64,000 bases of DNA, taken from the NCBI GenBank assembly GCA_964016885.1, contig OZ024746.1, positions 47,678,001-47,742,000 of the forward strand, in the 5' to 3' direction. The notes beneath the pieces are model-generated. The model was given only the letters and a program-made list of their open reading frames with translations. It ran no database searches and was not told where the DNA came from. The DNA is from Eledone cirrhosa (Eukaryota). Each line of letters opens with the position of its first letter. The first letter of the stretch is position 1. Of the stretch, positions 1 through 64,000 are shown piece after piece. A program made the position numbers and the translations under genes.

Positions 1-355
1 TCTCTCTCTCTCACACAAACACAAATTTCACAATGAACATCCAAATATATCTATCTATGTGTGAGCGTGCGTCCATCCTTGCAATGGCTGCCTAGAATGG
101 CGGCTTCGCAAATGATTTATATGATACAAATACAATTTATAATTGCTGGAATTGTACTGCAGTAAATTTAGTGCAAATTACTTTTATTCAAAAGCACACG
201 TGTTTAAGAATACGTAAAATACGTAAACTATTTCGGCTAGAACAAACTGTTTCAGCTAAAAACATACAAATAGATAAATTTTGTATTATAATACATACAC
301 ACACACATATATATATATATACATATACATACATACATACATATATATATAGATG

Positions 356-402
356 AGATTCTACAGGACTAGAACTGTTTCATTCTTTAGAAATCATCAG
401 GA

Positions 403-405
<3 letters not shown>
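356..405 (-). ncRNA. Type I hammerhead ribozyme, family A
   Basis: Reverse strand reads gattc-CTGATGA-t ttc taaa gaa t-GAAA-cag ttctagtc ctg-TA-gaatc. Stem I gattc/gaatc, stem III cag/ctg, GUA cleavage triplet. Confidence 0.85.
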
Positions 406-439
<34 letters not shown>

Positions 440-504
440 CAAATATAAATTAGCGAGAATCGTATTTCGGCTCAGGAATTAATATATATATATATATATA
501 TATA

Positions 505-557
505 CAAACGGAAAAAATGAAACGAAATTTCATTTCCCACTCTTAGTACGGCTGTTA
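505..557 (-). repeat. Terminal fragment of the 422-bp HHR monomer family
   Basis: aaacggaaaaaatgaaacg..tttcatttcccactcttagtacggctgtta matches 40025-40075 and is flanked by (TA)n. Confidence 0.75.
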
Positions 558-569
558 TATATATATATA

Positions 570-688
570 TTCCTGAAACAGTTCTAGTCCTGTAGAATCT
601 CATCTATATTAAAACTTTTATACTCTGCTATGTATTGTGTACCTTACTTACTGTGGTTACTTCCGATTCAACCCGGAATAACTTACTA
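570..688 (+). mobile_element. Family A HHR element with deleted catalytic core plus 3' tail
   Basis: cctga^aacagttctagtcctgtagaatc; the tail aligns with 55587-55700. Confidence 0.7.
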
Positions 689-700
689 TATATATATATA

Positions 701-882
701 GGAACGAGTAGGACCCCGACGGCTGAGCTCAAGCCGTTTCGAGGTCCAGAATTAGCCGTCGAAACGGCTTGAGCTCAGCCATCGGGGTCCTACTCGTTCC
801 TATTACCCACTCTACTACCCTAAGTATTGAGTACTTTGGTGCGTTATGGTCCACCTGGTTCCTTACCACATTTCCTTCGTTA
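701..882 (+). mobile_element. Short PLE-type insertion, family F: 3' half of an HHR with inverted 5' arm
   Basis: 701-742 is the inverse of 759-800. Contains GAAA-cggc..gccg-TC-ggggtc (stem III, GUC, stem I strand; intact in the inverted arm). Related copies at 21872, 23983 and 47945. Confidence 0.7.
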
Positions 883-924
883 TATATATATATATATATA
901 TATAAAATTTCAGGTTATCAATAA

Positions 925-1362
925 TGTAATTGCAACTGTGTCCAACCAGGAATGTGTCCGTTGAACAATCAGTGTCTTGAACGCAACATCGTATACAAAT
1001 GTACTATCGAATCGGATAGACAGAAGAGGTACTATGTGGGATCTACAGCCACTTCCTTCAAATCACGCCTTTATAGACATCGTTACTCGATAAAACATGA
1101 AAACCAGCGTTATGTAACAACACTCGCAGACAAGGCTTTGCAGCTGCGTGAAAATAACCAACAATTTCACCTAAAATGGGATATAATAGTGACTGCCCCC
1201 CCATAATCCCACGGACAGGAATTTTGTAAATTATGTAATGTGGAATTATTTTGTATTATGAAATCCAAAAACATTTTATTAAATAACAAAATAGAGCGAT
1301 CGTTATACTGTAACCATCGCTTAAAATCTACATTTTCATATTATAAATACTACCAGGATTGA
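925..1362 (+). pseudogene. GIY-YIG endonuclease C-terminus of a Penelope-like element (Naiad-like), with internal TAA stop
   Basis: CNC..CPL..QCL..NIVYKC...YYVGST...FKSRLYRH...LKWDII...CKLC...LLNNK...CNH; the frame continues past TAA at 1204 to TGA at 1360. Confidence 0.85.
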
Positions 1363-1842
1363 ACGCCTGTCTCTATCTCCGTTTGATTGTCAAAATAGAT
1401 ATTAACATTCTCTATTAGTCTTAATTCTATCAACTCTTCTATTATTTACCATTTAATATAAATTGCTATAGATAAAATGAGATTTCTGATTTCTTCATTC
1501 AATTACCTAATGCATATACCTGCTGGCTACTAGCATTGATGTTATTCAGTAGCAATCGAAATCTCCCCCTTCCCCAATTGACACTTTATAATTAATACTA
1601 CTACACCAAATGACCAGCCCTGTCCACTGTCCAATTGGTCAAGTAGAGATTAAAATTGGCACTCCCAATAGTTCTTATTTAGATAAAATGAACCATTTAC
1701 TCATGGTATTCTCATTAGAAAGCCTTTATATACTTGTTTAGCAGTAAATTGAATTACCATCTGTCATATACTATCCCCTCTCTTCTTCCTCTATTACTAA
1801 TATAAATACTTCAATTTTTCTGATTTTATCCAATTTATCCAA

Positions 1843-1961
1843 AATCTCTGAAGAAGTGACAACTGATTATACATTTGCTATCGAATACTTGCTAACATTA
1901 TATGATTACGCAAGCAGCAATACATAGGTATTCCGTCTGTTACAGAAACATATGTCAATAT
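1843..1961 (+). ncRNA. Degenerate HHR with long stem II in the PLE 3' region
   Basis: CTGAAGA-a gtgaca..tgttac a-GAAA-catatg-TC, with a 90-nt stem II region and palindromic stem III acatatgt. Stem I pairs poorly. Confidence 0.6.
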
Positions 1962-1990
1962 CTAATAAATTCCTTTTAAATAAAAAACAC

Positions 1991-2045
<55 letters not shown>

Positions 2046-3167
2046 TGTTTGGTGTCCCGAACTTGCAGGCTACACTGTTCATCCGATTTTCATGAAACTT
2101 GACACATATATAAAACGCACGTGCGAACCGCCTTTTTCTCTTTGTGTGTATCCGCTTTTTGTGAACAACAATAAATCCGGCCGTCTCACTAAACGGACCT
2201 TTACAGAATTTGCCCACTTACTTATCGGTGAGTTAGTGCTTATTTAGTTAGAATATTTGCATGCTATTTCAGTTAAATTTAATTCATTTTTCGCCTTCCT
2301 TAAATTTAAAAATCCCCATTGGGACTAGGGGGTTGTCGACATCTTAGCGTTACTCTATATTTATTCCCCCTTATTCAAGTGCAAATACAGTACTATCCCT
2401 ATCTGAAAGGAAACCAAATTTAATGGTGTCTTTTGTGATGCCAAAAGCTAAAAGCGGTGAGTAAATTTTCAAACAGTCTTAAATAATCATGTTTTTTTAA
2501 CAAAATTTACTAAATAATACTTTGACCAAGTTGTATTGGACACATACAAAGTTGTAAAAAATGTTACGTCCGTACCAATATTTTCCTTTTTTAAACAAAA
2601 GGTTCTAAAAAATTACTTAATTCATAAACACTACTGTCACAGCCTTTTGCACAGGAGGTGAGTAAGTTTTCGGGTTTTTAAACGTAAGTTCACCAGGGTT
2701 TGTGTCTTTTCCATTATTAACCCACCTCTAATGGCATTTTTTGTTCCGTTTATGACTAAATGTTATGAGCATATTTGCAAATTGCTATTGTTCTTTAATT
2801 TTTTTAATTAGTTGTCATAGACCATCTGCATGCAGTGCAATTGATTGCGCACACGTACATACCTGCATGCAGATAAACACTGACAGCTAATAAAAAATCG
2901 ATAATTTGCTTATTAAGACATCGGTCAAAAAGAGAAATTGAATGTACTTTAGAACATTTTTTGAATATATTGTTCTTTTTGGCATGATATGTCAGAAATA
3001 TAGCTACTATACACTTTGGTTATTTTTTGTAACTAAGAAACGGTTCCGTTTGGGTGGATACTTAACGAGAAAGATCCCAGAGTTTTGGACAAGTTTGTTT
3101 CAGGCACTATATAGACGCCAATTTTGTCACACCTTGGTCATGAATTCGTATTCTTTTCCAATAGATA

Positions 3168-3421
3168 CCGTATTTTCCGCTCTATAAGGCTCACCGGGAT
3201 ATAAGGCGTATCATTTAAAATCAGGTCCGCGCAACGGCGTGTAAGGCCAACCAGGAACATGCTATCTTTACTTTTAGTCTAGATCTATTACTTCTGTTAG
3301 AGCCGTGATTGATTACCATTGTATTATTTATACATAAGGCTCACCGAAGTATAAAGCGCAGAGCTGTTTTTTTTATGAAATTTAGGTATTTTAAGTGCAC
3401 TTTATAGGCCGGAAAATTCGG
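3168..3421. mobile_element. Tc1/mariner (Tc2-like) MITE
   Basis: TIRs ccgtattttccg / cggaaaattcgg with TA on both sides (3166-67 and 3422-23). Confidence 0.75.
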
Positions 3422-3920
3422 TAAGTTATTATAATCATATTTCCAAATCTTCCCATTCACCAATAACCATGCAAACGAATCTGGTGTCATCTCTCTCTGT
3501 ACTTAATCACCCCTCTCTAACCTAACAGCTTTGTTACACGTCGTTATGCCCACACAGAAACGTTCAAGACTTACCTCCAAAAAAGATACAGCTACTGCTT
3601 TGAGACGACGAATTAGGCGTTCTCAGGTATGCGTTCATTCACAATTGGTTAATCCTTTATGCAATATTCTCCCTTAATGTTAGCAATTACTGCGTTTATC
3701 CTAACTGTCACCACTTTTAAGTAACTACAACAATCTAATCGTAGTTATATTAAATTTATTGTCTTACCTTGATTCCCTTTTGTTCATATTACACTTTTCT
3801 CATTTACTATTGGCACAGTGCTTTTGGTTTAGCTAACCAGTAGCGTTAATTAACTTTCTCTAGGAAACACCTGCTGAGCGCAAATCTCGACTCGCTGATA
3901 GACGTCTTTCCCGGCTGGTT

Positions 3921-4125
3921 GAGTCACCAACATCCCGTACGACGAGGCTTGCTGGTGTTCGCCTTCGTCGCCAACAAGCGCTGGCGGAGGAGTCACCAAC
4001 ATCCCGTACGACGAGGCTTGCTTGTGTTCGCCTTCGTCACCAACAAGCGCTTTCAGAGGAGTCACCAACATCCGTACGACGCGGCTTGCTGGCCTTCGTC
4101 ACCAACAAGCGCTTGCAGAGGAGTC
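3921..4125 (+). repeat. About 69-bp tandem repeat x3 inside the Helitron
   Basis: gagtcaccaacatcccgtacgacgaggcttgc..gccttcgtc.ccaacaagcgct repeated three times. Confidence 0.85.
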
Positions 4126-4507
4126 CACAGCAGACAGAGACATCAGGCTTGCTGCTAAGCGTTCCCGGCATACATTAGCTACTGCTGCCAAGAGCTCAGG
4201 CTGGGTAAAAGCAGCCTTCAGATATAACCCCTCTGAGGATTACGGACTTCTGCCTACAGTTTCCATTGGCAAAATGGATGTCTGTACATCCTGTGCAGGC
4301 GGTAAGGTGCAACTAGAGGCATTGGCTGACCCACCAGACGTTCTTCTGAATCTACTTACAGGTGACGACACTACGGCTACAACGTTCCGCCGTAACATGT
4401 GGAAATATAACTCCTGTTTCATGATGACCTCTTTTGGTGTAGACAATAACAACACCAACAACAGCGTGAACCCCAACAACGTTGCACCTGTGATGCGCGG
4501 GAAGTAA
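4022..4507 (+). pseudogene. Helitron RepHel N-terminal fragment
   Basis: AAFRYNP..DY..VSIGKM..C..GKVQL..L.DPP..L..LLTG...FRRNMWKYNSCFMMTSFG is a typical Helitron pre-Rep motif. Confidence 0.8.
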
Positions 4508-4564
4508 CTTTGACACATTTTACCAACAGAGTAAAGATCGACTTACACCCGGGTACTTCTGCTA

Positions 4565-4649
<85 letters not shown>

Positions 4650-4654
4650 ATATA

Positions 4655-5483
4655 TGAGAGACGTAAAATAAGAAATTATAAAATTAACTTACTTACTAAA
4701 ATTTCACTCCAACTAATTAGTTTCTGAAAGGGAATAAACATAGTTTCCGAAGAAACGTACGGAGAAGCCTTTCGTCACCAGGGAAGTCTATTCTCAGCTA
4801 AGTTTCCAGGCAATACGTGGACACAGGGAACTTATACAAAAATAATTCAGTGGATGGAAAAAAGCGAAGCGTGGACTAAATTCCAAGCCATTGAAAAAAT
4901 CACTGCCTACTGCGTCGGTGGCAAATTCAAAAGAATCAGTCACGTGACATCGAGGTCAATCAGTGAAGAGTGGTTTGTTAAGAAGACAGCAGCCGGACCG
5001 TTACTATAGTAGCAGTTTTGGCCAATTTTTGCCCGACAAAATAATTTGGAGATAATTATAGAGAATTAATATATCTAGTAACATATATATACACAGATGC
5101 ATACTCATGCTAGCAAATGTATAGGTTTTGTCTTAGTAACTTTGTGGTTCAATACATGGGGATGCAGAACAATAATATGAGAGACGTAAAATAAGAAAAT
5201 TATAAAATTAACTTACTTACTAAAATTTCACTCCAACTAATTAGTTTCTGAAAGGGAATAAACATAGTTTCCGAAGAAAAGTACGGAGAAGCCTTTCGTC
5301 ATCAGGGAAGTCTATTCTCAGCTAAGTTTCCAGGTAATACGTGGACACAGGGAACTTATACAAAAATAATTCAGTGGATGGAAAAAAGCGAAGCGTGGAC
5401 TAAATTCCAAGCCATTGAAAACCTATATATTTGCTAGCATGAGTATGCATCTGTGTATATATATGTTACTAGATATATTAATT

Positions 5484-5487
<4 letters not shown>
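4655..5487 (-). mobile_element. Non-coding HHR element: about 1.5 copies of a 524-bp monomer plus an inverted 5' arm
   Basis: Direct repeat 4655-4898 / 5177-5421; 5421-5487 is the inverse of 5056-5126; (TA)n on both sides. Confidence 0.8.
5231..5310 (-). ncRNA. Type I HHR (second copy at 4707-4786 has CTGGTGA)
   Basis: ttcc-CTGATGA-c gaaagg..cctttc a-GAAA-ctaattag-TT-ggag; palindromic stem III, GUU triplet. Confidence 0.8.
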
Positions 5488-5572
<85 letters not shown>

Positions 5573-5581
5573 ATATATACA

Positions 5582-5654
<73 letters not shown>

Positions 5655-5664
5655 ATATACACTG

Positions 5665-5700
<36 letters not shown>

Positions 5701-5716
5701 ATATATATATACACTG

Positions 5717-5774
<58 letters not shown>

Positions 5775-5780
5775 TGTACA

Positions 5781-5829
<49 letters not shown>

Positions 5830-5857
5830 ATATATATACACTGTGTATATATATATG

Positions 5858-5936
<79 letters not shown>

Positions 5937-5945
5937 TGTACACTG

Positions 5946-5983
<38 letters not shown>

Positions 5984-6011
5984 ATATATATACACTGTGT
6001 ATATATATATG

Positions 6012-6085
<74 letters not shown>

Positions 6086-6119
6086 CACTGTATATATATA
6101 TTATATATATATATATACA

Positions 6120-6183
<64 letters not shown>
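5488..6183. repeat. Interrupted (TA)n microsatellite (representative; other long tracts at 17842-19039, 19463-20074, 28600-30242, 37087-37516, 37850-38369, 38618-39660)
   Basis: Directly visible in the sequence. Confidence 0.98.
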
Positions 6184-6188
<5 letters not shown>

Positions 6189-6412
6189 AATGAAAAAAAT
6201 TTCACCTAGAACAAAGTCACGTACAAACATACACATACATAATTTTTGTATTATAATATATACTTTTATAAAAAACATTCATTGTTTCCCTCCGACGGAG
6301 CAGAATAAGGAATTTTATGTAAAAGTAAATACTGTTCATTACATTGGTACTCTTGTAGCTATAAGTACCAATATATATTACACACGTGCGCACAAATACA
6401 TATCTACCTTCA

Positions 6413-6486
<74 letters not shown>

Positions 6487-7418
6487 ACTATCTATCTAGG
6501 AGATATATATCTAGATTTTGTATACACATATACACATACATAACATAAACACATGCATACATATGTACATATATAAATGCATGCATACACGAATGCATAC
6601 ATACATACATATACATACATACATACATACATCATACAAACATACATACATACATACTTACATACATATATACATAAACAAATACATACATGCATGCATA
6701 CATAAATACACACATACATACATACATACACACATACATACGCACATACACATATACATGGCACCGAAAACCAGCCACACTGTGTTACCAGCTAAATATG
6801 CCAGCACATTATATTTCGACTTTTGCTCGCTAAATACATTGCATAAATGCATAAGAAAACAACAACGACAACAACAACAACGACAACAACAGCAACAACA
6901 ACAAAAAATATCACTATATTTCTAATAAACATCTAATCCAAGCAATCCAATGAATAATTAATGAGCTGCCTGTCATTTAGACCAATCTCCTCGTATATTG
7001 TTTGATCTATTTGAATGCGCGCGCGCGTCGATGTGTGTGTGTGTGTGTGTGTGCGTGTATATGTGTGTACGTGCGTGAGTGTGTCTGCCCGTTTGTGTGT
7101 GTGTGTGTGTGTGTGTCTGCCCGTTTGTGTGTGCGTGTGTTCATGTGTGTTTCTGCCCGTGCGTGTGTGTGTCTGCCCGTGTGTGTGCGTGTGTCTGCCT
7201 GTGTATGTGTCCATGTATACTTATATATGTGTGCCTGTGTCTGTGTATGTGTGTGTGTGTCTGTGTATATGTACATTTGTATAACTCTTTGTGTTCGTCC
7301 CAATGTGTATCCATATCTATATGGGTATATGTCTGTCTTCTGTCTGTCTGTCTGTCTGTCTGTATGTATGTATGTATGTATGTATGTATGTATGTATGTA
7401 TGTATGTATCTATGTATC

Positions 7419-7456
<38 letters not shown>

Positions 7457-7708
7457 CATGTCTGTCTGTCTGTATTTATGCATGTAATTATGTATGTATG
7501 TATGTATATATGTATGTATGTATGTACGTATATGTACGTATGTATATGTACGTATGTGTATGTATGTATGTATGTATGTATGTATGTATGTATGTATGTA
7601 TGTATGCAGCTATGCACATACGTATATGCTTATGTATATAGGCGTCTATGAATGCATACGTGTGTATATGAATATATGCATGCATGAATGTGCGTGATTG
7701 AGTGTACA

Positions 7709-7741
<33 letters not shown>

Positions 7742-8129
7742 GCATGTATGTGTGTCTGTGTGTGTGTGTGTATGTGTGTGCATGCATATGTTCTTCCTTT
7801 CTTTGATTTTCACAGGAGGTTATTATTTTCTGGTCTGCTAGACACTCATATTTCAATGTATGAAAACGTGGCGGGACGGAGGAAAGGAAGAGGAGGAGAG
7901 GAAGAGGAGGGAGGATGAGGATGAGGATGAGGGGAGGATGAGGAGGATGAGGAAAGGAAGAGGAGGAGGAGGAGAGGAGGGGAGGATGAGGAGGATGAGG
8001 ACGCGGAAAAGGAGGATATGGTAAATAAATATATGAACAAATAGATACATAAAATAAAAATAAACACGACAAATGATACTCGGAAGATTATTTAAAATTT
8101 TTATTATCATCATCATTATTATTATTATA

Positions 8130-8640
8130 AAATAAAGTACCAGTAATGTACTGGATAATTGCTGGCCTTGTGCCTAAAGTAGAAACAAGTATTATTGGTG
8201 GATTGGCAATATCGATAGAGGGTTGGACGCCATGCTTTGCAGCATGGAGTTACGGGCCTTTACGATCTGAGTTCAAATCCCGCCGAGGTTAACTTTGCCT
8301 TTCATCTTTACGGGGTCGATAAAATAAAGTACCAGTAATGTACTGGGGTAATTGCTGGCCTTGTGCCAAAAGTAGAAACAATTATTATTATTATTGCTAG
8401 GGCGGTGGATTGGCAGAATCGGTAGAGCATCGGACAAAATACTTAGTGACATAGAGTTACGGCCTTTTACGTTCTAAGTACAAATCCCCCGAGGTTGGCC
8501 TGCCATTCATCCTTACGGGGTCGATAAAATAAAGTACCAGTTACGCACTGGGGTCGATTTAATCGACTTTGCCCTCCCCTCACAATTGCTGGCCTTGTGC
8601 CTAAAGTAGAAGGAATTATTATTATTGCTAAGGTTATTAT
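8130..8640 (+). mobile_element. Tandem tRNA-derived SINE copies (octopus-type)
   Basis: A-box-like tggcagaatcggtagagc, B-box gagttcaaatcc, core tttgcctttcatccttacggggtcgataaaataaagtaccag, (TTA)n tail. Other copies at 13161-13292, 22250-22370, 36865-37065(-), 45700-45857, 46665-46848(-), 50041-50228, 56122-56312(-), 57617-57962(-). Confidence 0.85.
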
Positions 8641-11189
8641 TACTATATATTTATTTTTATTCATTTATTTATTTTAAGGACCAGGTTTGGTTATGAAACC
8701 AATAGATAGGAGACGGAATGAATGTAGAATGAAAGGAAAGAAAAGAAGTAGAAAAGAAGTCAAAGAGGAAAGAAGGCAGAAGGAAAGAAAAGAGAACAGA
8801 AGGAAATGACACAAACAAAGACTTTGCTAAAGTGGTTCCGAACCAATCCTACTGCGTGGCAGTGTTCTGTTGACCGATACCTCGTAAGTGTAATTTGGTA
8901 GGCGGAAAATGTGAAGGAATCAATGTGAAGGAATCATGATTGTTGTCCGTAGTTTTTTGCTCTAATGTTAAACTTTTCTATATGAACTGGAGAGGGAGAT
9001 GGGAAAGGCTTCCTTTTGGATAGGGCAAAAACATTTAAGTGAAAGACCAACGTCGGGAGCAGAGAGAAGAGAACAAACCCTCAACAGAATAAACACCATA
9101 ATGTCTGAATGATGGGAGTGGTTACAACAGTATCACGATTCTGGTGATAACAGCATTGATAACGAGTAAAATCGTGCTATGACCGGACCACAAAACCCAG
9201 ACACTCCCTAGTAGCATCAATGCTGATTGTCAGAGCTGGAGGGATCGATACTTTTGAAAGATGTCGAGCTGATGAAGGGAATAATATCTCACGATGCAAA
9301 CCATATATAGAATTTGAAATTTGAAATATGTGCCTCCAAATGCATATGGTCACAATAATAGTCAACTACTATAACGCACTATCTCTCTCTGCATCTTAGA
9401 GATGTATGGTTCGATTCCTCGTAGGCGCCTCGACCACTTTTTACTGTAGCCAGGGGTACTTTACTCGATTTTCTCAACTATTGTTTACAGTGATCGACTA
9501 TGGGAGTTCGGCTCTTCCGTGTTCGGACCTGGTGCGCAGTGTCAGTTCCCCGCAAGGAGGTAGTGAAACACTAAAAATATGAGAGAGTCTTGTAATTATA
9601 GAACATCATTCCAGATTACATGTCAAGCAAAACCAGTTCCTAGGTGACAGTAGACTTCTGTATTTTTTCTTGCTAACTAAAATTTTTGTCCTTACTAAAT
9701 TTACTTTCATACAACAAGAACAACAACAGTAATTATTATAGTTATTTGCGCAGGTATTCACACACTTCAAATAATAATGACATTAGTTTTTATGTTGTGT
9801 TATAAGGTTACAAATTGCAGTGATTCTAAAGAAAGCGGTCAGCTGGCTAGATATGAAATAAAATCAAGGACATTTGATGGTAGATATATCCTTATGACTG
9901 TTTCTTTAATTTCAAACTAATTTATTTCTTTTGTGCTGTGCGACAGTGTGACAGCTACATTTAATTTGTGGTAACGTAAATCTAATATAAGACGTGTGCT
10001 GAATACAATCATATGTCATATAAACCATTCGGATGTAGAGCCATTACAAATAGTTTTGTGTTTATGCAATACATCTTGAGACAAGGGAGCTTGGTGGAGC
10101 CTATCGTTCGTCCAATCACATATGCAATACACGAGAATGAGTTGGCTTTTACAGCCTTTCTATTGCTAGAAATAACAACCTGGTGTGCCTTCAAATGACA
10201 TCTTATTAAAAACAGCACGTTGAATCATGCGGTATTTATTCAAACATTTTCTCCGCTCTGAGTTCAAATATCATTGAGGTCAACGTTGCTTTACATCCAT
10301 TCAGGATTCAATAAAACAAATATTTGTTCAGCGCGATGGATTGGTGGAATTGGTAGAGCGTCGGATGAGATATCTTGCAGTATTTATTCCGTGTCTTTGT
10401 GTTATAAGGTTTTAGTGGAAGATTTAACTTGTCACCCAGTTTAACACCCCAACCTGGTTCTCGGGTTCTTTTAGTGGAGTTCATTCTATTGCAAGCATTT
10501 TGATCAAGTCTTCGAGGAGTGTAAATTTCCCCCTTTCGTTAGTCACGCGGAGGCACTAAAAAATAAAGGTTCATAGGTGCTGCCATTCTCTCTCTGACAA
10601 AACGGTAAAAAATGTATCCAGGTATGTAAGCATTGGTCTACGCGACGAAAATATTCCAAATAAGCAATTGTGACAGAAACAAAGCCAAACAAAAAATACA
10701 CAAAACCCCACAAAGTTGATGTATTATATTGAATACTCCTGCAGGAGTTGCAACTGACAGATAGTATCAGCAATGGAAAGACCAATAGAAACATTGTTTC
10801 CTTGGTCCAATTTGACGAGATCCACCCCACTCGAGGTCTGGGATCTAGTCGATCGATCAGAGCGAGCGTTGCTTAAAAAAGAAAAAGAAAAAATATATGG
10901 AGTAGCCATGGCTCAAATGTTTTTCATAGTATGTCTGGTTGATCACTTGATTAGATCCGATATATGGCTAAGCACCAATAACGCCATATTCACAAGAACA
11001 GTTGAATTCATTATTGCAGAGAGCATGGATTTTCTAAACAACAAAGTACTGTATAACTGAACCGATTTGTAATCTGTTTCCGACCTGAGTTTGTTAATCA
11101 TAGCCGAATCCCTTGATTTTAACTTGACCCAGTTCACTAATTTGCAAATAAGGATGGATCCAATATATCATTAACTTGTGATTGTTTGT

Positions 11190-11740
11190 TTAGCTTGACC
11201 TTTTCGATTGGATGAGAATTTCTTTCGTCAATCTGGCATGCTGTAGATGTACCTTATTACGTCTTTAGTAGAGTCCCCTATGACCAGAGTGGTTGTGTTA
11301 GTCATTAATCCCAATTTCTTTTATTTATTACCCAATAGATGAGAAGCTGTTTATATGAATTTTGAAAGCTTTTTAATCCTGGTGATATCAAAGAGATTTA
11401 TGTACAGTTGGAACATATGTAGCTTCACACATACAAGGAAATCTTAGATTAGAAGGGAATTCTAGAAGAAGGAAGGAGCTATTCTCTGGTCAAATGATTG
11501 ATTGAAGTGTTTTGTGCGGTGAGATATGTTTTGGGTGATGAGAGGAAGAAAGACAGGTGTCTTTAGTGGGTCAAGGCGGAGCAGTATGTCACTGTCTATC
11601 TCAAAAGTAGAGTGGCTGTTGTAGTAAAGGTAGAAGAGACAGAGAGAAGAAACAGTATGAAAGCTACTATCTGTAATAGTATGTTGGTAATATTTTACCA
11701 TTAACAGATCTGCTTTCTTTTCGAAGTGGTCTTGGATGTT
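11190..11740 (-). pseudogene. Highly decayed PLE RT-thumb/GIY-YIG remnant
   Basis: Fragments DPLKTPVFLPL and SNLRFPCMCEATYV in broken frames resemble the PLE linker and endonuclease. Confidence 0.4.
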
Positions 11741-11775
11741 TGAATCTGTGTAGGGTGTGTGTATGTATGCGACTG

Positions 11776-11808
<33 letters not shown>

Positions 11809-11820
11809 ATATATATATAT

Positions 11821-12160
11821 ATGGTCGGGTCGTTGGCGACTAAACTGGCAACCCCACCAAGGTTTCTTGGTGAGGAGGGTGACTTTGGACATCCTGCAGG
11901 ACTAAAAACAAAACCTGTCAAAGGGCAAGGGAGCTCTTAAGAGTCAATGGCCATCCAAAATCACCGGGAGAGATGACCTCTTAGCCTTGGTCAAGGCAGA
12001 ATTCTAGGAGAAGGAATACTCTAATATAACACCTGCAACCCTGATGGTATCCAATGATGTTGACTTGTTCTTCTTTTTGGTAAATATCATCTTGGTTAAG
12101 AGAGTGGGACTGGTTTGTGCAGTGCCTTTGCTCACTATAAAAGCTTCACGTCACAGGCAT
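11821..12160 (+). mobile_element. Partial copy of the ~590-bp RTE-derived non-autonomous element
   Basis: Aligns with 16905-17245. Confidence 0.85.
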
Positions 12161-12182
12161 TCGATCTATTGTCGATATATAT

Positions 12183-12216
<34 letters not shown>

Positions 12217-12604
12217 GGCAGCGTTGTTCTATCTACCCGCACAGTATGTCAATGTGCGTCTGAAGTGGATGTTGTAGAGACTTAGTAACTGATCAGATCA
12301 GTATTTTCAGAACATGGAGAAAAGCGATGCAGATTTTACAAAACGGTTGCGGTTATCCAAGGTTGGATTTTTCTTGCGGCGATTGAATGAGGCTTTTGTT
12401 TTGTTGTTGAGTGAGATTTGTTTGTGTCAACAGCTTGCGAAAAATAAGGTTTTACTTTTGAGTTTTAAGTTCGGATCCCATCACTGGCATTTAACTGTTT
12501 GTTAAAACAATAACACACACACAGAAAAAAATATTTACAGCGAAAAAAAAACTTGAAAAATTTGAATATTTTGATACTATTTAGGGGCAAAGATTGTATA
12601 ATTC

Positions 12605-12692
<88 letters not shown>

Positions 12693-12744
12693 TTGTCTGC
12701 TTGCCTGCCTGTCTGCATGTAAGTCAATCTATCTTCATTTAAGA

Positions 12745-13370
12745 ATGAAGGAGAGGTGGCTTTTCTCTGTCTGGTGGCTATGGCGAAAGAGGTAACATGG
12801 TGGACGATGTTAAAAGGACTGAGGGCAAACACCTTTCTCTCCGGACAACAACTCATCCCCTGCTTTAATTACCACTTCAGAAGGAAAGTGAGAGTGGAGA
12901 GAGAGGTGCTACACCCCAGTAAATTCGCTGAAAAGTGGGTGAATGTGGCGAAAATACCCGAGTGAATGGGTCTTCGCTGTATATAAACCTGTAGGTTGAG
13001 GAAGACAAACAGAGGGAAGACGGGAACACCTACAATACGTGCTCCTGGTGTTGATGGTTGTTCTATCAACGGGGTGTAAAACAACCCCGCAGTAACGTTC
13101 CCCCCTATTGGGGATTTCGATTGTTTTATTTTATATATATTTTATTGTTATTATTATTATTTACGATCTGAGTTCAAATCCCGCCGAGGTTGACTTTGCC
13201 TTTCATCCTTACGGGGTCGATGAAATAAAGTACCAGTAATGCACTGGGTAATTGCTGGCCTTGTGCCTAAAGTAGAAACAATTATTATTATTAAAGATTT
13301 TCTGTAAAACCCCCGCCGTCACATCTTGTAATGTCCCATGTTTGTACGCCTCTGTGGCAAATAAAGAAAT
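12745..13370 (+). mobile_element. Tx1/L1-like LINE 3' end interrupted by a SINE
   Basis: AKEVTWWT..KG..LSG..HFRRKVRVERE..FAEKW resembles a Tx1 ORF2 C-terminus; AATAAA at about 13360. Confidence 0.55.
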
Positions 13371-14245
13371 ATATCTACCTATCTATCTATTTGACTGTCT
13401 GTTGATATGTCTATCTCTGTGGTTGTACAGTGTCTCTCGCAGGCTGTTAATATATTTGGCTAATGTTTATGCGTATGTCGCGCAATCTATTCATTTAAAC
13501 TAAATGAACTTAAAGCTTGGATCTGACGTAAATCGTCTGGTTTAACTAACGCTCTCGGTTTTTCTTGGTAAGATATGTAAATTCCGGCGTTGTGAAGCTG
13601 GTGAAAACCCTTTCCAATATAGGTCAGTCATTCATTACATATATTTCACACCAACCATAACATAACATACACCCCTCCCCCAACAAAACAAAAACACGCA
13701 TACACACACACACACACTTACACACACCTTACACACAGATATACACACACCTACACAGAGACAAACAAACAAATCAAGAAATCTATATTGTGTGCCTGTG
13801 AATTGCTGGTATTCGTGCTTGTTGTGTTAAAATCTATTCATTTTTTTTTGTCAGATAAAGTATGAGGTCAACGTACATAGTTCTATGTAACCAAATCATT
13901 TACTACATAAATCACGTGCTTGCAAGTAACCCACAGATGAGGGTTCATATTTATGGAAAGGCAGCACCTTGAAAGATATATTGCAAATTCACTCTCTAAC
14001 AAAAGGACATTTATTTACATACACATACTAACACACTCGTTTGCATAAATATATAGGCGCAAGGTCACACAGTTGATTAAATCAATTCAAGTATTTGGTG
14101 GATATTAATTCTGTCAGTCACGGAAGAGATGTAACAGAAATTCAAACTCAGTGGGATTTCAACTCAATACATACAGTGACGTAACTAAATACCACAATTC
14201 ATTTTGCCTTTCTGTTTCCAGATTCTGCTTCAATCACTGCCTCTC

Positions 14246-14580
14246 TTACATGAATATATTTATTTCTAATTTAGTCACAATGTTAGCAAATTTGGGGGAA
14301 AGGGCAACATTTATTAAATCAACCGCAGTACTGGGTCTAAACTGGAGTTCGGTACCGGTTTTATGGTTTTTTATGAGGTGGTAGAAGGTTGGTAGTTTAC
14401 TGTTCCTAGTGGTAAGGTTGCTTTTGTATTTATTAGGAAGTTGCCTCCGTCTACAGATATCAGTCCAGGCCGTGTTAATGTGGTCTTCGATCTGCTTTGG
14501 GGTTGTCTCTGTTGTTTCTGAATATAGTTCACTGTTGCTGATGTGCTCAAAAGCCAGGTTGTTATGTCTGATGGAAGACA
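14246..14580 (-). pseudogene. Penelope-like RT N-terminal fragment
   Basis: KLPTFYHLIKNHK...FRP corresponds to the PLE P.FY.LPKIHK..RPI motif. Confidence 0.7.
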
Positions 14581-14639
14581 ACGCGGAACTCTTTCCTTTT
14601 GTCAGAAAGGAAGTATACGAGGTCCTTCTCCCGTAGGTT

Positions 14640-15480
14640 TTTTTCAGGACGAGTTGTTGTGTCCTAGAAAGGTTGGGAGGGGTGTCCTCTTTTCTCTCAG
14701 TAGGATGGTGAAAATAGACTGCTTGAGTCTGGAGTGTTTGAGATTGGAGTGTTGCACGAGCATTGAATCTACCATCATATCCTCTCAAATGCGTTGGGTA
14801 GGCCATGTTGTGCGCATGAATGAGGAAAGACTCCCCAAATAACTATTTTACAGTCAATTGCACACTGGGAAACACCCTCTGCACAAACAAAGAAAAAGGA
14901 TAAAAGGATTGCATAAAAAACAAACTTAAAGATTTACAGTTTAAAGTTTAGAACTGGGAAGTGCTTGCTTTAAAAAGGGGTAAATGGAGAGGGCTTGTGA
15001 AGGAAGCTGCAGAATGTTTGAAGAGAGACGTCTTGACCATGAAAAACTTAAACGTCAGCTTCGAAAAGGCCACAGTATGAACCTCAATAAGAACATAGGG
15101 AGCTGGATTTGTGAGGTGTGTAGTCGTTTACTGTTATCTAAATCTGCGTACGTCACTCATTTAAAATCACATAAAAAGCCAACTGTATGCAGCTCTATCC
15201 CTCCAATGCTAGGTGAGACAACATGTGTGGTGTGCGAAAAGATCTGTAAATCAATCATTGGTGTTAAAAGGCATACGAGGGTACATATGGATGACATCCC
15301 ACAAACTGACCCAATCAATCCAATACAGGGCACATCATTTGCTGCAGACTGTGCAATTCTAATGCTGGATTTAAAAGCCACCTAAGAGGCCATGAATGGA
15401 CGTTTAGAGTTGGTGACAGTTGATGGGGGTGAATAGGGAGACGGCATTCATCTGCCGAGATGAAGCAATCACCATGTACG
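14640..15480 (+). mobile_element. RTE-clade LINE 3' fragment with C2H2 zinc fingers
   Basis: MRWVGHVVRMNEERLPK, then CEVC..HLKSH and CVVC..HTRVH; terminal hairpin and (ATGT)-like tail; frameshifted. Confidence 0.8.
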
Positions 15481-15551
15481 TGTGTATGTATAGAAAATTG
15501 AGCAAAGTGATCAATGAAAAGAAGAAGCATCAAAGGTCGGAGAAACATCAT

Positions 15552-15656
<105 letters not shown>

Positions 15657-15897
15657 ATTTATGTATGTTCTTCTGGTTTTATAATTTCACAAATTTTTTC
15701 CCAATAGAGAGAAGGTCGGTTTCTAACATAGACACAAGACTCTCTTATTGGAATTTACACAACATCAACTAGGTAGATTATGTATGCATGCATGCATGTG
15801 TAGATATGGATGTTATTGTATGTGTGGATGTGTATGTTTTGAGTTGTATGTGTGCATGTGTATATGCTTTGTATCTGTACATGTGTATATGCAGTTA

Positions 15898-16728
15898 TTA
15901 GATGCAACATTTTTGGACTGTTTTACATATTTTTACTGTTCCATTAATAGATTGTACTTGTAATTTACTAACTAGTTGTATTCTTTCTGTTCCTGTGAAG
16001 CCTAGCTTCTCAAGATTTGTATTGAGGCAGTTACTAACATATCCCAGTGCCCCAATAATCAGAGGCATAAATCTGAAGGTGTAATCAGGGTGGAGTATCT
16101 GCAGATATCCCATCAGTTCTGCATACATATTCTCCTTTTCGCTAATCTTTGATATTATATTGGCATCTGCTGGGCAGCTAATTTCCACTACTGTGCATGC
16201 TTTCTTCTCCCTGTCCCATATCATAATATGTGGTCTGTTATGCCTGCATTTTATTGGGGTTTTTACTGGAACATTCCACCAGTACTCTTTCATATTATGT
16301 ACGTGGATGTCTTCCACATTGCTGTAGCTTTTAATGTGCTTATTATCGAGGCCATCTTTTTTACGAACTGCATTGTACAGTGTTTTGGCCACTACATCAT
16401 GCCTCATAGGTAGATAGTACCGCGATGACATCTTTGGACAGCTGCTGATGACATGGATGATATCCTCGATGTTAGTTCTGCAGAGTCTGCACTTGTTATC
16501 ATATCTAGGTGTTTTGCCTGCATCCCTATCTCTTTTGTGAATCAGGTATTTCATGTTAATCTCCTGTTCTTGGATTGCAAAAGCATATCCTTCAAAGTGG
16601 GAACCAATATAGCGGTTGTTGGTCCAAGATAGACTACTTTCCTTATCTATATTACTCTCACTCTGGAGCTTCCTGGCAACATATCTATGCATGATTTTTT
16701 GCTGATAAGCATGCAGTTTTTCATCCAT
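15898..16728 (-). pseudogene. R4/Dong-type non-LTR retrotransposon C-terminus (CCHC knuckle plus restriction-like endonuclease)
   Basis: CRLC..EDIIHVISSC, RHDVVA, NRPHIMIWD..VVEISCP, EK..YAEL, PLIIGALG. The catalytic PD appears as PH; 5' truncated. Confidence 0.85.
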
Positions 16729-16850
16729 GGATTCACTGCGATACTGCTGAGCGACTTCCGTGGATGTGAGTTTTGTATGTATGTATGTATGTATGTATGT
16801 ATGTATGTATGTATGTATGTATGTATGTATGTATGTATGTATGTATGTAT

Positions 16851-17440
16851 GTCAGGTCACCAGTTGGTGTTACTGGTAACATGTATCCTAGTACAACCTG
16901 TCTCATGGTCGGGTCGTTGGCGACTAAACTGGCAACCCCACCAAGGTTTCTTGGTGAGGAGGGTGACTTTGGACATCCTGCAGGACTAAAAACAAAACCT
17001 GTCAAAGGGCAAAGGAGTTCTTAAGAGTCAATGGCCATCAAAAATCACCGGGAGAGATGACCCCTTAGCCTTTGTCAAGGCAGAATTCTAGAAGAAGGAA
17101 AACTCTGATATAACACCTGCAACCCTGATGGTATCCAATGATGTTGACTTGTTCTTCTTTTTGGTAAATATCATATTGGTTAAGAGAGTGGGACTGGCTT
17201 TGTGCAGTGCCTTTGCTCACTATAAAAGCTTCACGGCACATTGCTTTATATCTGCACTTGTCGTCACATGCTACCATGGGCCCAGCACTATGCGTCAATA
17301 ATTGTCACAAGTGTAGTGTTTGTACCAGAGTTTTCAAGTCGCTGGCTGGACTAAAAAGTCACACTCGTTCAGCGCATCGGTAGGAGTTCTCCTACATGGA
17401 TATAAAGTAGTGGCCATACTCGAAAACGAGTTGGCAGCCA

Positions 17441-17444
<4 letters not shown>
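16851..17444 (+). mobile_element. ~590-bp bipartite RTE-derived non-autonomous retroelement (full-length copy)
   Basis: RTE-like 5' UTR motif gaaggaaaactctga; the 3' part encodes [22 protein letters not shown] (C2H2); ctcg-aaaa-cgag terminal hairpin. Confidence 0.8.
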
Positions 17445-17476
<32 letters not shown>

Positions 17477-17689
17477 ATATATATATGTATGTATATCATC
17501 AATCATCATCATCATTTCATTTTACGTCCACTTTTTCCTGCTTGCAAGGGTGGAACGGGAACTGATTCTGGCTTGATTTCTGCAGCTGGATGCCCTTCCT
17601 AACACCAACCTCATTTACAGTGAGTGCTGGGTGCTTTTTTGCCGTGGCACCTCCACGACCACTTTGCAGTAGAATGATATGAACCTCAG

Positions 17690-17842
17690 TCCCTATCATC
17701 TCATTTCTTCAGCTGAGTAAACTGGAGCAATGTGAAATAAATTGCCTTGCTCAAGGAAACAACACATCACCCGGTCTGAGAATTGAACTCACAACCTTTC
17801 GATTGCAAGGCCAATGCTCTAACCACTAAGCCATTGCCTCCA
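17690..17842 (-). mobile_element. Second tRNA-derived SINE family (also 56737-56845 and 62025-62250)
   Basis: Reverse strand tggcttagtggttagagc..gtgagttcaattc shows A and B boxes, followed by ccttgagcaaggca. Confidence 0.75.
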
Positions 17843-18564
17843 TATATATATGTATATACACATATATATATATATGTATGTATGTATATATATATGTATA
17901 TATATATATATATATGTATGTATATGTGTATGTATATATATATATATATGTATGTATATGTGTATGTATATATATATATATATGTACGTATGTATGTATA
18001 TATATATGTATATATATATGTATATGTGTGTATATATATATGTATATATATATATATATATGTATGTATGTGTATGTATATGTGTATGTATATATGTATG
18101 TATATATATATATATATATGTATGTATATATATATATATATATGTATGTATATATATATATATATATGTATGTATATATATATATATATGTATGATTGTA
18201 TATATATATATATATATATGTCTGTATGTATATATATATGTATATATATGTATATATATGTATATATGTATGTATGTATATGTATGTATATATGTATGTA
18301 TGTATATATATGTATATATGTATGTATGTATATATATGTATATATGTATGTATGTATATATATGTATATATGTATGTATGTATATATATGTATATATGTA
18401 TGTATGTATATATATGTATATTTGTATGTATGTATATATATGTATATATGTATGTATGTATATATATGTATATATGTATGTATGTATATATATGTATATA
18501 TATATGTATGTATATATATGTATATATATATGTATGTATATGTATATATATATGTATGTATATG

Positions 18565-18595
<31 letters not shown>

Positions 18596-18650
18596 GTATA
18601 TATATATATATATATGTATATGTATGTATGTATGTATGTATATATATATG

Positions 18651-18683
<33 letters not shown>

Positions 18684-18984
18684 ATATGTGTGTATGTATG
18701 TATATATATATATGTATGTATGTATGTATATATATATGTATATGTATATATATGTATGTATGTATGTATATATATATATGTATGTATGTATATATATGTA
18801 TATATATATATATATGTATGTATGTATATATATGTATGCATGTATATATATGTATATATATATGTATGTATGTATGTATATATATGTATGTATGTATATA
18901 TATGTATATATATATGTATGTATGTATATATATGTATATATATGTATATATATATATGTATGTATGTATATATATGTATGTATG

Positions 18985-19020
<36 letters not shown>

Positions 19021-19039
19021 TGTGTGTATATATATATAT

Positions 19040-19760
<721 letters not shown>

Positions 19761-20074
19761 ATATATATGTATGTATGTATATATATATATGTATATATGT
19801 ATGTATGTATATATATATGTATATATGTATGTATGTATATATATATGTATATATGTATGTATGTATATATATATGTATGTATGTATATATATATGTATAT
19901 ATATATGTATGTATGTATATATATATGTATGTATATATGTATGTATATATATATGTATATATATATGTATGTATGTATATATATATGTATATATATATAT
20001 ATATATATAATATATATATATATGTATGTATATATATATATGTATATATATATGTATATATATATATATATGTA

Positions 20075-20690
20075 TAAACAAGGTTTAGCAAATAATTGAA
20101 AAGTTTCAAAATAAATTTAAAAAAATTAACTTTACCTACTATAGTTACCTTTACCGATCGGTTTCGAATCCCAAAAATAAACGGATACCATACGGCCTTC
20201 GTTGCAAAGAAAGATTATCGTCAGAAGGTTCTTTTCATTCAAAGAATATAAAATTCCTGAATTTAAATTACGAACTAGCGCTATCAAAACTGTTCCTGGG
20301 ATGAGAGTGGATGATGTAGAAACAGGTTTATCAAGGACCGAAGTAAAGATAGAGGCAGAAGGAGGTAGGTCAAACCAGCCGCAACTATCACTAGCAGCAG
20401 TCGGAGCGACCAAATTTGTTCTCAACTTAGAGGAGGTAGTAATAATAGGATATGTGTTCCTTCACGCACAAGGCGCTAAAGTACGCATGTATTGTCCAAC
20501 CAAATGCCAGTGTGGTTCAATGGCAGGTTTTTAAAATTTATTTTGAAACTTTTTCATTATTTGCTAAACCTTGTTTATATTTGTTCTGGCTCGTTAATTT
20601 ATTAACCTGCCATTGAACCACACTGGCATTTGGCTGGACAATACATGCGTACCTTAGCGCCTTGTACGTGAAGGAACACATATCCTATTA
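20075..20690 (-). mobile_element. ~490-bp HHR monomer (diverged subfamily) with inverted arm spanning the monomer junction
   Basis: 20529-20578 is the inverse of 20075-20122, and 20604-20690 is the inverse of 20445-20529. Homologous to 31703-32630. Confidence 0.85.
20147..20229 (-). ncRNA. Type I HHR
   Basis: acctt-CTGACGA-t aatctt..gggatt c-GAAA-ccgatcgg-TA-aaggt; palindromic stem III, GUA triplet. Confidence 0.88.
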
Positions 20691-20706
20691 TATATATATA
20701 TGTATG

Positions 20707-20737
<31 letters not shown>

Positions 20738-20738
20738 G

Positions 20739-20779
<41 letters not shown>

Positions 20780-20898
20780 ATATATGTGTATATATGTATA
20801 TATGTATGTATGGATATATATATATGTATATGTATATATATATGTATGTATATATATATGTATGTATGTATATATATATGTATATATATATATATTGT

Positions 20899-21506
20899 GT
20901 CAGGTCACCAGTTGGTGCTACTGGTAACATGTATCCCAGTACAACCTGTCTCATGGTCGGGTCGTTGGCGACTAAACTGGCAACCCCACCAAGGTTTCTT
21001 GGTGAGGAGGGTGGCTTTGGACATCCTGCAGGACTAAAAACAAAACCTGTCAAAAGGCAAAGGGGCTCTTAAGAGTCAATAGCCATCCAAAATCACAGGG
21101 AGAGATGACCCTGTAGCCTTTGTCAAGGCAGAATTCTAGGAGAAGGAAAACTCTGATATAACACCTGCAACCCTGATGGTATCCAATGATGTTGAATTGT
21201 TCTTCTTTTTGGTAAATATCATCTTGGTTAAGAGAGTGGGACTGGCTTTGTGCAGTGCCTTTGCTCACTATAAAAGCTTCACAGCACAGGCATTGCTTTA
21301 TATCTGGAGATCTCTCTGCACTTATCGTCACATGGTACCATGGGCCCAGCACTATGTGTCAATAATTGTCACAGGTGTAGTGTTTGTACCAGAGTTTTCA
21401 AGTCGCTGGCTGGACTAAAAAGTCACATTCGTTCAGCGCATTGGTAGGGGTTCTCCTACATGGATATAAAGTAGTGGCCGTGCTCGAAAACGAGTTGGCA
21501 GCCACT
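20899..21506 (+). mobile_element. Full-length RTE-derived element, followed by an older deleted copy at 21612-21812
   Basis: Aligns end to end with 16851-17444. Confidence 0.85.
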
Positions 21507-21842
21507 ATGTATGTATGTATGTATGTATGTATGTATGTATGTATGTATGTATGTATGTATGTATGTATGTATGCATGTATGCATGTATGTATGTATATAT
21601 GTATATATGTATAGTTACCGATGATGTTGATCTTTTCTTCTTTTCGGGTTATAGCTACTGTCGCTCAGAGAGTGGGATTGGCTCAGTGCACAGTCTTTCC
21701 TCACTTTAAAAAATATTCACGCACAGGCATTGCACGATAGAATTAATTAATAATTATTAATAATGGTATAACATGCAATGGCCATACTCGATAACGAGGG
21801 GGCAGCCATCATATATATATATACATACATTCATGCATGCTT

Positions 21843-21871
<29 letters not shown>

Positions 21872-21873
<2 letters not shown>

Positions 21874-22020
21874 ACAAAGAAAGTCTGGTAAGAAACCATA
21901 ACGCACCAGAGTACTCGATACTTAGGGTAGTGGATAATAGGAAAAGAGTATACTCCTGGCTTAGTTTGGATCTAGCTGTCGAAACGGTCGGAGGTCAGCC
22001 GTCGGGGTCCTGACTCTTCC
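21872..22020 (-). mobile_element. Family F short PLE-type insertion
   Basis: Tail homologous to 785-882 on the minus strand; the inverted arm carries GAAAcggt..gccgTCggggtc. Confidence 0.65.
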
Positions 22021-22036
22021 CCCCCCCCTCTCTCTC

Positions 22037-22103
<67 letters not shown>

Positions 22104-22485
22104 GCGATTGTCAAACTGAGATCAGTTTAACAATCGGCACCGACGAATGCGAGACAGTTGTCCAGGAAAGTTAACCAGGAATCTTTAAAAATCTTCCCAC
22201 CGACAAAGAACTTACTAGATTTACCAACTCATAATATTATAATACTAAATGATCTGAGTTCAAATCCCGCTGAGGTTAACTTTGCCTTTCATCCTTACGG
22301 GGTCGATAAAATAAAGTACCAGTAATGCACTGGGTAATTGCTGGCCTTGTGCCAAAAGTAGAAACAATTATAAAATTAAATCAAATTGTTTAGAACTACA
22401 AGTGAAGTCATTCTCTTCCTTTTTTTTTTGAAATATACATAACTGTACCAAGAATCTCACACATTTTCCAATATATATATATATA

Positions 22486-22565
22486 TAATTGCCTTGTCTG
22501 ACGAACGAATGCGGACGTTTCTTGTATTCGTCTTATTCGGGAAACCTCTGGTAATGAGGTAATTA
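22486..22565 (+). ncRNA. Type I HHR, family E (tail continues to about 22667)
   Basis: taattgccttgt-CTGACGA-a cgaat..attcg g-GAAA-cc tct gg-TA-atgaggtaatta; 12-bp stem I. Confidence 0.88.
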
Positions 22566-22663
22566 TATTGTATTGTTTATTATATATTAAATTTAGCTCT
22601 GTAACTTACATAGAGCACTCTTCACTCCTATGACTTTTTCAATTTTCAACGGAAACTTCAATA

Positions 22664-22708
<45 letters not shown>

Positions 22709-23982
22709 ATGCACATACATACATACGAGCACACTTATAAAAATACATGAATAAATATCTAGATAGGTAGATCGAAAGATGTATGCATAGTTAAATAGAC
22801 AAATATAAAAATAGAATTTAAAGGAAAATTTGAATAAATATGTAAACGAATAAATGTATAAATAAGTAAACGAATAAATGAACAAATAAATAATAAATAG
22901 ATCGATAATAGATAGATATCTAGATCTGGAAGTGTAGACACAACAAATCATTATCTATTTATCATTTTGTCCATTTAATTATTGGTTCAGTAAATTCCAA
23001 ATTAATTCTTTAAATTGTATCTATCTATTTATTGTCTTTCTTTTATTTTATACTAAATATTTATTTGTCTGTGTACACACGCACACATACCGGTACACTC
23101 CGCCACACACTCACACACATATATATATATATATGTATATGTATATATAGATACATATATATATATGTATATATACATACATACACACATATATATATAT
23201 ATAAATGCATACATACATACATACACATATATATATATGTGTGTATGTATGTACACACACACACACACACACATATATATATCTACACACACTTATATAT
23301 ATGTGTGTGTGTGTACGACGCATCGAAGTGTCTAGCTTGTTTGATGAGATGGGTGATTTTCTGATAGCCCGTGGCATCGAACATCCACCAAGAGACTCAA
23401 CGACAGTCCAATAGTGTGTATATATGCTATGTAAATATACCTTAGAAAAGAATACTCTTATCTGAGACCTACGATATTTGTCGTCTTTAGTCAATTTGCT
23501 TAGCTTTTGCTTGTTTGTAGTTTAACTGATTTAGCTATTTAGAGAATAGTTCTTGTATAGAAGAAGAGTTTGTTACTATGAAATTTGATATGAAAGGTAC
23601 ATTTTGCATGTTTTCTTTCCTTCAAGCACTAGTCAGAACTATTTTCAGCCACAAAGAGACAGGGGATCTGCGACGATTTGGAGCAGCATTGTCGTCTGTA
23701 ACAATGAAATATTTTCCTTTCTCGTAAAAGCACACGAAAGGTTTAGTGCAGGTGAGAATAGTGTAAATCCTCCGGCCACCCATGCTACTCTGTTCTGGTC
23801 TACGTTGAGCCGCTTATTACTTTTATTTGAAGCTGAAATAGACTGCGACATTTAATTTCACGCTTTGCTGCAGATTTAAGTAATGAATAGAATAAATGAT
23901 ATATATATACATATATATATATGTAAATGTGTGTGCGTGCGTGCGTACGCGTATGTGTATATGTATAATATATATATATATA

Positions 23983-24142
23983 GGAAAAAGTATGACCCCG
24001 ACGGCAGGGATCAAGCCGTTTCGACGGCTATTTCTGGATTCAGTCGGGGTCATACTTTTTCCTATTTCCCACTCTACTACCCCAAGTAGTGAGTACTCTG
24101 GTGCGTTATGGTCCATCTGGTTCCTTACCACAATTTCTTTGT

Positions 24143-24144
<2 letters not shown>
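23983..24144 (+). mobile_element. Family F short PLE-type insertion
   Basis: Inverted arm 23983-24040 carries the HHR 3' half; the sense copy starts at gtcggggtc (24043). Confidence 0.7.
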
Positions 24145-24198
<54 letters not shown>

Positions 24199-24457
24199 TA
24201 TATGTTTATTTTTGCGTATGTGTGTATTTGTAGTCGTTTTTGCGTATGTGTATAAATGTAGTCGTTCCACCCGGATGTTCACACAAACACAAACATATAT
24301 ACGGGACAAACTACTAAAATCGTCGACATTTTTATATAGTTATAAAGTTATTGTACAGAGCGGTTAGTTGTTTACCTGTTATACTTGTTGAAATAACGAT
24401 AAAAATAAACGAATGACTTTTATTCACGCGTAATGTGTACGTTGGTGTGTATAAGTT

Positions 24458-24493
<36 letters not shown>

Positions 24494-26048
24494 CGCGTGT
24501 GTGAGTGTGAATATAAGTGCTTGTACATGCGTATGTGTATCTATATTTGTTGATCGACGTAAATCTCTGATCTTGGTAGCGTCATACCTATGGAAGAGTA
24601 AGATAATATCTTATAGAACAAGGTCAAGGCTGCTTTAAAAGTTTGTATCTGTCATATTTAGAAAATAAATTGATGTTAGTCGAACAAGCGAAGTAGTCAC
24701 TACATGTTAGCTCGACCTGCTAGTACTAACACCCTAATCTCCCTAAAAATCATACCCTACCGTTTCAGAAAGGACAAGGACACTGGCTGTTGGACTGGTA
24801 TTTGATCCATTTATCTGTCAAGCTATCTTTCATTCATTGGATTATGTGATCTTAGATATATGATGCCTGCAAACAAAATACCGGATGATCATGGTTGGAA
24901 TGCCTTTGATCACAAACCTACTGAATCAAGGCTGACTTAGGATTAATCCAGCTAAAGGTTAGTAATCAGAAAAATGAAAATTTGATTAACATTATTTTTA
25001 TACTAATTATTATCACTCTTTTTTTCTCGATTTGGGAATATCAGTGGAATCGAGAGAGTGTTGGAAAAAAATAACTCGTAGTATTTAATCATGGTTCTTT
25101 AGGTTGTGAGCTGAAATCCTGTTAGAATCAACTTTATCTTTCATTCTTTTGCAGTTGAAAAAATAAAGTACCAGTGAAGTACTTAGTTGATTTAATCGAC
25201 ATGCTCCTCCCCTAGAAGTTGCGGCTCTGTACTTATATTTAGAATCACTACTACTGGTCGTTGAAATTTGATAGAATGTCAGAAGAGGTAGAAAGTAGGA
25301 TAAAATCTAACGAGGTATTTTGTAGTTATGCCTCTTCATGTTTTGAGTTCAAATTCTGCCAGAAGAGGCTTTACCTTTCAGTACAGTATTGGAGTTGGTA
25401 TAATCTATTATTCTCCACTTCACCAACATTTGTGACCTTGTGATTATGTGAGGAAGTATTTACTATTATTACTTGTGGTTTGAATTATGTCTTCGATTTT
25501 CTTCCATAGTTATAGTTGTTTAAAGGGTTTGGTCCATTATGTTAAATATTTCGTTTGTCTCTTTCATTTTATGTTTAAAGCGTAACGTTGGGAGGGTGGC
25601 CGCATGTCTCGAAAAGAACGGGAGGTTTCAGCGAATGAATGGAAACTTGGTTGCCGTCAACTGAGACAAAATATGTTACAGTGCGCGCTTGGGTTTCAGC
25701 ACAAGAATGAACAGAGGTAATGGGCCAGTATGGTGCAACACACATCTGCCTATAGGCCCATACCCCAATACAGAGCCGAATGCAATACAAAAAAGACAAC
25801 CAAGGGTGTTAGCATAGATATTGACCTTTGGCTCACTATCAACTTTGTAGCTCTATGTGAGAGGTCAAGTGAAATGACATGTAATCAGGAAGGGCCAGGA
25901 TGAACAATTCTAATGAACTCTGAAAGGGACATTCAAGACCTATGCCTTGTGAATGCAGGAACAAATGTAATGAGACTAGAGATGAAGGGCAGAAAACCCA
26001 ACCGTTGCACTTGCGGAAGCAAGAGCCACTAGAGATGCAGAGAGAGGG

Positions 26049-26098
<50 letters not shown>

Positions 26099-27380
26099 GG
26101 GGAGAGAGAGAACCAACAACAGCAATAGCAGGTTAAGGAGGTTGTTTTCCCAAGAGTATTCCAAATAACATCACTGCATGTAGTTCTGAGGACTGTTGAA
26201 AGATTCGTTTTATCCTCAGGGCCGAACGTTGGCATTCACGGGTTTTCTATTCTAGTCACCATGAGTAGTGCGACCCCATCGTCTACCGACAATGTAGAAG
26301 GCAGGGATTGAGCAGGGGTGACAACCTGCTGACAATACAAAAGACAGAAAAAGGAACCTGTTTTTAACTGGTTGCACCAAACGCCAATACTTGTATCAGA
26401 CTTAATGTTGATTGCACGAGAAAAATTTGTTGGGTGTCCGACAAAACATTAACAAAATCAGTATAGTGAGTTCAAATTCCATCAGAGTTGACTTTGATTT
26501 CCATTCATTCTGGGTTGATAAAATAAGTATTAGCACTACTAGCACCAATTATGTATTCAGCTCGATATGATTATCTATACTCTCGCCTAATATATAATAT
26601 TATAGATGCTACACCTATTACAGAAATCGATAATTATTTAGTTCTCTTTATGTTCTGAGTTCAAATACTAAAAGGTTTTACTTATTTTTTGCATCTTCTT
26701 GAGATTGATGAAAATACCCACGAGGAACGATTTACCATCACTATCATCACTAACACCCACCATGGCCTTGTACTTATTAAAAACAAAAACTTTTAGTAAG
26801 GCTGTACCCTAGCATGGCCACATTTTAATGACTTAATGACTGAAACCTGTAAAAAAATAAAAATAATATTAAAAAGCATGTATTTATTTAAAATTCGCAT
26901 ATTGAAATAGTTGAAATATCCGAACACATGCTCACGCAATTGAACTAAATATGTTCATTAAAAGAAATTATATATAAAAAAATCCACTTAGTTACTGAAG
27001 GAAATAGAAATAAAGAGAAAGTGGTAAAGAAACATAACTGACAAGTGACTGAAAAATAAAAGCGTAAATAATTTCGGTATTTTGTTTTTGTTGTTGTTGG
27101 TATTTTATCTTCTGCATTTTAGAAGTTTGAAATTCTTAGGCAAGTAGAGTGAACACGTTAGCAATTGTAAACTTCCGGTTAAATCGAAAATGGGTAAATA
27201 AGAAACGCCATATGTTTAATAAAATACCAAGTGATACGATCTGATATGATTTAAATGAAATCATATAAATAAGAAGTTAATAAGAAGAAAGTAAAGAGAG
27301 AGAGAATAAAAGAAAAGAAAAAGAGAGAAAAAAGGAAAAGAAAGAAATTTAAGTAGACGAATTCTCCATAGCATATATAT

Positions 27381-27438
<58 letters not shown>

Positions 27439-27542
27439 AATTCCACAAAATTAGCAAATGGTTGTGAAATTAACTCTATACCGAAACTGGCCTTTGGAAT
27501 GAGTGCTCTCCCAACTTTGGATAGGAACCTTCTGATCTTTCA

Positions 27543-27585
<43 letters not shown>

Positions 27586-27721
27586 ATACTTGGGGAGGGT
27601 CATATTTGTGTAATATTGCCAGAATTAATAACAGAACACACTCACTGTTTGGTTGGTTTTCGCTTCTCGCATCTGTGTCTTTTATATCGGTAATCTCTCT
27701 CTATATATATATGTATATATA

Positions 27722-28535
27722 TTGTTATACTTTGGGAGGGTCATGTTGCCAATAAGAAACACACGCACCAGTTGCTTTCACTTCAATTTATTATATATTT
27801 ATAAATTTACAAATTTATAAATTTATAAATTTCTGGTTGGTTGGTTGGTTCAAGATAATAAAGAATCATCTGTACTCTACCAACATGCTAAGATAGAACA
27901 CAAGGGTAAATTAGAGAACATAGAAATAAAAATAGAATCTACACGCAGAAAAGATGCAATGTTTAGACAAATTACAGAGGCAATAAACATAAAAGAATTA
28001 CAACCAAAATTAAATAGAAAATATGAGTGGAACAGCAACATCACAACTTACAATTAAGGACAAAATGAAAACACACACACACATAGAACAAACAACCAAC
28101 CAATAACATGTAAATAAATAAATAAATAAACAAATAGATAAATGAACATAAACACACACAGACACCCGGATGTGGCGCATGCGCAAACTGAGCACACAAC
28201 ACACACACAGAAACAAAATGGCGTAGGACAGAACAAAGGAGAGGCACGGAGACAAAGAAAAGAATCCCCAGTCACTGAAGAGGTCACAGAGTGTGTGACG
28301 AAAGGACTATGACTATATATAAACAACTATCTGGTTGTGGAACCAACCAACCTACCAGAAATTTATAAATTTATAAATTTGTAAATTTATAAATATATAA
28401 TAAATTGAAGTGAAAGCAACTGGTGTGTGTGTTTCTTATTGGCAACATGACCCTCCCAAAGTATAACAATATCGGTTTCAACACACGATTTCAGATAAAG
28501 AATCTTGCTAAACAAATTCAGAAACGAATTATGTA
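27722..28535 (+). mobile_element. 5'-truncated PLE with inverted pLTR arm
   Basis: 27722-27851 is the inverse of 28340-28470; GIY-YIG tail ORF 27845-28057 (SVLYQH..RQITEAINIK..PKLNRKYEW). Confidence 0.85.
28270..28314 (+). ncRNA. Minimal type I HHR, family G
   Basis: agtca-CTGAAGA-g-gtcaca gagtg tgtgac-GAAA-g ga c-TA-tgact. Confidence 0.85.
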
Positions 28536-28596
28536 TATATATATATAGATGAAATAAATATGGTTTTATAAATATAGTTTCCATTTATTTAATATC

Positions 28597-28815
<219 letters not shown>

Positions 28816-28834
28816 CATATATATATATATATAT

Positions 28835-28907
<73 letters not shown>

Positions 28908-28909
28908 CA

Positions 28910-29038
<129 letters not shown>

Positions 29039-29059
29039 ATATATATATATATATATATA

Positions 29060-29299
<240 letters not shown>

Positions 29300-29308
29300 C
29301 ATATATAC

Positions 29309-29441
<133 letters not shown>

Positions 29442-29449
29442 TATACATA

Positions 29450-29497
<48 letters not shown>

Positions 29498-29511
29498 TAT
29501 ACATATATATG

Positions 29512-29561
<50 letters not shown>

Positions 29562-29630
29562 CATATATGTATATATATATATATATATATATACATATAT
29601 ATATACATATATATGTATATATATATATAC

Positions 29631-29676
<46 letters not shown>

Positions 29677-29678
29677 AC

Positions 29679-29715
<37 letters not shown>

Positions 29716-29745
29716 TATGTACATATATATATATATATATATATA

Positions 29746-29793
<48 letters not shown>

Positions 29794-29837
29794 TATATAT
29801 ATATATGTACATATATATGTATATATATATATATATA

Positions 29838-29943
<106 letters not shown>

Positions 29944-30105
29944 TATATATATATATATATATATATGTACATATATATATATATATATATATATGTACAT
30001 ATATATATATATATATGTATATGTACATATATATATATATATATATATATGTACATATATATATATATATATGTATATGTACATATATATATATATATAT
30101 ATATA

Positions 30106-30143
<38 letters not shown>

Positions 30144-30157
30144 TATATATATATATA

Positions 30158-30246
<89 letters not shown>

Positions 30247-30262
30247 TAAAATAACAGATTAA

Positions 30263-30313
30263 AGTTTAAGCAAAGAATCGCTGCTTTCACCCTTAACGGG
30301 ATCTTCTGAAACT
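30263..30313 (-). ncRNA. HHR-like motif with a CAGAAGA core
   Basis: agttt-CAGAAGA-t ccc gttaa ggg t-GAAA-gca..tgc-TT-aaact; all three stems pair. Related copy at 46275-46325(+). Confidence 0.65.
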
Positions 30314-31144
30314 AACAAAGTCAATCTGTAAACGCAGAACTGGATGTTTCAAAAAACGTTGCAACCGGAGGAAGACAGGAAAACGATACTTTGGTTTGTG
30401 GTAACGTTCGCTGGCAAAGAACGGGAAAAAACGAATAATACGTCATTAATAGGAGCAGTGAAAAACAATTACGCGCAAAGACAGAACCACGTTTATGGTA
30501 TAAAAGAGGTCGTAGACTAATGTTCTCTTAGGTGGTTCATAGAGACGTTCTCTGGCAATGAACGAAAAAAACGAAGATAATACGTCATATGTGGAGCGTG
30601 GAGAACAATAGCACGCAAAGACAAAACCACGTAAATGGTATAGCAGAAGTCGTAGACTAAAATTCTAACTAGGAGACCGAATGAATCTCCGCTACAGAGT
30701 TAAGAACAAAGCAAATAAATACATAAGTAATATAAATAAATAAATACACACACGCAAACAAATACGTACATACACAAGCATACGCAAAACACTTACCATA
30801 GGTATACAAAACCACACACATATAGATATAGATATGTGTGTGTGTGTATGCGTGTATACAAATAAATAAATAAATAATATATAAACGTATATAAATAAAT
30901 ACGTATATAACAAGCGCACACACATACCTACATGTAAATACACGAATGTTCGGAGACGAAAGTCAACCAAAACATGAAGTACACATATACACACACCCTA
31001 CATACATACGAACCTGCATACTCACACAGACGCAAAACTCCCGTATACACATAGCCAAACCATATGTACCAGAATAAAAAAAATCATAGCATATATATAT
31101 ATATCAGTGAAAGATCAGAAGGTTGATATCCAAAGTTGGTAGAA

Positions 31145-31208
31145 CCTCGGAGAAATGGAAAAAGATGAGTATTGACGTCAATACTCATCTTTTTCCATTT
31201 CTCCGAGG
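31145..31208. repeat. 64-bp perfect palindrome
   Basis: cctcggagaaatggaaaaagatgagtattgac|gtcaatactcatctttttccatttctccgagg. The adjacent 31105-31142 matches 27505-27545 in reverse. Confidence 0.9.
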
Positions 31209-31444
31209 GTTCTTAACCCCACTATCAGGCTAAATACTTTCTTTAATTTCTTTAGTCAAAATACGGCGATAACTTACATTTCTAATAATTTCAAACCCAC
31301 TCGCAGAAAAGTAAAAACAGAAATAAAGCAAACGACACAGTACAATGTATATATAAACAGTTCTAGTCCTGTACTTTTTAAAAACTATGTTCACTTTCCG
31401 ATACCCACTGGGAATCCTCCCATAATTATATATATATATAATAT

Positions 31445-31498
31445 AGAAATGGCTTCTACTGTTTCATTAGGAAGAAATCATCAGGAAAGTTCGGGATA

Positions 31499-31562
<64 letters not shown>

Positions 31563-31683
31563 TATCCCTGATGATTTCTAAAGAATGAAACAGTTCTAGT
31601 CCTGTAGAAACACATCTCTCTCTCTCTCTATATATATATGTTTCATTCGGAGGAAATCATCAGAAAAGCTCGGGATAAACATA
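31445..31683. ncRNA. Cluster of three family A HHR copies in alternating orientation
   Basis: 31445-31500(-, stem III deleted), 31565-31612(+, full core CTGATGA..GAAAcag..ctgTA), 31640-31683(-, truncated). Confidence 0.75.
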
Positions 31684-31702
31684 TATATATATACATATAT
31701 AT

Positions 31703-32630
31703 AATGGTTGGACAATACATGTGTCCCTAAGCGCTTTGTGCGTGTAGGGATATATACTTTATTATTATTCTCTTGGTCGAGAAAAAAAAAAAAAAATTTG
31801 GTCGTTCTGACTGCTGCTAGTTATAGTGGTAGTAGACTGACCTCCCTGCCTATGCTTCTATCTTTACACACAGCACTTGACGGAATTGCTTCCACATCAT
31901 TTATTCTCATCTCGGGAACAATTTTGAATAGCGCCAGTTCGTAATTTGAACTCGGGAATTTTATATTCTCCGAGTGAAAAGATCCTTCTGATGAGAGTTT
32001 ATCTTTGCAATGGATGCCGTAAGGACTGTCCATTTATTTTTGAGACTCGAAACCGATTCGGTAACGGTAACCATAGTGAGTATAGTTAATTTTAAAAAAT
32101 TTATTTTGAAACTTTTTCTTATTTGCTAAACCTTGATTATATATGTTCTGGCTCGTTAATTTATTAACCTGCCATTGAAACACATTGGCATATGGTTGGA
32201 TAATACATGTGTCCCTAAGCGCTTTGTGCGTGTAGGGATATATACTTTATTATTATTCTCTTGGTCGAGAAAAAAAAAAAAAAATTTGGTCGTTCTGACT
32301 GCTGCTAGTTATAATGGTAGTAGACTGACCTCCCTGCCCATGCTTTTATCTTTACACACGGCACTTGACGGAATTGCTTCTACATCATTTATTCTCATCT
32401 CGGGAACAATTTTGAATAGCGCCAGTTCGTAATTTGAACTCGGGAATTTTATATTCTCCGAGTGAAAAGATCCTTCTGACGAGAGTTTATCTTTGCAATG
32501 GATGCCGTAAGGACTGTCCATTTATTTTTGAGACTCGAAACCGATTGGGTAAAGGTAACCATAGTGAGTAAAGTTAATTTTTAAAAATTTATTTTGAAAC
32601 TTTTTCTTATTTGCTAAACCTTGATTATAT
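31703..32630 (+). mobile_element. Tandem dimer of a 488-bp non-coding HHR monomer (retrozyme-like)
   Basis: Period 488; HHRs at 31984-32068 (CTGATGA) and 32472-32556 (CTGACGA), stem II gagttt/agactc, GUA triplet. Confidence 0.9.
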
Positions 32631-32651
32631 ATATATATATGTTTATCCCGA

Positions 32652-32702
32652 GCTTTCCTGATGATTTCCTCCGAATGAAACAATTTTAGTCCTGTAAAAG
32701 CC
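32652..32702 (+). ncRNA. Family A HHR, slightly decayed
   Basis: gctttc-CTGATGA-tttcctccgaat-GAAA-caattttagtcctg-TA-aaagc. Confidence 0.7.
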
Positions 32703-32708
32703 ATTTCC

Positions 32709-32745
<37 letters not shown>

Positions 32746-32910
32746 TCTCCGTATATATATATATATATATATACGGAGAAAGAGCGAGAGAGACATAAAT
32801 GTAGATATGGATATAGATATATATTTATATCTGTATGTATGTATGTATGTATGTATGTATGTATGTATGTATGTATGTATGTATGTATGTATGTATGTAT
32901 GTATGTAGGT

Positions 32911-33474
32911 CCTGTCTCATGGTCGGGTCGTTGGCGACTAAACTGGCAGCCCCACCAAGGTTTCTTGGTGAGGAGGGTGACTTTGGACATCCTGCAGGAC
33001 TAAAAACAAAACCTGTCAAAGGACAAAGGAGCTCTTAAGAGTCAATGGCCATCCAAAATCACCGGGAGAGATGACCCCTTAGCCTTTGTCAAGGCAGAAT
33101 TCTAGGAGAAGGAAAACGCTGATATAACACCTGTAACCCTGATGGTATCCAATGATGTTGATTTGTTCTTCTTTTTGGTAAATATCATCTTGGTTAAGAG
33201 AGTGGGACTGGCTTTGTGCAGTGCCTTTGCTCACTATAAAAGCTTCACGGCACAGGCATTGCTTTATATCTGGAGATCTCTCTGCACTTGTCATCACATG
33301 GTACCATGGGACCAGCACTATATGTCAATAATTGTCACAAGTGTAGTGTTTGTACCAGAGTTTTCAAGTCGCTGGCTGGACTAAAAAGTCACGCTCGTTC
33401 AGCGCATCGGTAGGGGTTCTCCTACATGGATATAAAGTAGTGGCCGTACTCGAAAACGAGTTGGCAGCCACCAT
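32911..33474 (+). mobile_element. RTE-derived element copy
   Basis: Aligns with 16897-17444; (TATG)n on both sides. Confidence 0.85.
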
Positions 33475-33598
33475 GTATGTATGTATGTATGTATGTATGT
33501 ATGTATGTATGTATGTATGTATGTATGTATGTGTATATATGTATGTATATACATATATATATATATATATAGAGATATATATGTGTATGTGTACATAT

Positions 33599-33658
<60 letters not shown>

Positions 33659-33721
33659 GATTATAGCGAATATTTTCTATAACCCAGCTTTGATTACATA
33701 TATATATATATACATATATAT

Positions 33722-34316
33722 ATGGTGGCTGCCAACTCGTTTTCGAGTACGGCCACTACTTTATATCCATGTAGGAGAACCCCTACCGATGCGCTGAACG
33801 AGTGTGATTTTTAGTCCAGCCAGCGACTGAAAACTCTGGTACAAACACTACACTTGTGACAATTACTGACACATATTGCTGGGCCCATGGTACCATGTGA
33901 CGACAAGTGCAGAGAGATCTCCAGATATAAAGCAATGCCTGTGCTGTGAAGCTTTTATAGTGAGCAAAGGCACTGCACAAAGCCAGCCCCACTCTCTTAA
34001 CCAAGATGATATTTACCAAAAAGAAGAACAAGTCAACATCATTGGATAGCATTAGGGTTGCAGGTGTTATATCAGAGTTTTCCTTCTCCTAGAATTCTGC
34101 CTTGACAAAGGCTAAGGGGTCATCTCTCCCGGTGATTTTTGATGGCCATTGACTCTTAAGAGCTCCTTTGCCCTTTGACAGGTTTTGTTTTTAGTCCTGC
34201 AGGATGTCCAAAGTCACCCTCCTCACCAAGAAACCTTGGTGGGGTTGCCAGTTTAGTAGCCAACGACCCGACCATGAGACAGGTTGTACTGGGATACATG
34301 TTACCAGTGACCTGAC
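33722..34316 (-). mobile_element. RTE-derived element copy, inverted
   Basis: Reverse complement of the 16851 family, adjoining (CATA)n. Confidence 0.85.
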
Positions 34317-34373
34317 ATACATACATACATACATACATACATACATACATACATACATACATACATACATACA

Positions 34374-34392
<19 letters not shown>

Positions 34393-34409
<17 letters not shown>

Positions 34410-34748
34410 TATATGGAAAGTTATATTTAAATTGTTGGGTTACAACTAGTAAATATTTATAACTGATATAAAAGCACTCGACAAGTATTTGGAGTATATT
34501 TACGATATTAAATAAATGGAAACTATATTTATAAAACCATATTTATTTCATTATATATATTTCAGGGATATCATATTAACAATATGCTATGCCTTCCTCA
34601 GACAAAATACAATATAGACAGTTTTATAGATAAATTGTATTTTATTTTGTCTGAGGAAGGCATAGCATATTGTTAATATGATATCCCTGAAATATATATA
34701 ATGAAATAAATATGGTTTTATAAATATAGTTTCCATTTATTTAATATC

Positions 34749-34751
<3 letters not shown>
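34393..34751. mobile_element. Fold-back HHR element, family I, with an HHR on each strand
   Basis: Arms 34501-34609 / 34643-34751; ttattttgt-CTGAGGA-agg..catatt gtt aatatg..cct-GAAA-tatata-TA-atgaaataa. Confidence 0.8.
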
Positions 34752-34807
<56 letters not shown>

Positions 34808-35126
34808 CAAATACACACACACAAACACAAACACACATATACGCACACACACATATACATACATACACTGCACAGCTGGAAGTTAAGGAACATATGTATA
34901 TATATCTACATATCTACGGATCCTTACCTAACAAGTGCTATATAAATAGATTTGCATTGCGCCCAGTCTATCTGTCTATCTCTCTAATCCCATTCGTAAT
35001 GGAAACTACACAAAGTGAATACAAACATTGACAATGCGTTAGATGACCGTAAACGATAGTATTATAAATGTTTTTGCTATTATTACTATTATTATTGTTA
35101 TTAATTTTATTATTATTATTATAAAG

Positions 35127-35173
<47 letters not shown>

Positions 35174-35360
35174 GGGATGCCAACAAAAGGTTTTCAAAGT
35201 AGGGTAAACAAATAGCTAAACAAATAGATAAATATATGACCAGGTAATGAAATAATTAGACGGTCACTAACAGAGGCTCACGTACTATCTCATTATCGTA
35301 CTGCCCCACATTCTCAATGTAGTAGGCAGGCAGGCAATATACATACGTAAATACATATAT

Positions 35361-35444
<84 letters not shown>

Positions 35445-35454
35445 GTACATTCAT

Positions 35455-35507
<53 letters not shown>

Positions 35508-35620
35508 CATACACACACACATACATATATACATATATTCATACATACATACACACACACACACACCTATATATATATACATACATACATACACACACAC
35601 ACATATATATATATGCATAC

Positions 35621-35699
<79 letters not shown>

Positions 35700-37084
35700 T
35701 GAACACATATATTATATATAACACCACATATATAGATTTATATGTTTACAGACATATGTATGTCTGTATGTATGAATATATATATATGTATATATACATA
35801 TATATATATACATATATATATATACATACACATACAGACACCCACACCCACACACATACACACATATGAACTCGTCCAAGGTCATGTGACTTTTATACGA
35901 CATAGATAATGCCCCTAGGAATTTAATTCCATATTAAGCACTTTTCGAGGTATTCACAACCTCGATAAACAATATAGTTCGGTTAGATATAAGCCTATTT
36001 ATTTCGGTCAATTTGTCTGTCCAGGTCTTCTGTATCGAACCCCATGTAACCGACTGCTATATGTACACACGTCACAAAGGATAATGTATTTTTAACATCG
36101 GCAGAAGAAGTGAATGGTTGTCAAAAATAAATGGTTGTCATGGAAGAGAACAATGAGGTAATAGTACATATATTTTTTTTTATATGCTAAGGGAATTAAT
36201 ATTTCAGTTTAAATTCTTAATGCACAAACAAATACACGCACACACATATATACACACACACGCATAGTAATACTCTCACACACGCACACAAACTTACACA
36301 CTCATAGACACACATGTATATATATATATATGAATACACATATGATAATTAGCCATGTGCTTTTATTTGCTGCCACGCTAACGCGATAGACTGACAAATG
36401 AATTATATTGAGTGAACGAGCGTGAAGAGAAGTAAATTGAAATCGACTTGAAGTATGAAGTGTTTATCACACTTCCTGGAGAGGCAAACAAGAAAAAATA
36501 AAGAATGAGAATAAGGAAATTATAAATAGAGTGGCACAGAGTAAGAGGTGCAGTAGCGGTTGGACAGCAGGTATTACTTGAATACACATGACATAATATC
36601 TGCTGGTCACAAGAGCAGGCATTTAATCTTCGATTTAACTATTTTCACATGAGTTTATTCTTCAGTACCTTAATCTTACTTTAAGCAAGAAGAGACATAA
36701 GAATAATCATGAAATAATATTAAATAACGATGGAATTGTCTAGAATAAAGGCAAATTATATGTCAATCTTAATAGAAAGTGCAAAGTCTCTAGGTAACAA
36801 ATTTATCTAGTGGATGTGCAATACTATGGCGTCAATTTTAACGATACGAGCACATAATGATAATAATAATTGTTTCTACTTTTGGCACAAGGCCAGCAAT
36901 TACACAGTTACTGGTACTTTATTTCATTACTGGTACTTTATTTCATCGACTCCGTAAGGAAGGATGAAAGGCAAAGTTAACCTCGCGGAATTTGAATTCA
37001 GAATGGCAAGGACCGTAACTCTATGCGTCAAAGCATGGTGTCCGACCCTCTACCGATACTGCCAGAGAGAGAGAGAGAGTCAGA

Positions 37085-37120
<36 letters not shown>

Positions 37121-37182
37121 TATATATGTATATATATATAAATATGTATATATATATATATATATATATGAATATATGTATA

Positions 37183-37336
<154 letters not shown>

Positions 37337-37374
37337 CATATATATATATATATATATGTGTATATATATATATA

Positions 37375-37516
<142 letters not shown>

Positions 37517-37517
37517 A

Positions 37518-38106
<589 letters not shown>

Positions 38107-38121
38107 TACATATATATATAC

Positions 38122-38360
<239 letters not shown>

Positions 38361-38519
38361 CATATATATGGAACAAGGTAGATGGTGTCAGTCATTACCT
38401 TTAAAATTCATACCTAAAGGCTTTGAAATGTTTATTCGCAAACATATCGTATGTTATTCGATATACATACTTTACATACATATATGTATACAGCTATGTT
38501 GGCGCGAACATCCCATCCT

Positions 38520-38603
<84 letters not shown>

Positions 38604-38614
38604 ATCTATCTATC

Positions 38615-39210
<596 letters not shown>

Positions 39211-39232
39211 TACATATATATATATATATATA

Positions 39233-39289
<57 letters not shown>

Positions 39290-39361
39290 ATATATATACA
39301 TATATATATATATAATATATATACATATATATATATATATATAATATATTTACATATATAT

Positions 39362-39423
<62 letters not shown>

Positions 39424-39612
39424 ATTATATATATATATATTATATATTATATATATATATATTATATATTATATATATATATATTATATATTATATATAT
39501 ATATATTATATATTATATATATATATATTATATATTATATATATATATTATATATATATATATATTATATATTATATATTATATATATTATATATTATAT
39601 ATATATATATAT

Positions 39613-39660
<48 letters not shown>

Positions 39661-39663
<3 letters not shown>

Positions 39664-42054
39664 AGTATGTACACGTACATACATATATGTATACCGACGT
39701 ACAGTAGTATGTATATATATATATACATACATGCACACATATATATATGCACGTATGGATTCACCGAACATTTATTATAATGCTCGGTGTGTTTGTAAAC
39801 AAACATCCCGTATTAAGCCGTAGTGTCTAGCAACCACCGTTGCTCGTTTGTTCAACACTGACAAAGGAACGCTGTACTAGTTTCAAGCTTGTTAGCTATC
39901 GTCAGCAACGTATACCTTCCTGCCAGATTGTTGAACGTATATACTTACCTTATGCATATTAACGGCTGAGTAGCCCAATATGCATATCGAGTGGGTTAAT
40001 CGGCCGGGTGCACCGAAAACGATAAACGGAAAAAATGAAACGATATTTCATTTCCCACTCTTAGTACGGCTGTTACTTAAATATAAGTATGTACACGTAC
40101 ATACATATATGTATACCGACGTACAGTAGTATGTATATATATATATACATACATGCACACATATATATATGCACGTATGGATTCACCGAACATTTATTAT
40201 AATGCTCGGTGTGTTTGTAAACAAACATCCCGTATTAAGCCGTAGTGTCTAGCAACCACCGTTGCTCGTTTGTTCAACACTGACAAAGGAACGCTGTACT
40301 AGTTTCAAGCTTGTTAGCTATCGTCAGCAACGTATACCTTCCTGCCAGATTGTTGAACGTATATACTTATCTTATGCATATTAACGGCTGAGTAGCCCAA
40401 TATGCATATCGAGTGGGTTAATCGGCCGGGTGCACCGAAAACGATAAACGGAAAAAATGAAACGATATTTCATTTCCCACTCTTAGTACGGCTGTTACTT
40501 AAATATAAGTATGTACACGTACATACATATATGTATACCGACGTACAGTAGTATGTATATATATATATACATACATGCACACATATATATATGCACGTAT
40601 GGATTCACCGAATATTTATTATAATGCTCGGTGTGTTTGTAAACAAACATCCCGTATTAAGCCGTAGTGTCTAGCAACCACCGTTGCTCGTTTGTTCAAC
40701 ACTGACAAAGGAACGCTGTACTAGTTTCAAGCTTGTTAGCTATCGTCAGCAACGTATACCTTCCTGCCAGATTGTTGAACGTATATACTTACCTTATGCA
40801 TATTAACGGCTGAGTAGCCCAATATGCATATCGAGTGGGTTAATCGGCCGTTAATATGCATAAGGTAAGTATATACGTTCAACAATCTGGCAGGAAGGTA
40901 TACGTTGCTGACGATAGCTAACAAGCTTGAAACTAGTACAGCGTTCCTTTGTCAGTGTTGAACAAACGAGCAACGGTGGTTGCTAGACACTACGGCTTAA
41001 TACGGGATGTTTGTTTACAAACACACCGAGCATTATAATAAATGTTCGGTGAATCCATACGTGCATATATATATGTGTGCATGTATGTATATATATATAT
41101 ACATACTACTGTACGTCGGTATACATATATGTATGTACGTGTACATACTTATATTTAAGTAACAGCCGTACTAAGAGTGGGAAATGAAATATCGTTTCAT
41201 TTTTTCCGTTTATCGTTTTCGGTGCACCCGGCCGATTAACCCACTCGATATGCATATTGGGCTACTCAGCCGTTAATATGCATAAGGTAAGTATATACGT
41301 TCAACAATCTGGCAGGAAGGTATACGTTGCTGACGATAGCTAACAAGCTTGAAACTAGTACAGCGTTCCTTTGTCAGTGTTGAACAAACGAGCAACGGTG
41401 GTTGCTAGACACTACGGCTTAATACGGGATGTTTGTTTACAAACACACCGAGCATTATAATAAATGTTCGGTGAATCCATACGTGCATATATATATGTGT
41501 GCATGTATGTATATATATATATACATACTACTGTACGTCGGTATACATATATGTATGTACGTGTACATACTTATATTTAAGTAACAGCCGTACTAAGAGT
41601 GGGAAATGAAATATCGTTTCATTTTTTCCGTTTATCGTTTTCGGTGCACCCGGCCGATTAACCCACTCGATATGCATATTGGGCTACTCAGCCGTTAATA
41701 TGCATAAGGTAAGTATATACGTTCAACAATCTGGCAGGAAGGTATACGTTGCTGACGATAGCTAACAAGCTTGAAACTAGTACAGCGTTCCTTTGTCAGT
41801 GTTGAACAAACGAGCAACGGTGGTTGCTAGACACTACGGCTTAATACGGGATGTTTGTTTACAAACACACCGAGCATTATAATAAATGTTCGGTGAATCC
41901 ATACGTGCATATATATATGTGTGCATGTATGTATATATATATATACATACTACTGTACGTCGGTATACATATATGTATGTACGTGTACATACTTATATTT
42001 AAGTAACAGCCGTACTAAGAGTGGGAAATGAAATATCGTTTCATTTTTTCCGTT

Positions 42055-42056
<2 letters not shown>
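39661..42056. mobile_element. Head-to-head array of a 422-bp HHR monomer (about 3 copies per strand)
   Basis: Period 422; HHRs at 39870, 40292, 40714 (-) and 40903, 41325, 41747 (+): cgttg-CTGACGA-t agct aaca agct t-GAAA-ctag-TA-cagcg. Confidence 0.92.
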
Positions 42057-42087
<31 letters not shown>

Positions 42088-42112
42088 TATATATTATATA
42101 TATTATTATATA

Positions 42113-42236
<124 letters not shown>

Positions 42237-42255
42237 ATATATAATATATATATAT

Positions 42256-42376
<121 letters not shown>

Positions 42377-43072
42377 TGGGATAGATAGATAGAGTAAGAG
42401 AGAGAGAGCGAGAGAGAGAGAATAAGGATGGGATATTCGCGCCAACATAGCTGTATACATATATGTATGTAAAGTATGTATATCGAATAACATACGATAT
42501 GTTTGCGAATAAACATTTGAAAGCCTTTACGTATGAATTTTAAAGGTAATGACTGACACCATCTACCTTGTTCCAGTAGAAGCCAGGGGGAAGCAACAGA
42601 TAGCTGTTTCTGGCTGTGTGTTCTTTGTCAAGATTACACATCCTTCCTCGCCTCATACTGGAACGCAAATATGCCGAAAACATAGTTTTAACGGTTATGT
42701 ATATGGGCTGATTAGCTTCATTTGCATACGGAAATTTAGGCTGGCTTCGCATGGAGAACAAATAGAATTAGGATGTTCGTTCAAACATAGATGTATACAT
42801 ACATGTATGTAAATTCTGTATATCGAATAATATACGATATGTTTACGAATACACATTTGAAAGCATCTAGCTTTGAGTTTGAAAGGTGATGACTGACGCC
42901 AGAAGCAAAAGGGATATACAGTTGAATTAAAGTCTGTCACAGTCCCTAAGGCTCACCAGGCCAGTGCTTATCCTGGACCCTTCCGCGTTAAGCGACAGAG
43001 AGAACAAGACTCTTACATGGACACGATGCAATTTAATCACACACACACATATATATATGTATATATATATAT

Positions 43073-45635
<2,563 letters not shown>

Positions 45636-46181
45636 GTGCACTGTTAAAGTCATTCTGTTAATAAAAACAATAACTGTTTGTATTAATGTTTTGCGGACAC
45701 CATGCGGACACCATGCTTTGAAGCATAGAGTTACGTCCCTTTATGTTCAAATCCCGCCGAGGTTAACTTTGTCTTTCATCTTTACAGGGTCGATAAAATA
45801 AAGTACCAGTAATGTACTGGTGAATTGCTGGCCTTGTGCCTAATATAGAAACAATTAATGTTTTATATGTTAATGATAAGGATAATTAACTATTTGGCTG
45901 GTTCGTCAAAGTCTTTCGCTACGCAAATTTTGGTTTTATCAGTGACTTCTTCCGCAACTCTTTTATTTCTTGTGTGTTCTAATATATATAAATTAGTATG
46001 TGCGTGTTGCCATGTTCTTGTGCGCGCGAGTCCAATTTCGTATGTACTTTTGTTGTTTTTGTTTTTGTACGTGACCCATGCTAATACATGTACGAAAAGA
46101 TTTAGATAAATAAACGCACGCGTATATATGCTTATATATATCCATGTGCGCACGCACACAAATATATATATATATATATAA

Positions 46182-46249
<68 letters not shown>

Positions 46250-46427
46250 TCACACACACATATATAATATATATGTTTCAGAAGATCCTGGAAAAGAGTG
46301 AAGAAGCGGTTCTTTGCTTGAACTTTGATCTGCACTAATATATATATATATATATTATGTGTGTGTGTGTGTATGTGTGTGTGTACATGTGTGTGTATGT
46401 GTGTGTGTGTGTGTGTATGTGTGTGTG

Positions 46428-46511
<84 letters not shown>

Positions 46512-47008
46512 CTATCATTGCTGTTCATGCAGTTTTTGAAGTGAGCTATGGCTGGTCGATAAAAACAATGACACACTCACACACAAACCCAAATGCACTC
46601 TTTCACACACGTACACACATACACAAGTGTATATATTATAAACGTACGCACTATGTATGTAAAATAATTGTTTCTACTTTTGGCACAAGGCCAGCAATTA
46701 TTCCAGTGTATTACTGGTACTTTATTTTATCGCCCCCGTAAGAATGAAAGGCAAATTTAACCTCGGCGGTATTTGAACCCAGACCATAAAGGGCCGTTAC
46801 TCTATGCTGCAAAGCGTGGCCTCTGACCCTCTACCGATACTGCCAATATAAAATAATGTAACGTAATGTATGTATGCATGTATGTATGTATTTATATATG
46901 TATGTATGTTTATATGTATGTTTCTATGTATGTTTTTATGTATGTATGTATGTTTGTGTGTATTTATATATGTACATATGTATGTATTTATATATGTACG
47001 TATGTATG

Positions 47009-47043
<35 letters not shown>

Positions 47044-47382
47044 GTTAGGAATGCGGGCCAAGTACTTACTTCCAAGTGTCAATAGCAATGTATCTCTTGC
47101 ATAATCAAATGCATATTTTTACTATCTTGTCAACAAGACACACGTAATGATTCAACAACACCAGTAACCAGCAGGCGAGGTAGCGTATAATGTGATAGTC
47201 GACACATGGTAGCTTCACCTGCAAGAAATAGCTGTCACATATTTCCCTCAAATGGAACCCTGTCATCTAAAAAAAAAAAAAAAAAATGATTGTTGAATTG
47301 ATTAAACTAATCCTTCTGATATTTTGTTTAAAAGAAAAAAAGGATTGTTGATTGGCAAATTTGGAAGAGCGTTGGATAAGTT

Positions 47383-48075
<693 letters not shown>

Positions 48076-48616
48076 CGCCTGGAAAATATACAGTAGTTCG
48101 TGGTTAAGCCACAGTCCTATCGGTATCCATGGACAAAAGTTCAAGTCAACTAATCGATCGCTTTGGACTTTCGTTAGAGCCATCGTCCAGATTCCATTAA
48201 TTTTCCCTGGAAAAATGTAAGCGTGATTAGGTTTCATTTACAAATTTAATCTCATATACGCTGTGTCAGTGCACCAGTTAATTAATACACACGGTTAACT
48301 TTGCATTTCTATGTAAATAAGGTTGAGTCTAGCCTGGTCACTCTTACATTATTCATAAAGTAGTGCTCACCAAGTTATTTCAGCAGCCAGAAGTAATGGA
48401 ATCATGACTTTAGTTTGATACGAAAGTCGAAATATAATCGATTAATAGACTCAACTTCTCTTTCTCTCTGGCTGCTCAGTGCATTGCGCTTTAAAGTTAG
48501 GGCCTCTTTCCCCAGTGGCCTTAAAAAATGTATTAAACATATGATTTAACTATGCTTATACAAACATACGCTAACACGCACTCACGCACAAACGTACACT
48601 CGTACATACGTTCACA

Positions 48617-48651
<35 letters not shown>

Positions 48652-49141
48652 GCACAACCACACATATAAAGAAAATGAAAGTAACAGCCTCCAACTATAT
48701 AAATTTAACTGGCCTCGTAAAGGGTTGCATCTCATCGGAGGCTTCTTGGATGTTTTCTAGCTACATCTTATTGACACAATAATGTTACGACACTGCTCGA
48801 TATTTTGCGATAGAAGTAATTAGAACAATGGTAGGTTGAAATATCTGAATATAATGGAAGCCTAATAATCTACATGTACATGCGATGAAATATATATTGT
48901 ATAAAGCTGCTGCGGATTTGAAGAAAGAAAAGCCACAGTATCATTCATAGCACGGTTTTAAACACGGCAAAAAAAGGGGAACGCTAAACAATAATGATAA
49001 TTAAAATATAATTAAAAACAAAAATATAATATATGTATACATACATCTCTCAAAGAAAGTGCTTGGGTTCATTGCATATATCTCTCTATCTCTCTATATA
49101 TATATAGAGAGAAAGAGACTCTGCGGTGCTGAGACTATATA

Positions 49142-49248
<107 letters not shown>

Positions 49249-49395
49249 GGGGGGGGGGGGGGTTGGTTGGCGGGACCAGTATAAGGTTTCCATGCTAGTA
49301 CCGGTCGCATCTCAGCGTACTCCATATATATATATATATATATATCCGATTTAGTGATATGCTGCCGACAGGGAGAAAAAAAAACACACGTCCTT

Positions 49396-49473
49396 ACTGT
49401 TTCATTCGTTAGAAATCATCAGGACTTTCCTGCTGAATCCTTACGAATGAAACAGTTCTAGTCCTGTAGAAGT
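49396..49473. ncRNA. Back-to-back family A HHR copies, decayed
   Basis: tcatcag on + at 49416; CTGCTGA..GAAAcagttctagtcctgTAgaag at 49430-49472. Confidence 0.65.
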
Positions 49474-49566
49474 AATATGAATATACATATACTCTACTAG
49501 CGTAGTGAGTACTTTTTTAATAGTGGTCGCCTACCGATTTACATCGGGATCCTATTTATTTTTCAC

Positions 49567-49709
<143 letters not shown>

Positions 49710-50355
49710 CATACGCACACACAGACACATACACGCACGCACAGACACATACTCTACATAATTATGCCTGTAAAGTGCCTGATATAAACGCAAAAAGATC
49801 GACATCAAACCGAGGCTATCTACGAATTCAAGCAAATATAATCCAATAAGCTACAAACATAGTCACCTGATACATACTACACTAAACATAACGTAAAACC
49901 AATCACGCCCTTCAGAACCATAGTCCTAACAAAACAACTAAACTTACACAAATTACATGTGTATAGGTGACAGACGCACCATCACGCTTCAGCCGTCGTA
50001 TTGTGTGGTTTCTATATAACCTCCCCTCATTATATATACTAGGCTGTGGATTGGCAGTATCGGTAGAGGGTCGGACGCCATGCTTTGCAGCATAGAGTTA
50101 CGCCCCTTTACAATCTGAGTTCAAATCCTGACGAGGTTAACTTTGCCTTTAATCCTTAAGGGGTCGATAAGGTACCAGTAATGCACTGGGATAATTGCTG
50201 GTCTTGTGCCAAAAATAGAAACGATTGTATATACTAGCAGAAGAACCGCCCAATGTTCGGTTTTCTGCTAGCATATGTAGTGTGCGTATTGGTATTATAC
50301 GCAAATATATATGCATATAGATATGATATGCAAATTGAAAAGTTAATTGACAATA

Positions 50356-50755
50356 TCTTCTTCTTCTTCACCCACTTATTTTTGAGAGGGTCGTGGGGGC
50401 AGAATCCTCCTCAAACACTCCCTCCAGCGAGTCTGTCAGAAGCAAACATCTCTAACTGATCCAGCTGGATCCCAAAGAGTGACCAGCCCAGCTCATGGAT
50501 GTTATCCAACTATCTTGCTCAGGGTCTACCTCTAGGTTTCCTGCCGGCTGGTTTTGCCTGTAAAATCTGTCTAGCGATTCTTTCTTCAGATATTCTAACC
50601 ACATGTCCATAGTACCAGAGCTGTGATCTCTCAACTCGGAGAAGTAGCAGCTCTACCTGGAGTGACTAAGCTATGCAATTTATCGACTAAAGTTACACCC
50701 TTCAGAGGAACCCCATTTCAGCCGCTTGTATTTGCAATCGTATTCTTTCGGTCAT
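50356..50755 (-). mobile_element. RTE-clade LINE 3' fragment
   Basis: Frame RSQLWYYGHVVRISEERIARQIL..GRKPRGRP* with stops; (GAA)n tail. Confidence 0.75.
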
Positions 50756-51508
50756 GGGATGGTGAAAAAACTATAGCAAAACAGCCGCTGGCGTTCCATT
50801 TGTTACGCTGCGTGTGAGTGTATGTGTATGTGTGTTTTCGTGTAAATGTATGTGCGTGTGTGTGTTTATGTGACAGTACGTGAGTTTTTGTGTGAATGTA
50901 TGTGTATTTTTGCGTGTTTATGTGAATGTAAGTGTATGTTTGTGTGTATGTATGTGTATTTGTGTGAATGTATGTCCGTGAGTGTGTATTTTTGTAAGTG
51001 TGTCTGTGTTTGCACGTTTATATTTATATACTCATACATATAAATGTATGCATATGCACATACATACACGCAAACACATATACACATACGTGTCAGCATG
51101 TTAAAAAAAATCAAGTAACATAAAATGTTACGAAATATTAGCAGCAACTCCTGAGACACACTATGCAACATAACTGCGAGTGCAAACACCAATCTATAGT
51201 GACATTGATCGGCAGAAACGGATCTGGTTTTGTGACAGCCTTTAATGCACCTTAGAGCTGAACCCATAGCACAGTTGTCCCACTGGCGTTCGTAAATATA
51301 TTCATGTTGAAATCCATGGGGAAATTGTGGCCGGTCATGATGCTGCTAGGAATTGAGATTCCAGGATATACATAGATACATACATATATATACAATTGAA
51401 TATATGCGAGGGATGAACACCGATACAAGTATACATGTGTTCGAATTGCAAATGACCAAGTTAGCTATTTAATTGTAAACGACTATTTTGAGTTTCTAAC
51501 TCAATCTA

Positions 51509-51552
<44 letters not shown>

Positions 51553-51775
51553 TTGCGAGGTTTTTTATATGAAATCGTGTGTCGAAACAAATATTGTTAT
51601 ACTTGGGGAGGGTCATATTTGTGTAATATTGCCAGAATTAATAACAGAACACACTCACTGTTTGGTTGGTTTTCGCTTCTCGCTTCTGTGTCTTTTATAT
51701 CGGTAATCTAACTTACTCGGTCCTCAATGTTGCCATTGACTGACCGGCGGTCAAAACTGTAAAACTAGAAACGTA

Positions 51776-52114
51776 GTTTATAGCATAAGATGTACAGAGG
51801 GTACTTGCAGAAACATGATAACAACATACATAGGTGAGACAGCTCGTAGCATAGGTGAAAGGATAGACCAACACTGGGGGGAACTAAAAGGACGAAAAAA
51901 CGGGTCAGTACTATACGAACATGCTAGACAACAACATGACGGTAACATAGACAACATAGAAATTAGAATAATATCTAAACATAGAAATGACCCAGCAGAT
52001 AGGCAAATCAGAGAGGCCAGTGAAATAGAAATTAGAAGACCAAGGCTAAACAGAAAGAATGAATGGAATAACAACAACACCCAAACAAACAACACTGACC
52101 TAAGAGAAGTATAA
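51776..52114 (+). pseudogene. PLE GIY-YIG endonuclease fragment
   Basis: YSIRC..TYIGETARSIGERIDQH..SVLYEH..RQIREA..PRLNRKNEW. Confidence 0.88.
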
Positions 52115-52346
52115 ATAAGTAAATAAAATAAAATAAATAAATAAATAAATACATACACAAGCACAATAACAAGAAGCACATAAACACAGCACCCATCACA
52201 CAGCAAACAAAACACTATACACACACGCAAACGCATACGCAAAGAAGACAAAATAAAATAAACAAACAAGCAAATAAATAAATAAATATATAGACAGACT
52301 GAATAAAAATGGCGTAGACATACAATACAACAGGAGGAAAATATAG

Positions 52347-52390
52347 CACCACTGACGATGTTGCAGATGTGCAACGAAAGATTTATGATA
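52347..52390 (+). ncRNA. Minimal type I HHR, family G
   Basis: CTGACGA-t-gttgca gatg tgcaac-GAAA-g at t-TA; stem I is weak. Confidence 0.7.
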
Positions 52391-52631
52391 AACTATATAT
52401 ATGTGTTTGTGTCTATATTGTATCTGTATTATTTTTGACCGCCGGTCAGTCAATGGCAACATTGAGGACCGAGTAAGTTAGATTACCGATATAAAAGACA
52501 GCGAGAAGCGAAAACCAACCAAACAGTGAGTGTGTTCTGTTATTAATTCTGGCAATATTACACAAATATGACCCTCCCCAAGTATAACAATATTTGTTTC
52601 GACACACGATTTCATATAAAAAACCTCGCAA

Positions 52632-52675
<44 letters not shown>

Positions 52676-54650
52676 TAGATTGAGTTAGAAACTCAAAATA
52701 GTCGTTTACAATTAAATAGCTAACTTGGTCATTTGCAATTCGAACACATGTATACTTGTATCGGTGTTCATCCCTCGCATATATTCAATTGTATATATAT
52801 GTATGTATCTATGTATATCCTGGAATCTCAATTCCTAGCAGCATCATGACCGGCCACAATTTCCCCATGGATTTCAACATGAATATATTTACGAACGCCA
52901 GTGGGACAACTGTGCTATGGGTTCAGCTCTAAGGTGCATTAAAGGCTGTCACAAAACCAGATCCGTTTCTGCCGATCAATGTCACTATAGATTGGTGTTT
53001 GCACTCGCAGTTATGTTGCATAGTGTGTCTCAGGAGTTGCTGCTAATATTTCGTAACATTTTATGTTACTTGATTTTTTCAACATGCTGACACGTATGTG
53101 TATATGTGTTTGCGTGTATGTATGTGCATATGCATACATTTATATGTATGAGTATATAAATATAAACGTGCAAACAGACACACTTACAAAAATACTCACT
53201 CAAGGACATACATTCACACAAATACACATACATACACACAAACATACACTTACATTCACATAAACACGCAAAAATACACATACATTCACACAAAAACTCA
53301 CGTACTGTCACATAAACACACACACGCACATACATTTACACGAAAACACACATACACATACACTCACACGCAGCGTAACAAATGGAACGCCAGCGGCTGT
53401 TTTGCTATAGTTTTTTCACCATCCCTTTCCTTCCTTTTACACACACACATTCACACAAACACACACACACACAGACACACGCGAGGGCGCGCACGCGTAC
53501 ACACACTAACATTGTGTGACAGACGGACGGAATTTGCTCAAATTTATATATAGATGTATATACAATATTAATATTGAATAGATTTAATCCGAAATACGTT
53601 ACACCCCAAAACCTTGTCATTGGCTGCATCTAATGAAGTTTATTCTGCTGCGATGATTCTGTCTATGGTTCTAGTTTCACTGCCATTCCTGTTTATCTTT
53701 GCACTAATTCCGGAGCTGAGTAAACGGTAAACATAAAAAAGAACAATTATGTAACAGAAGTTTTTATTGCTCGATTAGTTAAACACTAACGGAATTATGG
53801 AAACTCTTACGTTTTTATACATTGTGTATCTAGGCGTATATTATCAAATGTGAAGGTGCATGGTTTAGTGTTTTCGGTGACACGTTGTGTCTTTGAGTAA
53901 GATTATTTCACGTTGCTCCAGTCCATTTAGCTGGCAAAAATAGGTTATACTTGTACTTCAAAGAGCCGGCTTTGTCACACACTTTGTCATACTGAATCTT
54001 CCAGGAATCTACGTTAAACCTTTACCACTTAAACCGGCTGTATCTGGCCAGAATTCTCTCACCTCTTTCTTTTCAAACCAGCCGTAACTGGCCGCTCATA
54101 CTGATGTTGAGGTACTGTTTTCAAAATAAATAATATCAACATCTTCGATATTATGTGAGATAGTATGTGAGATATTACCGTGAAAATACAACAGTAAATA
54201 TAGAGTAATGTAAATGTTAATGGGTTAAGAGTAGACTCACATATGAAATGCTTAAGTATTTGTACGTTAAATAACTGGAACAGTCGTTGTCAGAATGAAT
54301 GGAGGTACAACAAATATCATTAAATATGTGCTTCGTTTGTTTGTTTGATTAAAAAACAAAGACAATAGGATTTGATTAAGGAGAGATTTAGCTGCTATTT
54401 CTTGCACTCCGTACAACTAGGTACAAATTGTGTCATTGATTGCGAGCATTGTAGAAGTGGAAGGAATGGTATCTTGTGGTCTGTTGAAATATGTAACACA
54501 ACATGAAGTTTGACATGGTAGATATGAGGTAAGAGGCATCGTGGAATCAAATTACGTTCTGAGGATTTAAAAAAAAAAAGTGTGTCGGACTATTAATTAT
54601 TTAACGATAAAGGAAGAAAATAAAGTGAAAGATAGATAGTCATCAAATGC

Positions 54651-54700
<50 letters not shown>

Positions 54701-54727
54701 TATATGTGTATATATATATATATATGG

Positions 54728-54813
<86 letters not shown>

Positions 54814-54976
54814 ATATTGTATATATATATATATAGATATATAGATATATATATACACTTACACACGCGTGCACACATATTACCCAGATATAGTTTAGAT
54901 AGCTTCCGGGTAAATAGCTTCTCTGGTATGCAAAGAAACGTGTAGTAACATATTTCTACTCCTATATATATATATA

Positions 54977-55335
54977 TGGAAAAAATGAAATTTCATTTCT
55001 AACTCTTTGTACGGCTGATACTTTAATATTTATTATAATGTTCAGTTTGTTTGTAAACAAACAGCCCGAATTAAGCCGTACAGTGTTCGGCAACCATCGT
55101 TGCCCTTTTGTTCAACACTGACAAAGGAACGATGAACTAGTTTCAAGCTTATTAGCTATCATCAGCACTGTATACCTTCCTGTCAGATGATTGAACGTTT
55201 GAAAGTTCCTTATGCATATCAACGGCTGAGCAGCCCAATTTGTATATCGAGTGACTTAGTCGGCCTGGCGTACCGAAAACGATAAATGGAAAAAATGAAA
55301 TTTCATTTCTCACTCTTAGTACGGCTGATACTTAA
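54977..55335 (-). mobile_element. Internally deleted, terminally redundant copy of the 422-bp HHR family
   Basis: HHR at 55130-55170 (CTGATGA, GUU); 54977-55024 repeats at 55286-55335. Confidence 0.8.
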
Positions 55336-55372
55336 TATATATATATATACTGATATATATATTATATATATA

Positions 55373-55438
<66 letters not shown>

Positions 55439-55561
55439 TTATATTATATATATTACGTATACTATATATATGTTGTTATACTTTGGGAGGGTCGTGCTGC
55501 CAATAAAAACACACGCACCTGCTACTTTTAACTATATATATATATATGTAATATAGCCCAG

Positions 55562-55612
55562 GGCTTCCTGATGAACTCTCCCGAATGAAACAGTTCTAGT
55601 CCTGTAGAAGCC
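55562..55612 (+). ncRNA. Family A HHR (tail to about 55700)
   Basis: ggcttc-CTGATGA-actctcccgaat-GAAA-cag..ctg-TA-gaagcc. Confidence 0.8.
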
Positions 55613-55694
55613 ATTTCTATATTAAATATTTATTATACTCTGCTTTGTATTGAGTACCTTACTGTGGTTACCCCCGATTGAACCCGGGATAAAC

Positions 55695-55734
<40 letters not shown>

Positions 55735-57477
55735 CAGCAGCATTATGACATATGTAAATATAGATTTAAAAAAGCCTAAAACATTACTTGAGAAATAATT
55801 TTTTTTTTCCCTTTAATAGCAACCAAGCAGATTTTGTGAGGAGATTTATAAAGTTGATCTTTAATCTACACACTAAATTAGTTTTTAACTGAAATTTGAA
55901 ATATGTAAGGCAAACTGGATCTATTTGAGCCCCAGGACAATATCAAAAATATAGTTATCAGTGTAACGTCGTAACTCTATTTAATATTAATATATATATT
56001 TTTATGACAGAACAATTATGTGGTCAGTCGGGTTAGTAGAAATAACAGTCAAATCTCACTATTCTAGAGATGGAGTTAACAATCGAGTAGATTATATGTT
56101 TAACTGTTAATTTACTTCATAATAATTGTTTCTACTTTAGGCACAAGGCCAGCAATTACCCAGTGCATTACTGGTACTTTATTTTATCGACCCCGTAAGG
56201 ATGAAAGGCAAAGTCAACCTCGGAGGGATTTGAACTCAGATCGTAAAGGGACGTAACTATGCTGGAAAGCATGGCGTCCGACCCTCTACCGATACTGCCA
56301 ATCCACCACCCTTAATTTACTTCATAATAATACAGTCAGGAAGCTGCTTTGCTGTTACTCATTCTGTAAGAAATAGTAGCCAAATCTCACTCAAATCTCA
56401 GCCTACCGCAGTAAAATGAAAGGAATGTAGTGCTTGATGAGCAAATACACAGGCCTGATTATGATTAGAATCTTTGATCGTAAGTTTGCTCGGCCAGGAG
56501 TGACCTGGGGCTAAGTAATAACACCGCCAACAACAACATAACATCATCATCATCATTATCATCGTTCTTGTTTTACGTCCTTTTTTCCATGCTTGCATAT
56601 GTTATATATATATATGCATACACACATACAAATGTGTGTGTTCGTGTGTGTTTGCATATATGTATAAATGCATAAATATGCCTATATGTGTGTTTGTGCG
56701 TATATGAGTGTGTGTGTATGTTGTTGTTGTTGTTACAGCTCACACCTACGCAGGTTTAGCTGGCCTCCTCCAAGTCTTTGGAGGTGTCTGGGGGTAATTT
56801 AATGATAGAGACGCCAGTCCTATCATCTCATTTCTATAGCTAAATAAATATACAGTATACATCTATATTATTAAATGTGGGTAAGTCCAAACGGCTTTCT
56901 GTCATCTACAAACACAAGTATTGTACTTGTAAGTATTAGAGAAAGTATACCGCAAAATCAAACATGTTGAAACTTCGTATCGTTCTCCTGCCAGGAAAGA
57001 CAGTTTGTCTATTAATTATAGGCGATTGGCTCGACAGCTCGCTCTTTGAATAGAGGTATGGGAGTATCAGAGATTAGATATAAAGAAAACAAAACAAAAT
57101 ATAAACAAAATTGTTTTATTCGAAAATCAGTTCAGGTTCGAATATCATCGATGTTGAGTTTGGCTATTTCAATCACCCACTTGCTTATTAGTGATTCATA
57201 TCCCATCTCTGCTTAATTAAGTTGGTAGGTTACCATTTTGTAGACAATGGTTTCTGAGCACAAACTACCAAAACACACATCTATTTGAATATGCGCTACA
57301 ATTTATGTACATGGTATGTTTATTGCATATAGAAGTTTTCTGACAATTTTAGAGTGGTGCAAAGAGCGAAGCTAATCATTACAACTAAATTGACCAAATT
57401 TGGTTCCCCACCCCAATTCAGAAATGCTTCCACCGCCCCTGTGAATGTGAGTATTATTATTATTATATATATATATA

Positions 57478-57554
<77 letters not shown>

Positions 57555-57579
57555 TGTTTCTATATATATATATATATAC

Positions 57580-57619
<40 letters not shown>

Positions 57620-58045
57620 TGTTTCTACTTTTGGCACAAGGCCAACAATTACTCCAGTGCATTACTGGTATTTATTTTATCGACCTCGGAAGGATGAAAG
57701 GGAAAGTTAAACTCGGCGGGATTTGAACTCAGACCGTAAAGGGCCATAACTCTATGCTGCATGACGTCCGACTCTCTACCGATACTGCCAATAATTGTTT
57801 CTACTTTTGGCACAAAGCCAGCAATTACCCAGTACAATCCTGGTACTTTATTTTATCGATCCCGTAAGGCAAAGTTAACCTCGGCGGGATTTGAACTCAG
57901 ACAATAAAGGGAAATAACTATGCTGGAAAGCATGTCCGACACTCTACCGATACTGCCAATAATACTGAGATGAAGTTATCGGATAAGACCGAAAAACCTT
58001 CGATCGTTTTCCCACTCATTCGATGTTCTACTTAAGCTAGTATCC

Positions 58046-58104
<59 letters not shown>

Positions 58105-58209
58105 TATAGATAGGTAAATATACACGGGTGTGTATGATTGTGTATAGAAGATTATATTAATAAGAGGAATTCCAACTTTGTCTGATTTACTCGTTTTATT
58201 TACAATCCT

Positions 58210-59001
58210 TTAAAATATATATAATGGTAGTTTTAAGTCTTTTGGGTGTAATAATTTAATGTACCCACTGTTTTGTTCTCTTACTGCCAGTTGTATTTCT
58301 TTTGACTTGTGAACTTTCGGTAGGCCATACAGGTTGCTGGGTTTCGGCTCAAAATTGGTGATGTAGTCTCTTTCCTTATCAGTAAATGAGTTGTGGTATT
58401 TTGAAGCCAGGTTGTTGATCTTCTTCATGATGTTGTGGTCTATATTTGACGGTATTTCATGATAGAATGTTGTGTCTTTCAGTTGTTCCTCAACCAAATC
58501 CTTGTAGTATTCAGTATCCATTATAACAACTGCACCCCCTTTATCTGCTTGTTTAATTATTATTGTTTTATCATTTTGTATACGTTTAAGTGCAAACATT
58601 TCTGATTTGTTAATGTTTGGCCTAACATTAGTATTATGTCTAAGAGGAAATTTAGACAGGATGTCAATGTATTGGTCGAGATAGATATTTCTTCCTTTTG
58701 GCGGAGTGAAATTTGATTTATTCTTTACTAGTGATTCATCACTCTCATTATTTTTATCAGCGAAGAATTCTACAAGACGTAATTTTCGACAGAATTCTTG
58801 GGTATCCTCCTTCAGTTCTTGGTGGTTGACTGTTGGAGTCGGTGTGAATTTCAGTCCTTTTGACAGAATTTGCATTTCATCATTGTCAAGATCTCTTTTA
58901 GATAAATTAATTATTTTAGGATCTACGTGTACAGCTGTTTTGGGTATGTTTCCTCCTGGAGTTTTTCTTTTTCCGGTTTTTGTTGTCCTGACGTTAAAAA
59001 A
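58210..59001 (-). pseudogene. PLE reverse transcriptase N-terminal part, truncated by deletion
   Basis: IINLSKRDL..EMQILSKGLKFTPT..FCRKLRLVEFF..IIIKQADKGGAVVIMD..NLYGLPKVHK. The frame is open upstream of the Met at 58875. Confidence 0.9.
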
Positions 59002-60266
59002 TGAATTTTTCTCTGTTCAGGATTTATATTCCTGTTGGTGTTCGCTTGATGAACTTTTGGTCGTGATATTATATTTGGTTTCGTTATGTATTTTGTCCTA
59101 TTTTTGGTATTCTGTATATTATTTTTCTTCCTGTTAGCATTATTTTTAACAATCTGGGAAAATGACCTAGGTTTGCTTTCAGGTTTAGATCGTTTTTTCG
59201 TCCAGTTTCTTGTGGGCAATCTCTGTTGAGATCTTGAGAGTGATCTGGTTATTCTACGTTTTGTTTCCACATTCCTTGTTGGTAGTCTCTGTTGAGATCT
59301 TGAGAATGATCTCCTGGTTTTACTACTTCTCATGGTCTGGTCAAAGGAATACCTATCGTGTTTGTGCTTTTTGTTCATGTTGTGTGCGATAGGGTGTTTT
59401 TGTAGAAAAAGCGAAGAGTTATTACCGTAGTTCTTCTTTGATTGAAGGTAAGGTTTGTGTTGGCACGTGTTCTGGCGTATGTTGTGTTGATGAGATTGTC
59501 CACTTTTAATGCTTTTTCTCAGGGTTCCAGAGTCTTTACCGTAATTTGCAGCATATTCATCGAGAAATAATTGTTTCTGCTGCCATACCTTTCTTGATTT
59601 GTTTTCTTCTTTTGAGATATCTCCGATCCATAGTTCTCGTAGTTTTTCAGCTATAATACCAGTCGTTAGCTTTGAAATTTCAACTTCAATTTGGTCATCA
59701 ATAGCTTCATATTTGGCTTTGTAGCGGGATTGTTTACATTCAGAAATGGAGATGTCGGTCCTGAATTTTGTCAATGTAAGTTCAAATCGGAGTTTTGTTT
59801 CTTCTTCTGGTTCTCCTGCAATTTCTGTAATTAGGTATTTACGAGGGAGTATGGGTGCCGTTAGAGAGAGCCATTTCGAATGTGTTTCGACATATTTTTC
59901 GCATCTGTATGCTTTCCAGAAATTTTGTTTTCTTATGTTAAGGAATTTTTTCCATGTCTTCCACATTTCTTTTCTTATTCGATGTGTTTTGTTTTCCAAA
60001 TTTCTTTCGTTTATTTCTGACATCCAAGGGGGTTGTGGTAGGCTTTCTCTTGTATCTTTGATAACTGTTGGTATAATTTCAGCTAAATTCTTAATTTCAG
60101 AGTTTATATGTTCAGTTATAAGTTTTCCGTCTGTAGATTGTTTTTCTATTTCCTTTAAAATAGAGGATTGTGTGTCCATCATCGTGATAAGTGTTGATAA
60201 TTTCGATGATATCTCCTTTAGAATTCTTTCTGATTCTGTTGGTTTCATTTGTTGCTTTCCAGACAT
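58923..60266 (-). CDS. PLE ORF1, 447 aa, probable coiled-coil N-terminus and basic C-terminus
   Basis: Intact non-repetitive ORF between the pLTR tail and the RT; R/K/S-rich duplicated SRSQQRLPTRN. Confidence 0.75.
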   Translation of the reverse strand: MSGKQQMKPTESERILKEISSKLSTLITMMDTQSSILKEIEKQSTDGKLITEHINSEIKNLAEIIPTVIKDTRESLPQPPWMSEINERNLENKTHRIRKEMWKTWKKFLNIRKQNFWKAYRCEKYVETHSKWLSLTAPILPRKYLITEIAGEPEEETKLRFELTLTKFRTDISISECKQSRYKAKYEAIDDQIEVEISKLTTGIIAEKLRELWIGDISKEENKSRKVWQQKQLFLDEYAANYGKDSGTLRKSIKSGQSHQHNIRQNTCQHKPYLQSKKNYGNNSSLFLQKHPIAHNMNKKHKHDRYSFDQTMRSSKTRRSFSRSQQRLPTRNVETKRRITRSLSRSQQRLPTRNWTKKRSKPESKPRSFSQIVKNNANRKKNNIQNTKNRTKYITKPNIISRPKVHQANTNRNINPEQRKIHFLTSGQQKPEKEKLQEETYPKQLYT

Positions 60267-60470
60267 GTTGGCATATACACAATAGGAATATATATATAGA
60301 TATAGATAGGTAAATATACACGGGTGTGTATGATTGTGTATAGAAGATTATATTAATAAGAGGAATTCCAACTTTGTCTGATTTACTCGTTTTATTTACA
60401 ATCCTTTAAAATATATATAATGGTATTATAATGAAATAGTATGATAGAATATTAAATTCTAAGTGTTAAT

Positions 60471-60509
60471 TGAACAAGTACTTTCATGCTTTCGCAATCT
60501 TCAGGTTCA
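60471..60509 (-). ncRNA. Minimal type I HHR in the Neptune pLTR (identical inverse copy at 61822-61860, +)
   Basis: tgaac-CTGAAGA-t tgc gaaa gca t-GAAA-gtac-TT-gttca; palindromic stem III. Confidence 0.9.
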
Positions 60510-60886
60510 TGATATGTGGTGACAGTCGAGTTTGCAATTTTCAACTGTAATGAGATGGGTAAATTTCCTACCTTTTATACATTTTATACAGAGAAAAGTG
60601 GCTCCAGAATGCAAAGCCCTGTAAACTGTATTTCGACCAATCAGTGTGTAGTTTCACTGAATTACTACAGCTGATTGGTTTAAGCGTCACGGCTGGTTGA
60701 GCATGCTAACGACCAATAGTCATACCCAACGTATCAATTGTTTTGCTTTTTGAAATGATGAAAATAGCATTTTCTATTAATCATCACCATCAACATCACT
60801 TTTATTATTATTATTATTATTGTTGTTGTTGTTGTTGTTAGTGGTCGTGGTCATAGTGGTAGTAGAAGTAATACCCCTAGGCGTTA

Positions 60887-61440
60887 TTATTGTTCATTTA
60901 GCTTGGGTTTGAATTTATCAATAAAATTCTTTTCTTTGATTTTTCTCTTGATTTCACTTGGGCTGTGTAATTTGTAGAATGGGAATATTATAAATATTCT
61001 CTGACCACATGTTGCCAGGTGGCCGCTTAGGGGTATCTGACGGACATTTGGGTCTCTGATTTGTTGACGGTGTACCCGTGCACGTTCCGATAGTGCATTT
61101 CCAGTTTGACCGACATATAGTTCTTCACAATTCGGGCATTTAATGCAGTAAATTAGATTTCTGCTTTTGCAGTTCATATTTGCATTTGGGAATATTTTTC
61201 CAGTTTTTGTTTTCATATATTGACCGGCGTGTATGGATTGACATGTGCCGCATCGATTATCATTGCATTTAGATACAGTGAATGATTGGTCTTTGTTGTT
61301 AAGGTCAAACTTTGCTTTTGTTAGCAATTGCTTCAAATTTTTTGGCTGTCTTTTACTAAGAGTCAAAGATCGATCTGTGATTAAGCCTTTTAATTCATTA
61401 CTTTGAGCAATGATCGGTAGGTTTGCTTTGGCAGTGTTGA
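60887..61440 (-). pseudogene. PLE zinc-finger linker plus GIY-YIG endonuclease, 5' truncated
   Basis: RQPKNLKQLL..KCNDNRCGTC..NLIYCIKCPNC..YVGQT..LSERARVH..E..FI..PKLN. The Cys-rich linker is characteristic of Neptune. Confidence 0.9.
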
Positions 61441-61473
61441 ATATATTCTGGTGACACTATGACCACGACCACT

Positions 61474-61524
<51 letters not shown>

Positions 61525-61977
61525 AATAAAAGTGATGTTGATGGTGATGATTAATAGAAAATGCTATTTTCATCATTTCAAAAAGCAAAACAATTGATAC
61601 GTTGGGTATGACTATTGGTCGTTAGCATGCTCAACCAGCCGTGACGCTTAAACCAATCAGCTGTAGTAATTCAGTGAAACTACACACTGATTGGTCGAAA
61701 TACAGTTTACAGGGCTTTGCATTCTGGAGCCACTTTTCTCTGTATAAAATGTATAAAAGGTAGGAAATTTACCCATCTCATTACAGTTGAAAATTGCAAA
61801 CTCGACTGTCACCACATATCATGAACCTGAAGATTGCGAAAGCATGAAAGTACTTGTTCAATTAACACTTAGAATTTAATATTCTATCATACTATTTCAT
61901 TATAATACCATTATATATATTTTAAAGGATTGTAAATAAAACGAGTAAATCAGACAAAGTTGGAATTCCTCTTATTA

Positions 61978-62010
<33 letters not shown>

Positions 62011-62247
62011 GGGGGGGGGGGGGGCACAGCTCACACCTATGCAGGTTTAGCTGGCCTCCTCCAAGGTATATCTCGTTGGAGGTGTCTTGGGTAATTTAAT
62101 GATAGGGACCCCCAGTCCTATCATCTCATTTCTACAGCTGAGTAAACTGGACCAACGTGAAAGGAAACAACACATCACCCGGTCCGAGAATTGAACTCAC
62201 AACCTTCCGATTGCAAGCCCAATGCTCCGATCACTTAGCCATGCGCC

Positions 62248-62330
<83 letters not shown>

Positions 62331-62460
62331 TTATATATATATATTTAAAAAAATAGAGGTGTAACACACGAGTTGTGATATATTAGTAAAAAGGAAAAGA
62401 AAATGCTGACAAAATTTTCACTGGGAATAATTTTTCAGCATTTTCTTTTCCTTTTTACTA

Positions 62461-62496
<36 letters not shown>

Positions 62497-62844
62497 CTGT
62501 CTCTCTATTAATCAAGCCATCTATTTGTCTGTCAGTGTATCTATTAGGCAAACTGTTAGATAAAGAGCTAGCTAACTAGCTAGATAGATAGACAAATGCA
62601 ACAAACATACTTTATTTTAAATCTTTATTGAGATAACGTTCAATTCTTTTATTTATTTACATAATTACTAATATGGAATGAAAAATTAAAGAAAACTGAA
62701 TAACAACCACTTTCACATAGAAATAGAATATATATTTAGATTTGTATTTAAACATACAAATCTAAATATATATCAGAATACAAATCAGAGCACTTTGGCA
62801 TGGTTTTCTTATTTTATCATTAAGAAAAAGTAAAATATATATAT

Positions 62845-63075
62845 ATATAAAGAAAAAAAGATGAAATCGAAAATGCAACTGGAGTCTTATTTTTAGAAAA
62901 ATATATATATTTATTTGGTTCCTTTACCGGTTTCGCAGTTTTTTCTGCTTAATAAATATATATATTTTTCTAAAAATAAGACTCTAGTTGCATTTTCGAT
63001 TTCATCTTTTTTTCTTTATACTTTTACTCGTGTAGGACACCTCGGTTATTTTTCATTTTGTAAAAAAAAACCTCA
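62845..63075. mobile_element. Fold-back element with an HHR 3' half
   Basis: Arms 62845-62915 / 62951-63020; the spacer on minus reads gcag aaaaaa ctgc-GAAA-ccgg-TA-aagg. Confidence 0.65.
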
Positions 63076-63132
63076 CTTTCTAATATACATATATATATAT
63101 ATATACATACTCAAATTTATATATATATATAT

Positions 63133-63713
63133 ATAAAATATTAAAAAAATAATGAATAAAACAATGAAACAGTTCCTTATATTAAACAAAAAAAGTTCAT
63201 TATTTAACGATCGTTTCTAGGACATATATGTGTTAGAATTGGTATGCATATTCAACAGATCTATGTACAAAATTATACAAAATTATACAAATTATCAAAT
63301 ATAATATACATACCAACACATACATATGCCGTCTTCAGAAATAATAATATTATTCAGAAATAATAATATTATTTCTGAAGACGGCATATGTATGTGTTGG
63401 TATGTATATTATATTTGATAATTTGTATAATTTTGTATAATTTTGTACATAGATCTGTTGAATATGCATACCAATTCTAACACATATATGTCCTAGAAAC
63501 GATCGTTAAATAATGAACTTTTTTTGTTTAATATAAGGAACTGTTTCATTGTTTTATTCATTATTTTTTTAATATTTTATCTTGACTCTGTATTCCGTTT
63601 ATCTTTCACCGAAAGTGATTTTTGAATGCATCTCTTCTTTCCATGATATCCGGATTACATTGAGTTCTTCATACGGATTGGACACTACCGTAAACTCTTG
63701 GTAGATTTATCTA
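63133..63713. mobile_element. Fold-back HHR element with a 114-nt stem II region, HHR on each strand
   Basis: Arms 63133-63345 / 63368-63580; attattt-CTGAAGA..GAAA-cgatcg-TT-aaataat. Confidence 0.85.
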
Positions 63714-64000
63714 CATATATATATATATATAAGTTTGAGTATGTGTTGGTTGGTATATGTATATATATATATATATATATAGACAGACAGTCACACACAC
63801 ACATATTTATATATATATAGAAAAATTTCATTATAGCGAAATTCACGGGGTATAAAAAAATCGCTGTAACGAAAAATTCGTTATTACGAGATCGACCGAA
63901 ACAAATCGAGCGTTTGTTTATTATTAGCTCGTATTTAAAAATTAAACAATAAATGAATGAAAACATATTTCTTCTTCTTGCCGATAAAACTCAGTACTGG

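Follow-up and report, generated by a model that had tools for sequence, protein, structure and literature searches.

How does a small ribozyme repeat that codes for no protein come to be written several times over, and in both directions, at one place in a genome? The locus that raises this question lies at 39659-42057 of the window, that is, of the whole 64,000-nucleotide stretch of Eledone cirrhosa DNA that was analysed. Tandem Repeats Finder reports a period of 422 here, with 2.8 copies at 39659-40850, 2.9 copies at 40836-42057 and 99% matches. A preliminary description of the same DNA had counted about 2.8 near-identical monomers on the minus strand and about 2.9 on the plus strand, joined by four bases, gccg, at 40847-40850. 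Base-by-base comparison with the unit agrees (2.82 and 2.87 units, with GCCG belonging to both arms), and only the outer limits, given as 39661 and 42056, had to be moved, to 39659 and 42057 (Table 1). Unit position 1 is the base right after the predicted cleavage site. The left arm departs from the unit by two substitutions (40613 and 40370, both within one pass) and the right arm by none; two differences in about 2,400 bases uphold the earlier opinion that the insertion is very recent, and it carries the youngest haplotype of the family (T at unit 317). It is not a perfect palindrome: unit 291-330 (40 nt) is present at the junction in the left arm only, and the outer ends differ, with unit 216 on the left and unit 275 on the right. 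Copies of an older, unrelated repeat lie to either side of the (AT)n target, inverted with respect to each other (38370-38640 and 42378-42574; 98% over 154 bp). The locus is a young, recent insertion, one copy of a widespread 422-base ribozyme repeat. We consider it probable that a Penelope-like enzyme, likely of the Neptune type, made this retrozyme insertion, with both strands of the (AT)n tract priming on one RNA that was probably circular.

Table 1. Features of the window that bear on the insertion (positions are those of the window).
Feature	Position	Strand	Details
(AT)n target, left side	38650..39658	.	both outer ends run into (AT)n
Left arm	39659..40850	-	2.82 units; 5' end unit 291, two full turns, 3' end unit 216 (short start site)
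Hammerhead copy	39850..39936	-	predicted cut 39875/39874
Hammerhead copy	40272..40358	-	predicted cut 40297/40296
Hammerhead copy	40694..40780	-	predicted cut 40719/40718
GCCG microhomology, common to both arms	40847..40850	.	base-by-base comparison
Right arm	40847..42057	+	2.87 units; 5' end unit 331, 3' end unit 275 (long start site)
Type I hammerhead, extended stem I	40877..40963	+	predicted cut after GUA, 40938/40939
Hammerhead copy	41299..41385	+	predicted cut 41360/41361
Hammerhead copy	41721..41807	+	predicted cut 41782/41783
59-nt 'tail', unit 217-275	41999..42057	+	between the two fixed start sites; right end only
(AT)n target, right side	42058..42376	.	
Older single-arm relative	47394..47729	+	86% identical; also ends near unit 275 in (AT)n
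Older relative	54972..55422	-	81-85% identical
Broken Neptune-type Penelope-like element	58100..61980	-	GIY-YIG, Cys linker, inverted pLTR, one long and one short end

By its sequence features the 422-nt repeat is a non-LTR retrozyme, a known kind of element. Its unit falls within the 150-450 bp of the tandem units of this class, with a type I hammerhead in each of the six units; it is non-coding, has a GC content of 0.37-0.39 and has no pair of LTRs. No open reading frame of at least 150 aa lies within it, apart from (AT)n read-through, and it is non-autonomous, encoding neither a reverse transcriptase nor a GIY-YIG endonuclease. The predicted circular fold of the monomer is 71% paired, at -146 kcal/mol against -98 +/- 4 for 40 shuffles, values that AT-repeat hairpins inflate. 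Animal non-LTR retrozymes are likewise described as non-coding tandem units with a type I hammerhead each and a GC content below 50% (PMC7229834; 10.64898/2026.07.22.740005), with a highly self-paired predicted circle and with co-occurring Penelope-like elements (PMC7229834). Among Xenopus retrozyme families, 24 of 57 are reported to match known repeats, mostly Penelope-like elements (PMC7229834; 10.64898/2026.07.22.740005). Where these accounts describe the arrays, they are head to tail (PMC7229834), whereas here there are mostly two divergent multimers with two fixed ends; locus-private marks repeated along an array also set the present family apart from the retrozymes as described there (PMC7229834; 10.64898/2026.07.22.740005). 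In the literature searched, with subscription journals mostly outside its scope, no description was found of head-to-head retrozyme multimers with paired fixed ends or of repeated editing marks, and within it the insertion anatomy and barcodes of the 422-nt retrozyme are apparently undescribed.

The ribozymes themselves were identified from their cores, CUGACGA...GAAACUAGUA, which start at 40908, 41330 and 41752 on the plus strand and at 40749, 40327 and 39905 on the minus strand; the core scan thus recovers all six ribozymes that had been proposed. Each unit has CUGACGA, a 4-bp stem II over a U-U mismatch, GAAA and GUA, set within an extended stem I, and stem III is one pair closed by the palindromic loop CUAG. 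The CUGANGA core, the GAAA, the NUH triplet and stems I-III of a type I hammerhead are all present in the unit. The one-pair stem III with its palindromic tetraloop resembles that of axolotl HHR_Amex1, and the U-U mismatch at the base of stem II that of HHR_Amex2 (PMC7229834). Animal type I hammerheads that act as dimers are described as typically having a short palindromic stem III (PMC4209133), and of nine Xenopus retrozyme dimers one is reported to have cleaved in vitro (10.64898/2026.07.22.740005). Rfam hammerhead models give no match at the gathering score or at E values up to 10, and the ribozyme call therefore rests on the core consensus and the stems. The low-E Rfam matches are to microRNA models and were rejected, as they match the AT-repeat hairpin.

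The extended stem I pairs of the preliminary description are predicted by folding, with a modest z of -2.0. It had also seen stem I covariation in a diverged copy at 47422, and one pair does change there (in the copy at 47394-47729) from U-G to A-U. Across 13 related copies, 93% of cells pair, with a two-sided change in one of 28 pairs, and 16-22 of 500 shuffles reach the observed covariation, so that sequence covariation appears to support the hammerhead stems weakly. A core scan of the antisense strand found no hammerhead core, with other ribozyme types covered through Rfam; the occurrence of ribozymes in both polarities, which marks viroid-like RNAs, is not seen here, hammerhead cores being on the sense strand only. 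The earlier expectation that transcription from either direction would yield self-cleaving multimers is only half right: read-through from outside would place about 1.2 kb of antisense before the sense multimer, and a transcript of this kind across 39659-42057 would be expected to form a long hairpin.

The same anatomy recurs throughout the family. The exact hammerhead core occurs 1,809 times in the 3.0-Gb genome, and hundreds of 422-nt repeat insertions lie in (AT)n genome-wide. A genome search for the 275 end running into (AT)n gave 403 exact matches, and one for the 216 end, with a longer pattern, gave 217; the reversed controls gave none in either case. A first set comprised the window and the 25 best-scoring loci (26 examined), ranked by similarity. 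In every one of the 20 fully resolved head-to-head loci of this set, one arm ends at 274-275 and its partner at 216-219, while the remaining six are single-arm (four), masked at one end (one) or abut a related family (one). A second set, taken against selection bias, held all the remaining listed 275-ends on chromosome 1 (C1), 76 ends in 74 stretches. By hand, a divergent partner ending at 216-219 was found for 44 of the 76, some of these partners being only 8-20 bases long; the others are single-arm (27), undecidable (3), 275/275 (1) or chimeric (1). Including 11 ends fetched earlier, 55 of 87 chromosome-1 275-ends have such a partner by hand. A cruder script gave 47 of 83, missing known partners (owing to a 9-kb walk limit and a longer signature) and calling three doubtful ones. 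Anchoring on the 275 end hides 216/216 pairs, one of which, divergent, is visible in the list of 216-end matches. In a public run that may be the source sample itself, contigs have loose (AT)n ends at 41154 and 41213, exactly the 216 and 275 sites. Four near-identical 38-bp mini-insertions (L058, L067, L072 and L078, at about 390-490) are made only of the two ends, with unit 246-275 inverted and joined through CAT to unit 206-216; they are either recurrent or mobile as such.

Fixed ends of this kind are familiar from Penelope-like elements, which often carry an inverted 5'-truncated copy and a tail of 30-40 bp at one end, some clades preferring (TA)n (PMC8557442; PMC3846280). An anole Penelope-like protein is reported to cut and extend both strands and to start at two adjacent internal RNA sites, the spacing of which equals the tail (PMC11167929). 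The origin of the inverted-plus-tail insertions was itself called undefined (PMC8557442). The 422-nt family has two fixed 3' ends that delimit a tail, an inverted 5'-truncated partner and a (TA)n target, and there is good support for priming of the Penelope type on both strands, at two fixed sites. With EN+ Penelope-like elements of the Neptune clade, as these are described, the retrozyme shares the inverted 5'-truncated copy, the tail at one end, the two start sites, the bias towards (TA)n targets and the microhomology at 5' junctions (PMC8557442; PMC11167929). It differs from them in being a 422-nt retrozyme without an ORF, in its tail of 59 nt against 30-40 nt, and in that both arms are whole-unit multimers of up to 16 units (PMC8557442). 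Nearly all resolved retrozyme inversions use one site per strand, whereas the in vitro Penelope reaction, as reported, shows no strand difference (PMC11167929). Among 48 simple inversions, the arms overlap by 1-4 nt at 27 junctions and by at least 5 nt at three; four junctions are blunt and 14 have short inserts.

A second known system in which both target strands prime cDNA is L1 twin priming, where joining by microhomology gives an inversion. The retrozyme insertions resemble it in all three respects. In L1, however, the second start varies in position and each cDNA copies its own part of a single linear RNA, whereas the retrozyme has two fixed starts and its arms copy one and the same sequence over and over.

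A course of events can be proposed on this basis. By analogy with other animals, dimeric hammerheads would cleave the transcripts of genomic multimers, and the products would be ligated into circles of 422 nt. The helper enzyme would nick both strands of an (AT)n tract, each of which would prime reverse transcription on the same RNA; bound to that RNA, the enzyme would begin a cDNA at each of the observed ends, unit 275 and unit 216. Each cDNA runs through the ribozyme junction and stops more or less at random, as the anatomy of the arms shows; on a circle it would go round several times. The junctions show the two cDNA 3' ends united either by microhomology of 1-4 nt (GCCG in the present case) or by a short inserted sequence. 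The joined cDNAs would then fill each other in, presumably during repair, and some arrays would later grow or mix in place. As to the rolling copying of a circle from both target strands put forward in the preliminary description, the both-strand part is borne out by the 216/275 ends and by 19 of the 48 inversions (see below), while the circle is favoured by the sister loci alone.

The nature of the template can be approached through the cleavage site and through variants that mark individual templates. The predicted cleavage site is crossed 317 times over 154 arms, and no arm stops or starts at positions 1-3; the template was therefore a ligated circle or an uncleaved multimer and not cleaved linear RNA. 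Arm 5' ends are more numerous than expected within the hammerhead core (unit 388-411; 17 against 8.1, p 0.004), but this excess fails a 15-bin correction and is suggestive only. Retrozyme circles have been proposed, as a hypothesis, to be templates for tandem cDNA (PMC7229834; PMC4209133). In the logic of Roll-Seq, a change that every pass of a concatemer carries stems from the RNA template, and one confined to a single pass from the reverse transcriptase or from later mutation (PMC11331410); that work is an in vitro assay, whereas here the pattern is read from natural genomic insertions.

Variants were taken from chromosome-1 segments at least 96% identical, with the AT microsatellite excluded. 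A>G makes up 15 of 46 all-pass variants against 17 of 157 single-pass ones (Fisher p about 0.001, the sites not being independent), and eight of the 17 private all-pass variants, from five loci; 17 further changes are partial-pass. T>C accounts for six of the 46, so that A>G to T>C is only 15:6 (p 0.05). Of 11 A>G all-pass sites, nine follow U (background 40%) and eight are predicted to be paired in the circular fold. Paired A>G sites preceded by U fit the context preference of ADAR. When four A>G haplotypes were searched for genome-wide, all four occurred only at their own locus. Those of L102 and L101 each gave three matches, three passes over both arms; the five-site set of L100 gave two, one in each of two arms neither of which fits inside the other; and that of L084 gave three in one arm, where a fourth pass differs at one further base. 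Further marks are 97G with 344T in every pass of both arms at L185, 185G in four of four passes at L189, and a 426-nt variant in 18 of the 19 passes covering the site at L043. Two markers failed as locus-unique ones: 344T, with 19 matches (nine at L185 and ten elsewhere), and 15T (L104), with 58. The insertion at 39659-42057 has no private variant common to its passes or arms, and the mechanism proposed for it is therefore borrowed from these sister loci.

These marks bear on the strongest alternative, in which twin priming at 275 and 216 took place on an uncleaved linear multimeric transcript of a uniform array, with later unequal exchange or slippage and without any circle. Since ribozyme cleavage was reported to be dispensable for the anole element in vitro and uncleaved RNA to be its dominant substrate (PMC11167929), a linear multimer would also pass the cut-site test. 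It would likewise account for most young arrays being identical to one master sequence, and the mosaic arrays and old satellites described below show growth in place. A 2026 preprint, which ties retrozymes to pLTRs by phylogeny, favours local array amplification (10.64898/2026.07.22.740005). On a linear multimer, however, edits should differ between monomers, but at L102, L101 and L084 the locus-unique A>G sets return from one pass to the next; near-identical young arrays also reach 16 units (L043, L048/49) with almost no shared later changes, in a set whose ranking by similarity biases it towards young arrays of great length. Were the template a circle, successive monomers should carry the same edits; a linear multimer is unlikely to give this pattern, barring a donor array that the assembly lacks, and such an array could lie on an unassembled haplotype. 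On balance we regard the linear multimer as unlikely and, given Penelope-type priming from both strands, favour the circular template with fair assurance.

Far less probable is an origin of the second arm as a DNA copy of the first, either by one cDNA folding back or by self-priming of an antisense template, as proposed for rotifer Penelope elements (PMC3846280). This would explain variants shared between arms. The arms of one locus tend to share a haplotype: at family-polymorphic sites with a mean minor frequency of 0.09, in 30 loci and clustered in few, the minor allele is in both arms at 26 sites and in only one at 14. Arm lengths also correlate (rho 0.59 in the pooled sets, partly through selection), and junctions are nearly symmetric in four of the 48 inversions. 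In 19 of the 48, however, including 39659-42057 and L100, neither arm fits inside the other, and in those 19 the second arm is therefore not a DNA copy of the first; nor does folding back predict outer ends at fixed, different sites. It is contradicted for the 19 loci and could still hold for the minority with symmetric junctions. That the palindrome is a fold-back read or assembly artefact, which the preliminary description had named as a case against itself, is scarcely credible: public-run contigs list none across the 40847-40850 junction, yet the two arms stop at different points of the unit, have different flanks and meet at a junction that is 40 nt out of symmetry, both substitutions are on one arm only, the GCCG junction is seen again in two older insertions whose arms differ in length and ends, and dozens of loci obey the 216/275 rule with different junctions.

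The mosaic arrays do not fit one circle. Those at L044, L128, L103, L061, L074, L096 and L184 change haplotype part-way; at L046/47 two variants are confined to one arm, where they persist through 13 consecutive passes, and within L061 a stretch of 2.6 kb is duplicated locally. Older satellites of the same unit, long and in a single orientation (20-35 or more copies at 91-95% identity), occur at L186-L187, L195 and L196; the nested shared variants of the latter two are typical of growth in place, and such growth also happens. Mosaics and nested variants together imply that other processes are at work as well, be it a switch of template, joining to older copies or amplification at a later stage.

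With the circular template preferred, the most specific form of the proposal is one to which we lean only slightly: on a single 422-nt circle that had undergone A-to-I editing, a dimeric Penelope-type enzyme would begin a rolling-circle cDNA from each nicked strand, the two starts being 59 nt apart. If so, RNA edits would be written into every pass of both arms, and the insertions would be a natural fossil record of single circular RNAs copied into the germline. They would provide direct genomic evidence for retrozyme circles as the transposition template, explain the inverted-plus-tail structure of Penelope elements as one site per strand, and mean that RNA editing feeds heritable variation. 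One small RNA makes testable both the choice between circles as templates of tandem insertions and local amplification, and the route to the Penelope inverted-plus-tail structure, with hundreds of near-identical insertions to show where copying starts and stops and to supply barcodes of the template. As a tool, a retroelement enzyme able to roll on a short circle and to insert into (AT)n would also be of interest, and for the host, kilobase-long inverted repeats could feed double-stranded RNA pathways.

The helper is probably of the Neptune type, and one candidate family, young and recognised by a Cys-x4-Cys-x2-Cys linker before a C-terminal GIY-YIG domain, is represented in the window. Its element at 58100-61980 also has a minimal hammerhead and both direct and inverted pLTRs; the coding region is truncated and falls into two frames, and other copies of its family are 98-99% identical over the pLTR. 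In this element and L177 the long and short ends lie about 54-62 nt apart, like the retrozyme layout. A second Penelope family, at 27722-28560, has an inverted end fragment, the C-terminus of an endonuclease, a hammerhead at 28275 and a tail of about 56-59 nt. Tails near 58 nt in three unrelated families may reflect a fixed spacing set by the enzyme. The genome holds 10,597 GIY-YIG candidates, of which 150 were scored; the retrozyme unit has no sequence match to the pLTRs or loci of GIY-YIG elements in 50 sampled loci, three of which merely have a retrozyme copy nearby. The neighbouring endonuclease matches an Octopus sinensis protein at 79% over 37% of the query (among 33 matches). L162, L163 and L164 carry long open frames (938, 844 and 1,096 aa) in which motifs of reverse transcriptase and GIY-YIG are found, and by their motifs these are candidate active helpers, from at least two more Neptune-type families. 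The locus L125:3529-4582 is chimeric, with the long end of the second Penelope family joined to retrozyme arms, possibly through a template switch between two RNAs; as a pointer to the helper, a single chimeric locus is too little to name one.

Several other repeats were encountered alongside this family. A related retrozyme subfamily with the same hammerhead is found at L033:4809-5529, L063:1644-2247 and L078:4064-4638, at 81-90% identity; in L033 it has a period of about 465 nt and abuts a young arm head to head. More inverted pairs lie in the window at 34420-34760, 37500-37800, 50756-53425 and 32911-34283, among them two short ones with a CUGA-GA-GAAA motif, a 1-kb pair at 98.5% and a 560-bp pair at 96.6%, which suggests that inverted insertion is common across repeat families in the window. 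A further short hammerhead-like family, CUGAUGA...GAAACAGU, lies inside (AT)n at 31484-32700, 400, 49422 and 55568 of the window, with several copies in opposite orientations around a 488-bp duplication.
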